Below, piece by piece: positions 1 through 64,000 of a stretch of DNA of 64,000 nt. The notes under the pieces were generated by a model, which saw nothing but the letters and a program-made list of their open reading frames with translations, did not search any database and was not told where the DNA came from. A program made the position numbers and the translations under genes. Numbering within the stretch: position 1 is the stretch's first letter; each line of letters opens with the position of its first letter. The stretch spans positions 85,374,001-85,438,000 of the forward strand of contig CM126218.1 in NCBI GenBank assembly GCA_052327205.1. Reading direction: 5' to 3'. The DNA comes from Somniosus microcephalus (Eukaryota).

Positions 1-533
1 CAGCATGGCAGGTCTTCCCACATCGGGTTCATCTGGTAGTGAGTGACTCATACAGCTCCTGAGACCTTTATATGGCAAAAGACAGGGGCGTAGCCAATAC
101 ACACAATAGGAACAAAAGGGTGTGGTTCACACAATACAAGCAGGTAAAATACAAGCAGGTCTGATGAAGGCATATTTCATCACACCCCCCGCACCGCGCG
201 AGTGGGTCCCGGTAAAATCCAGCCCACAGTGTTTGGATGCTAATATTGTACAGCACAATTGTACATTGATATATTTAGTAAAAGTAGAGAAGACAAAGAT
301 TTCACCCACTCCAGGCTTTAGACCTCTTACTTCATGGAATCAAATTGATCTTCAACTCTTGGAGCAAGAACTTTCAGATATGGTGATGTGAGACCCAGTT
401 ATTCGTGGCCCACTGATACCCAATAACAGTCGCTTCGTGCGTCACGGGTTTGGGAGAGCTGGAGTGAGTGACAGGCCAGCTCTGCAGATCTTCCTTCTTC
501 TGATTGAATATTAATAAATAACAACAGCAACTT

Positions 534-1145
534 ATAGAGTCATAGAGTTATACAGCACAGAAAGAGGCACTTCGGCCCGTCGTGTCCGCGCCGGCCATCA
601 AGCCCTGTCTATTCTAATCCCATTTTCGAGCACTTGGTCCGTAGCCTTGTATGCTATGGCATTTCAAGTGCTCATCTAAATGCTTCTTGAATGTTGTGAG
701 GGTTCCTGCCTCTACCACCCTTTCAGGCAGTGAGTTCCAGATTCCAACCACCCTCTGGGTGAAAAGGTTTTTCCTCAAATCCCCTCTAAACCTCCTGCCC
801 CTTACCTTGAAACTATGCCCCCTGGTTATTGACCCCTCTACTAAGGGGAAAAGTTCCTTTCTATCTATCCTATCTATGCCCCTCATAATTTTGTACACCT
901 CAATCAGGTCCCCCCTCAGCCTTCTCTGCTCTAAGGAAAACAACCCCAGCCTGCCCAGTCTCTCTTCATAGCTGAAGTGCTCCAGCCCAGGTAACATCCT
1001 GGTGAACCTCCTCTGCACCCTCTCCAATGCAATCACATCCTTCCTATAGTGTGGCGACCAGAACTGCACACAGTATTCCAGCTGTGGCCTAACTAGTGTT
1101 TTGTACAGCTCCATCATAACCTCCCTGCTCTTATATTCTATGCCT
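534..1145 (-). mobile_element. CR1 (HER1-like) LINE 3' fragment inserted into the tail of an L2 element
   Basis: ORF 614-1117 reads LYKTLVRPQLEYCVQFWSPHYRKD...LFSLEQRRLRGDLIEVYKI (CR1 ORF2 C-terminus). CAACTT is duplicated at 528-533 and 1146-1151. Confidence 0.9.
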
Positions 1146-2944
1146 CAACTTGTATTTATATAGCGCCTTTAACGTAGTAAAACGTCCCAAGGCGCTTCAC
1201 AGGAGTATTAAAAGACAAAATATTTGACACCGAGCCACAAAAGGAGAAATTAGGGCAGGTGACCAAAAGCTTGGTCAAAGAGGTAGGATTTAAGGAGCGT
1301 CTTAAAGGAGGAAAGAGAGGTAGCGAGGCGGAGAGGTTTAGGCAGGGAATTCCAGAGCTTAGGGCCTAGGCAGCTGAAGGCACGGCCGCCAATGGTGGAG
1401 CGATTATAATCAGGGATGCTCAAGAGGGCAGAATTAGAGGAGCGCAGATATCTCGGGGGGGTTGTGGTGCTGGAGGAGATTACAGAGATAGGGAGGGGCG
1501 AGGTCATGGAGAGATTTGAAAACAAGGATGAGAGTTTTGAAATCAGGCGTTGCTTAACCGGGAGCCAATGTAGGTCAGCGAGCACAGGGGGTGATGGGCG
1601 AACGGGACTTGGTGCGAGTTAGGACACGGGCAGCCGAGTTTTAGATGACCTCAAGTTTACGTAGGGTGGAATGTGGGGGGCCAGCCAGGAGTGCGTTGGA
1701 ATAGTCAAGTCTAGAGGTAACAAAGGCATGGATGAGGGTTTCAGCAGCGGATGAACTGAGGCGGGGGCGGAGACGGGCGATGTTACGGAGGTGGAAATAG
1801 GCGGTCTTTGTTTTGCTGCAGATATGTGGTCGGAAGCTCATTTCAGAATCAAATATGACACCAAGGTTGCGAACAGTGTGGTTCAGCCTCAGACAGATGT
1901 TAGTGAGAGGGATGGAGTCAGTGGCCAGGGAACGGAGTTTGTGGCGGGGACTGAAAACAATGGCTTCGGTCTTCCCAATATTTAATTAGAGAAAATTTCT
2001 GCTCATCCAGAACTGGATGTCGGACAAGCAGTCTGACAATTTAGAGACCGTGGAGGGGTTGAGAGAAGTGGTGGTGAGGTAGAGCTGGGTGTCATCAGCG
2101 TGCATGTGGAAACTGACACTGTGTTTTCGGATGATGTCGCCAAGGGGCAACATGTAGATGAGAAATAGGAGGGGGCCAAGGATAGATCCTTGGGGGGACA
2201 CCAGAGGTAACGATGCGGGAGCGGGAAGAGAAGCCATTACAGGTGATTCTCTGGCTACGATTAGATAGATAAGAATAGAACCAGACGAGTGCAGTCCCAC
2301 CCAGCTGGACGATGGTGGAGAGGCATTGGAGAAGGATGGAGTGGTCAACCATGTCAAAGGTTGCAGGCAAGTCTAGAAGGACGAGGAGGGATAGTTTACC
2401 TTTGTCACAGTCACAAAGGATGTTATTTGTGACTTTGATGAGAGCCGTTTCGGTACTGTGGCAAGGATGGAAACCTGATTGGAAGGATTCAAACATGGAA
2501 TTGCGGGAAAGATGGGAAAGGATTTGGAAGGCGACAACACGTTCAAGGACTTTGGAGAGGAAAGGGAGGTTGGAGATGGGGCGGTATTTTGCAAAGAAGG
2601 AGGGGGTCAAGGGTTGGTTTTTTGAGGAGAGGGGTGATGACGGCAGATTTGAGGGAGAGGAGGACAGTACCTGAGGAGAGAGAACCGTTAACAATGTCAG
2701 CTAGAAAAGGAAGGTGGGTGGTCAACAGTTTAGTGGGAATAGGGTCGAGGGAGCAGGAAGTAGGTCTCATAGACAAGATGAGCGTGGAGCGGTCAAGAGG
2801 GGAGATCGGAGAGAAACTGGAGAAAGATGCGAGTTCAGGGCTGGGGCGGGGGGGAACCTTAGAGGAAGTTTAGCCCGGTGGGCTAGGGGAAGGAAGGGCA
2901 GCTGATCAGATGGTCTCAATCTTAGAGACAAACAAGCCCATGAG
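1146..2944 (-). mobile_element. L2-clade LINE, 5'-truncated, frameshifted RT
   Basis: Minus-strand fragments YRPISNLPFLSKVLE, QSGF.PCHSTETAL, QGSILGPLLFLIYM, HADDTQLYL, SRLDYSNALL and GGRAFSCLGPKLWNSLP; L2-type 3' end gcgctatataaatacaagtt. Confidence 0.92.
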
Positions 2945-3660
2945 CATTTGGGGAGGGCTAACAAGGAAAGGGAATACACATTAAATGGTAGGACACTGAG
3001 TATTGTAGAGGAACAAAGGGACCTTAGAGTGCATGTCCACAGATCCCTGAAGGTAGCAGGCCAAGTAGTTAAGAAGGCATACAGAATGCTTGTCTTTATT
3101 AGCTGTGGCATAGAATACAAGAGCAGGGGAGTTATGCTTCAACTGTATAAAACACTAGTTAGGCCTTAGCTAGAGTACTGTGTGCAGTTCTGGTCAGCAC
3201 ATTACAGGAAAGATGTGATTGCACTAGAGAGGGTACAGAGGAGATTTACAAGGATGTTGCCGAGAGTAGAGAATCTTAGCTATGAGGAAAGACTGGATAG
3301 GCTGGGTCTGTTTTCCTTGGAACAGAGGAGGCTGAGGGGAGACCTTATTGAGGGGTATAAAATTATGAGGGGCCTAGATAAAGTGGATAGAAAGGACCTA
3401 TTTCCCTTAGCAGAGGGGTCAAAAACCTGGGGGTTGTGGGGGTCTGGAACTCACTGCCTGAAAGGGTGGTAGAGGCAGGAACCCTCACCACATTTAAAAA
3501 TCACTTGGATGTGCATTTGGGGTGCTCTAACCTGCAGGGCTACGGACCAAGAGCTGGGAAGTGGGATTAGGCTGGATTGGGCTCTTTGTTGGCCGGCGCG
3601 GACAACGATGGGCCGAAATGGCCTCCTTCCGTGCTGTAACTTTCTATGATTCTATGATTC
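2945..3660 (+). mobile_element. CR1 LINE 3' fragment
   Basis: ORFs 2948-3169 and 3182-3472 with CR1 ORF2 motifs; tail tctatgattctatgattc. Confidence 0.9.
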
Positions 3661-4214
3661 TCCTCACACTTGTTGTCGGCGGTGCAAACAAATATCATCC
3701 AAGCACCGGCACATTTCATTTGTGAATCCGAGGAATGTACGTGCATTGAGCGGAGCGCTTTTTCAGCTGTACTGGATATTTGCATGGAGACAAATGGATG
3801 CTGAGGGATTTTAAAAGGCACTCGTATAATTATGCAGTTTGGATGACATACTGCAAATTGATTTCTCGCCATCATCTGAACAGCAAAATTGGATTGCAGC
3901 CTTCAAAGCGCTCATGCGATCTATTATTTTTGATGATATATACTTCTAATCTGACATGGAACTTTTACTCAATTTTGGATCCATTCCTGTGCGAGCAGTG
4001 GGCGTGAGTATGGACAGTGACGGATGGTTCTAATGCTAAAAGATTAGCCCCTGGGTAGCTGTGAAGCCTGAAAAATGCATCTCAGTTGACGTCGTTGTTT
4101 TAATGACATAACCAAGTCTAGTTTACTGTTTTGTCTTTTTGGGAGGATAATTCATCTTTGGAACTAGTTTGCAGCCAGCCATTCACAGTATTTTGCAAGT
4201 AACTTGCAAAAACT

Positions 4215-5215
4215 GGAGGTATACCTAGCACAAAGGAAGATGGTTATGGCTGTTGGAGGTCAAACATCTCAACCCCAGGACATCGCTGCAGGAGTTCCTC
4301 AGGGCAGTGTCCCAGGCCCAAGCATCTTCAGCTGCTTCATCAATGACATTCCCTCCATCATAAGATCAGAAGTGGGGATGCTCGCTGATGATTGCACAGT
4401 GTTCAGTTCCATTCACAACTCTGCAGATAATGAAGCAGTTCGTGCCCGCATGCAGCAAGACCTGGACGACAGTCAGGCTTGGGCTGATAAGTGGCAGGTA
4501 ACATTCGTGCCACACAGGTGCCAGGCAATGACAATCTCCAACAAGAGAGAGTCTAACCACCGCCCCTTGACATTCAATGGCACTACCATCACTAAAACCC
4601 CCACCATCAACATCCTGGAGGCTGGGTATTCTGTGACGAGTGTCTCACCTCCTGACTCCCCAAAGCCTTTCCACCATCTACAAGGCACAAGTCAGGATTG
4701 TGATGGAATACTCTCCACTTGCCTGGATAAGTGCAGCTCCAACAACACTCAAGAAGCTCGACACCATCCAGGACAAAGCAGCCCGCTTGATTGGCACCCC
4801 ATCCACCACCTTAAACATTCACTCCCTCCACCATCGGCGAACCGTGGCTGCAGTGTGTACCATCTACAAGATGCACTGCAGTAACTCATCAAGGCTTCTT
4901 CGGCAGCACCTCCCAAACCCGTGACCTCTTCCACCTAGAAGGACAAGGGCAGCAGGCGCATGGGAACACCACCACCTCCAAGTTCCCCTCCAAGTTACAC
5001 ACCATCCTGACTTGGAAATATATCGCCGTTCCTTCATCGTCGCTGGGTCAAGATCCTGGAACTCCCTCCCTATCAGCACTGTGGGAGCACCTTCGCCACA
5101 CGGACTGCAACGGTTCAAGAAAGCGGCTCACCACCACCTTCTCGAGGGCAATTAGCGATGGGCAATAAATGCTGGGCCTTGCCAGCGACGCCACATCCCA
5201 GGAACGAATAAAGAA
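4215..5215 (+). mobile_element. LINE of a third family (CR1/L2 group, 'family B'), RT C-terminal part and 3' end
   Basis: GVPQGSVPGP, LADDCTVF, QQDLDDSQAWADKWQVTF and YKAQVRIVMEYSPLAW motifs; 3' end caataaatgctggg...cacatccca..gaataaa. Confidence 0.85.
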
Positions 5216-5931
5216 GAACTTGAAATGTGGATCCCAGCTCCAGATTGTAGGGCAGACGAAAGAAAGGTAGGTTCGTATTTTACACATAAAATAAATAAGA
5301 AAGTTACAATAAATAAATTCGCAAGGAAATATAATTTAAAATAGTGAATAAAGAAGGAGCTAATAGGAAAGGGAAAGTGAAATCAACGGACCGAAATAAA
5401 GGTTTAAAAACTTTGGGGGAAAAATTCAGTTGGTTAGCGACTCCAGTTAGTGCCTGGCAGGGGCGCTAACAGGGCACTGGTGCAGCAGCACTGGGGCAAG
5501 ACAAATCCAGTGACACCTGCCTAAACCGCCCCCCCCCCCCGTAGCGCCGCCGCAATGAGTTACCACCGGGGACTGCAACGGCAGGCAGATTGTGACGTCA
5601 GTGACCGTGCAACGCTCACTGGGCGCCTGATCTGCAAAATTAATTGTTCCCCCCGCCCCCCCCCGCCTTAGTGCCTTGCCCCGACAGTGACAGGGAGAGG
5701 AGGCATCAAGCAGGCTGATGCCGGCTCCAGGGGCGCTATTTAAAGGGATCATGAGTAATGAGTCGCAGCTATCATGTTTGTGCTGTTTCACTGCTTCCTT
5801 GTCAGTTTAACATTGTGCAACAGTTTAATTCAGTCATTTAATGGTTGTTTGGTATCAGGAGTGTTGTGGCTACTAACAATTAGTTACATTTATACTCACA
5901 ACATATCAAAGTGTTACACTTGGTTACATTA

Positions 5932-7193
5932 ATGGGGGATATACTGGCAGTCGACCTTGTCCTCCAGGATCTACTGCGGAGGGAGCGCAGGCAGTGAGAA
6001 AGATTGGAATACGTGGCCAGAGAGAGGAGGAGGGCCATCAGGGCTCTCAGCAGGAGGGTATTCTGAGAGCACTTCTACCTCCAATTAAGCAAGGAGTAGT
6101 GTATTAGAAAGCTCCGCTTCACCAAGGAGGTGGTCACAGAACTCTGCCACCTCCTACAACAGTGACTCCACTTCAAAAGAGAAGTATTTCATTGGCTGCA
6201 AAGCGCTTTGAGACATCTGGTGGTCGTGAAAGGCACTATATAAATTCAAGTCTTTCTTTTTCCTGCAACTAGACCTCGAGCCTCAGATCAGGGCGACCAC
6301 GGCTCTCTCAGTGGCAGCCAAGGTCACCGTCGCCCTCAATTTCTTCGCCAGTGGACCCTTCCAGTCTGCAAGAGGAGATATAGCTAACATCTCGCAGTTT
6401 GCCATCCAGCGCTGCATCCGGGAGGTCACAGAGGCTCTCTGCACCAGGAGAAGGGACTACATTTACTTCCCCATCACCAGAGAGAAGCAGGACAAGCGTG
6501 CATGTGGCTTTGCCAGGATAGCGGGCTTCTCCATGGTGCAGGGCACCATTGACTGCACCCACGTGGCTTTGTGGGCACCACATAACAATCCTGAGATCTT
6601 CTGTAACCGCAAAGGCTACCACTCACTTAATGTGCAGTTGGTGTGCGACCACAGACAGCGAATCCTCAATGTCAATGCCCGCTATCCTGGCAGCAGCCAC
6701 GATGCCTTCATCCTGTGCCAGACCAGTGTGCCAGCTCTCTTCCATTCACCACGTCAAGCTCGCAGCTGGCTGCTAGGAGACAAGGGCTATCTGCTCTCCC
6801 CTCCTCAGCCCCAACACTCCTGCCCAGCACTCATATAATGAGAGCCATGCCGCCACCAGGAACATCATCGAGCAGACCATCGGGGGGCTCAAGCAACGGT
6901 TCCGCTGCTTTGACCGCTCGGGAGGAGCCCTCCAGTACTCGGCTGAGTGGGTGTCCCATTTCATCGTGGTGTGCTGCATGCTCCGCAACTTGGCCATCAT
7001 GAGGACTCAGCCCTTGCCACCAGGGATTGTGGGACCACCTCAGGAGGAGGAAGAGGGTGAGGAGGAGGAGGAAGAGGAGGAAGAGCAAGAGGAGGAGGAG
7101 GAGGAGGAACAGGAGCGAGGGAGGAGGCAGCCACTCAATCAGCCATCTGGAAGGGCGGTCCGTAACCACCTCATCAGACTGTGGTTCCAATAA
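5932..7193 (+). pseudogene. Harbinger DDE transposase (HARBI1-like), disrupted
   Basis: LRFTKEVVTELC, KVTVALNFFASG, GTIDCTHV, NRKGYHSLNVQLVCD, YPGSSHDAFIL, WLLGDKGY, HAATRNIIEQTIG.LKQRFRC and CCMLRNLA motifs. Has stops, a frameshift and a SINE insertion. Confidence 0.92.
6161..6261 (+). mobile_element. DeuSINE 3' fragment inserted in the transposase
   Basis: Matches the 3' end of the other DeuSINE copies; CCT(A/G)CAAC duplicated at 6153-6160 and 6262-6269. Confidence 0.8.
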
Positions 7194-7798
7194 ATTAAAC
7201 CCCAGATCCCCGTTGCTCACCACATCCCCATCATTCCATCCCTGTCACAGGCCATATCACAGCGCAAAGCTGAAATGAGAGACACCACAAAATCATCCAA
7301 AGCCAATTAATACATTTATCAATAATCAGTGAACACATATTTATAGCAACATTATTATCTATTCACCCTTGTGCAATCCCTTAGTGCCCCTCATTACTGT
7401 GCCTTTGCCTACTCTAGTGCTCCTACAAAGTGTTGGCCCAGTGGCTGCAGCAGGGCTGGTGGAAGGCTGCTGAGTGTCCGTGCAGGAGACTTCAGATGGC
7501 CTTGCAGGACACCCTCGACCAGCTCTGGGCCTGGAAGGCCCAGCTGTAGACTGCACCACCTCAGCATAGGCGGCAGCAGTCTGGGCTGGCTGGATGACAG
7601 GCAGCGACAAGGACAATGGCGGAGTGCCAGCGGTGGAAACAGGAATGCTGTCATCCTGAGAGAGGACAGCAGATTCCTGCTCCACTGACCCACTGCCACT
7701 CCCCCGGGGCAGCTCCTCAGCATCCCTAGCAATCTGTTAGAGCACAGATTGCTGGCCTGCTGCGACACTGTGAAAGCCCCGGTCAATGGTGGCATAGA

Positions 7799-8149
7799 GG
7801 GCAGCACGGTGGCATAGTGGTTAGCACTGTTGCCTCACAGCGCCAGGGACCCGGGTTCGAATCCGGCCTCAGGCGACTGTCTGTGTGGAGTTTGCACATT
7901 CTCCCCGTGTTTGCGTGGGTTTTCTCCGGGTGCTCCGGTTTCCTCCCACAGTCCAAAGATGTGCGGGTTAGGTTGATTGGCTATGATAAATTGACCCTTA
8001 GTGTTAGGGGGATTAAATGTGTGGGGTTACGGGGATAGGGTGGGATATGTGTAGGGGTTACGGGGATCGGGTGGCATATGTGTCGGTGCAGGCTCGATGG
8101 GCCGAAATGGCCTCTATCTGCACTGTGGGGTTTCTGTGTGATTTCTGTG
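7799..8149 (+). mobile_element. tRNA-derived V-SINE (shark HE1-like)
   Basis: A box TGGCATAGTGG, B box GGTTCGAATCC, V-domain tgtgtggagtttgcacattctccccgtg...ccggtttcctcccaca, and a CR1-like 3' end gggccgaaatggcct. Confidence 0.9.
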
Positions 8150-8883
8150 AATGGTGGTAGACCCAGCGATGATGGCAGCAGTCAGAGCTTGCGTGGCATC
8201 AAGCTGAGACTGCATGAGAGCAGTCTGAGATTGAATGGCACCAAGCATAGACTGCATTACAGCACTAAGACGTTGCGTGGCTTCCGCCTGTGCTGCACTG
8301 GAAGCTGCCAGATCGCACATCACATGTGGCATCAGGTCTGGGTCACCACGGTCTCTCTGGGAGTCTACCATCCTTTGCAGACTGGAAATGATGGGCTCAA
8401 TGGTGTGCGCAGAGCCTTGTGCAATGTTGGAGGCAGACTCCTCCATGTTCCTTACCATTGTCGAAAGGCTCTCGGGCACCCTTGCCATCATCTTCGTGTG
8501 CATGCCCATCACCCTTCTTCTAAAGGCCTCCCCATCGAAGTCCTCATCTGAGTCCTGTGCAGAACTCACCTTCTAGGGAGCTGGCTCCCGAGTTCTCTTT
8601 TCCCCCTGGCCTTGCTGCAGCCCGCTCATCCCCGGTGCATCACCCTATTCAGATCCCACTACTACACTAGCCTCTAAAGAACGCGTAGTGCCAGGATCTG
8701 AGCTGGGCCTGCAGGTGAGACATGCAGTGATGCGGTGTGTTCTTCCTCCTCCTCTCCTGCCTCGCTCTCAACGGTGCCCTCAGGGACAGGCTGCTCCTGT
8801 GCTTGCTCATTATCTGAAAGCATAAAGACACAAGATTCGGGTTAAGGTGAGGGGAGGGTGGCAGGAAGGGAGAAATGCATGTA

Positions 8884-11452
8884 TAAGAACATAAGAACAT
8901 AAGAAATAGGAGCAGGAATAGGCCGCCATTCAATAAGATCATGGCTGATCTTGGGCTCAAAGCCACTTCCCTGCCCGCTCCCCATAACCCTTCACTCCCT
9001 TATCTTGCAAAAATTTGTCTATCTCCACCTTAAATGTATTTAATGACCCAGCCTCCACAGCTCTCTGTCGCAGAGAATTCCACAAATTTACGACCCTCTG
9101 AGAGAAGAAGTTCTTCCTCATCTCAGTTCTAAAAGGGCGACCCTTTATTCTGAGACTGTGCCCCCGAGTTCTAGATTTCCCCATGAGGGGAAACATCCTC
9201 TCTGCATCTACCCTGTCGAGCCCCCTCAGTATCTTATATGTTTCAATAAGATCACCTCATTCTTCTAAATTCCAATGAGTATAGGCCCAACCTGCTCAAG
9301 CTTTCCTCATAAGTCAACCCCTCATCTCTGGAATTAACCGAGTGAATCGTCTCAGAACTGCCTCCAATGCAAGTATATCCTTCCTTAAATAAGGAGAACA
9401 AAACTGTACGCAGTACTCAAGGTGTGGTCTCACCAATACCTTGTACGGTTGTAGCAGACTTCCCTGTTTTTATACTCCAACCCCCCTTGAAATAAAGGCC
9501 AACATTCCATTTGCCTTTTTGATTACTTGCTGTACCTGCATGCTAACTTTTTGTGTTTCATGTACGAGGACCCCCAGGTCCCTCTGAACTGTAGCATTTT
9601 GTAACCTCTCTCCATTTAAATAATAGTTTGCTTTTTTATTTTTCCTGCCAAAGTGAATAACCTCGCACTTTCCCACATTATACTCCATCTGCCAAATGTT
9701 TGCCCACTCACCTAGCCTGTCTAATATCCCTTTGCAGATTCTTTGAGTCCTCTGCACAACTTGCTTTCCCACCCATCTTTGTATCATCTGCAAACTTGGC
9801 TACATTACACTTGGTCCCTTCATCCAAGTCATTAATGTAGATTGTAAATAGTTGAGGCCCCAGCACCGATCCCTGTGGCACCCCACTAGTTACCGTTTGC
9901 CAACCAGAAAATGACCCATTTATCCCGACTCTGCTTTCTGTTAGTTAGCCAATTCTCTATCCATGCTAATATATTACCCCCAATTCCGTGAGCTCTTATC
10001 TTATGCAGTAACCTTTTATGTGGCACCTTATCGAATGCCTTCTGGAAACTCAAATACACCACATCCACTGGCTCACCCTTGTCCACCCTGCTTGTTACAT
10101 CCTCAAAGAACTCCAGCAAATTTGTTAAACATGATTACATGATTTCCCTTTCATAAAACCATGCTGACTCTGTTTGACTGCAGTATGTTTTTCTAAATGC
10201 CCTGCTACTGCTTCCTTAATGAAGGACTCCAGCATTTTCCCAACGACTGATGTTAGGCTAACTGGTCTATAGTTTCCTACTTTCTGTCTCCCTCCTTTCT
10301 CAAATAGGGGTGTTACATTAGCGGTTTTCCAATCCGCTGGGACCTCTCCAGAGTCCAGGGAATTTTGGTATATTGCAACCAATGCATCCACTATCTCTGC
10401 AGCCACTTCTTTTAAGACCCTGGGATGCAGGCCATCTGGTCCAGGGGACTTGTCGTCTTTTAGTCCCATTATTTTACCGAGTACTATTTCCTTAGTGATA
10501 GTGATTGTCTTTAGTTCTCCCCTCCCTGTGGCCCCTTGATTATCCATTATTGGGATGTTGTTAGTGTCTTCTACAGTGAAGATAGATGCAAAATATTTGT
10601 TCAGAGTCTCTGCCATTTCCCCGTTCCCCATTACTAATTCCCCAGTCTCATCCTCTAAGGGACCAATGTTTACTTTAGCTACCCTCTTCCTTTTTATATA
10701 CCGGTAGAAGCTCTTACTATCTGTTTTAATGTTTCTTGCCAGCTTACTCTCATAATTCATCTTCTCTCGCTTTATTATTTTTTTAGTCATCCTTTGCTGG
10801 TTTTTAAAAATTTCCCAATCCTCTGGTCTCCCAACAATCTTGGCAACATTGTATGCCTTCGTTTTCAATTTGGTACCATCCTTTACTTCTTTAGTTAGCC
10901 ACGGATGGTGTTCCCTTCTCTTAAAATCTTTCTTTCTCACTGGAATATATTTTTGTTGAGAGTTATAAAATGTCGCCTTAAATGTCTGCCACTGCATTTC
11001 AACTTTCTTACCCTTTAATTTGTTTTTCCAGTCCACTTTAGCCAGTTCTGCCCTCATGCCATTATAATTGCCTTTGTTTAAGATCAGGACACTGGTTTGG
11101 GATACAACTTTCTCACCCTCCAACTGAATTTGAAATTCAACCATGCTGTGATCACTCTTTCCTAGAGGATCCTTTACTATGAGATCATTTATTAATTCTG
11201 TCTCATTACCAGATCCAAGATAGCCTGCTCCCTGGTTGGTTCCATTACATACTGTTCTAGGAAACCATCCCGGATGCACTCTATCAACTCCTCCTCCAGG
11301 CTACCATGGCCAATTTGATTTGTCCAATCAATATGGAGGTTAAAATCACCCATGATTATTACCGTACCTTTTTTACAGGCCTCCATTATTTGTTGATTTA
11401 TACTCTGTCCAACAGCATTGCTACTGTTCGGGGGCCTGTAGACTACGCCCAC
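8884..11452 (-). mobile_element. CR1 LINE (~2.6 kb, endonuclease remnant + RT) inside the Harbinger Myb intron
   Basis: GVVYRPPN, IIMGDFN, KSPGPDGLHPRVLKE, NYRPVSLTS, QHGFMKGKSC and [10 protein letters not shown] motifs; (taagaaca)n tail. Confidence 0.93.
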
Positions 11453-12959
11453 ATGCAGCATGATTAGCTGGAAATTGCGAAACGCTTGTGGGGTGAGGGG
11501 GAAGTGGGATGTGAGAAGAAGGAGTAGGGATGAACATACCACTGTTGTCCCCAAGGGGGTCAACGTTGTTGGTGGCCATGGCGCCAACCACCTGGTGCCC
11601 AATAATGTGCAGCACTCAAGTCTCCAGTTCAGACAGTGATTAGGTGTCAGCTTGTCCTCCGTCTGTGCGCTCCTGCTCCCTCCTGTTGTGAGCCACCTTG
11701 GCCTGCAAGAGAAAGGAAAGTATGTGAGTGAGTGTGGAGCAATGTGCCTGGGTGATGTGCCTGCCATAGTTGAATAGCTGTGATTGTGTGGAAGGTGTGA
11801 GTGTTGGTAGGTACAGATTGTTGGTGAGCGAGTGCTAGGGGTGTGGTGCTTTGGGCAATGTGTGCAGACTGTGGTTCAGATGGTGGTATGTAGCATTTGT
11901 TGAAGCATTGGCTCAACCTGACCATCCAAGTGAGGTTGTTAAATTTCTTCCTGCACTGTGTGTGGGTGCTGGGGACCACAGTGCTGCCCGAGATGTGCTG
12001 GGCTACCTCCCTCCACATGGGGCGGAAGACTTGCGGCGAGGGCCTCCTGCCACTTGCCAGGTAGAGCACCGTCTTTCCACTGCGAATACCAACACCTCCA
12101 ATGCACGGTCTCAAAACCTGCGGGCTCTATCCCTAGGGCCTGGATCTGCCATCATTACAGCTGCTTGCGTTATCCAGCTCCTTCTCCTTGACCTGCTGCT
12201 GCTGGCTGAGACGGCTGCACAGTCAGCAATGATGAGAATGAGGTTCTGCAGCATCAATGAACCTCCCCTTTAAGAGCTGGAAAGAGCCTGTGGCAATGAT
12301 GACTTGTGATTAGACTGCACCTGATATAGGTCAGCGCTTCGAGTTTAACGCCACTGAGCTTGGCCATTAGTGCTTGATTTAGCGCTCCAATCCTTTCTTT
12401 GTGCAATGAGACAGAATTTTGGGTGCAGTCTGAAGCATTAGCGCCTGGTGCTACTTCTCAAACTTTTCAAAAGTTACCGCCCATTCCTGGGCTATAATAA
12501 ATTTCTCCCCCTTTGTCTTAAGAAATCTGCATTCCAACCATCCAATTTTTCAATCATCCACCCGAGTTTTCATGGGATAACGCCGCGCGAAGATGCTGCC
12601 TCAACACACAGGCGAGGAAAAGGTACATTCAGCTCACAAACATCTCATCGATAAGCACCGAGGAGGGAAGTCTTTCCAAGGCTTAACACATCCTTCCCCT
12701 CCCATCATAGCATCGGTCTGCTGCTTCAGTGACTCTAATACCATCCTCTATGTGAAACTGTCCCACACATCATGGCTGACACTTAATGGTCTCCAGGTAG
12801 CTAAGGATGGGCAATAAATACTGCCAGTATCGCCCAGGAACAAACAAAAGGAAAGGAAAGTGCAAAAACAATGAAAAACAATCAATTTTATACTGGTTCC
12901 TTCTGATCTGGAGTCAGAAATTCAAAAACAGAGGGTATCTATCCATTGTATGAGAACTG

Positions 12960-13335
12960 CCATCGATGTGTATAAAATGATGAGGGGCCCAGATAGAGTG
13001 GATAGGAAGGACCTATTTCCCTTAGTCGAGAGATCAATAACCAGGGGGCAGAGATTTAAAGTAATTAGTAGAAGGATTAGAGGGGAGTTGAGCAGAACTT
13101 TTTTCCCCCAGATGGTGGTGGGGGTCTGGAACTCACTGCCTGAAAGGGTGGTAGAGGCAGAAACCCTCATCACATTTAAAAAGTACTTGGATATACACTT
13201 GAAGTGCCGTAACCCACGGGGCTACGGACCAAGAGCTGGAAAGTGGGATTAGGCTGGAGAGCTCTTTTTTTTGGCCGGCACGGACATGATGGGCCGAATG
13301 GCCTCCTTCTGTGCCATAAATTTCTATGATTCTGT
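12960..13335 (+). mobile_element. CR1 LINE 3' fragment
   Basis: ORF 12950-13252 (DLFPLVERSITRG...WNSLPERVVEA); tctatgattct tail. Confidence 0.85.
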
Positions 13336-14099
13336 GACGTTAGCCTCTTTCTGGATGGGTGAATTTAGATGGGCTGAATGGCTTTCCTCATCCATAATTA
13401 TCTTGTCATACTTTCTCAAGGTCACACAGCTTTCCCAGCATCTAGCTTGCATTGGTGCAAAATGTGTGGCATAATAAGAGTTAAGTAATAGTGCGTCCCC
13501 TGTAGCATTGTTCAACATAATATCTTCTGCATTTTTCAAACTGTGGAGAATCCAAAATTCACAAACCTCGAAATTGCACGGTGTGACAGTAGTAAATAAC
13601 GTCTTTTTATATAATTCCTTTGTTTGCTATTTTAACAAAAGCTTTGACACATTTATTGCCTTTATTATCATAGCGCACAGAGAAATTTCCAAAGAATGTG
13701 TTAATGTGCCCGTCACTTAAATCACATCGTGCTATTTCAGGACAAAAAATTGTCTCGTTAAATGGAAAAAATACATTTACATTTTTGTTTAATTTGTTGT
13801 TTAGTTGTTACCCCAACAACTGAGGGTTAAAATACAAGTGAATTTACATCGGGATGCTTGTGTCACAGACCCTGAGTTTAAATAGTCAATGTACAGATGG
13901 ACTGTACTCCAGCTCAAAGCACATAAACAAGAAATAGTTTGGCACTGGGGAAATAATATTGACACTGGACTAACTTGGTGCAATGTTGCACTTGGCTTTA
14001 GGTGACATGGCTGAAGGGTAAACTATGCTTTCTTTGCAAAATGATCACCCCCCTGCCTGCCAATGCTCATATTGTTTTTTCCCCCCCTCCCCTCTTTAG

Positions 14100-14111
14100 A
14101 CAACGGTTCAC
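14100..14111 (+). other. Candidate 12-nt frame-preserving microexon of CAMK1D
   Basis: tgctcat branch-like site, a ~24-nt pyrimidine run ending TTTAG, then ACAACGGTTCAC and a GTAAGG donor. Sits in a TE-free island. No transcript evidence. Confidence 0.35.
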
Positions 14112-14282
14112 GTAAGGCTACCAGTCGCTAAAAGTTAAACCACATATTTTATGTCAGTGCGAGGCTGACAGCTCTTCACATCAATGCAGAATGTGTAGCA
14201 CTGCCCGGTAGCAGCTTTGAAAATAGGTTCCCCTGCATTTTCTGAGCTGCAGGTAGTTCGAAGAATGATCCCGGATGGCTTG

Positions 14283-14862
14283 TCCACACAGGGTATTGGT
14301 GAGACCACACCTGGAGGACTGCACACAGTTTTGGTCTCCTTATTTAAGGAGGGATATACTTGCATTAGAGGCAGTTCAGAGACGATTCACACGGTTGATT
14401 CCTGGGATGAAGGGGTTGACTTATGAGGAAAGGTTGAGCAGGTTGGGCCGATACTCATTGGAATTTAGAAGAGTGAGAGGTGATCTTATTGAAACATATA
14501 AGATACTGAGGAGGCGCGACAAGGTAGATGCAGAGAGGATGTTTCCCCTCGTGGGGAAATCTAGAACTCGGGGGCACGGTTTCAGAATAAAGGAGCGCCC
14601 TTTTAGAACTGAGATGAGGAGGAATTTCTTCTCTCAGAGGGTCGTAAATCTGTGGAATTCTCTGCCCCAGAGAGCCGTGGAGGCTGGGTCATTAAATACA
14701 TTTAAGGTGGCGATAGACAGATTTTTACAAGATAAGGGAGTGAAGGGTTATGGGGAGCGGGCGGGGAAGTAGCTTTGAGCCCAAGATCAGCCATGATCTT
14801 ATTGAATGGCGGAGCAGGCTCGAGGGGCCAAGTGGCCTATTCCTGCTCCTATTTCTTATGTT
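14283..14862 (+). mobile_element. CR1 LINE 3' fragment
   Basis: ORF 14275-14772 with CR1 motifs; 3' hairpin ggagcagg...cctgctcc and ttcttatgtt tail. Confidence 0.9.
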
Positions 14863-14959
14863 CCCTCCATGTGAAGAAGTGCATTTGTTGTGTGGCTCTT
14901 TAGACAACATGGAAACTCGATGTGGGGAATCACATGTGCTCTTCCAAGCTAGTGCCTCG

Positions 14960-15421
14960 AAGAAAGAAAGACTTGTATTTATATAGCACCTTTCACAACC
15001 ACCAGTCATCTCAAAGCGCTTTACAGCCAATGAAGTACTTTGTGAAGTGTAGTCACTGTTGTAATGCAGGAAACACAGCAGCCAATTTGCTCACAGCAAG
15101 CTCCCACAAACAGCAATGTGATAATGACCAGATAATCTGTTTTAGTGATGTTGATTGAGGGATAAATATTGGCCCCAGGACACTGGGGAGAACTCCCCTG
15201 CTCTTCTTTGAAATAGTGCCATGGGATCTTTTACATCCACCCGAGAGAGCAGACGGGGCCTCGGTTTAACATCTCAGCCGAAAGACGGCACCTCCGACAG
15301 TGCAGCACTCCCTCAGCACTGCACTGGAGTGTCAGCCTAGATTTTTGTGCTCAAGGCTCTGGAATGGGACTTGAATCCACAGCCTTCAGACTCAGAGGCT
15401 ACCAACTGAGCCACAGCTGAC
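14960..15421 (-). mobile_element. Full-length tRNA-derived DeuSINE (SacSINE1-like)
   Basis: Reverse strand shows a tRNA head (tcagctgtggctcagttggtagc...ttcaagtccca), a Deu-domain-like gcactgtcggaggtgccgtctttcgg..gttaaaccgaggccc, and an L2-like tail. Confidence 0.85.
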
Positions 15422-15549
15422 ACATGACAGAACTCCTCAAAGTAACATTGACTTGAACATAAAATATCACATTGTTTTGGTACACAATGTTGCCAAAGAA
15501 TCAAATTTGTTCTAAACATTTAATCACGCATCACTCCTGTTCTTTGCTT

Positions 15550-16165
15550 TGGAAAGGGTGCAGAGGTGGAGCCACTAGACTAATTCCCAGTCTAAAGCAT
15601 CTTAGTTATCAAGATAGGCTAAATGAACTGGAAATGTACATTTTAGAGAAGTGTAGAGTTAGAGGTGATCTGATTGAGGTTTACAAGATAATGAAGGGAA
15701 TAGATTGTGTTCCAGTTCACAGTTTGTTTCAATTAAATAGGTTGGGGAGGACCAGGGGTCACAAAGTTAAGTTGTGCGAGGCCAGATCCAGGTTAGATGT
15801 CAGGAGGTGGCTCTTTTCCCAGAGAATTGTGGACCTCTGGTACAGGCCGCCATCTTGTGTGGTGGATGCCGATTCGCTGAACTCCTTCGAGCGAGAGCTG
15901 GACCTGTTTCGGGCTGAGGCGGAGATCACGTCGTACAGAAGGTGGGGAACTCAGGGCCAGAGTGATCTCCCGGGCTAGTTTCGATCAACTAGATGGGTCG
16001 GAGAGGAATTTCCCAGATTTTTTCCCCAATGTTTTTTTGCCTCTCCCAGGAGATCACGTAGTTTCAGGTGGGGTGGAGAGTGTAGATATTGTGACACACA
16101 AGGTATCGTAATTGTGTGGGACGGGCTGGATGGACCAGAGGGGGTCTTTACCTCTCTGTCATGTT
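15550..16165 (+). mobile_element. Older, divergent CR1 LINE 3' fragment
   Basis: ORF 15472-15978 (ATRLIPSLKHLSYQDRL...RGDLIEVYKIMKG..FSQRIVDLW). Confidence 0.8.
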
Positions 16166-16446
16166 CATATTTTTGGATCTCATACAGTGAATAAACCAGC
16201 AATGCTCAGTGGGTCTTTGACAGGAGTCTTGTCTTCTTTCTCTCTCTGTCCTCTCTCCTCTGTCTAGGGGCTTTTATGTTATTAAAGTGTAGCCGCCAGC
16301 CAATGTGTGATTCTCTCACCATCATCTGCATTTAGCAATTTATCTGGCCTAACTTGCTTTGTTGCTGCTGCCCATTTGTCTGTGGGTCTTGTGAAGTGTC
16401 GCCAGATTACCACCTCTCCTTCTGTAGCCAGCTAAAATGCAGGCAG

Positions 16447-16672
16447 TGTCATAAATCTTATCATTCATGAAGAAATGACTCATGAAATAACACTGGGCGG
16501 CCAGCTGGTGGCGCCGTCCAAGGAGTATAAATACTTGGGCGTGGGCCCAGCTTGCTCAGGACGTTTTTCTAACCAGGAACTAGTGATGTAACTAGAATCT
16601 CATGGTTGTGAAACAGTTGATTAAAGCCTTGTTTTACACTCACACCAAGTGCTTAGTAGTCTTTTTACATCA
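16447..16672 (+). mobile_element. Solo LTR (~226 bp)
   Basis: TG...CA ends, GGCAG 5-bp TSD on both sides, internal TATAAATA and ATTAAA; homologous copy at 28216-28444. Confidence 0.8.
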
Positions 16673-17059
16673 GGCAGCACATACAGTCTCAAAGTAGGAG
16701 ACTGAAAATGCTCTAGTTGAAACAGAGATACCGACTAACCGTCGCCCGGCACACGCGCACAGGAACAGGTTTTCATGTTGCCACCCTGATGCCTTACAAG
16801 GAGGGACAGTGGGTAGGAATGTAAGTGGAGTAGAGCAGTGCAAGGAGCCTGTTATAGTACAGACTGGTACAGGGCAGGTCTCTGAACCGGCAGTAGATCA
16901 GTGAAAAGGGTTTGGCATATACTCAGTACATGTTGTGGAGCCAGGAGGCACATCAATGTGAATAAATACAAGTTGTTTAGGCTTTCAATGGCGACCTCCA
17001 GTGGACCCTTAATGACCCCTGGCTGACAAAGCAGAGCATGTGTGTCGCATCCTCCGCCC

Positions 17060-17410
17060 AAGAGGGATTGACAGGGTCGATGCCGAGAGGCTGTTTCCCC
17101 CTGGCTGGAGAGTCTAGAACTAGGGGGCAAAGTCTCAGGATAAGGGGTCGGCCATTGAGGACTGAGATAAGGAGGAATTTCTTCACTCAGAGGGTTGTGA
17201 ATCTGTGGAATTCTCTACCCCAGAGGGCTGTGGAGGCTGAATCGTTGAGTATATTCAAGGCTGAGATCGATAGATTTTTGGACTTTAGGGGAATCAAGGG
17301 ATATGAGGATAGTGCAGTTGAGGTCGAAGATCAGCCATGATCTTATTGAATGGTGGAGCAGGCTCGAGGGGCCGTATGGCCGACTCCTGCTCCTAATTCT
17401 TATGTTCTTT
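17060..17410 (+). mobile_element. CR1 LINE 3' fragment
   Basis: ESRTRGQSLRIRGRP..RNFFTQRVVNLWNSLP; 3' hairpin and tail. Confidence 0.88.
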
Positions 17411-18479
17411 TATGCCGAATTTTGAAGCAAAATCCTAAAACAGACATTAGGACCCTGATTAGCATATTCAACGGGCCTAATGCCTGTTTCATAGAATCAT
17501 AGAATAGTTACAGCACAGAAGAAGGCCATTCGGCCCGTCGAGCCCGTGCCAGCTCTCTGCAGGAGCACTTCAGCTAGTCCCACTCCCCTGCCCTTTCCCC
17601 GTAGCCCTGCAAATTTTTTCCTTCAGGTACTTATCCAACTCCCTTTTGAAAGCCACGATTGAGTCTGCCTCCACCACCCTTTCAGGCAGTGCATTCCAGG
17701 CCCTAACCACTCGCTGCGTAAAACAGTTTTTCCTCATGTCGCCTTTGGTTCTTCTGCCAATCACCTGAAATCTCTGTCCTCTGGTTCTCGAACCTTCTGC
17801 CAATGGGAACAGTTTCTCTCTATCTACTCTGTCCAGATCCCTCATGATTTTGAACACCTCTATCAAAATCTCCTCTCAACCTTCTCTTCTCTAAGGAGAA
17901 CAACCCCAGCTTCTCCAGTCTATCCACGTAACTGAAGTCCCTCATCCCTGGAACCATTCTTGTAAATCTTTTCTGCACCCTTGCTAAGGCCTTCGCATCC
18001 TTCCTAAAGTGCGGTGCCCAGAATTGGACACAATACTCCAGTTGAGGCCGAACCAGTGTTTTATAAATGTTCATCATAATTTCCTTGCTTTTGTACTCTA
18101 TACCTCTATTTATGAAGCCCAGGATCCCGTATGCTTTTTTAACCACTTTCTCAACCTGCCCTGCCACCTTCAATGATTTGTGCACATATACCCCCAGGTC
18201 TCTCTGTTCATGCACCCACTTTAGAATTGTACCCTTTAGTTTATATTGCCTCTCCTCGTTCTTCCTACCAAAATGTATCACTTCTCAATTTTCTACGTTA
18301 AATTTCATCTGCCACATGTCTGCCCATTCCACCAGCCTGTCTATGTCTTCTTGAAGTCTATCACTATCCTCCTCACTGTTACTATACTTCCAAGTTTTGT
18401 GTCATCTGCAAATTTTGAAATTGTGCCCTGTACACCCAAGTCCAAGTCATTAATATATATCAAGAAAAGCAGTGGTCCT

Positions 18480-19498
18480 TGTAATGATATCAGCAAATAG
18501 AGATGGTATTTGCCTGTTCGATTATGATGCCTTAATTGCATGTATTGATTGCTTGTGCCTGACCAGCAGAGGGCATGTGACCGAGAGAAGCAAGGCAGTT
18601 AGTTTAGTTTCGGTTTCGTTCTAGATGCATCACAGCATCATGTCTCCTGTAAAAGCTGTATAAAAGAGTTGAACAAAGCTTTAGATTAAAAGACATTGGG
18701 CTAGATTTTCAGTTGCTTGCGCCAGCAGTTAGCGCCTTAAGAGAAGTGATTTTCGGGCGCTATGCATGTAGCGCCCGGGCGCAGCGCAGTTTGCGCCCCG
18801 CCCCAAATTAAGTTGCCCGTTAGCGCCGGCGCAAAGTTTAGCGGCCGCCCGGATGCGCGCGCAGAAAATGACGTCACATCCTCGTGCAACGCCCTTTGGC
18901 CGCCCCGAATCCAAACTTCAGTCGGACCGCCCCATTGTGCGGCTGGCGTCCAGAGCGTTTGTAAAATGGAACGCAACACACCCTGGGGAGCGCAAATTAA
19001 AGGGCACTCCTCCTGCACTATAAAAGGCAGTCTGCATGTGTTGTGTGGAAGGATCCAGTGTGTTGTTGTGAACGGTGTATTTATATTTCCGGCTACCACC
19101 GCCACCACCACCACCACCACCACCACCACCACCTCCTCCTCCTCCTCCTCCTCTTCCTCCTCCTCCTCCTCCTCGTCTTTCCCCCCCAGACTCTGCCTTT
19201 GAAATAAACACATGCACCCTTCCCCTTTAAGAGCTCACTGGCACCAGAGTGTCTGTCGGGCGCTGCGCTCTGCACCGCCGGCTTAGCGCCTAAAGATAGT
19301 AGTGGAACGCCTCTTTTAGCGCTCCACCAACCTCTTAGGGCGAAGCCACTGAATTTCCGGCAACGGGGCGCTACTTTGGGGCGGGCGCTAACTTCGGGCG
19401 GGCGCTAAGGTTAGCGCCCCAAAACTGTCTATACTGAAAATCTAGCCCATTCTCTTTCATAAATGTCTCCTCATTGAACCCACAAAGAAATCAATACA
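18480..19498 (+). mobile_element. Solo LTR (~265 bp net) containing a Harbinger MITE
   Basis: TGTAAT...AATACA termini; GTCCT 5-bp TSD at 18475-18479 and 19499-19503; ATTAAA signal. Confidence 0.82.
18698..19448. mobile_element. Harbinger-type MITE (751 bp)
   Basis: Perfect 16-bp TIR GGGCTAGATTTTCAGT, ATT 3-bp TSD, repeated TAGCGCC subterminal motifs, internal (CAC)n(CTC)n. Confidence 0.92.
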
Positions 19499-21346
19499 GT
19501 CCTAGTACCGACCCCTGGGGAACACCACTGTGTACCTTCCTCCAGTCCGAAAAACAACCATTCACCACTACTCTCTGTTTCCTGTCACTTAGCCAATTTC
19601 ATATCCATGCTGCCACTGTCCCTTTCATTCCATGGGCTTCAACTTTGCTGGTAAGCCTATTATGTGGCACTTTTTCAAACGCCTTTTGGATGTCCATGTA
19701 CACCACATCAACCGCATTGCCCTCATCAACCCTCTCTGCTGCCTCATCAAAAAACTCGATCGAGTTAGTTAAACATGACTTGCCTTTAACAAATCCGTGT
19801 TGGCTTTCCTTAATTAATTCACACTTGTCCAAGTGACTGTTGATTTTGTCCCGGATTATCGTTTCTAAAAGCTTCCCACTACCGACTGACTGGCCTGTAG
19901 TTGCTGGATTTATCCTTACACGCTTTTTTGAACAAGGCTGTAACATTTGCAATTCTCCAGTCCTTTGGCACCACCTCCGAATCCAAGGAGGATTGGAAGA
20001 TTATGGCCAGTACCTCCGCAATTTCCACCTTTACTTCCCTCAGCATCCTAGGATGCATCCCATCCGGTCCTGGTGATTTATCTACTTTAAGTACAGCCAG
20101 CCTTTCTAGTACTTCTTTATCAATTTTTATCCGATCCAGTATCTCCACTACCTCCTCTTTCACTATGACTTTGGCAGCATCTTCTTCCTTGGTGAAGACA
20201 GATCCAAAGTACTCATTTAGTACCTCAGCCATGCCCTCTGCCTCCATGCGTAGGTCTCCATTTTGGTCCCTAATCAGCCCCACCCCTCCTCTTAATACCC
20301 GTTTACTATTTATATGCCTATAGAAGACTTTTGGATTCCCTTTTATGTTAGCTGCCAATCTATTCTCATACTCTCTCTTTGCCCCTCTTATTTCCTTTTT
20401 CACTTCCCCTCTGAACTTTCTATATTCAGCCTGGTTCTCACTTGTATTCTCAACCTGACATTTGTCATACGTCCTCTTTTTCTGCTTCATCGTGGGAATG
20501 TACCTCGACTGTACCCGAACCATCGCTTCTTTAATGGCAGCCCATTGTTCCATTACAGTTTTGCCTGCCAACCTAAGGCAGTCTCCCTGAACGCCTCGAA
20601 GCCATTGGCTTTTTGGCAGCTACCACAGAAGATTGGGCGCGAGGGACCGTGTCTGAAAATAAGTTCCCCCAACGCTAATTTTTCGCCCAAAAACGAGTGC
20701 AACAGGGACCAATTTCTCTCCCCTGGTGTCAGATGGAGCAGCAGATCTCTCTCGAGTTCAGGGGGGGGAGGTGACCTGCAAATGGTCTCGGGGCCTATTA
20801 CTAAAATCAGCCAGGATAATGTGTGGAGACCAAGATATAAAAAACAAACTTCGCTGCGCATCGATTTAAAATAAAATCTTATTTAGGCACAGCCTATGTT
20901 TTGAAATGAATATTAATAAATAATATGATGCACTCCCCCAAGCTTGTCAGGCAGCGTGAAAAATCATTAAAAAATAATAGCGCGTTGTGAACTTTGAACT
21001 TTTATGTTCCGTGATTCTCTATCTGTCCGTGTAATATTTGTATGCGGATCTGCCATTCGGGAGCGCAACACTGGGAAAGAGTACTGCAGTTTTAACCCTT
21101 ACACTGACAGCTTATTCCGATAACTTCATTAGCTTTTTGAAAGCTGCTTGCAGCTGCATTTCTGCGGAAAACCCAATAAACTCTCTTTGATCTGTTCCGG
21201 GAGAAAACAGACGCAGTTCTAGTATTCGATGAACTCCTCCAATTCCACTATGTAACGCACACTCCCAGAAATTTGGAGGAAAATTTGTTTAGTAGATCAA
21301 TATATTGTGTGTGTGGTGGGGGTGGGGGTGGGGGTGGGGGGGGGTC

Positions 21347-21428
21347 TCAGCTGTGGCTCAGTGGGTAGCGCTCTCACCTTAAGGTTGTGGGTCCAAGTCC
21401 CACTCCAGAGACGTGAGCACAAAAATAA
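21347..21428 (+). mobile_element. DeuSINE tRNA head only
   Basis: tcagctgtggctcagtgggtagc...gggtccaagtcccactccagagac matches the head of the full copies. Confidence 0.7.
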
Positions 21429-21489
21429 AACAATTGAACGTTGCGGGTCATCAACCCGACAGAACAGGACACTTGACTGAAGCTACCGG

Positions 21490-21658
21490 CTACCAACGCT
21501 CCCGTTAAGCCGCGCGGCCGCGCAGCGGTCTGGAGGTCCCGCGCAGGCCGCTCGCCGGCTTTATAATGGCAATAACCGCGCATGCGCGAAAAATGGAACG
21601 GTCCGCGCAGCCCGTTAAAGGGCCCACGCGTCCCCCCAAAAAATTACAGGGAACACTG
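21490..21658. mobile_element. Partial small hAT-like non-autonomous element
   Basis: GC-rich block ending in cagggaacactg (rc CAGTGTTCCC), related to 57530-57693. Only one terminus is visible. Confidence 0.45.
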
Positions 21659-22326
21659 CCTGCCACCCTCGCCGTTAATGCTGCGATCTGCGTGTCAGTA
21701 AGTAAACGGGATTTTTCATCCATTGTTACAGTGTTTATTTGCCTCGTTGCTGCACTCAATTAAGCATCTAATGGTTATAAGAACCATCTGTTCCATGACC
21801 AGTATCTGGATTATTAGTACTCGCACATGTTGCCTTGAATCACAACAGCCAACCATGGCCACATACGTCTGCGCGAAGGCAAGATTAATGGGTGAATCGT
21901 TAACTTTACAAAATGGATTAGAAATAATTGTGGCGATTAGGGCGAGTCACATGATGGTGTGTCCGAGGCATCTGTAGCCATGACCCATAATCACTGGCTC
22001 GTTCGTCCTTCCACCCTCCCCAACTGAGCCAGATCACATACTTAATTTATATTAACTGCTCTGTGCTGAGGTTCTGTGCCCATGTGGAACTGGGTCAACA
22101 GCCACACAACGCCTGTAGTATTTTTTTTTAACAGGCACCAGGAAGGAGAGCTTCTCCTTTACCTGTGGCAAGATTCAGACTAGAAGGCCCAGGGGTTTGT
22201 AGGGCGTCGATGGGGACGGGCATCCTAGCCAGCGACACTGAAAGATTGATGAGCCCATTTTAAACTGAGGAGGAGAAAATTGAGCATTTGCCTCAGGCTG
22301 CCAGACTGTGCTACTCCGACAGCAGT

Positions 22327-22508
22327 TACTAAAAAACAGATTACCCGGTCATTATCACGTTGCTGTTTGTGTGTGTGGGAGCTTGCTGTGCGCAAGTTGG
22401 TTTCCTGCATTACAACGGCGGCTACACTTCAAAAAGTGCTTAATTGGCTGTAAAGCATTTGGGACGTCCGGTGGTCGAGAAAGATGCGGGAGAAATGCGA
22501 GTCTGTCT
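22327..22508 (+). mobile_element. DeuSINE 3' half
   Basis: Homologous to the 3' part of 30190-30563. Confidence 0.75.
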
Positions 22509-23062
22509 TAAAGTTTTTTAGTTTTGTGCTACAGAAATGCTGAGTCAGCTGTACAATACATTTAGGTTTTTTTTTTAGACTATTTTCTAAAACCTTTAGA
22601 AATATAAGCAAAAATTATTTTTTGTAATTGGGCAAAGTTATACGTGAGATGTGACGAGCCATCACTTTTTATTCTACAGAGTCATATTTATTCGGTTCTC
22701 AGGATTATACACATGGTGAATGGGAATAGAAATTGCAGAGATATTAAATTTGCAAAATATTAAAAAATACAAATTATATATATATATAATATAATATAAA
22801 GGCAGAGGGGGCCGAAAGAACAAATGAATCTTGTTTATGCTGTGGGAGGCTCCACTGTTTACATGGCTCTGTGAGGCTCTCTATTGGCAGAAACATGGTA
22901 CTGTAATGTTCCAGTACAGCTGGATCCTTGTCTAAACGTCCTGGGGGCTTGAAGGCTTTAATACTGGCAGGCCAGAGTGGGACCAGACTGTTTCTGATTG
23001 TTTTGTCACCGCTCCACGTGCTGTTGATCTTTCCCTGCGTTGTGTCCTATTCTAACTCTTTC

Positions 23063-23530
23063 CCGTTCACCCATCACCCCCCGTGCTCGCTGACCCACAT
23101 TGGCGCCCCGTTAAGCAGTGCCCCGATTTTAAAATTCTCATCCTTGTTTTCAAATCCCTCCATGGCCTCGCGCCCTCCCTATCTCTGAAATCCCCTCCAG
23201 TCCCACAACCCCCCCCTGAGATATCTGCGCTCCTCCAATTCTGGCCTCTTGAGCATCCCCGATTTTAGTCGCTCCACCATTGGCGGCCGTGCCTTCAGCT
23301 GCCTGGGCCCTAAGCTCTGGAATTCCCTCCCTAAACCTCTCCGCCTCGCTACCTCTCTCTCCTCCTTTAAGACGCTCCTTAAAACCTACCTCTGTGACCA
23401 AGCTTTTGGTCACCTGTCCTACTATCTCCTTATGTGGCTCGGTGTCAAATTTTGTTTGATAATCGCTCCTGTGAAGCGCCTTGGGATGTTTTACTATGTT
23501 AAAGGTGCTGTATAAATACAAGTTGTTATT
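23063..23530 (+). mobile_element. L2 LINE 3' fragment
   Basis: GGRAFSCLGPKLWNSLPKPLR motif and tataaatacaagttgttattgtt tail. Confidence 0.88.
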
Positions 23531-24629
23531 GTTTCCTTCCATGGATCTCAAGACAATGGAACTATTTGCCTCCTTTGATCTTCCTCCTACAATATAGAAG
23601 CTTTTAAAGCCCACACTTAATATCACCTAACAAGCAGTTCTTGCTAGTCTTTTCAATCAGGATGGTCTCCTCCACTATGCACCTCCGCCTTTCATCCAGC
23701 GCTTTCAAGTATAAGAAAAGATGCTATTCCTACAGTAACAACTTAGGCTGTGGTTCGCTGCCACTGTAATTATATTCCTTGCCATTGTTCTCTCCTAGAA
23801 GCAGTACCTTCAGCTATGCCAAGTGCAGCAAGACAAGTGTTAAATCTATTAAGTTCAAGTGTAGAACAGACGGCAGGAAGTAATTCTTTACAGAGATGGA
23901 ATCAAATAGTGGAACAGGTTTCCTGGAACAATGGCTGAGGCTAGAACAGTTGATGTATTTAAAGGACAGCTGGTTAGAATGTGGAACTCGCTACCACAGG
24001 GAGTGGCTGAAGCGAATAGCAGAGATGCATTTAAGCACATGAGGGAGAAGGGAACAGAGAGTTATGCTGAAGAGGGGTGGGAGGAGGCTCATGTGGAGCA
24101 TAATCACCAGCACAGACCAGTTGGGCCAAATGGCCAGTGTCTGTGCTGTAAATTGTCTGTAATTTATACTTTAATGGCAAGATGGTACACAATGGTATTC
24201 TGAACAAATGTGATCAAATGGCTCAATGGGCTTTCTTCATCAAAAATCTAATTGCGCCTGTTACAAATCCAGCTCTGCTAAGGACACCTTCTTGGGTTCA
24301 GTGGCCCCAGTCACTCCCATAATAAGTGGATCCCATGCCCCTTACACACTGGTGTAGATTCACACCGCACAGAACCTACAGTCCACCCTTGTTATCTGCT
24401 CTGAATATTTGTGTCTCTTGTACACAATCCCGCATGCCTCTCTTATTCTTTTCAAAGACAGACTGACAAAGTAGCTGGTAAAACCGGGCTGGAGATGAAT
24501 TGTTTAAGCTGCTTTCTTTCACAACAGGTGAACATACTGGGGTGCAGTTATGATCCAACTCACTTAGTCTTCACAATTTGTCTTCATGTAATTTGTCTTC
24601 ACTTAATAATGAACATGCCATGCTTTCCC

Positions 24630-25805
24630 GTAAGAACATAAGAACATAAGAAATCGGAGCAGGAGTAGGCCATTCGGCCCCTCGAGGCTGCTCCGCCATT
24701 CAATGAGATCATGGCTGATCTTCTGCCTCAACTCCATTCACCGGCCCTATCGCCATATCCCTTGATGCCCTTACTAGTCAGAAATCTATCGACTTCTGTT
24801 TTGAATATACCCAATGACTGAGCCTCCACAGCCCTCTTGGGTAGAGAATTCCAAAGATTCACCACCCTCTGTGTGAAGAAATTTCTTCTCATCTCAGTCC
24901 TGAATGGCCTACCCTTTATCCTGAGGCTGTGGCCCCTGGTTCTAGACTCCCCAGCCAAGGGAAACATTCTCCCAGCATCCACCCTATCAAGCCCTGTAAT
25001 AATTTTGTATGCTTCAATGAGATCCCCTCTCATTCTTCTGAATTCAAGAGAATACAGGCCTTGTTTACTCAACCTCTTCTCATACGACAGTCCTGCCATC
25101 CCAGGAATCAATCTTGTGAACCCTTCATTGCACTCCTTCAATGGCAAGTATATCCTTCCTTAGGTAAGGAGACCAAAATTGTACACAGTACTCCAGGTGT
25201 GGTTTCACCAAGGCTCTATATAATTGGAGTAAGACTTCTTTACTCCTGAACTCAAATCCTCTTGTAATGAAGGCCAGTATACCATTTGCCTTCCTAATGG
25301 CTTGCTGCACCTGCACATTCACTTTCAGTGACTCATATACAAGGACACCCAGGTCCCTTTGAGCATCTGCATTTCCCAATCTTTCACCATTTAGGAAATA
25401 CACTGCCTTTCTGTTTTTTCTACCAAAGTGTTCTCGCCTACTCACTGAGCCTGTCGAGATCCCCTTGAAGCCTCTTCACATACTCTTCACAACTGACACT
25501 GCCACCTAGCTTTGTATCATCAGCAAATTTGGAAATGTTACATTTAGTCCCCTCATCCAAATCATTAATATAGATTGTGAATAGCTGGGGCCCAAGCACC
25601 GATCCTTGCGGTACCCCACTAGTCACAGCCTGCCATCCTGAAAAAGACCCGTTTATCCCTACTCTTTGTTTTCTGTCTGTTAACCAATTCTCAATCCATG
25701 CTAGTATATTACCCCCAATTCCATGTGCCTTCATTTTGTTCACCAACCTCTTGTGTGAGACCTTATCGAAGGCCTTCTGAAAATCCAAATACACCACATC
25801 TACCG
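24630..25805 (-). mobile_element. CR1 LINE fragment with RT core
   Basis: [25 protein letters not shown] and FADDTKL motifs; (taagaaca)n tail. Confidence 0.92.
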
Positions 25806-26284
25806 GTGGGTCATCTTGCTTGACTTAAATAAAATAATTCCTAATTAACCTCCTACATACTCCTTCTGCACTTGGTGAAAGCTTGTCATCACAGCTTTTT
25901 TCTGTACCTGAATGGATAGTTTTCATTTTGGGCATATCGGATTACACCTCACCCGCTCTCCCTTTCCACTGAAGTCAAAGTGAAAATTACCCGGCCTTTC
26001 CCCTCCACCTCTGTCTCTGTTTTAAGTTCTCCGCGCTCACAGCCAGAAGGAAAGGTAGATTTGTAAAACCAAAAAAGACCACCTGCTGAGCATCCAGGAC
26101 CAGAGACTTCCTAACACAGTGGGTGTGAGGTTTTTATCAACAACAGGCAAACAAATTGATTAAGTATTAAAGTCTTTGGGGAAAACAACTTCAAACATCC
26201 AATCCATTGGCATCTTAACCAATTTTCATCTCAGTACTTTTCTTTCTTAAACTTCTGTGAATACATTTCGATTTAAAAAAACGA

Positions 26285-27390
26285 ACAACAACAACAACTT
26301 GTATTTATGTAGCGCCTTTAATGTAGTAAAACGTCCCAAGGTGCTTCACAGGAGCGATTATCAAACTAAATTTGACACCAAGCCACATAAGGAGATATTA
26401 GAACATAAGAATTAGGAGCAGGAGTCGGCCATTCGGCCCCTCGAGCCTGCTCCGCCATTCAATAAGATCATGGCTGATCTTCTACCTCAACTCTACTTTC
26501 CCAGCACTATCCCCAGATTAGGACAGATGACCAAAAGCTTGGTCAAAGAGGTAGGTTTTAAGGAGTGCCTTAAATGAGGAGAGAGAGGTAGTGAGGCGGA
26601 GAGGTTTAGGGAGGGAATTCCAGAGCTCAGGGCCTCGGCAGCTGAAGGCAGGGCCACCAATGGTGGAGCGATTAAAATCGGGGGATGCGCAAGAGGCCAG
26701 AATTGGAGATATCTCGGAGGGTTAGAAACATAGAAGATAGGAGCAGGAGTAGGCCATTCGGCCCTTCGAGCCTGCTCCGCCATTCAACGAGATCATGGCT
26801 GATCATCCAAACCCTAGCACCCGGTCCCTACACCAACAGCCATCCACGTATTTAATTCCCCCTAACACTAAGGGCCAATTTTTTTTAATTTTTATCATGG
26901 CTAATCAACCTATCTTTGGACTGTGGGAGGAAACCGGAGCACCCGGAGGAAACCCACGCAAACACGGGGAGAATGTGCAAACTCCACACAGACAGTCACC
27001 CGAGACCGGATTTGAACCCGGGTCCCTGGCGCGGTGAGGCAACAGTGCTAACCACTATGCCACCGTGCTGCCCACAGTTGTCAGACTGGAGGAGATTACA
27101 GAGATAGGGAGGGGGGCGAGGCCAGGGAGGAATTTGGAAACAAGGATGAGAATTTTAAAATCGAGGCGTTGCCAGACCGAGAACCAATGTAGGTCAGGAG
27201 TGATGGGTGAACGGGACGTGGTGCGAGTTCGGACATGTACAACAACAACAACAACAACAACAACTTGCATTTATATGGCACCTTTAATGTAGTAAAACGT
27301 CCCAAGGTGCCAAAGTCACCAAACGCTCCAGAGTTTTGGATGACCTCAGGTTTACAGAGGGTGGAGCATGGGAGGCCGGCCAGGATGTAT
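26285..27390 (-). mobile_element. L2 3' fragment(s) with nested CR1 3' ends (~26400-26512, ~26725-26830) and a V-SINE
   Basis: (aac)n tail, L2 3' homology resuming after each insert, and CR1 hairpin modules. Confidence 0.8.
26850..27073 (-). mobile_element. V-SINE (HE1-like), 3'-truncated
   Basis: Reverse complement of the 7799 SINE head and V-domain. Confidence 0.88.
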
Positions 27391-28049
27391 TGAAAAGCGA
27401 CTCGTTTTCCCAATTTTCCGAATGCGTTTTTTTTGTGGAAAAGTGATCCGAAACATCCTGAAATGTGACAGTGCCTTTGGTCGTCTGCAATGGTCTAGTG
27501 TGTCGTTATCAGGCAGAAAGGAAGCCAAGACCTCCACAGTGCATTGCAATAAAGGTTTCCGACTTGTAAATGACAACACGCTGAAATACGAGAGGCCAGG
27601 TGATCTTCTGCAAACTGTTAAACAAGGGAAAAAGTGAAGAGATAAAAGTTTAAACCGCCGCTGTTATCATTCCTGAGGGAAGCAGCAGGCAGCTGCAATA
27701 ACCCTTGTAAGGTCTCCGTACATTTGTTCTCATCAACCAACAACGAATCCTTCAATGATTAACAGATGGGCTTTCCAAGAGAGGCAATTCTAACAAAGTT
27801 ATTCTGTCGGTTTGACACGGTGTTAGGGTTCTGTGCACTTCCTGACCTGCTATTATTCCCTGAACCAATGAAAACGGTACGGTTTTATGATATTATTTGT
27901 GTAGCCCGTAACAGTGCAACATCACGCTCGGTCCCAGTCACACTCCTCGGAAGTGACCTCACCCACCACTTGTCCTTGATGCTGTACTCTGCGCTGTGTC
28001 GAGCTGGGTTTATAAAGTGCTCAGTGCGTCGGTCAGATCTTCTGGACAT

Positions 28050-28520
28050 TGAATCACAGAACAGTGCGGCACAGAAGAAGGCCATTCGGCCCATCAAGTC
28101 TGCGCCGGCTCCTTCGAAGAGCAATCCAGTCAGTCCCACTCCCCTCGCTCTTTCCCCATATCCCTGCAATTTTTTTCTCCTTCAATTATTTATCCAATTC
28201 CCTTTTGAAGGCTATTGATGTAAGAAAACTACTAGGCACTTGGTCTGAGTATTAAACAAAGCTTTAATCAACTGTTTTTCAACATGGAGATCTAGTTGTG
28301 TCCTTCACTAGTTCCTGTTAAAGAATGTCCTGAGCAAGCTGGGCCCATGCCCGAGTATTTATACTCTCCCTGGACAGCGCCACCAGCAGGCTGCCCAGCA
28401 TTACTTCATAAGTCATTTCCACATGAATGACAAGATTCATGTCAGCTACTATTGAATCTGTATCCACCGCCCTATCAGGCAGCGCAGTCCAAATCCTAAC
28501 CACTCGTTGCGTAAAAATGT
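28050..28520 (-). mobile_element. CR1 3' fragment split by a solo LTR
   Basis: CR1 3' UTR homology on both sides of 28216-28444. Confidence 0.8.
28216..28444 (-). mobile_element. Solo LTR, same family as 16447-16672
   Basis: End-to-end reverse-complement similarity; GCTAT/GCTAC flanks (5-bp TSD with one mismatch). Confidence 0.8.
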
Positions 28521-28789
28521 TTTTTGTTACAAACTCGTGCAAAGTTTTGCTAAAGGTTTGAATTAGATGGATTAAGATGGGCTTAAGTGGCCTTCCTAAT
28601 TCATAAATATCTTGTGATATTGTAAAGGTCAGTACTGGTATTATGACAAGACCTTAACAAGACGTTTAATTTATTGCTAATGTCACCAATATGGCAACTG
28701 GTGGCAAGAATAACCATGGGCCAAGAAGCAGCTCCTTGGCTAAAGTTCAGTCACTTTAGTTATTCTGAAAAGAATTGCTTCACACTTCC

Positions 28790-29152
28790 ATAAGACCATG
28801 AGAAATAGGAGCAGGAATAGGCCACTTGGCCCCTCGAGCCTGCTCCGCCATTCAATAAGATCATGGCTGATCTTGGGCTCAAAGCCACTTCCCCGCCCGC
28901 TCCCCATAACCCTTCACTCCCTTATCTTGCAAAAATCTGTCTATCTCCACCTTAAATGTATTTAATGACCCAGCCTCCACGCTCTCTGAGGCAGAGAATT
29001 CCACAGATTTACGACCCTCTGAGAGAAGAAATTCCTCCTCATCTCAGTTCTAAAACGACCCTTTTATTCTGAAATTATGCCCTTGAGTTCTAGATTCCCC
29101 CATGAGGGGAAACATCCTCTCTGCATCTACCTTGTCGAGCCCCCTCAGTATC
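28790..29152 (-). mobile_element. CR1 LINE 3' fragment
   Basis: Near-identical to 8884-9230. Confidence 0.88.
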
Positions 29153-29527
29153 TGCCATCATTTTTGGTTTTACAAATCTGCCTGAGTCATTTGTTTACTG
29201 GCAGACGGTGTGCCTTTAATTAAGAGGCCAGCACACGAGCTATCGTATCAAAAAAAACTCATTAAAATTTGTCGGTGAAGTAAGCTGCGCTCATCAGCTT
29301 CAGCGCATTTATAATCCATCTGGGTTTTCAAAGGTCTGAAGCGAAGGCCACAAGAGTTAATAGTTAATTATCGTTTATGAAGATGTGGAATGTTGTCATT
29401 ATGGGAGGTACGCTTTTAACCCTTTGTGGACTTAAGTAACATCTTGTTCCAAAAGTGAAATATATTGCACGATTTGTTTTTCGGTATATTTAAAGTACAT
29501 GTATTGTACACGCACCCATTAAGATAT

Positions 29528-29640
29528 AAAATCAGCAAATGCCGGACACACTCAGCAGGTCAGGCAGCATCTGTGGAGAGAGGAACAAGAGTTAACGTTT
29601 CAGGTCGATGACCTTTCATCCGCAGTATTTTGCTTTTGAG
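29528..29640 (-). mobile_element. Short Penelope pLTR remnant with a truncated hammerhead
   Basis: actcagcaggtcaggcagcatctgtggagag..gagttaacgtttcaggtcgatgacctttcatc, shared with the PLE ends at 43865 and 53649. Confidence 0.75.
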
Positions 29641-29674
29641 GCATTAAAGATACGTTTGGTTTTGTGCATTTTTT

Positions 29675-29955
29675 AAAAGTTTGTTTTATGGGATGTGGGT
29701 GTCGCTGGCAAGGCCAGCATTTATTGCCCATCCCTAATTGCCCTCGAGAAGGTGGTGGTGAGTCACCGTCTTGAACCGCTGCAGTCCGTGTGGTGAAGGT
29801 GCTCCCACAGTGCTGTTAGGGAGGGAGTTCCAGGATTTTGACCCAGCGACGATGAAGGAACGGCGATATACTTCCAAGTCAGGATGGTGTGTGACTCGGA
29901 GGGGAACTTGGAGGTGGTGGTGTTCCCATGCGCCTGCTGCCCTTGTCCTTCTCGA
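29675..29955 (-). mobile_element. Family-B LINE 3' fragment
   Basis: Reverse complement of ~4935-5210. Confidence 0.85.
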
Positions 29956-30189
29956 TAATCTGGCTTTACTGCATTTATCATTGGAAATGTGCAGGCAGTG
30001 ACCACAGCAGAATTTCTATAATACGTTCCCCTGTTAGAAGGAGCAAATCTCTCTTGGTACTCACGCAGAATGCGAATCTGTTTTTTAAGATGCCGTCGGA
30101 GTAAAGGTTATTTTTGTGCATGTTTGCGCTAATGAACTGCATTAGAAACCCCGCTCACATTGGCTGCACAAGAACACATGGGGAATTTT

Positions 30190-30563
30190 CTAGGCTGACA
30201 CTCCCAGTGCAGCGCTGAGGGAGTGCTGCACTGTCAGAGGTGCCGTCTTTCGGATGAGACGTTAAACCGAGGCCCTGTCTGCTCTCTCAGGTGGGTTTAT
30301 AAGATCCCGTGCCACTATTTCGAAGACGAGCAGGGGAGTTCTCCCCGGCGTCCTGGCCAATGTTTATCTCTCAATCAACATCACTAAAACAGATTATCTG
30401 GTCATTGTCACATTGCTGTTTGTGGGAGCTTGCTGTGCGCAAATTGGCTGCTGCGGTTCCTACATTACAACAGTGACTACACTTCAAAAAGTACCTCATT
30501 GGCTGTAAAGCGCTTTGGGACATCCTGAGGTCGTGAAAGGCGCTGTAGAAATGCAAGTCTTTT
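30190..30563 (+). mobile_element. DeuSINE lacking the tRNA head
   Basis: Deu-like core and L2-type tail. Confidence 0.85.
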
Positions 30564-30860
30564 TAGAGGTGGTCGCGCTCCATCTCTGTAACTTCTCCAG
30601 CTGTTTACATGTGTAAAGGGGGATTCCAGCACATTCCCGGCGAAGTTATCACAGCGGAGCGGGAGCAGCTTGGAGGATATTCCCAGCCCTATTGCCACAA
30701 ATTGACAAGCTGCATGGCTGCGACTGAAATGAAGGTTTGATTTTGCTGTTGACATAAAGAAAGCTAGGGGGCGAAGTGGGACTGGGCACGACTGCTCTTT
30801 CAAAGAGCCGGCACAGGCCCGATGGGCCGAATGGCCTCCTTCTGTGTTGTAAGATTCTAT

Positions 30861-31278
30861 GGGGTATAAATTCGGTGGGGCTCCCTTTGGGGCACTAGCG
30901 TCGCCGGGGCACTAATTGTAGCACCCCAAAGAAGTTAGCGCCCCTGCGCCGTAAATCCAGTGGTAGCGCCCCAAGCAGGAGGTGGGGCGCTACTGGAAGC
31001 GCTCCCCTTCCTTCTTGGGGCGCTACCAGTGAATTTTGCAGCGCTACGTGCAACAGTGCCACGCGCGTCAGCACGTAGCGCCGCGTCATTGCAGGCCTCC
31101 CTCCCCTGATTAAAGGGGAGGGGCCTAGCGCTGCGCACACCGGGGCCCTGCCGGACCACCGGGGAGTGGGGTGCCGGTGAAACACCCGGCACTCAAGAGG
31201 AGCTGAATTTCGGGTGGGGGGGGGGCGGGGGTAGGGGCTTTCCGCCCCGGAGGTGCAAAGCTACCCAATTTTCCACCC
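30861..31278. mobile_element. Harbinger-type MITE (418 bp)
   Basis: Imperfect TIR GGGGTATAAATT / (rc) GGGTGGAAAATT, TAT on both flanks, TAGCGCC motifs. Confidence 0.7.
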
Positions 31279-31281
31279 TAT

Positions 31282-32126
31282 GGGCAGGATTTTCATTGGG
31301 CCGTGGAGGCGGGATTGGAGGCATGGGGGAGGTTAAAATCCCGAAATCGGGGGTCCCAACCCCATCCCGCCCCCAACCCGCCTCCATGCCCATTTTAAAG
31401 GAGGCGGGTACCCGCCCCGCACTGGGACCCGCCTCCCCGAGGCGGAAAGGGGATTAGTGCCAATTAACTGCCTGTTAACAGGTAGTTAACGGGCAGTTTT
31501 TAGCCTAATCCCTATTTTTAATGTTGAAGTGTGGGATTCCCGATGGCTCCAAACCACACCAAGTTAGAGGAGGCGGACCGTCGGGATGAAGGGCTTGGGG
31601 GGGTCAAGATGTCCGGTGATCAGGTGAGTGATGGGTGCATGAGTGCAGAGGTAAGTGTGTTTGGTCTGTGTAAAGCATTTAAAGAAGTTTTACTTACCTT
31701 TACTTACCTTTACAGCCTTCCTTCCTTCAGGTCTCGGGAGTCCCTCATCTCACCGGCACAGAAAGCAGAATGGCTGCGAGCTGTCAAAAATTGCAGCATT
31801 CAGCTTTCTGTTCCGGGGAGATCTCTAAATCATCCTGAGAGGAAGGAATTAACTTAGAGTACAGATTGTCAGTGTTTGACAGCTTCAAACAGCTGTGAAA
31901 CGCTGATATTTCATCTGTCAAAAGGTCTTGACAGATGACATGTCAATCTGTGATGTCACCTGTTGCCGGGTGGCCCTTAATTGGCCTGCTGAACCCACTG
32001 GGCGGGCTCAACAAGGTCAATCAAGTCAAAATCGAGTGGGTTGGCTAGAACTCGATGGAGGCGGGACTACAACCCCGAAAGTTGTAGTCCCGCCTCCTAC
32101 CCGACTCCTCAATGAAAATCCAACCC
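31282..32126. mobile_element. Harbinger-type MITE (845 bp)
   Basis: TIR GGGCAGGATTTTCATTG / (rc) GGGTTGGATTTTCATTG, TAT TSD; second copy inverted at 62876-63718. Confidence 0.9.
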
Positions 32127-32284
32127 TATGACTCTACAGAGAATACTGATCAAGACCTTTGAGAAGACTACGGGGCAAATTTTCCCACTGTGTGCTCCTG
32201 GGGTGGAGCTTTGTCAGCCGGGATCACATATTGGGGAAATCATGCTCTGGCTCTCTGGGTCTCTAATGTCCACCTGTACGAACA

Positions 32285-32790
32285 TACAGCCTTCATCTGA
32301 GCGATAGCGCCTTTGACAGTGCAGCACTCCCTCGGTACCGCACTGAGGTGTCAGCCGAGATTGTTTGCTCGAGTCCTGGAGTGGGGCTTGAATCGGATTG
32401 CCCGGGAATCTCCGGGAATTGAAGATTAATCTCCAGGACACTGCTGCTGGCAAAAACCCGGGAGAACAATCATAGAACATTGGGTTTTTAAAAAAATTTC
32501 TTTGAACACTTTTTCTTATTAGTTATAAAAATCTGGGACATGGGAATAAAGGCTGTTGGACTGACAGTCAAGAATCATTCAACTGGGTAATGAAGAATCC
32601 ATTCGCTTTCCAATTGGCAGAGGAAGGTGGGGCATCGGACGACCAATGACAGGAGTGTGGGGGCGGGGCGGTGGGAGACAGGAAGTCATGTGATGACACC
32701 TCCAGGAGCACGTCCAATCAGAGTTGGCAAACCTTCGGCTTGAACCCACAACCCTCCGGCTCAGTGGCCAGGGTGCTGCCAACTGAGTCA
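32285..32790 (-). mobile_element. DeuSINE 5' part interrupted by a truncated DNA-transposon-like piece (~32393-32735)
   Basis: SINE homology at 32285-32392 and 32738-32790; GGCTTGAA repeated at both junctions; the insert ends in gttggcaaacct. Confidence 0.6.
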
Positions 32791-33217
32791 CGCTGCATTT
32801 GCAATGGGAGAGAAGGGGCTCATGACGAAGAGGTTGAGAAGGGGGCACTTATTCTAAGAGCTACTGTCGGCATTAGGACCCCAGGAAAGGCAAGGGCAGA
32901 CACTAAAGAGTTGGCGTTGCACTTAGTCAGAGGGAGTGGGTGAATTTATTTTCTTTAATGTCCGTCTTCCCTGCCGGGTTGGCCTGCCTCCAGTGCACAA
33001 ACCAGGACTCATTAGGATTAAAATGCACTTGGTGCGGAGGAGAGGACTTTACAAGATTGCTTATGGCTCTCTCAGTTAATTAAAGGGAAAAAAAAGACTT
33101 TATCTAATGCAACCCACTGAAAGGTCTAAAGTTACCCTTTGAACTATAAAATGCCATGTACAATCAGCTTGAAGCTCATACTGTTGCTCTATATAGTTCC
33201 ACATGACAAGGAATAAT

Positions 33218-33905
33218 GGCCCAGAAATTCGGGTCAGGGGCTTCCCCGGCCGTTGAGCTGTGGGCCCGCGTGGGATTCCGATCCTGGGCCTCCTCCAACT
33301 GCCGGCACGCAGTGCTTGCGTATCCCAGGGGCGCAGTTAGTTCGAAGTGTCCCCTGGGATCACGTGGGCCATGGAGAGCCAATGGTAGCAGGGAATGCTT
33401 CATTCATAAGTTTGACAGGAAGAGCTGTCAAACCTAGAAATACTATAAGCCCCAAAACATCACTAAAACTTCAAATAATTTTTTTTTTAAATCACATTTT
33501 TAAAATAAACTATATGAAATAACTATTTTAAACAATAATTTAAATTTTTGAAAAAATTAATTACATTTTCTAATGGGGCTAAAAATAAACTTACCTTTCT
33601 TTAAAGTATTTAAAAATAATAAACCTATGGAAAAAATGTTTTAATTTTAATTAATTCACCACTTACCTTGTTAAAAGCAGGCCTTGCGCCTGCTTTTTAA
33701 ATGTGTAACTTCTGGAGACTTACCCTCCCGGAGAAACCTGCAAAAAAAACGTAAGTTCAATGCGCACGCGCTGCCTCTCCTGCGCACGCGTTCGACCACT
33801 GAACCCCTTCTTTCAGGGGACCAGAAGTGCTGGTTTCCCACGCATGCGCAGTGCATGCACGAAACCGCCACTTTTGGTGGGCCTATGCGTGAGTACCCTG
33901 TGCGT
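33218..33905. mobile_element. Harbinger-type MITE, right end missing
   Basis: Starts GGCCCAGAAATTCGGGTC; its distal part matches the subterminal region of 49561-52021 (cgcatgcgcagtgcatgc, tgcgtgagtaccc). Confidence 0.7.
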
Positions 33906-34779
33906 CCGGTGGTTGTGAAAGGCGCTATGGAGATGCAAGTCTTTCTGTTGTGTAGTATTAGTCTGTGGTTCCTTCTGTAATCATAAACCTCAGCAACAGC
34001 TGCACTGCAGCTACTGATGTGAGACTGGCATTTGTTGCTTGCGATATACGCAGTTAGCAGATCCCAGTTACATCACCTGCTAGTCTCAGTCTGACTGGCA
34101 CCAAGGTGCAGCAACAATGGACCAAGCACAAAGCTCTGCTCCTCCTGCCGCTTATGTTTAATGCTAGGAATGAAAAGTGTCCACCTTGCCCTAACATTAA
34201 ATAGGCCCCGTACTAACTTCCCTGGAGAATCCAGCCAAGCATCGCGCCGCTGTTAAAGTACAGTTTTACACTTGGCTGCAGCTGGTGTAAGCTCAGACCG
34301 ACGTGATTCGGTCTGTCGGAGGGGGTCTCGCCCTATTTGAACTTATTGCTCTTGGCTGTCAGATCGAGATGTCACACCCTCATTATACCGGCGCTTTTTG
34401 TGTCGATGCGCACCTGAAACCGCTTCGCATTAACTCGAAAACTATTCGAAAATGAGATCTGAAATGTATCAAAATAACACATAACTTTTTTGTGAGATTC
34501 TTGCAAGGGCAGATTTAAAAAAATCAAAGTTCAGGTATAACTGTGGGTATAATTGTCTGAATACATTTATGGGCCAGTGTTAATATAATGTAATACGATA
34601 TATTTCTGTTAATAAGATGGTCTTTTAAATGGATGTATCAAAACAGCTACAAACTTTGTTTAGGGGTAAATACCATTGAGATACCGTGACAAACACCCAC
34701 AGATAGAACACCAAAGACTAAGAAACCTCCAAAGGCAATTGGGCAAAAATTCCAGAGTATTAATCATTATATTGGATTT

Positions 34780-35343
34780 TTAAAAATTCATTCTCGGGAT
34801 GTAGGCGTCGCTGGCAAGGCCAGCATTTATTGCCCATCCTTAATTGCCCTCGAGAAGGTGGTGGTGAGCCGTCTTATACAACTGAGCGGCTCGCTGGGCC
34901 ATTTCAGAGGACTGTTAAGAGTCAACCACATTGCTGTGGGTCTGGAGTCACATATAGAAACTAGGAGCAGGAGTAGGCCATTCGGCCCCTCGAGCCTGCT
35001 CCGCCATTTAATGAGATCATGGCTGATCATCCAAATTCAGTACCCTGTCCCTGCCTTCTCCCCATATCCCTTGATCCCTTTAGCCTTAAGAAATATATCT
35101 TATCACACATAGGCCAGACTGGGCAAAGATGGCAGATTTCCTTCCCTAAAGGAGCAGATGGGCTTTATGACAATGGTCACCATTTACGAGCTTTTTATTC
35201 CAGATTTATTTAATTAACCGAATTTAAATTCCCCCCCCCCCCCCCCAGCTGCTGTGGTGGGATTTTAACTCATGTCTCCAGATCGTAGGTCGAAGTCCTC
35301 TGGATTGCTCGTCCAGTAATATAACCACAATGCTACCGTACCC
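34780..35343 (-). mobile_element. tRNA-derived SINE with a family-B LINE tail (central domain possibly MetaSINE-type), split by a CR1 3' end (~34955-35103)
   Basis: rc head gggtacggtagcattgtggtt..gagttaaaatcccacc; core tttagggaaggaaatctgcc..gtctggccta..tgtgactccagaccc; 3' ~90 nt match the family-B end. TCACA(T/C)ATAG is duplicated around the CR1 insert. Confidence 0.7.
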
Positions 35344-36849
35344 TTCTTCGATATGAATCTAATGTCATAAAATACGGTAATGAACCTGTTGCATTCCCAT
35401 GATACACCGGAGCTAAAATGTCCTCCCAGTATTCGTGTGTTCTTACCCTCTGCAGCCTTCAATCCCCTTCAGTAACCAGACATCTGAGCAGCTGTTTTTT
35501 GAAGGACTTCATTGACATGGCATTAACCAATCTTAGTGGGAGTCTGCTTCACATAGCTGCCCTTCTGTGGGAAAAAGAAATCTTCTAATCTCCAGCCTCC
35601 CTTGATACAAACTGATTTCTATTCACGTCCTTTTGTCCTACGACTGCCACTTGACTTAAGTAACCTGCTTAAATCCACATTATTGATGCCTTTCAGCATT
35701 TTAAAAGGCCTGGATCGTGCCCAGAGAGTCACTCAGGAGGCACGCTAATGGGTTGGCTTCCCCAGTTTGCTGACTTAAAAAAATGAGTCAGACTTGCAGA
35801 TTCGGTTTCCCAGCAATGGGTTTTTTTTTTTTGGCAATTTCGCCGTGCAAGTCCCAGTAAACTGCAACCGGGCCGACATGCTTTCTGTGCCAGGTCCAAC
35901 AATGAGTAAACCGATTTTAAAAGAAACAATGGAGCTAATAAACAAAGGCCGCACATGCTGGAAATCTGAAACAAAATAGAAAATGCTAGAAATGCAAAGT
36001 GGGCTCGTCAGCATCTGAAAGAGAAAGATGGGTTGATTACATCGGATATACGGCACAGAAACAGGCCATTCGGTCCAACCAGTCCATGCCCCTGTTTATG
36101 CTCCACTCGAGCCTCCTCCCGTCTTTCCTCATCTAACTCTTTCTTTCTTTTTCAAGTCAGCTAATCTAATTTTGGCCGAGAAAACTTATTTTCTTTTTTT
36201 TAATGTTCTTAAAGACAAGCAACCTTACCAAGAAATAAAGGCAGAAAATGCTGGACACACTCAGCAGGTCAGGCAGCATCCGTGGAGAGAGAAACAAGAG
36301 TTAATGTTTCAGATGACACTGAACCAGCTTCCTGTGCAGCAATCTGGCCAAAAAACATTTCCTAAATTTGGGCACTTTGCGTTCGGGCTTTCCCTGTATT
36401 CTCTCGATCTAACTCTCTCCAGTGCACGTCGTGCAGTGACCACAGACGTGCTCATTTTACACTCGAAACAACAAAAAAACCAGCACTTTCACACGCGAGT
36501 GTCCTTGTGGTAACATCAATGAATGGGAACTGCAGTATCCGGCTTTATTGTGGATTGTGATGCTTTATCCAATCATAAATGCAGATTTGAAATAGTCCTG
36601 CTTTCTGAATGAAATCACCATGTATTTTCAGCCCTGGTGCATTGCTCAGTGCATGTCCTGCGTTAGCTGTGGCTACTGTCCCTGGTGCTGTGAGATGTTG
36701 CCGTGAATTGTTTTACATTTGTAGTAAATTGTCACCATCACTAAAGCAACCTCCTAAGTGTTAAAAAGAAATCGGATCATTTCATGGCAAATTGTACTGC
36801 ACAGAGGTAGGTGCATAAATTCAGGAATTTGAGGCTCAGCTTTTATACC

Positions 36850-37313
36850 TCCTGAATCTGAAGGTTGTGGGTTCGAGTCCCGCTCCAGAGACTTGCGCAC
36901 ATTATCCAGGCTGACAGTCCAGGGCAGCGCCGAGGGAGCGCGGCACTGTCAGAGGTGCCGTCTTTCGGACGAGGCGCTAAACCGGGACCATGCCTGTCCT
37001 CTCAGGTGGACGTAGAAAGATCCCATGGGAAGTAGAGCAGGAGAGTTTTCCCAGACCAGGAAAACATTCATCCCTCAACATTCATCCCTCAACAGCACAA
37101 AAAACAGGTCATTTTGTTATTCATCTCATTGCTGTTTGTGGGACAATGCTGTGCAATGCAAATTGGCTCACCACCCACCCCCCCCCCCCCCCGCCCACCC
37201 CCACCGTACCACATCCCCTACGATTCATAAGCACTTCATTGGCTGCAAAGCGCCTTTGGACGTTCTGGGATTGTGAAAGGCGCTGGAGAAATACAAGTTC
37301 TTTCTTCTTTCTA
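36850..37313 (+). mobile_element. Divergent DeuSINE
   Basis: B box gggttcgagtcc, Deu-like core and L2-type tail. Confidence 0.8.
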
Positions 37314-37414
37314 TTGCACTGATGATGTGCTCCATGAAAAGGCAGAAAGCAGCCTCCATCCCCCGTAAGAGAGTTCTTGTTCTCACCCAGGGCAGTATAA
37401 GAAGGTGATAAGAA

Positions 37415-37742
37415 AATAGAAACATAGAAGATAGGAGCAGGAGTCGGACATTCGGCCCCTCGAGCCTGCTCCGCCATTCAATGAGATCATGGCTGATCAT
37501 CTAAATTCAGTACCCGGTCCCTGCTTTCTCCCCATATCCCTTGATCCCTTTAGCCTTAAGAAATATATCCAACTCCTTCTTGAATATATTTAATGAATTG
37601 ACCTCAACTGCCTTCTGTGGTAGAGAATTCCACAGGTTCACCACTTTCTGGGTGAAGAAATTCCTCCTCATCTCTGTCCTAAATGGCTTACCTCTTATCC
37701 TTAGACTGTGACCCCCTGGTTCTGGACTCCCTCGCCATTGGG
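37415..37742 (-). mobile_element. CR1 LINE 3' fragment
   Basis: IETYKILTGLDRLDAGRM motif; 3' hairpin. Confidence 0.85.
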
Positions 37743-38479
37743 ATCATCCTTCCTGCATCTAGTCTGTCTAGTCCTGTTAGAATTTTATAAGTTTCAATGA
37801 ATCTGAGGCATTCTCCTTCTCTCTTGCCCCAACAGAACAAATATTTGAGTGTGGCTGTTGAGTTCGGGGTGGGGGGGGGGGGGGGGGGCACAAGGGAACC
37901 AGTTTAAATCTCTCATGGCTGCTTGTACAGCACCGTTAAGGGTACCACCTATCTAATGTCTGAGTAGGCCTTAGAGTCATAACAGCACAGAAGGAGGCCA
38001 TTCGGCCCGTCGAGTCCGTGCCGGCTCTCTGGACATTCCTGAAATGAAAATTGAGATGCCAAAAGTCTGATCTTTGAAACAAGAAGTTTACTTTCCAATT
38101 TCAGTGTCTTATGATATGTTGCTATATGGGTGTTAGGGTTTTCAACGGATTTTCAGCAGCAGCACAGCTCAAACTACAATCCCACTCCCTATCCCATTCT
38201 TATTCTGCTCCCCCGACCGCCATAAGCCAGCAAGTACCAAGTCAAGAAGCATCGGAGAGTGGGGCACAGGAGGCTGTTCAGTGGCGACGTATCAATACTG
38301 AGCACCAAGGATTGATAGGCCAGCTTAGTAGCGCACGAGAGGTTTGAGCAGGGCCGCTTCATGCTGATTTTCAAAGGCAAATGCAGAGAACGTGGGCTTT
38401 GTGACCAAAAGCTAACTGTCCCTGTAAAATACGAGTAGCTGCAATGTATGAAGCGGCGTGTTCCCTATGAGGAGAGAGA

Positions 38480-39183
38480 AAAGAAAGAAAGACTTGCATT
38501 TCTCCAGCGCCTTTCACGACCACCGGACGTTTCCAAAGTGCTTTACAGCCAATGAAGTACTTTTTGAAGTGTAGTCACTGTTGTAATGTAGGAAACGCGA
38601 CAGCCAACTTGCGCACAGCAAGCTTCCACAAACAGCAACATGATCATAGAATGGTTACAGTAGAGAAGGAGGCCATTCGGCCCGTCGAGTCCGTGCTGGC
38701 TCTCTGCAAGAGCACTTCAGCTAGTCCCACTCCCCCGCCCTTTCCCTGTAACCCTGCAAATTTATTTCCCTCAGGCACTTATCCAATTCCCTTTTGAAAG
38801 CCACGATTGAATCTGCCTCCACCACCCTTTCAGACAGTGCATTCCAGATCCTAACCACTCCAGATAATGATAATGACCAGATAATCTGTTTTACTGACAT
38901 TGATTGAGGGATAAGTATTGGCCAGGACACTGGGGAGAACTCCCCTGCTCTTCTTCGAAATAGTACCATGGGATCTTTTACATCCACCTGAGAGAGCAGA
39001 CGGGGCCTCGGTTTAATGTCTCACCCGAAAGACGGCACCTCCGACAGTGCAGCACTCCCTCAGCACTGCACTGGGAGTGCCAGCCTAGATATTTGTGCTC
39101 AAGTCCCTGGAGTGGGACTTGAACCCACAACCTACTGACTCAAGAGGGCAGGGGGTGGGGGGCACTACCCACTGAGCCACAGC
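38480..39183 (-). mobile_element. DeuSINE split by a CR1 3' fragment (~38644-38860)
   Basis: SINE tail at 38480-38643 and body + head at 38862-39183; CR1 VVRIWNALSERVVEAD in between. Confidence 0.85.
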
Positions 39184-39339
39184 TATGCACTCCATAGCAG
39201 GCAAGCGGAAATCCTACTTATATGGATTTCTCAGCAGTTTAGTTTGTAGCCTCTTAAGCAGGACGTGTATCCGTGTGTCTCAGCTGCACAACTGACCACC
39301 TCCCCGTCCAAAAAAAAAGCATGGTTTATATTTAGATGA

Positions 39340-39549
<210 letters not shown>

Positions 39550-40386
39550 TGACATCCTCCTGTGACTTGCCTGTGTAATCGATATACAATCCCTTGAGTT
39601 GCTCGGAACAGTGGTAAGCAAAAGGTTAGAACCTGACCTGCCCTTTTAAGAAGGTTTGCTGTTCGCATCATTTACACATTTCCGACTGATTTCCATGTAC
39701 CAAGAACTGCAACCAATAAATTGGAGTCTTCATCGCATTCTCAATAAATGAGAATATAAGAATTAGGAGCAGGAGTAGGCCACAGGGCTCTTCGAGCCTG
39801 CTCTGCCATTCAATAAGATCATGGCTGGTCTTCTACCTCAACTCCACTTTCCCGCCCGATCACCATAGCCCTTGATTCCCCTAGAGTCCAAAGTTAGCTT
39901 TTTATTTTTTCATGTGAATCCATAAGCACATTGGCCCTGAAATTCTTCATCGGTTTAGCCGGTCTTCCACTGTATGTCTGCTGAGAGACCTGCTGACTGT
40001 CCCAGAAAATGGTGGAGACCTGGTTGTGCAGAGTCTCTACCAGTTCTAGAAGCTTCCTGGCTGCAGAATCTCCATCCACACCTTACAAGGCAAATGGTGC
40101 CCAGGGGTTGGAGCCAAGGGCAGGAACTCCCTGAACCAGGGGTTTGTGCTCTTGAGGCTAGAAGGGGACATGCCGATTGCGTCCACCAACCCCATGCTCA
40201 TGAGGTTAAAACTAATGCACAAAAAACTAAGACCAACACACATTCAGTCAGAATCATCTTGCTAACTTGCCTCTGACCCTCTTAAGGACAACAATATTGT
40301 CAATGAATGATTGATTCTAATCTTTTTGTCAATCAGTAAATTTGGGCTGCCCATAGTGAGGTTTCTTCTGACTTCCACAGGACACT

Positions 40387-40815
40387 ATAAGAACATAAGA
40401 ATTAGGAGCAGGAGTCAGCCATACGGCCCCTCGAGCCTGCTCCGCCATTCAATAAGATCATGGCTGATCATTGACCTCAACTCCACTTTCCCACCCGATC
40501 CCCATATCCCTTGATTCCCCATGAGTCCAAAAATCTATCGATCTCAGCCTTGAATATACTCAACGACGGAGCCTCCACAGCCCTCTGAGGTAGAGAATTC
40601 CAAAGATTCACCACCCTCTGAGTGAAGAAATTCCTCCTCATCTCAGTCCTAAATGGCCAACCCCTTATCCTGAGACTATGCCCCCTAGTTCTAGACACTC
40701 CAGCCAGGGTAAACAACCTCTCAACATCTACCCTGTCAATCCCCCTCAGAATCTTATGTTTCAATGCGATCCTTCTTCTAAACTCCAGAGAGTATAGGCC
40801 CAATCTACTCAATCT
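40387..40815 (-). mobile_element. CR1 LINE 3' fragment
   Basis: ORF 40477-40812 with CR1 motifs. Confidence 0.88.
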
Positions 40816-41469
40816 ATACTTTCAGTTGTTGAAGAAATGTTTTGATCTGGTAGTTTTGCTTGAGAGCCATATTACTCCACCAGTTTCAGCCAACATATGG
40901 AGACTGTCATTTCACAACTCAATTCCAATATGAGATTAAATCCCTTTTTTTGAATATGGTGATAATCCTGACACACTGGATCATATTGCTAACATATCTT
41001 CAGCTATCAGCATCACTGCTGCTTCTTGTTATTTTTGTATGTCAAGAATAATGCCCAGTCGAAACTTGATGCAGCACACTTGTCCAGCTAAGATGATATG
41101 ATCTTTTATCCTAATGACTGTTACAAAAGGTCTTTTGTAAATTAAAATTACCCAAGGACCAGATCATCTAAATTAATTTCAAAATTAAGCAGAGACTGGG
41201 TAACGTGCAATGATTGTATCAAGGTAGGAGATTTAAAATTGATCCAACAAAATATATCAAATTACACAATTGCTTTGTTTCTGCTGATCTTTGCTGACCA
41301 GTCCAGCAGTACCAGTCTTTTGCTATGATTCAATATGAAAATAAACCTCCCGTTTGAAACTAGATGTTGTAATCTTACACCGCGGTCAGGGAGCTGCCAG
41401 AACTCCGGGCATTGTTTCCCTTACACGATGAGTTTCCAGCAATCCACTCAATCCTTGCGAAGCCCACGT

Positions 41470-41872
41470 CTTAGAATGAGAGGTGATCTCATTGAAACAT
41501 ACAAAATTCTTACAGGGCTTGGCAGGGTAGATGCTGGGAGGATGTTTCCCCTGGCCAGGGAGCCAAGAACCAGGGGTCACAGTCTCAGGATAAGGGGTCG
41601 GCCACTTGGGACTGAGACGAGGAGGAATTTCTTCACTCAGAGGGCGGTGAATCTTTGGAATTCTCTACCCCAGAGGGCTGTGGAGGCTCAGTCGTTGAGT
41701 ATATTCAAGACAGAGATCGACAGATTTTTGGATATTAAGGGAATCAAGGGATATGGGGATAGTGCAGGAATGTGGAGATGAGGTAGAAGATCAGCCATGA
41801 TCTTATTGAATGGCGGAGCAGGCTCGAGGGGCCGAATGGCCGACTCCTGCTCCTAATTCTTATGATCTTATG
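41470..41872 (+). mobile_element. CR1 LINE 3' fragment
   Basis: RMRGDLIETYKIL...WNSLPQRAVEA; 3' hairpin and tail. Confidence 0.88.
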
Positions 41873-41939
41873 TACTTAAAATGATCACTGGATCTGATAG
41901 AGTAACCCATAGGTAATCCTGAGCTACACATGTATAACA

Positions 41940-42545
41940 GTAACAACAACAACTTGTATTTATATAGCGCCCTTAACGTAGTGAAACGTCGCAAGGCACT
42001 TCACAGTAGCGTTATCAAATAAAATTTGGCGCCAAACCACATAAAGAGATATTAGGGCAGGAGAGTGTCTTAAAGGAGGAGAGGCAGAGAGGTTTAGGGA
42101 GGAAACTCCAGAGTTTAGGGCCGTGGCAGCTGAAGGCACGGCCGCCAATGGTGTGATGAAGGAAATCGGGGAAAGAGGACAGGATTGGAGGAGCGCAGAG
42201 ATCTCGGAGGGTTGTGGGGCTGGAGGAGATTACAGAGATAGGGAGGGGGCGAGGCCATGGAGGGATTTTAAAACAAGGATGAGAATTTTTAAATCGAGGC
42301 CTTGCCAGACCGGGAACCAATGTAGGTCAGCGAACACAGGGGGTGATGGGTGAACGGGAATCAGAGCGAGTTAGGACACGGGCAGAAGAGTTTTGGATGA
42401 GCTGAAGTTTACGGAGGGTGGAATGTGGGAGGCCGGCCAGGAGTGTGTGGGAATAGTCGAGTCTGGAGGTAACAAAGGCATGGCTGAGGGTTTCAGCAGC
42501 AGATAGGCTGAGGCAGGGGTGGAGAAGGGCGATAGTACGGAGGTG
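41940..42545 (-). mobile_element. L2 LINE 3' fragment
   Basis: HAFVTSRLDYS and GGRAFSC motifs; (aac)n tail. Confidence 0.85.
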
Positions 42546-42681
42546 GGAGTGTACAGCTGTTTTAGTAGTGGGACGGTGACTCCTGCAGCACATTCTGCAG
42601 CAAGACATTGATACTAAGGTAACAACAGAAAACGCTGGAAAAACTCAGCAGGCCAGGCAACATCTGTGGAGAGAGAAACAG

Positions 42682-42717
42682 AGCCAACGTTTCAGGTCGA
42701 AACCCTTCATCAGGACT
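42682..42717 (-). ncRNA. Minimal type I hammerhead ribozyme motif
   Basis: rc AGTC-CTGATGA-A-GGGT-TTCG-ACCT-GAAA-CG-TT-GGCT. Confidence 0.75.
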
Positions 42718-43351
42718 GAGAAAAAAAAGGCAGGAAATGAAACAGATTAAGAAGCAAGTTAGGGGACTGGGAAATGGGGGAGGGGATGAAAGAACAAAAG
42801 GGAAGGTCTGGGAGAGGTGAGGAGACATTTAGAGATATTCAAGGTGAGACGAGATGGTAATAGGGCAAGTAAATAGACAAAGGATGGCTCTAGATGAAGT
42901 GTGAAATGCGCTGGCAGAGTGAGAGACAGCTGCCGTGTGGGAGAGAGAAAAAAGGAAGGAAAAGGCACAAACCAAAGGTGTGGATAAAAAATATATAAAA
43001 GTGTAATAGGGGCTGAGGTTATGGTCTGAAATTGTTGAACTCGATATTGAGTCCAGAAGGCTGTAAAGTGCCTAATCGGAAGATGAGGAGCTGTTCCTCG
43101 AGTTTACGGTGAGCTTCCGTGGAACAATGCAAGAGGCCGAGGACGGTGAGGTCTGAGTGGGAATGGAGCGGTGAATTAAGGTGACAGGCGACCGGATTTA
43201 CCTGTCCTATTACCATCTCATCTCACCTTGAATATCTCTTAATGTCTCCTCACCCCCCACAGACCTTCCCTTTTGTTCTTTCATCCCCTCCCCCGTTTCC
43301 CAGCCCCCCAAACTTGCTTCTTAATCTGTTTCATTTCCTGCTTTTTTTCTC

Positions 43352-43387
43352 AGTCCTGACGAAGGGTTTCGACCTGAAACATTGACT
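43352..43387 (+). ncRNA. Minimal type I hammerhead ribozyme motif (sense to CAMK1D)
   Basis: AGTC-CTGACGA-A-GGGT-TTCG-ACCT-GAAA-CA-TT-GACT; the stem III palindrome is mutated ACGT>ACAT. Confidence 0.7.
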
Positions 43388-43864
43388 CTGTTTCCCTCTC
43401 CACGGATGTTGCCTGGCCTGCTGAGTTTTTCCAGCGTTTTCTGTTGTTATTTCGGATTTCCAGCATTTGCAGTATTTTGCTATCGTAGTGATACTAAGGT
43501 GCCAATTCCTACCCATGGAACAGAAAGGTGGCAGCAGCCAAACAGAGAGTCTCACCATCAGTACCCATCTTAAGCTAAACATTTCTTGGCTGTTTTTCTG
43601 ATGACAGTGAGGGCTAATGATCACATCAGGGGAACTGGCTCGGACACATATATTGGTCTGAACACAGTTGCTATCGATAGATCTGGCCATTTACCACTTA
43701 AGAGTGCTTAAGTATCATTATATTACTTATATACTGTGCATGTTTAATTCACTTTCTTCACACTGTCAGATTCAGTAAGTGCACTCAACCAGCACCTCTG
43801 ATAATAGCTCCAGCACTCAGCATTAAAACCATATTTTCTAAATGAAACTCCGAAAGAAGACATA

Positions 43865-44507
43865 AAAACAGAAAATGCTGGAAATACTCAGCAGGTCAGG
43901 TGACATCTGTGGAGAGAGAAACAGAGTTAACGTTTCAGGCCGATGACCTTTCGTCAGAACTGAAAAAGTTTGAGATGTGACAGGTTTTAAGCAAGTGCAG
44001 GGGCAGGGAAAGGGGGGAGGGGAGGAAAGAACAAAAGGGAGGGTCTGTGATAGGCTGGAAGGCAGGAGAGATTAAATGACAAAAGGAATGATGGAGAAAG
44101 GTGAACGGAGATGGTAACGGGACAAGTAAAGAAACATAAGATGGGTCTAGAAGAGGTGTAAATGGGAACAGCAGAATTATCAACAGCTGCCGTCCAAAAA
44201 AATGGGGGCAGAGGTTATGATCCGAAATTGTTGAACTCAATGTTGAGTCCGGAAGACTGTAAAGTGCCTAATCGAAAGATGAGGTGCTGTTCCACGAGCT
44301 TACGTTAAGCTTCGTTGGAACAGTGTAAGGCCGAGGACGGAGAGATCAGAGTGAGAGTGGAGCGGAGAATTAAAGTGACAGGCGACCGGAAGCTCAGGGT
44401 CGCGCTTGCGGACTGAACGGAGGTGTTCCGCAAAGCGGTCACCCAATCTGCCTTTGGTCTCCCCAGTGTAGAGGAGACCGCATCGTGAGCAGCGAATACA
44501 GTATCCA
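43865..44507 (-). mobile_element. Truncated Penelope-like element
   Basis: YCIRCSRCGLLYTGETKGRLGDRFAEH (GIY-YIG); 12-bp TSD AAAGAAGACATA. Confidence 0.9.
43925..43961 (-). ncRNA. Minimal type I hammerhead ribozyme motif
   Basis: rc AGTT-CTGACGA-A-AGGTC-ATC-GGCCT-GAAA-CG-TT-AACT. Confidence 0.75.
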
Positions 44508-44639
44508 AAAGAAGACATATGTTAAAACTAGGCGTTATTATTATTTGTTTGTTGATTAATGTTTTTACACGGTGGAACTCATTCCCTAAACGTATTTTTC
44601 GTAAACTCTAATGCCCCCGTCCTCTTAGTTTTAAAATAG

Positions 44640-45056
<417 letters not shown>

Positions 45057-45364
45057 TGATTTCCTTGAAATGGGACATTCTGGAACGCTCTGTGCATGCT
45101 AAAGCTTTTAACTGATTTTATACTGATTTTTAACACGCAAACAACCCCGTCAGGGGAAAATACAGCTTCTAGAATGTTCCTTGCTACCAGACTTGATCTT
45201 GTTCCAACACAAAGGTCAAAAGACATCCATATTCAACATGTCTGCCAACAACCACAAGACCAACTGCATTCCCCATTTTATCGTTCTGCTTCTTCAGTGA
45301 CATTGAGTGGAGGTTTATTATCTACTTTAACCTCCCCAGTTTGTCAGGTATTTTCTGCCGCGAT

Positions 45365-45768
45365 TTAAAAATTCTCATCTTTGTTTCCAAATCCCTCCAT
45401 AACCTCGACCTATCTCTGTAACCTCCTCCAGCCCCACAAATCACCCCCTACCCTCGCCCGAGATATCTGCGCTCCTCTAATTCTGGCCTCTTGAGCATCC
45501 TCCGATTTTGAATCGCTCCACCATTGGCGGCCGTGCCTTCAGCTGCCGAGGCCCTGAGCTCTGGAATTCCCTCCCTAAACCTCTCCGCCTCTCTTTCCTC
45601 CTTTAAGACGCTCCTTCAAACTGACCTCTTTGACCAAGCTTTTGGTCACCTGTCCTAATATCTCCTTATGTGGCTCGGTGTCAAATTCTGTTTGATAATC
45701 GCTCCTGTGAAGCACCTTGGGACGTTTTACTACATGAAAAGCGCTATATAAATGCAAGTTGTTGTTGC
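45365..45768 (+). mobile_element. L2 LINE 3' fragment
   Basis: Homologous to 23063-23530; gttgttg tail. Confidence 0.85.
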
Positions 45769-46245
45769 ATGTGACACATGAGAATCATAGAATGATGCAG
45801 CACAGGAGGCCGTTCGGCCCATCGTGCCTGTGCCGGCTCTTTGGCAGAGCTATCCAATTAATCCCACTGCCCCCTGCTCTGCCCCCACAGCCTTGTCATT
45901 GTTTTTCCTTTCATGAGAATTTCTTGCTGTTCTTTTAATTTGCCGCCATGAGGAAGCCTGGTATGTTTGTTTAAGCCCGGAGGAAATTTTCCAAATCTGA
46001 GTTTATATCTGGGATACATCACTTGAATGCAGCTTTCCGCTCACACAGGTATTTTGCTATTCTGTTCGCAAGCCTTAAACATGCATTTTCAGAGACAAAA
46101 TAAGTGCTTCATTTTATTTTAGATATCAACAAACTATTATTCTCTGACGTTTAGAAGAATGAGAGGTGATCTCATTGAAACATATCGGATTCTGAGGGGG
46201 ATTGACAGGGTCGATGCTGAGAGGTTGTTTCCCCCTGGTTGGAGA

Positions 46246-46487
46246 AAGAAAAGAAAGACTTACATTTCTATAGCGCCTTTCACGATCACCGGACGTCCCA
46301 AAGCGCTTTACAGCCAATGAAGTACTTTTGAAATGTGGTCACTGTTGTAATGTGGGAAACACAGCAGCCATTCTGCGAACAGCAAGCTCCCACAAGCAGC
46401 AATGTGATAATGACCAGATAATTGTTTTTTTGTTATGTTGATTGAGGGATAAATATTGGCCCCAGGACACCGGGGAGAACTCCCCTG
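46246..46487 (-). mobile_element. DeuSINE 3' half inside a small CR1 fragment (46150-46522)
   Basis: SINE tail homology; CR1 sequence resumes at ctggagtatagaactagggg. Confidence 0.8.
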
Positions 46488-46655
46488 GAGTATAGAACTA
46501 GGGGCCATAGTCTCAGGATAAGGAACATAGGGCATAGGAGAATAGGAACAGGAGGAGGCCATTCAGCCCCTTGAGCCTGTTCTGCCATTCAATGAGATCA
46601 TGGCTAATCTGTGACCTAACTCAATATATCCGCCTTTGGCCCATAGCCCTTAATA

Positions 46656-47448
46656 CAGGTAGACTATCCTTTATCCGAACTTCCGAAAACCGAAAACCTC
46701 TAAAAACCAAAAGTTTTTTCGTTCAGCGTAAGTCGTGCGCACGACATGACCAGAGTGGCGCACGACTTATGCTGAGCAGGGCAGAGGGTCACAGAGTTCC
46801 CTCCTGGGTAGGAGATTGCAGGCCGAGCCGGGCAGTGTGAAGGAGGTACCGGGAGAGTGAACCCAACAATACAGCGGCCGGTCCGATAGCTGCAGCGGCC
46901 CGTCCGATATTCTTTTCTCCCCCGACCCGACCCGCGGCCCGTCCGATATTCTTTTCTCCCCCCCCCCACACCCGACCCGACCCGACCCCCGGCCCGTCCG
47001 ATATTCTTTTCTCCCGACCCGACCCGAACCGCGGCCCGTCCGATATTCTTTTCTCCCCCCTGACCCCCCCCCCGGACCCCCCCCGATCCCGCCACCCCCC
47101 CCGGACCCCCCCCGACCCCCACCCCCCCGGACCCCGACCCCCCCGACCCCAACCCCGACCCCCCCCACCGACCCCGACCTGAACCGCGGCCCGTCCGACA
47201 TTCTTTTCTCCCCCCCCACCCGACCTGATTTGCGGGCCAGCTTAGTAGGAGTCAGCCGATATCCGGCTTTCCAGAGAAGCAGGAAGGGGAATGAGACACG
47301 GAACAGTCGCAAGAGGTAGCCTGAACTTTTAAAATCTATATTAAATACAAATTTCCCAGTCTTATAATAATACCTCTGAAATCCGAAAAATTCCAAAAAC
47401 TGAAACTCAGCTGGCCCCAAGGCTTTCGGATAAGGGATAGTGTACCTG
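46656..47448. mobile_element. Tc1/mariner-pogo (Tigger-like) MITE with an internal minisatellite
   Basis: 24-bp TIR CAGGTAGACTATCCTTTATCCGAA / (rc) CAGGTACACTATCCCTTATCCGAA; TA TSD. Confidence 0.9.
46875..47225. repeat. GC-rich minisatellite
   Basis: About five units of gcggcccgtccgatattcttttctcccc separated by variable (ccgac)n / poly-C linkers. Confidence 0.85.
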
Positions 47449-47964
47449 TACTTTGGTTAACAGAAAGCTATCCATTTCCAATTTAAAATTAACAATTGGT
47501 CCAGCATCAATTGCCGTTTGCGGAAGAGAGTTCCAAACTTCTACCACCCTTTGTGTGTTGAAGTGTTTCCTAATTTCACTCCTGAAAGGTCTGGCTCTAA
47601 TTTTTAGACTCTGCCCCCAGTCCTAGAATCCCCAACCAGCAGAAATAGTTTCTCTCTATCTACCCTATCTTGAAAATTTCAATCAGATCACCCCTTAACC
47701 TTCTAAATTCTAGGAGATGCAACCCTAATTTGTGTAATCGCTTCTCGTAACTTAACCCTTGGAGTCCGGGTATCATTCTGGTAAACCTACGCTGCACTCC
47801 CTCCAAGGCCAATATATCCTTCCTCAGGTGTGGTGCCCAGAACTGCTCACAGTGCTCCAGGTGTGGTCTAACCAGGGCTTTGTACAGCTGCAGTATAACT
47901 TCTACCCCCTTGTATTCTAGTCCTCTTTGATTATGGCCTTTTTGATTATTTTCTGTACATGTCC

Positions 47965-48235
47965 GGCCATTTAAAACTGAGATGAGGAGGAATTTCTTCA
48001 CTCAGAGGGTCGTGATTCTTTGGAATTCTCTACCTTAAAGGGCTGTGGATGCTGATTCATTGAGTATATTCAAGACTGAAATCGATAGATTTTTGGACTC
48101 TAGGGGAATCAAGGGATATGGAGCTCGGGCGGGAAAGTGGAGTTGAGGTCGAAGATCAGCCATGATCTTATTGAATGGCGAAGCAGGTTCGAGGGGCCGA
48201 ATGGCCGACTCCTGCCCCTAATGCTTATGTTCTTA
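47965..48235 (+). mobile_element. CR1 LINE 3' end
   Basis: gaggaggaatttcttcactcagagggt...; 3' hairpin and tail. Confidence 0.85.
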
Positions 48236-50010
48236 TTTTAATGATTGCCTTAATGCAAAGTTCTAATCTGAGGTTCTTGCTGCACTTGGTCACTGGTAGT
48301 TCTGAGACAGACTATCATGAGCGCTTTTCCAGATGACACTAAATTATTTTAGCTTCTTAACGTGTTACTGTGATCAGCTTCTGCTGCGGCAGCTTTTATA
48401 AGCAGAGAGAGCTTTAGCAGAATCTTGGCTTGAAAGACTCACAATTTCTCTTCCGATAAACGTTCCGATATGGAGACCCACTTTTCTTGTGCTTACAGTA
48501 TTCACCCTTAGATTATGGGCACCTCCAGGGAGCCCTATCTTTACTGGGCCACTCAATATTCTTAATAGCTGAGCCTGTGTCATACGATACTGAAAAATTC
48601 CCAAATATCCCAGTAAAAGTACTGTTCAGTTGTCAGGAGGAGAGTTCTTTTTGTACGATGAATGTCATCAGAATATACAGATCAAAAATTATTTATGTAA
48701 CATATTAGAAATCTTACATCTGCATGCATATCCTGCATACACAATTTCCATTATAAATTCCTATGGAAACTCTGTATGTAAACTGGCCACACTGTAATTC
48801 TCCAGTCTACACTTGATCACGACTCCGCGTGTAAAACGCCACAGAAGATCAACTAGCAAAGTATTAAAAATGTTCGGGCAGACACTGGCATTCATTGTGC
48901 TTGTTTTTCGGGCATAAAATGGGCGCAGAGCCTATCAGTTAGGCAGTGGGATGGTCTGGGCCCCAATCTGAGCAGGTGCTGGTCCCACTGCTAAATTTGG
49001 GTGTTTCTGGATGGATGCCTAAATCTGGCATTAGGCCCCTTAATTATGTAAATGAGTGACCTAATTCCTGTTGAAGGACCCTATCGAGAAACTAGTCGGC
49101 GAGCTGCCTGTGGAGGCGGGACAAGGGCAGGCAGCCTGCACCGATTTCCATCAATCCTCGGGCCCCTTGGTTCAGGCGCGTGCCAGTCGCACGTCTGCAA
49201 GCCTGGGCCCAGACTAATTTCTAGGCTTTTATGCCTACACGGATGCACTCTTAGCTTTTATCCATTGCGAACTGCTATTTCCCTATTTTTAATGTAAACT
49301 TATCACACTGTAATTACGCTCCTCTACCAGTGGCAGTGCTGTAGCCTCTCCGTTTTGCATCTTCCCAGCTCTCGTAAGAACATAAGAAATAGGAGCAGGA
49401 GTCGGCCACTCGAGCCTGCACCGCCATTCAATAAGATCATGGCTGATCTTCTACCTCAACTCCACCATCCCGCTCTATCCCCATATCCCTTGATTCCCTT
49501 AGTATCCAAAAAATCTATTGATCTCTGTCTTACATATACTCAAAATAATTAAAGAATATAGGGCCAGAAATTCAGATCGGGGGCTTGCCGCGCATGCAAG
49601 GCCCCGATATGCACTTACCCGACGCGCTGGCCGTTGACCTCCAGGGACGCTTGGAATTCGATTTTGAAAAAGAAGAATCCCGGGCAGCGTATGACGTCAC
49701 GCCGCCCAGGAGTGCAGCCAGCGCGAAGCCTGTAGCGCGCTGTGCAACTGAGACACGCCCCTTGAGGTCTCAGTTTAACAGGACACGCCCCCAATGTTTC
49801 TGCCAAGCTGCTAAGCATTTTTACATGCAAAGCAGCAGTTTAAATAGGTTTTTGGAAGTTTTTTGAAGATTTTGGTAACTTTTATAAACTTTTAAAAACG
49901 TTTACATTATTTTGAAGAATCTGAAGTAGTTTTAAAGAGAATTAAAGCAATTTAAAGACTTTTAAAAGCCCTAAAAGAATTTTTTAAATTCCATTTATTT
50001 ATTTAGCAAT

Positions 50011-50356
50011 GTCGTCGTCATACGTGTCTTCACACTGTTCCCTTTGGGGAACTGTATGAAGTGGTGGAAGGATTTATGGCCATGATTAATGCTCATTCCG
50101 TGACCGTAACCATCTTTGAACCAGCCATTAGGGCGGTTAGTCCTATGGCGGGAGGGTTTTACGGGCTCCCACAAGCTATACAAGGAGGGGGGGCCACCCA
50201 CACCCACGGACGCAAATATCTCACTGGATGTCAACCCAGAATTTAGAGCCGGAGCTCCGACTCCACTTGCCGGGACTGTCTGGAGCGGGGTTCGAAACCC
50301 TACCCTGTTCTGGCCCAGCGGCAGGGATCCTACCGCTATGCCAAAGGCCCAATCCG
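50011..50356 (-). mobile_element. Unrecognised tRNA-headed SINE, copy 1
   Basis: rc A box TGGCATAGCGG, B box GGTTTCGAACCC, 3' hairpin and (GAC)3 tail; TTAGCA near both ends. Confidence 0.7.
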
Positions 50357-50370
50357 ATTAGCAGCGTGAA

Positions 50371-50592
50371 ATGGCTGGAATGAGCACAATTCACGGCATT
50401 AAAAGAACTCACAATTGAACTGATGATGACCTCAGCAATCTCCTCAAGGAGGTGGAGGCGCAGCGCCTGCTCATCATTGGTAATGAGAAGTCAAAGGCGC
50501 CGCAAAAAGGGCAGATGATAGCTTGGTCTTTCAAGTGGCAGCATAGGGCTCCAGTCACGGGGAGGGAAAAGGCGCAGGAAACGTATGGGTGT
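50371..50592 (+). pseudogene. Myb/SANT-like (Harbinger ORF) remnant
   Basis: MAGMSTIHGIKRTHN*TDDDLSNLLKEVEAQRLLIIG...QMIAWS, then frameshifted QVAA and RRKRMG; DLVRNA resumes after SINE copy 2. Confidence 0.65.
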
Positions 50593-50603
50593 CACCTTTT
50601 GTG

Positions 50604-50949
50604 CGGAGTGGGCCTTTTGCGTAGCAGTAAGCATCCCCGCCGCTGGGCCAGAAGGAGTAGGGTTTCGAACCCCACTCCAGACAGTCCCGGCAAGTGGAGT
50701 CGGAGCTCCAACTATAAATTCTGGGTGGACATCCAGCGGGATACTTGCGTCCGTGGGTGTGGGTGGCCCCCCCCCCTCAGATGGGTTGTGGGAGCCCGTA
50801 AAACCCTCACGCCATAGGACTAACCACCCTAATGGCTGGTTCAAAGATGGTTACGGTCACGGAATGAGCGTTAATCACGGCCCTAAATCCTTCCACCACT
50901 TCATACAGTTCCCGAAAGGGAACGGTGTGAGGATACGTACGACGATGAC
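50604..50949 (+). mobile_element. Unrecognised tRNA-headed SINE, copy 2
   Basis: A-box-like TTGCGTAGCAG, B box GGTTTCGAACCC, hairpin gttccc-gaaa-gggaac and GACGATGAC tail; colinear with copy 1. Confidence 0.7.
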
Positions 50950-52127
50950 CTCGTGCGCAATGCACCTCCTTGGGCCCTCAGTCGCAGATGCGAGGGGGCA
51001 AATCGTGCAATTGTTAAATTTTTCATTTTATTGACATGTAAAATGTTGGCCCAGTAATTCCCTTCCAAATGCGCGAGTACGGTCGGGGTACTTACGCGTC
51101 TGGCCGGAGGAAATGCCGGTTTTCAGCATGCACAGCGCATGCGGGGAAAACCGGCATTTCCTGTCCTCTGAACGAAGGGGTTCAGAGGCAGAACGCGTGC
51201 GCAGTAAAATTCGCCGCTTTCATTCATGCTTTCAGTGAGGTCAAGTCCTTACAACTTACACATGAAAAAAGCATGGGTACAGTTGCTCCAGAGGCTGCGG
51301 AGGAAGATATTTCTTATCGTGGAGCTTCTGAAAGTATGTATGTCTGCATATATTCCTTTGTGTGTTATGTATATATTCCTTTACTTATGTGTATGAATGT
51401 ATTATTTAATTATGACTTTCAGAGAAAGTAACTTATTGGAAAATCATAATTAAAAACATACATTCATACACATAAGTAAAGGAATATAAAACATACATAC
51501 ATATACGTAAAGGAATATATGCGGACATACATACATAATTACTTATTACTGATGAAAAGTTTCTTTCTTAAAAGTGCTGGAAATGTTACATTACTCATTT
51601 TAGAACACTCATTTTCACATTCAATTCACACAGCCACAATTGCTCCTTCTACCTACCGTTCTGAAAGCCCGTTTAAAAAAAAAAATTTAAACTTTAAAAC
51701 GTACTTAAAATTTCTTAAAATAACTTCCCTCCCTTTCCCAAACAAAAATATTGCCTTTCAGAAGCTCCGCGATAAAATATATCTTCCTCCGCAGCCTTGG
51801 AACAACTTTACACATGCTTTTTTCAAGTGTAACTTGAAGTTCACTGCGCAAGCGCTGCCTGTGCAGTCGCACGCGCTGTGCCTCTGAACCCCTTCGTTCA
51901 GAGGACTGGAAATGCCGGCGTTCCCCGCATGCGCTGTGCATGCTGAACGCCGGCATTTCCACCGGCCAGATGCGTGAGTACCCAGACCGTACTCACGCAT
52001 TTGGACCCGAATTTCTGGCCCATACTCTTCCGCCTGCATTGCAGCGATGTTCCAACCAGCTCTATTAATCTGCTTCCCAAATTGCCATGTTTTGCCATTT
52101 AACTATATATAACTATATAAAATTAAG

Positions 52128-52326
52128 AAATAACAACTGAAAATGCTGGAAACACTCAGCAGGCCAGGCAGCATCCATGGAGAGAGAAACAGAGTTAACG
52201 TTTCAGGTCGAAGACCCTTCATCAGAAGAGACAAACGGAAATCCCGTCGGAGAGAAGAGCAGAACTTCTTCAAGGTGGGCATTCCTAGAAGAGAGGTGGC
52301 AGTGAACCAAACACTAATACGAGAGC
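52128..52326 (-). mobile_element. Miniature Penelope derivative (pLTR with hammerhead core + probable ORF start)
   Basis: rc CTGATGAAGGGTCTTCGACCTGAAACGTTAACT; AAAATTAAG on both flanks; the distal part reads MPTLKKFCSSLRRDF on the minus strand. Confidence 0.65.
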
Positions 52327-52820
52327 AAAATTAAGTATTATTTTAAAATTTGCACAGAATGCATGACTTTATAAACGCATTGCACCCTAGTGCAATTATC
52401 CCCAGGCTTTACCCCTGTTTCACCTGAAGACTACACTTAATGTTGACTCCCCACATGCAGTGCCATTGGCGATCAACTAGTATAAAATTCACTGTTTATT
52501 TTGTAACGCCTCCTCCTCCTCTACCTGTTACTCCCCCTTACACTGATGTTATGCCCTGGGATACGAGCACTCTTAAAGCATTCAACTGAAATTCTTTCCT
52601 CCATGACTTTGGCGGAGCGTTAGCCTGTTTAGAATAAATGGATTAATACCTAAAGTAGCCGAGAGAGGAATTAAATATACACGCCTGTCCCACAGCGTAA
52701 TTTCAGCAGCCCTGTTCTTTTTCTAGTCTCTCTTCCTTCTTACTTGCACTGTTTTAGCTTTTGTTTTATATTATTTCCTCTTGTACTGTTCACTTTGACT
52801 ATGAAGTATTCTTACCTATG

Positions 52821-53041
52821 TGTCCTGGGACCAATATTTATCCCTCAACCAACATCACTAAAACAGATGATCTGGCCATTATCACATTGCTGTTCATGGG
52901 AGCTTGCTGTATGCAAATTGGATGCCGCATTTCCTACATTACAACAGTGACTACACTTCAAAAAGTACTTCATTGGCTGTAAAGCGCTTTGGGACACCCT
53001 GAGGTCATGAAAGGCGCTATAGAAATGCAAGTCTTTCTTTT
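52821..53041 (+). mobile_element. DeuSINE 3' half
   Basis: Homologous to 30350-30563. Confidence 0.8.
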
Positions 53042-53648
53042 AGATTGTTGGGATAGACTTGTGAGGTTACCGTTGCCAACAGGCAAATTATAAGCTACAG
53101 TTCCTTTTACACTTAATGTGGAATTAATTTGAAGTCTGCAATCTTGTACCTTTGCACTATAAAGCTATGTTGCTAAGAAATTTGTTGCAGGTTCAATGTG
53201 GTCTCTTTCCAGCCCACTTTGTGCCCCTGAAGAAACTGTCTGATCCCTAATAAACTACTAAAGAGCCCCCAAAATCCTCGACACTTGTGCTGATGGAGCG
53301 GATGCCTTTTGACCTGTGCTCGTGACCCCACTGGAGTATCCGAGGTCAGGCCGGGGTTGACTAATTAGCGGATCCTCAACAGGCAGCTGCACCACTGTGG
53401 GAGTATCTTGAGCGCCTGCTCTAGGGGGAAGGGTGGGAGGGCCGCTGGAGACCATTCCCCCAGCAGCACAGGCGACCAAGCTAATCAGCCTCATTTATAG
53501 GAGTGCCGATCCCGGGATGAGAGGGCTGTCCTATGAGGAGAGATTGAGTAGATTGGGTCTATACTCTCTGGAGTTTAGAAGAATGAGAGGTGATTTCATT
53601 GAAACATACAAGATTCTGAGGGGGATTGACAGGGTAGATGCTGAGAGG

Positions 53649-56003
53649 AATAACAACAGAAGACGCTGGAAAAACTCAGCAGGCCCGGCAACATCCGCGG
53701 AGAGAAATAGAGTCAACGTTTCGGGTCGAAACCCTTCTTCAGAACTGAGAAAAAAAGCAGGAAATGAAACAGATTAAAAGGCAGTTTGGGGGCTGGGAAA
53801 TGGGGGAGGGGATGAAAGAAGAGACATTAAGAGATATTCAAGGCGAGACGAGATGGTAATAGGACAGGTAAAGAAACAGACAATGGCTCTAGGTGAAGTG
53901 TGAAATGCGCTGGCAGAGTGAGAGACAGCTGCCACGTGGGAGAGAGAGGAAAAAAAGGAAAAGGCACAAACCAAAAGTGTGGATAAAAAATATAAAAATA
54001 TAATAGGGGCCGAGGTTATCATCTGAAATTGTTGAACTCGATATTGAGTCCGGAAGGCTGTAAAGTGCCTAATCGGAAGATGAGGTGCTGTTCCTTGAGT
54101 TTACGTTGAGCTTCCGTGGAACAATGCAAGAGGCCGCAGATAGTGAGGTCTGAGTGGGAGTGGAGCGGTGAATTAAAGTGACAGGCGACCGGAAGCTCCG
54201 GGTCACCCTTACGGACTGAACGGAGGTGTTCCGCAAAGCGGTCACCCAATCTGCGTTTGGTCTCCCCAATGTAGAGGAGACCACATCGTGAGCAGCGAAT
54301 ACAGTATACTAGATTGCGAGAAGTACAAGTAAATCGCTGTTTCACCTGGAAGGGGTGTTTGGGGCCCTGGACAGTGGGAAGGGGGGAGGTATAAGGGCAT
54401 GTGTTGCATCTCCTGTGCTTGCACGGGAAGGTGCCGGGCGAAGGGGAAGGGGTGCTGGGGGTGATAGAGCAGTGGAATAGGGTGTCACGGAGGGAGCGGT
54501 CCCTACAGAATGCTGAAAGGGGAGGGGAGGGGAAGATGCGTTTGGTGGTGGGATCACGTTGGAGGTGACGGGAATGGCGGAGGATGATCCGTTGAATGAG
54601 GAGGCTGGTGGGGTGAAAGGTGAGGACGAGAGGAACCCTATCGTGGTTCCGGGAAGGAGGGGCAGGGGTGAGGGCAGAAGTGCGGGAGATAGAACGGACA
54701 CGGTCGAGGGCCGTGTCAATCACGGTAGAGGGGAATCCTCGGTTGAGGAAAAAGGAAGACATGTCGGAAGCACTGGTGTGGAAGGTGGCATCGTCAGAGC
54801 AGATACGGCGGAGACGGAGAAACTGGGAGAATGGAATAGAGTCCTTACAGGAGGCGGGGTGGGAGGAAGTGTAGTCCAGGTAGCTGTGGGAGTCAGTGGG
54901 CTTGTAGTGAATATTGGTCAATAACCTATCCCCAGAGATGGAGACAGAGAAGTCGAGGAAGGGAAGATAAGAGTCGGAGATGGACCATGTGAAGGTGAGG
55001 GAAGGGTGGAAATTGGAGGCAAAGTGAATGAAATTGTCTAGTTCAGGGCAAGAGCAGGAAACGGCACCAATACAGTCATCAGTGTACCGGAAAAAGAGGT
55101 GAGGGAGGGGACCAGAGTAGGACTAGAACAAAGAGTGTTCCACATATCCCACAAAAAGGCAGGCATAGCTAGGACCCATGCTGGTTCCCATAGCAACACC
55201 TTTAATTTGGAGGAAATGAGTGGAGTCAAAGGAGAAGTTGTTCAATGTGAGAACAAGCTCAGCCAGGCGGAGGAGGGTCGTGGTGGATGGGGACTGGTTG
55301 GGCCTCTGTTCAAGGAAGAAGCGGAGCGCCCTCAGGCCATCCTGGTGGGGGATGGAGGTGTAGAGGGATTGTACATCCATGGTGAAAAGGAGGCGGTTGG
55401 GGCCAGGAAACTGGAAACTGTTAAAAGTGGCGGAGGGCGTCCGAAGAGTCGCGGATGTAGGTGGGAAGAGACTGACGGGAGAAAAGATAGAGTCGAGATA
55501 TGAAGAGATAAGTTCCGTGGGGCAAGAACAGGCTGAAGCGATGGGTCTACCAGGGCAGTCCTGTTTGTGGGTCTTGGGAAGGAGGTAGAAGCGGGCTGTG
55601 CGGGGTTGGGGAACTATGAGGTTGGTGGCCGTGGGGGGAAGATCTCCAGAGGAGATGAGGTCAGTGACAGTCTTGGAAACGGTGGTTTGATGTTCGGTGG
55701 TGGGGTCATGGTCCAGGTGGAGGTAGGAGGAGGTGTTGGAGATTTGGTGTTCAGCTTCCGCTAGGTAGAGGTCGGTTCACCAAACAACTACAGCACCACC
55801 CTTGTCAGCAGGTTTAATGACAATGCTGGGGTTGGATCTGAGAGAATGGAGTGCTGCAAGTTCAGAGGGAGGTAGGTTGGAGTGAGTGAGGGGAGCAGAG
55901 AAATGGAGATGGCCGATGTCACGACGGCAGTTAGCAATGAAAAGATCTAGAGAGGGTAAGAGGCTAGAGGGAGGGGTCCAGGTAGAACGAGAATTCTGAA
56001 AGC
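53649..56003 (-). mobile_element. Penelope-like retroelement (Neptune-type), 5'-truncated; RT + Zn-finger linker + GIY-YIG
   Basis: KPADKGGAVVVW, MDVQSLYTSIP, GVAMGTSMGPSYA, RYTDD, YKPTDSHSYL, PCKHRRCNTC and LVYCIRCSRCGLLYIGETKRRL motifs; 14-bp TSD TAGATGCTGAGAGG. Confidence 0.95.
53711..53746 (-). ncRNA. Minimal type I hammerhead ribozyme motif
   Basis: rc AGTT-CTGAAGA-A-GGGT-TTCG-ACCC-GAAA-CG-TT-GACT; perfect stem II with a UUCG loop. Confidence 0.8.
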
Positions 56004-56639
56004 TAGATGCTGAGAGGTTGTTTCCCCTGGAGAGTCTAGAACTAGGGGGGCACAGTCTCAAGATAAGGGGTTGGCCATTTAAGACTGAGGTCAGGAGGAA
56101 TTTCTTCACTCAGAGGGTGGTGAATCTTTGGAATTCTCTATTCCAGAGGGCTGTGGATGCTGAGTCGTTGAGTATATTCAAGACAGAGATCGATAGATTT
56201 TTGGACTCTGGGGGAATCCAGGGATATGGAGATATGGAAAGTGGAGATGAGATAGAAGATCAGCCATGATCCTATTGAATGGCGGAGCAGGCTCGAAGGG
56301 CCGTATGGCCGACTCCTGCTCCTAATACTTATGTTCTTATGATCCAAACATGGCCTGCCAGAATTTCGGGAGACTTCCTGACCATGACTCCTGGCCTGGC
56401 GACACCCCGTGGACCCCACTTCCACCCATGTAGTAGCCTGTATATCAGGTTGTTCCCAGTGTCGAGATCACTGGGTGGAAGAGAGGCAGGTGCTGAGAAA
56501 ACTCTTCTGACATAGTGAAGCCCTCCCCTCCATCCTACCTCCTCCTACTTTACGGACCATGTTCGGGACAGGTGGAGGTTATGCACAACCTAGCCCCATT
56601 CGGAATGTCCCTGGACTCCATATTCTGAGAAGAGGCCCG

Positions 56640-57339
56640 GGCCTAGAAATTCAGTTAAGACCCGCCAGCAGGCTAACGCCCAAAAGTTAGCGCTGCGCGC
56701 GGAGCCACTTGCGCCCGCCGGAAATTCAGTTTCAGCGCCCCAAGTCGAAGGCGGCCGCTATTCAAGGGTTTCGGCGCCCCCGCTTGGTGCGCTGAAACTG
56801 AATATCGGGGCGCTAGGTGCCGCAGCGCCACCCGCTGCGGAGCGGCAGGCTGCGGTACTGCAGGCCTCCTCCTTCTCTTAAGGGGGAGGTGCCTGCAACA
56901 GCGAGATCGCCGCTGGATTGTGCCGGGAAATGAGCCCGGCACCACGGAGAAGTGCCGGGCTCGCGGAAAGCAGCCGGCAATGCCGCGGGGGGGGGGTGGA
57001 GGAGGCCGGGGAAGGAGGTGCGGGCAGGCGGCTGCCGAAAAAGCGGCCGGCCGCACCTCCACCTTAAAGCGCCCCAGTAACGCAGCAGTACGGCCCCGTT
57101 TTTCCAGCGCTGTTTGCGGCCGCTGCAGAAGAGGCGGCCGCAACTAAATATGGGGTTTGGGCCGGAAGCGGGGCGCAACCGGGGCACTGCGCACACCGAT
57201 GACGTCATCGGTGTCGGCGCAGCGCTACCGGCTACCGCCGCCATAACCGCAGCGCTGAATATCAGCGCACCCTCTTACAATGGCGCAGAAACCCTCTTTG
57301 GGCGGTAACTGGGCGCAAAGCCCACTGAATTTCTAGGCC
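56640..57339. mobile_element. Harbinger-type MITE (700 bp, GC-rich)
   Basis: Perfect TIR GGCCTAGAAATTCAGT, CCG 3-bp TSD, AGCGCC/GGCGCT motifs. Confidence 0.88.
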
Positions 57340-57529
57340 CCGGTGTTTCCGAGCCCAGCTCGAATTTGCTCACCAGACCTCTTCCTCCCACCTCTGTCCC
57401 AGCAGTGAGACCAAGGATTTTTGGGCCTCCAAGCATTTAAACGTGAATTCGAAAGCTTCAGCTTAATTTCCTCCCCTTTGTCTTTGGTGGTCTCTCATAT
57501 CACATTCCTACCCAGCTGGGAGATAGGTG

Positions 57530-57693
57530 CAATGTTCCCGCTAAGCTGCGCGCCTGTGCAGTCATCTGAAAGGTCCCGCGCAGACTGCTCACCGGCTTTT
57601 ATATTTTACATTCTGCATGTGCAGAAATTTAAAGGGACCGCGCATTAAAAGAAACGGGTCGCGCAAAGCAAAGCGCGGCTCACAGGGAGCATT
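57530..57693. mobile_element. Small hAT-like MITE
   Basis: Imperfect termini CAATGTTCCC ... GGGAGCATT; TSD not resolvable. Confidence 0.5.
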
Positions 57694-58243
57694 TTTTTTT
57701 TATTCGTTCATGAGATCTGCCGTCGTTAGCAAGACCAGCATTTATTGCCCATCCCTAATTGCCCCTTGAGAAGGTGGTGGTGAGCCGCCTTCTTGAACTG
57801 CTGCAGTCCGTGTGGTGAAGGTGCTCCCACAGTGCTGTTAGGGAGGGAGTTCCAGGATTTTGACCCAGCGACGACGAAGGAACAGCCGATATATTTTCAA
57901 GTCAGGATGGTGTGTGACTTGGAGGGGAACTTGGAGGTGGTGGTGTTCCCGTGCGCCTGCTGCCCTTGTCCTTCTAGGTGGAAGAGGTCGCAGGTTTGGG
58001 AGGTGCTGCCGAAGAAGCCTTGGTGAGTTGCTGCAGTGCATCTTGTAGATGGTACACACTGCAGCCACGGTGAGCCGGTGGTGGAGGGAGTGAATGTTGA
58101 AGGCGGTGGATGGAGTGCCAATCAAGCGGGCTGCTTTGTCCTGAATGGTGTCGAGCTTCTTGAGTGTTGTTGGAGCTGCACTCATCCAGGCAAGTGGAGA
58201 GTATTCCATCACACTCCTGACTTGTGCCTGGTAGATGGTAGAA
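57694..58243 (-). mobile_element. Family-B LINE 3' fragment
   Basis: IYQAQVRSVMEYSPLAWMSAAPTTLKKLDTIQDKAARLI motif; poly-A end. Confidence 0.88.
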
Positions 58244-58505
58244 AGGCTACTCCCAGGCCTCTGCCTATAAGGCAGCAGTTGGCTGTTAGGAAGGATGATT
58301 TGATCTTTATTTAGTTTCTCTGTCTCTGTAAAAACAGGAAGTGATCGCAGAATCAGACACAGCAATTTTACATGTTTACAGATAAATAACACACCACAGA
58401 CTAGATGTCCTTAAAGACTGGGTGTTTCCATTGATCTTTGTCTGCCACTGATTTTTATTTGCATCTTTCAAAAATTTTATCTTTGAAAAGCAAGAAATGT
58501 ATATT

Positions 58506-59249
58506 GGGCCGTACTTTGCGCCCCTACGGGTGAGTACGAGATGCGCACGCGCCCGTCGTGGCCGTGAAATTCCGGGTTTAGGCGTGTGCTAAAACCCGGA
58601 ACTTGCGATCTGTCAAGAATCTTGTTGACAGATCCTCCGCATCCCCGGGAAAAGGGCCTCCGCGGGGCGGAGAGTTGCGTTATTTGCCCCACTTCTGCCC
58701 GCTGAATGCCCGTTAAACTCTTACGCCCGGTAAAAACAAGCGTAAGGCCTGCTTTTACCAGTGTAAGAGTCTTAAAAAACATGAAAATAAATGTTTTTCA
58801 TTCATTTAAGCATTAAAACCCATGTACAATAAGGTAAGTTTATTTTTAGACCATTTTCAAAAAAATAAATTTTTGTTTTAAATGTTTAATTATATTGTAT
58901 TTTAATAATTTCTAAATATGTAATTTTAAAAAATGTATTTGTTATGTTAAATCTATTTTTAATGTCATCCCCATTCATGCTTATGACAGTGCCGTACAAA
59001 CGGAATCTCCATAAGTATGAATGGGGATCCCCCTTCTTTGATTGGCTGGGCCGGCCCACGTGGTCCATGGGGGCGCTTGAGAACCGCCTGCGCCCCTGGG
59101 ATACGTGGGCCTCTGCGCAGGCCTACGTGTAGAGGCCCAGGAGCGCGAGTCTCCGAACCTCCGGGACCAGCAGGTAAGTTCGTAGATTTTTTTTTGCTGG
59201 TGGGAGGCATCCGCCTGCGGGGAAGCCTCCGACCCGCGAATTCAGCCCC
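58506..59249. mobile_element. Harbinger-type MITE (744 bp)
   Basis: Imperfect TIR GGGCCGTACTTTGCG / (rc) GGGGCTGAATTCGCG, ATT TSD, GC-rich ends and AT-rich core like 33218-33905. Confidence 0.75.
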
Positions 59250-59799
59250 ATTCTTTGACCGAAACAAAGTCACACCAGGCCGTTCTTCATAACTCTCATC
59301 GTCTTTGCTTCGAATCCTCGCTGTCCAGCAAGCCCAGGAGTGCAGATTCTGCCTCGAGCAGAGCTGCGACTGTCTTGAGTGAATCTTTAATTGGTTTCCT
59401 GTCCTGCCCTGATCTAAGCACCACTGTATTGCCCAGGAGAAATGATATCTTGTCGTTAGCTATTTACACAACTGTCATTGCCTAATCCTGAAAACATTCC
59501 AGTAATTACAAGCTTTGAAAGGATTTTTGATATCTATCAGGAATTTGAGGGGTGGGTGGAGTTCAGACTATTTTCTGATTACCAACTGTAGTCACGTTTA
59601 TAGTTGTCCCCAAAGAGAGACAGTGCCTGGGCAAAATACGCCATTCACGAAAGATCACAGCGGCTCTGTTGAAATTATTCTGCTGCAGTTTTTTGGTCAG
59701 TGTTTTTCTAATTATAATTTAACAACTCGGAGATCATGCATTGAGTAACAAGACCTCAGCTTTCATTTCACATCAGAAAGCCGTGAGGTCTAAGTTTCT

Positions 59800-60160
59800 A
59801 AGAATATAAGAATTGGGAGCAGGAGTCGGCCACACGGCCCCTCGAGCCTGCTCCGCCATACGGCCCCTTGAGCCTGCGCCATTCGGCCCCTCGAGCCTGC
59901 TCCGCCTCACGGCCCCTCAAGCCTGCTCCGCCTCACGGCCCCTCGAGCCTGCTCCACCATTCAATAAGATCATGGCTGATCTTCCACTTCAACTCCACTT
60001 TCCTGCCCGATCCCCATATCTTTGATTCCCCTAGAGTCCAGAAATCTATCGATCTCTGTCTTGAATATACTCAACGACTGAGCATCCACAGCCCTCTGGG
60101 GTTGAGAATTCCAAAGATTCACAACCCTCTGAGTGAAGAAATTCCTCCTTATCTCAGTCC
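59800..60160 (-). mobile_element. CR1 3' end with a tandemly amplified hairpin arm
   Basis: CR1 3' UTR with five copies of cggcccctcgagcctgctccgcc at ~59835-59960. Confidence 0.85.
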
Positions 60161-60267
60161 TTGCTGGCTGCTGGGCCTCTTTGTTATGACGACAAGAGAT
60201 TTGATGGACCTGGTGCCAGAAATCAAACCATTAAATCTATTTTTTTGATTGTGACAAATATGTAACT

Positions 60268-60803
60268 GACAAGTCAGGAGTGTGATGGAATACTCTCCAC
60301 TTGCCTGGATGAGTGCAGCTCCAACAACACTCAAGAAGCTCGACACCATCCAGGACAAAGCAGCCCGCTTGATTGGCACCCCATCCACCTCCTTAAACAT
60401 TCACTCCCTCCACCACCGGCGCACCGTGGCTGCAGTGTGTACCATCTACAAGATGCACTGCAGCAACTCGCCAAGGCTTCTTCGGCAGCTCCTCCCAAAC
60501 CCGCGACCTCTTCCACCTAGAAGGACAAGGGCAGCAGGCACACGGGAACACCACCACCTCCAAGTTTCCCTCCAAGTCACACGCCATCCTGACTTAGAGG
60601 TATATTGCCGATCCTTCATCGTCGCTGGGTCAAAATCCTGGAACTCCCTCCCTAACAGCACTGTGGGGGCCCCATCACCACACGGACTGCAGCGGTTCAA
60701 GAAGGTGGCTCACCACCACCTTCTCAAGGGGCAATTAGGGATTGGCAATAAATGCTGGCCTCGCCAGCGACGTCCACATCCCATATACGAATTAAAAAAA
60801 AAC
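60268..60803 (+). mobile_element. Family-B LINE 3' fragment
   Basis: ORF 60282-60806 (MEYSPLAWMSAAPTTL...); poly-A tail. Confidence 0.88.
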
Positions 60804-61059
60804 TAAAACCTGGACTCCTGGAGTTTATCATGTTGCCTGAGGCCCTCGCTTGTGCTACATGCAAAACACTTGAACCCACCTGTTCTGCAGGTGACAAGCT
60901 GGGCTTTCAGATCTTTAGAGGGTTGGTTGGGTTTTACAGCATGATATGATCAGCTTCTATTGTAGTTACTATCGGTACTCTAATCTGAGTTGTTCGTTTT
61001 GCTGTTTTAATCCTTTTAATACTGAAGATTTTTGCAAGTTTCAAAATATTTGCAGCTCT

Positions 61060-61850
61060 CAAGAACATAAGAACATAGAACATAAGAAATAGGAGCAGGA
61101 GTAGGCCAATCGGCCCCTCGAGCCTGCTCCGCCATTCAATAAGATCATGGCTGACCTGATCCTAACCGCCAATCCACTATCACAGAACCATCTCCTGAAT
61201 CTAACAGAATTAGACACACGAAATAGGAGCAGGATCAGGCTACACGGCCCCTGGGCCCGCTCCGCTACCCACAGGGCCATGACCGATCCGAACCTAGACT
61301 CATGTCCAAATTCCTGCCCGCTCCCCGTAACCCTTAATTCCCTTTACTTCTAGGAAACTGTCTATTTCTGTTTTAAATTTATGTAATGATGTAGCTTCTA
61401 CAGCTTTTTGGGGCAGCATATTCCATGGACCTACCACCCTCTGAGTGAAGTAGTTCCTCCTCATCTCAGTTTTGAAAGAGCAGCCCCTTATTCTAAGACT
61501 ATGCCCCCTAGTTCTAGTTTCACCCATCATCGGGAACATCCTCCCCGCATCCACCCGATCCAACCCCTTCACAATCTTATATGTTTCAATAAGATCGCCT
61601 CTCATTCTTCTGAACTCCAATGAGTAGAGTCCCAATCTACCCAACCTCTCCTCATATGTCCATCCCCTCATCCCCGGGATTAACTGAGTGAACCTTCTTT
61701 GTACTGACTCGAGAGCAAGTATGTCTTTTCTTAAGTATGGACACCAAAACTGTATGCAGTATTCCAGGTGCGGTCTCACCAATACCTTGTACAACTGAAG
61801 CAATACCTCCCTATTTTTATATTCTATCCCCCTAGCAATGAAAGCCTGCT
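61060..61850 (-). mobile_element. CR1 3' fragment with a duplicated 3' module
   Basis: ORF 61300-61926 with CR1 motifs; two aaataggagcagg hairpin modules. Confidence 0.88.
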
Positions 61851-61851
61851 T

Positions 61852-62000
61852 TTTTTGGACACCTGATGGAATCAAGGGATATGGGGATCGGGCGGGAAAG
61901 TGGAGTTGAGGTCGAAGATCAACCATAATCTTATTGAATGGCGGAGCAAGCTCGAGGGGCCGTGTGGCCTACTCCTGCTCCTAATTCTTGTGCTCTTACT
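61852..62000 (+). mobile_element. CR1 3' end
   Basis: ggaatcaagggatatgggg...ctcctgctcctaattctt. Confidence 0.8.
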
Positions 62001-62191
62001 TCAAGTTAGTTCTTGTTCAAGTTAGAGCCTTAACACCACTCGGTAACACAGACCCTCAAATTCCTCAGTGGTTCTGCCCATCTCCCACCAGAACTTTGGC
62101 ATCAGATCAGTGGAACTCCCCGGTTGCTGGGTCTTCATAGTTTCCAAGAGTTTCCTGGCAATGCCTCCGTCAACTCCTCGCCAATCAAATG

Positions 62192-62520
62192 ATTTTTTTA
62201 AATTCGTTTATGGGATGTGGGCGTCACTGGCAAGGCCGGCATTTATTGCCCATCCCTAATTGCCCCTTGAGAAGGTGGTGGTGAGCCGCCTTCTTGAATC
62301 GCTGCAGTCCGTGTGGTGAAGGTACTCCCGCAGTGCTGTTAGGGAGGGAGTTCCAGGACGATGAAGGAACGGCCGATATATTTCCAAGTCAGGATGGTGT
62401 GTGACTTGGAGGGGAACTTGGAGGTGGTGGTGTTCCCGTGCGCCTGCTGCCCTTGTCTTTCTAAGTGGAAGAGGTCGCGGGTTTAGGAGGTGCTGCCGAA
62501 GAAGCCTTGGCGAGCTGCTG
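62192..62520 (-). mobile_element. Family-B LINE 3' fragment
   Basis: Homologous to 57694-58035. Confidence 0.85.
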
Positions 62521-62875
62521 GGGGCGGAGCCAGGAGCAAGGACTCTCTAAGGCAGGAGTACAAGCAGCCTGAAGACTTCAAAGTTTTATTTTTTAAAAAC
62601 TTTACGCACATGGGGGCCCCTTGCTGGAACACGCCTCTTGGGTTAACTGGCTTTTCCTGTTCCTAAAAATGTTTGTTCTTATGAGTATCAGCCGGACAGG
62701 GTGATGATGATCATCGGTATAACAACATGTTACATGAGTTTGTTAGAAACAGGATTGCGGAGTCAGATGTGACACCGAGGTTGCGAACAGTCTGGTTCAG
62801 CCTCAGACAGATGCCAGGGAGAGGGATGGTGTCGGTGGCTAGGGAGCGGAGTTTGTGGCGGGAACCGAAGACAAT

Positions 62876-63718
62876 GGACTGGATTTTGATACTGGAGGCG
62901 TGTAGGAGGCGGAACTACAACTTTTGGGGTTGTAGTCCCGCCTCCATCGAGTTGTGGCCAACCCACTCGATTTTCACTTGATTGACCTTGTTGAGCCCGC
63001 CCAGTGGGCTCAGCAGGCCAATTAAGGGCCACCCGGCAACAGGTGACGTCACAGATTGACATTTCATCTGTCAAGAGCTTTTGACAGATGAAATATCAGT
63101 GTTTGACAGCTCTTTGAAGCTGTCAAACACTGACAATCTGTACACTAAGTTAATTGATTCCTCTCAGGCTGATTTAGAGATCTCTCTGGAACAGAAAGCA
63201 GAGGCTGCAACTTTTGACAGCTTGCGGCCATTCTGCTTTCTGTGCCGGTGAGATGAGGGACTCCCGAGACCTGAAGGAAGGAAGGCTGTAAAGGTAAGTA
63301 AAGGTAAGTAAAACTTATTTAAACACTTTACACACACCAAACACACTTACCTCTGCACTCATGCACCCATCACTCACCTGAACACCGGACATCTCGAACC
63401 CTCCAAGCCCTTCAGCCCGACGGTCCACCTCGCTAACTTGGCGTGGTTTGGAGCCGTCGGGAATCCCACACTTCAGGAATAAAAATAGGGATTCGGCTTA
63501 AAACTGCCTGTTAACTACCTGTTAGCAGGCAGTTAATTGGCACTAATCCCCTTCCCGCCTCGGGGAGGTGGCTCCCAGCACAGGTCGGTTCCCCGCCTCC
63601 TTTGAAACTGGCAAGGAGGCGGGTTGGGGGCGGGCTGGGTTCGTGCCTCCCGATTTCGCGATTTTAACCCCCCAAATGCCTCCAATCCCACCTCCACGGC
63701 CCAATGAAAATCCTGCCC
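62876..63718. mobile_element. Harbinger-type MITE (843 bp), inverted copy of 31282-32126, inserted in an L2 fragment (62762-63790)
   Basis: AAT TSD. The empty site gaagacAATggcttc matches the uninterrupted L2 at ~1950-1970. Confidence 0.92.
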
Positions 63719-64000
63719 AATGGCTTCAATCTTCCCAATATTTAGTTGGAGGAAATTTCTGTTCATTGGCACGGATTGAGCCATCAAGTCACCACAGTGT
63801 AGCACAGAGAGCTTCGCGTTTCCCCTTGTGCACCTAACAACTATGGGCCGAATTTCCATCACAATTATTTGAGCGCAAGGAAGTAAGCTGGGATCGATTA
63901 TACTCTGTCACCATTTCAACAGATGAGTAATATTCAGGTTTATATTTGAAGAAATGTTCTTTATGGTAGTTGCAAGGGGATGAAAGACAGGTTTAAGATC

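Follow-up and report, generated by a model that had tools for sequence, protein, structure and literature searches.

Harbinger DNA transposons are defined by terminal inverted repeats (TIRs) plus two genes, transposase and Myb, in the sections of PMC9392472 on which we draw, and those of PMC3787270 describe them as abundant in coelacanth. The Harbinger derivatives treated in these sections resemble the element analysed here in their TIRs, their 3-bp target-site duplication (TSD), a parent with PF13359 and PF13873 domains and deletion derivatives that keep the ends; here, however, two SINEs make up 28% of the length and the right arm folds back on itself and contains a further, inner TIR. SacSINE1, CmiSINE and HE1, tRNA-headed SINEs of cartilaginous fish, likewise have a head with A and B boxes (PMC5499810 and PMC4824008, relevant sections). 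The SINE studied here has a hairpin-(GAC)n tail and a TSD of 9–16 bases, whereas those sections give SacSINE1 and CmiSINE an L2-type tail; its body and tail are unrelated to those of the three families, with the abundant SINE of the window (the whole 64-kb stretch of DNA that was analysed) as their stand-in, and most of its copies arose by DNA transposition. CoeSINE4/5 and MonoRep87, bipartite SINEs derived from RTE and Vingi LINEs, share with it a tRNA-like head, a short unique body, a trinucleotide tail and a TSD, as far as the part of PMC5786205 that describes them goes.

Close inverted SINE pairs are known from Alu: in the relevant part of PMC4365171, two reversed SINEs of ~300 bp lie close together, pair as double-stranded RNA (dsRNA) when a transcript reads through both, and yield reads with clusters of A-to-G changes from ADAR hyper-editing. 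Inverted Alus are a chance product of dense independent insertion, whereas here a DNA transposon has made thousands of copies of one fixed pair (spacing 83–249 bp) as a unit. Composite insertions of coelacanth (PMC4255032) also have SINEs nested with other elements but, in the sections drawn on, they are single-copy in the regions analysed and show no spread by a DNA transposon, unlike the present case. Our literature search (subscription papers and Dfam/Repbase lay outside its scope) turned up no description of a Harbinger that has amplified two SINEs arranged head to head. We describe here a young non-autonomous Harbinger family that carries two separately inserted native SINEs head to head and whose amplification made most copies of that SINE; the pair is likely to act as a read-through dsRNA hairpin edited by ADAR and not as a live Pol III promoter pair. 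We give this reading a probability of roughly 0.85.

Results

An inverted pair of SINE units

The initial annotation, made from the letters of the window, described a divergent pair of ~345-bp units ~250 bp apart, and self-comparison of the window confirmed it: the two units are 89.9% identical over 346 columns and their heads lie 249 bp apart.

50011–50355, minus strand: SINE unit A (probably the later insertion); consensus-fitting A box at 50333–50343, B-box-like motif at 50288–50298, 3' hairpin at 50028–50061, (GAC)3 tail
50605–50949, plus strand: SINE unit B (probably the earlier insertion); A box at 50617–50627 with two changes, B-box-like motif at 50662–50672, 3' hairpin at 50899–50932, (GAY)3 tail

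The pair had been held to be the only one in 64 kb, and indeed no third copy of the 345-bp unit was found within the window. The strong terminal hairpin that had been claimed is present in both units (z −2.9 and −4.2 against dinucleotide shuffles, 0 and 1 of 200 shuffles being equally good), and both tails, read directly, consist of three GAY triplets. Two further claims stood in part. A/B-box-like motifs had been assigned to each unit; unit A fits the A-box consensus, but the A box of unit B departs from it at two positions. The unit was also said to match no other SINE type in the window, which is correct for body and tail but not for the head, a homologue of the head of the abundant SINE. 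The spacer between the units is a remnant of the transposon's Myb gene. We considered a single MITE with 345-bp TIRs and ruled it out: a separate TSD accompanies either unit, and the sequence beyond them is Harbinger. Elsewhere in the window, positions 47000–47240 hold a C-rich tandem repeat with short repeats inside.

The Harbinger carrier and its parent

The pair lies within a transposon with the following parts:

49561–52021, plus strand: non-autonomous Harbinger element of 2461 bp, long-spacer subfamily, recognized by TIRs, an ATA/ATA duplication, collinear siblings and derivation from the parent L153
49558–49560, no strand: left 3-bp TSD, ATA, an exact duplication with the right copy at 52022–52024
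49561–49578, plus strand: left TIR; 18-bp arms, partner at 52004–52021, 89%
49561–50010, plus strand: left arm, 79% to the parent, with an AT-rich end that appears intron-acceptor-like just before the Myb start
50371–50527, plus strand: start of the Harbinger Myb/SANT gene, 91% to the parent exon with PF13873 (E 4e-13); stop at 50416–50418, cut at 50527
50528–50604, plus strand: end region of the Myb gene, joined after an internal deletion of ~1.33 kb (parent positions 2311 to 3641)
51048–52021, no strand: palindromic right arm, an inverted copy of the right end that replaces the transposase gene; inner TIR-like motif at 51048–51059

The parent was recovered by a genomic search for the predicted empty B site, which gave only two matches, both of parent type. 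It is 4682 bp long, has the ends of the window element and an ATA/ATA duplication, and is empty at both SINE sites. Its 338 open codons match DDE_Tnp_4 (PF13359, E 6e-40) and an exon matches Myb_DNA-bind_5 (PF13873, E 4e-13). The features examined for the superfamily, TIRs, a 3-bp TSD and, in the autonomous form, a DDE transposase with a Myb/SANT gene, were thus all found, and the TIRs together with the two genes of L153 make it a Harbinger by definition. Relative to this parent, the window element lacks 1.33 kb of the Myb gene and the transposase and has gained the inverted duplicate of the right end; the Myb remnant is the only gene that it keeps, and its 36-aa Myb piece, searched by itself, gave no domain match.

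All 60 best-match loci (30 for unit B and 30 for the spacer) fall in the Harbinger element with both units; one of them, L003, is cut inside unit A. Both transposon ends could be located in 27 of 30 siblings, and 18 of these 27 have an exact 3-bp duplication. The typical Harbinger TSD is TWA, whereas here it is mostly AWT/ANT. The siblings form two subfamilies, a long one, including the window element, that retains the spacer and a short one in which 164 bp of the spacer is deleted; the short-subfamily elements (n=20) have a mean difference of 0.26%, a sign of youth.

Several observations concern the structure of the family. In the left arm, positions 49600–49800 contain a CRE-like palindrome and two GC-box-like repeats; these motifs are likely to be the Pol II promoter of the Myb gene, facing the tail of unit A, and this predicted promoter could drive read-through of the SINE pair from within the element. 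Rfam miRNA matches in the right arm scored far under the gathering score and reflect palindromes. Stand-alone pieces 74–86% like the right arm (51048–52021) lie near unrelated loci (L067, L084 and L086), which suggests MITE families derived from this right end. Neighbouring copies occur 2.2 kb apart at L036/L037 (contig 4, 204.06 Mb) and 5.0 kb apart at L146/L147 (contig 6, 92.98 Mb), and L037 continues straight into another left end, so tandem or nested arrangements exist. Rearranged composites were also seen, with the spacer and the B head deleted (L250) or with a cut within unit A (L003) or unit B (L179); instability at the palindrome is a possible cause. No spacer inversion via crossover between the arms was found among 156 loci with all three probes, a number that includes overlapping loci and one-insert forms.

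A native SINE family with free copies

A pattern for tails longer than those of the transposon-borne copies (passengers) gave 1,149 genomic matches, and 26 of the 30 loci fetched lie outside the Harbinger. Four of these 26 long-tailed free SINEs are 5'-truncated, and 24 have a TSD of 9–16 bases starting with the last AC of the tail, as called by a script allowing one mismatch; of the other two, one has no TSD and one is a false match. The free copies diverge from their majority by 2.9% on average (25 copies, one of them the B-only locus L145). In their majority head, the A box fits the Pol III box consensus and the B box departs from it by a single additional T. The unit is therefore a SINE by two features, dispersed free copies with TSDs and 5' truncations and internal A and B boxes, and given these free copies it is native to this genome.

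The head (positions 11–76) is homologous to that of the window's abundant SINE, which we take to be SacSINE1-like: a profile built from 29 distinct heads matched all four copies tested (nhmmer E 7e-7 to 2e-3, z 4.2). The bodies are not homologous (score 93 versus 84 ± 7.5 for shuffles); with the abundant SINE as stand-in for a SacSINE1/DeuSINE reference, this speaks against a Deu body and an L2-type tail. Direct tests of the head against tRNAs were weak. ARAGORN found no tRNA gene in the window or in any of four free-copy loci, Rfam gave no tRNA match for the SINE, and nhmmer with a Cys/Lys tRNA profile matched none of seven SINE copies, while window copies of the abundant SINE match a tRNA profile at E 0.003–0.05. 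Comparison with 19 tRNA genes of the Cys and Lys types, the two compared, was collinear but weak (z 0.4–3.5). The putative tRNA origin of the head is argued from its box motifs and its homology to the head of another SINE; the triplet at the anticodon-like place presumably points to Gln. The body gave a weak CPEB3-ribozyme match (13 bits, E 1.6). This genome also has a tandem array of tRNA-Cys genes with 1.59-kb spacing on contig 24 at 42.9–43.2 Mb (L199–L227) and a tRNA-Lys cluster on contig 39.

The SINE would have been inserted by LINE priming on the GAC tail at targets beginning with AC. LINE sequence was joined to the SINE tail at none of the 30 long-tail loci. Eleven loci of a (GAA)n-tailed LINE family, presumably Ingi/Vingi-like, have no SINE match, and six old RTE loci (PF20049 search, 150 scored) have (GAT)n-like ends, no hairpin and no blastn match to the SINE; in this respect the SINE differs from CoeSINE4/5 and MonoRep87. 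An RNA loose end at 50081, taken as a candidate partner LINE, proved to be the unique flank of a 5'-truncated free SINE. On the basis of the trinucleotide tail, the TSD and the comparison with PMC5786205, an RTE- or Vingi-type partner is our guess. As for LINEs in general, the (GAA)n-tailed family is abundant, with 5,273 candidates (L087:1100–2060; L228–L239), and six of its copies on contig 28 have downstream flanks in common and were thus duplicated within a larger unit; RTE-type ends with (GAT)n tails (L162–L167) are old, few and decayed.

Decay of the Pol III promoter pair

An outward-facing Pol III promoter pair carried by a DNA transposon had been proposed. It exists as a structure, but its boxes are decaying and no offspring was detected. 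In unit B, the A-box change G14T occurs in 60/60 and 27/27 young copies, and G22A in 56/60 and 27/27. The short subfamily adds C61T in the B box of unit B and G15T in the A box of unit A, each in 27/27 copies. Searches of the genome with exact head patterns found no B-type passenger head with foreign flanks and one of A type, which is a rearranged transposon copy, as against 375 + 40 free-type heads with foreign flanks under a like flank rule; these patterns can detect ~3 of the 8 flanks that could occur, and the one for A does not recognize the variant C10G, which 19 of 27 short-subfamily copies have.

These data bear on the alternative that the pair is a live outward Pol III promoter or insulator cassette that aids the transposon or seeds SINEs, which would explain why the two-insert lineage won. 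That lineage has at least 3,671 copies, compared with 173 matches for A-empty forms, and unit A of the long subfamily, the window type, keeps the consensus A box (G14, G22). Against such a cassette, however, box-breaking changes are fixed in unit B and in the youngest subfamily, the head of long-subfamily A is not spared (seven changes in 76 head positions versus 14 in the other 269), retrotransposed offspring were not found, and the burst coincides with the palindromic right arm and a shorter length, which are possibly sufficient alone. We therefore consider a live cassette unlikely, and the promoter pair is probably not alive as a pair. Because short Pol III transcripts can be lost from the cDNA libraries used for RNA-Seq, such data are no proof that the promoters are silent.

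Copy number, targeting and origin

A 21-mer of the SINE has 14,835 genomic matches at ≤1 mismatch. The first 100 exact matches cover 44 Mb of contig 1; 80 of them are in head-to-head pairs, 24 short and 16 long, and at least eight of the remaining 20 are transposon-borne. The exact B junction occurs 3,671 times, so there are at least 3,671 composites; 29 of these occurrences fall in the first 44 Mb of contig 1, compared with ~46 pairs there. Extrapolation from these 44 Mb of one contig gives an estimated total of ~5,800–6,000 composites and, once the higher age of free copies is taken into account, an estimated ~80% of the genomic SINE copies as passengers. The earlier suggestion that the SINE spread as Harbinger cargo is thus supported by the paired matches and the 60/60 best-match loci, and most copies are inside the transposon.

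Targeting of this Harbinger family by the SINE, as had been suggested, or by its LINE is very improbable. It has in its favour that one lineage received two insertions ~250 bp apart. Yet 26 of 30 long-tailed copies lie outside the element, in unrelated flanks that have in common only the AC at the start of the TSD, and just two insertion points were seen in the element, with identical junctions in all carriers. Rough arithmetic with ~3,000 free copies in 6.45 Gb and at least 173 targets of 3–3.6 kb gives ~0.3 expected second hits, from which we infer that chance suffices and targeting is not needed.

Still less credible is arrival of the SINE inside the transposon from a foreign or earlier host, as had also been suggested. 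The partner LINE was not found here, as such an origin would allow, but the free, TSD-flanked copies are ancestral in sequence to both passengers, the parent is empty at both sites and the head is common to the genome's abundant SINE. Contigs of organism F, moreover, contain SINE-like pieces with 16–30 differences per 140–190 bases, a diverged relative, while parts of the transposon interior are uncovered, although contig gaps alone prove nothing. Together with the empty parent and the ancestral free copies, these contigs speak against foreign cargo. Contigs of organism C cover the whole composite, including the empty-A and short-spacer joints, and those of organism G contain none of it. In organism E, run X12 on window positions 49461–52121 gave 24 contigs, several of which match the composite at ~95% with low depth, as might result from transfer, from contamination or from a closely related organism.

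Two insertions and a putatively converted tract

The insertions left these traces:

50002–50012, no strand: unit A 11-bp TSD, tail-side copy (head-side 50357–50367), single in the parent
50594–50604, no strand: unit B 11-bp TSD, head-side copy (tail-side 50948–50958), single in the parent
50841–50884, plus strand: unit B tract with unit A alleles, an allele switch and putative gene conversion from A to B; A-to-G-rich RNA reads at 50858–50887 also fall here

Among 30 fetched loci with an empty A site, insert B occupies its site in 28, and transposase DNA lies no more than 1.5 kb away in 24. An A-only form was not seen among the full-length copies classified, a set that left out 11 duplicate loci, 28 loci of the 21-mer search and all partial matches. 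Three two-insert elements of greater age provide a link to the young subfamilies. A tree of 54 copies, restricted to sequence outside the tract by removing positions 232–285 and a poly-C run, places A and B among the free copies as two distinct clades (support 0.86 and 0.89). Unit B has the marks of a minor free subfamily with 40 heads (an extra A at 24, T236 and a gap at 269), and unit A lacks them. In the tract at 235–278, young B carries the alleles of A at seven sites, one of them a restored base, and in a tree of the tract young B groups with A (support 0.93). These A-type alleles are absent from B-only copies (24/24 at sites 236 and 269) and from old B copies. The simplest reading would be that a 44-bp tract moved from A to B by gene conversion, an order anchored by just the three old two-insert elements.

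Origin of the pair from one SINE insertion followed by inverted duplication can be dismissed for practical purposes: the same element did build a fold-back right arm, and young A and B have derived alleles at 235–278 in common, but each unit has its own, different TSD that is single in the parent, A lacks the minor-subfamily marks of B, the clades are separate outside the tract, and the common alleles are missing from B-only and old B copies.

Separate insertion of the two SINEs would instead have gone through five steps, of which the forms survive and the order is our inference. A 4.68-kb parent with transposase and Myb genes and both SINE sites empty would have lost 1.33 kb of the Myb gene and gained insert B, with transposase DNA still present; insert A would then have been added, giving forms with both; the transposase would have been lost and the right end duplicated in inverted orientation; and two young subfamilies, with long and short spacers, would have expanded to thousands of copies. 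Mobilization may have occurred in trans, with the proteins of the parent acting on the retained TIRs. The initial annotation had both SINEs captured by the 'master' element; this does not agree with an autonomous-type parent without inserts and with entry in two steps into a deleted derivative.

Predicted double-stranded RNA and A-to-G reads

In the predicted fold the arms pair with each other: of the 346 bases in A, 320 are matched to bases of B (−719 kcal/mol, compared with −315 to −340 for five shuffles). In two RNA-Seq runs of organism B (X23 and X24), coverage extends along the full element in both directions without a marked increase at the SINEs, and eight and seven reads span the short-spacer joint. 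A unique junction from one run of organism B matches this genome 30/30, which makes organism B a near relative at the least. Most reads mapped at 50841 and 50865 have free-type alleles; this shortage of passenger alleles may be partly due to edited reads failing the 90% filter.

Run X23 contains 41 reads that part from the element at 50888 and continue as a string with a consensus agreement of 0.78. Compared with the young-B majority (33 long and 25 short copies), the string has eight A-to-G changes and no other difference, retains two alleles specific to passengers and finds no counterpart in the genome at up to three mismatches. ADAR hyper-editing, as described for inverted Alus, is the explanation that we favour with some reserve, for one consensus from one of two runs, with no DNA sequence from that individual for comparison. 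An excess of A>G/T>C in the per-run tables was set aside as confounded by CpG decay. Under the proposed mechanism, host transcripts would read through the pair, the arms would fold and ADAR would edit them. At L251 (contig 29, 16.85 Mb), a 75-bp 5'-truncated free SINE lies in an AT-rich stretch that is transcribed (115 reads in X24) and may be a 3' UTR of the host.

Discussion

Harbinger derivatives, tRNA-headed SINEs of cartilaginous fish and nested composites are already known, as is the capture of SINEs by Helitrons. The mechanism proposed here is ordinary nesting followed by a burst; what sets this family apart is its scale, the putative conversion tract and the probable editing. Nesting of insertions is commonplace, yet in this case passengers outnumber the free family by ~4:1 and every intermediate is preserved.

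We also raise, as a doubtful extension, that a still-active transposon has been seeding a vertebrate genome with ~6,000 dsRNA hairpins of 345 bp, ~90% paired and a mobile counterpart of inverted Alu pairs, which would be a main ADAR substrate and self-dsRNA source of this species; that the pair favoured the burst; and that the copies of this retrotransposon would have been made mostly without reverse transcription.

Repeat libraries built from this genome would mislabel the passenger variants as young active SINE subfamilies and thereby misdate SINE activity. In addition, thousands of near-identical, close inverted SINE pairs are natural replicates in which the deletion of inverted repeats, gene conversion from one arm to the other and editing by ADAR can be related to position and orientation, in a lineage for which such inverted-repeat and editing data are scarce.
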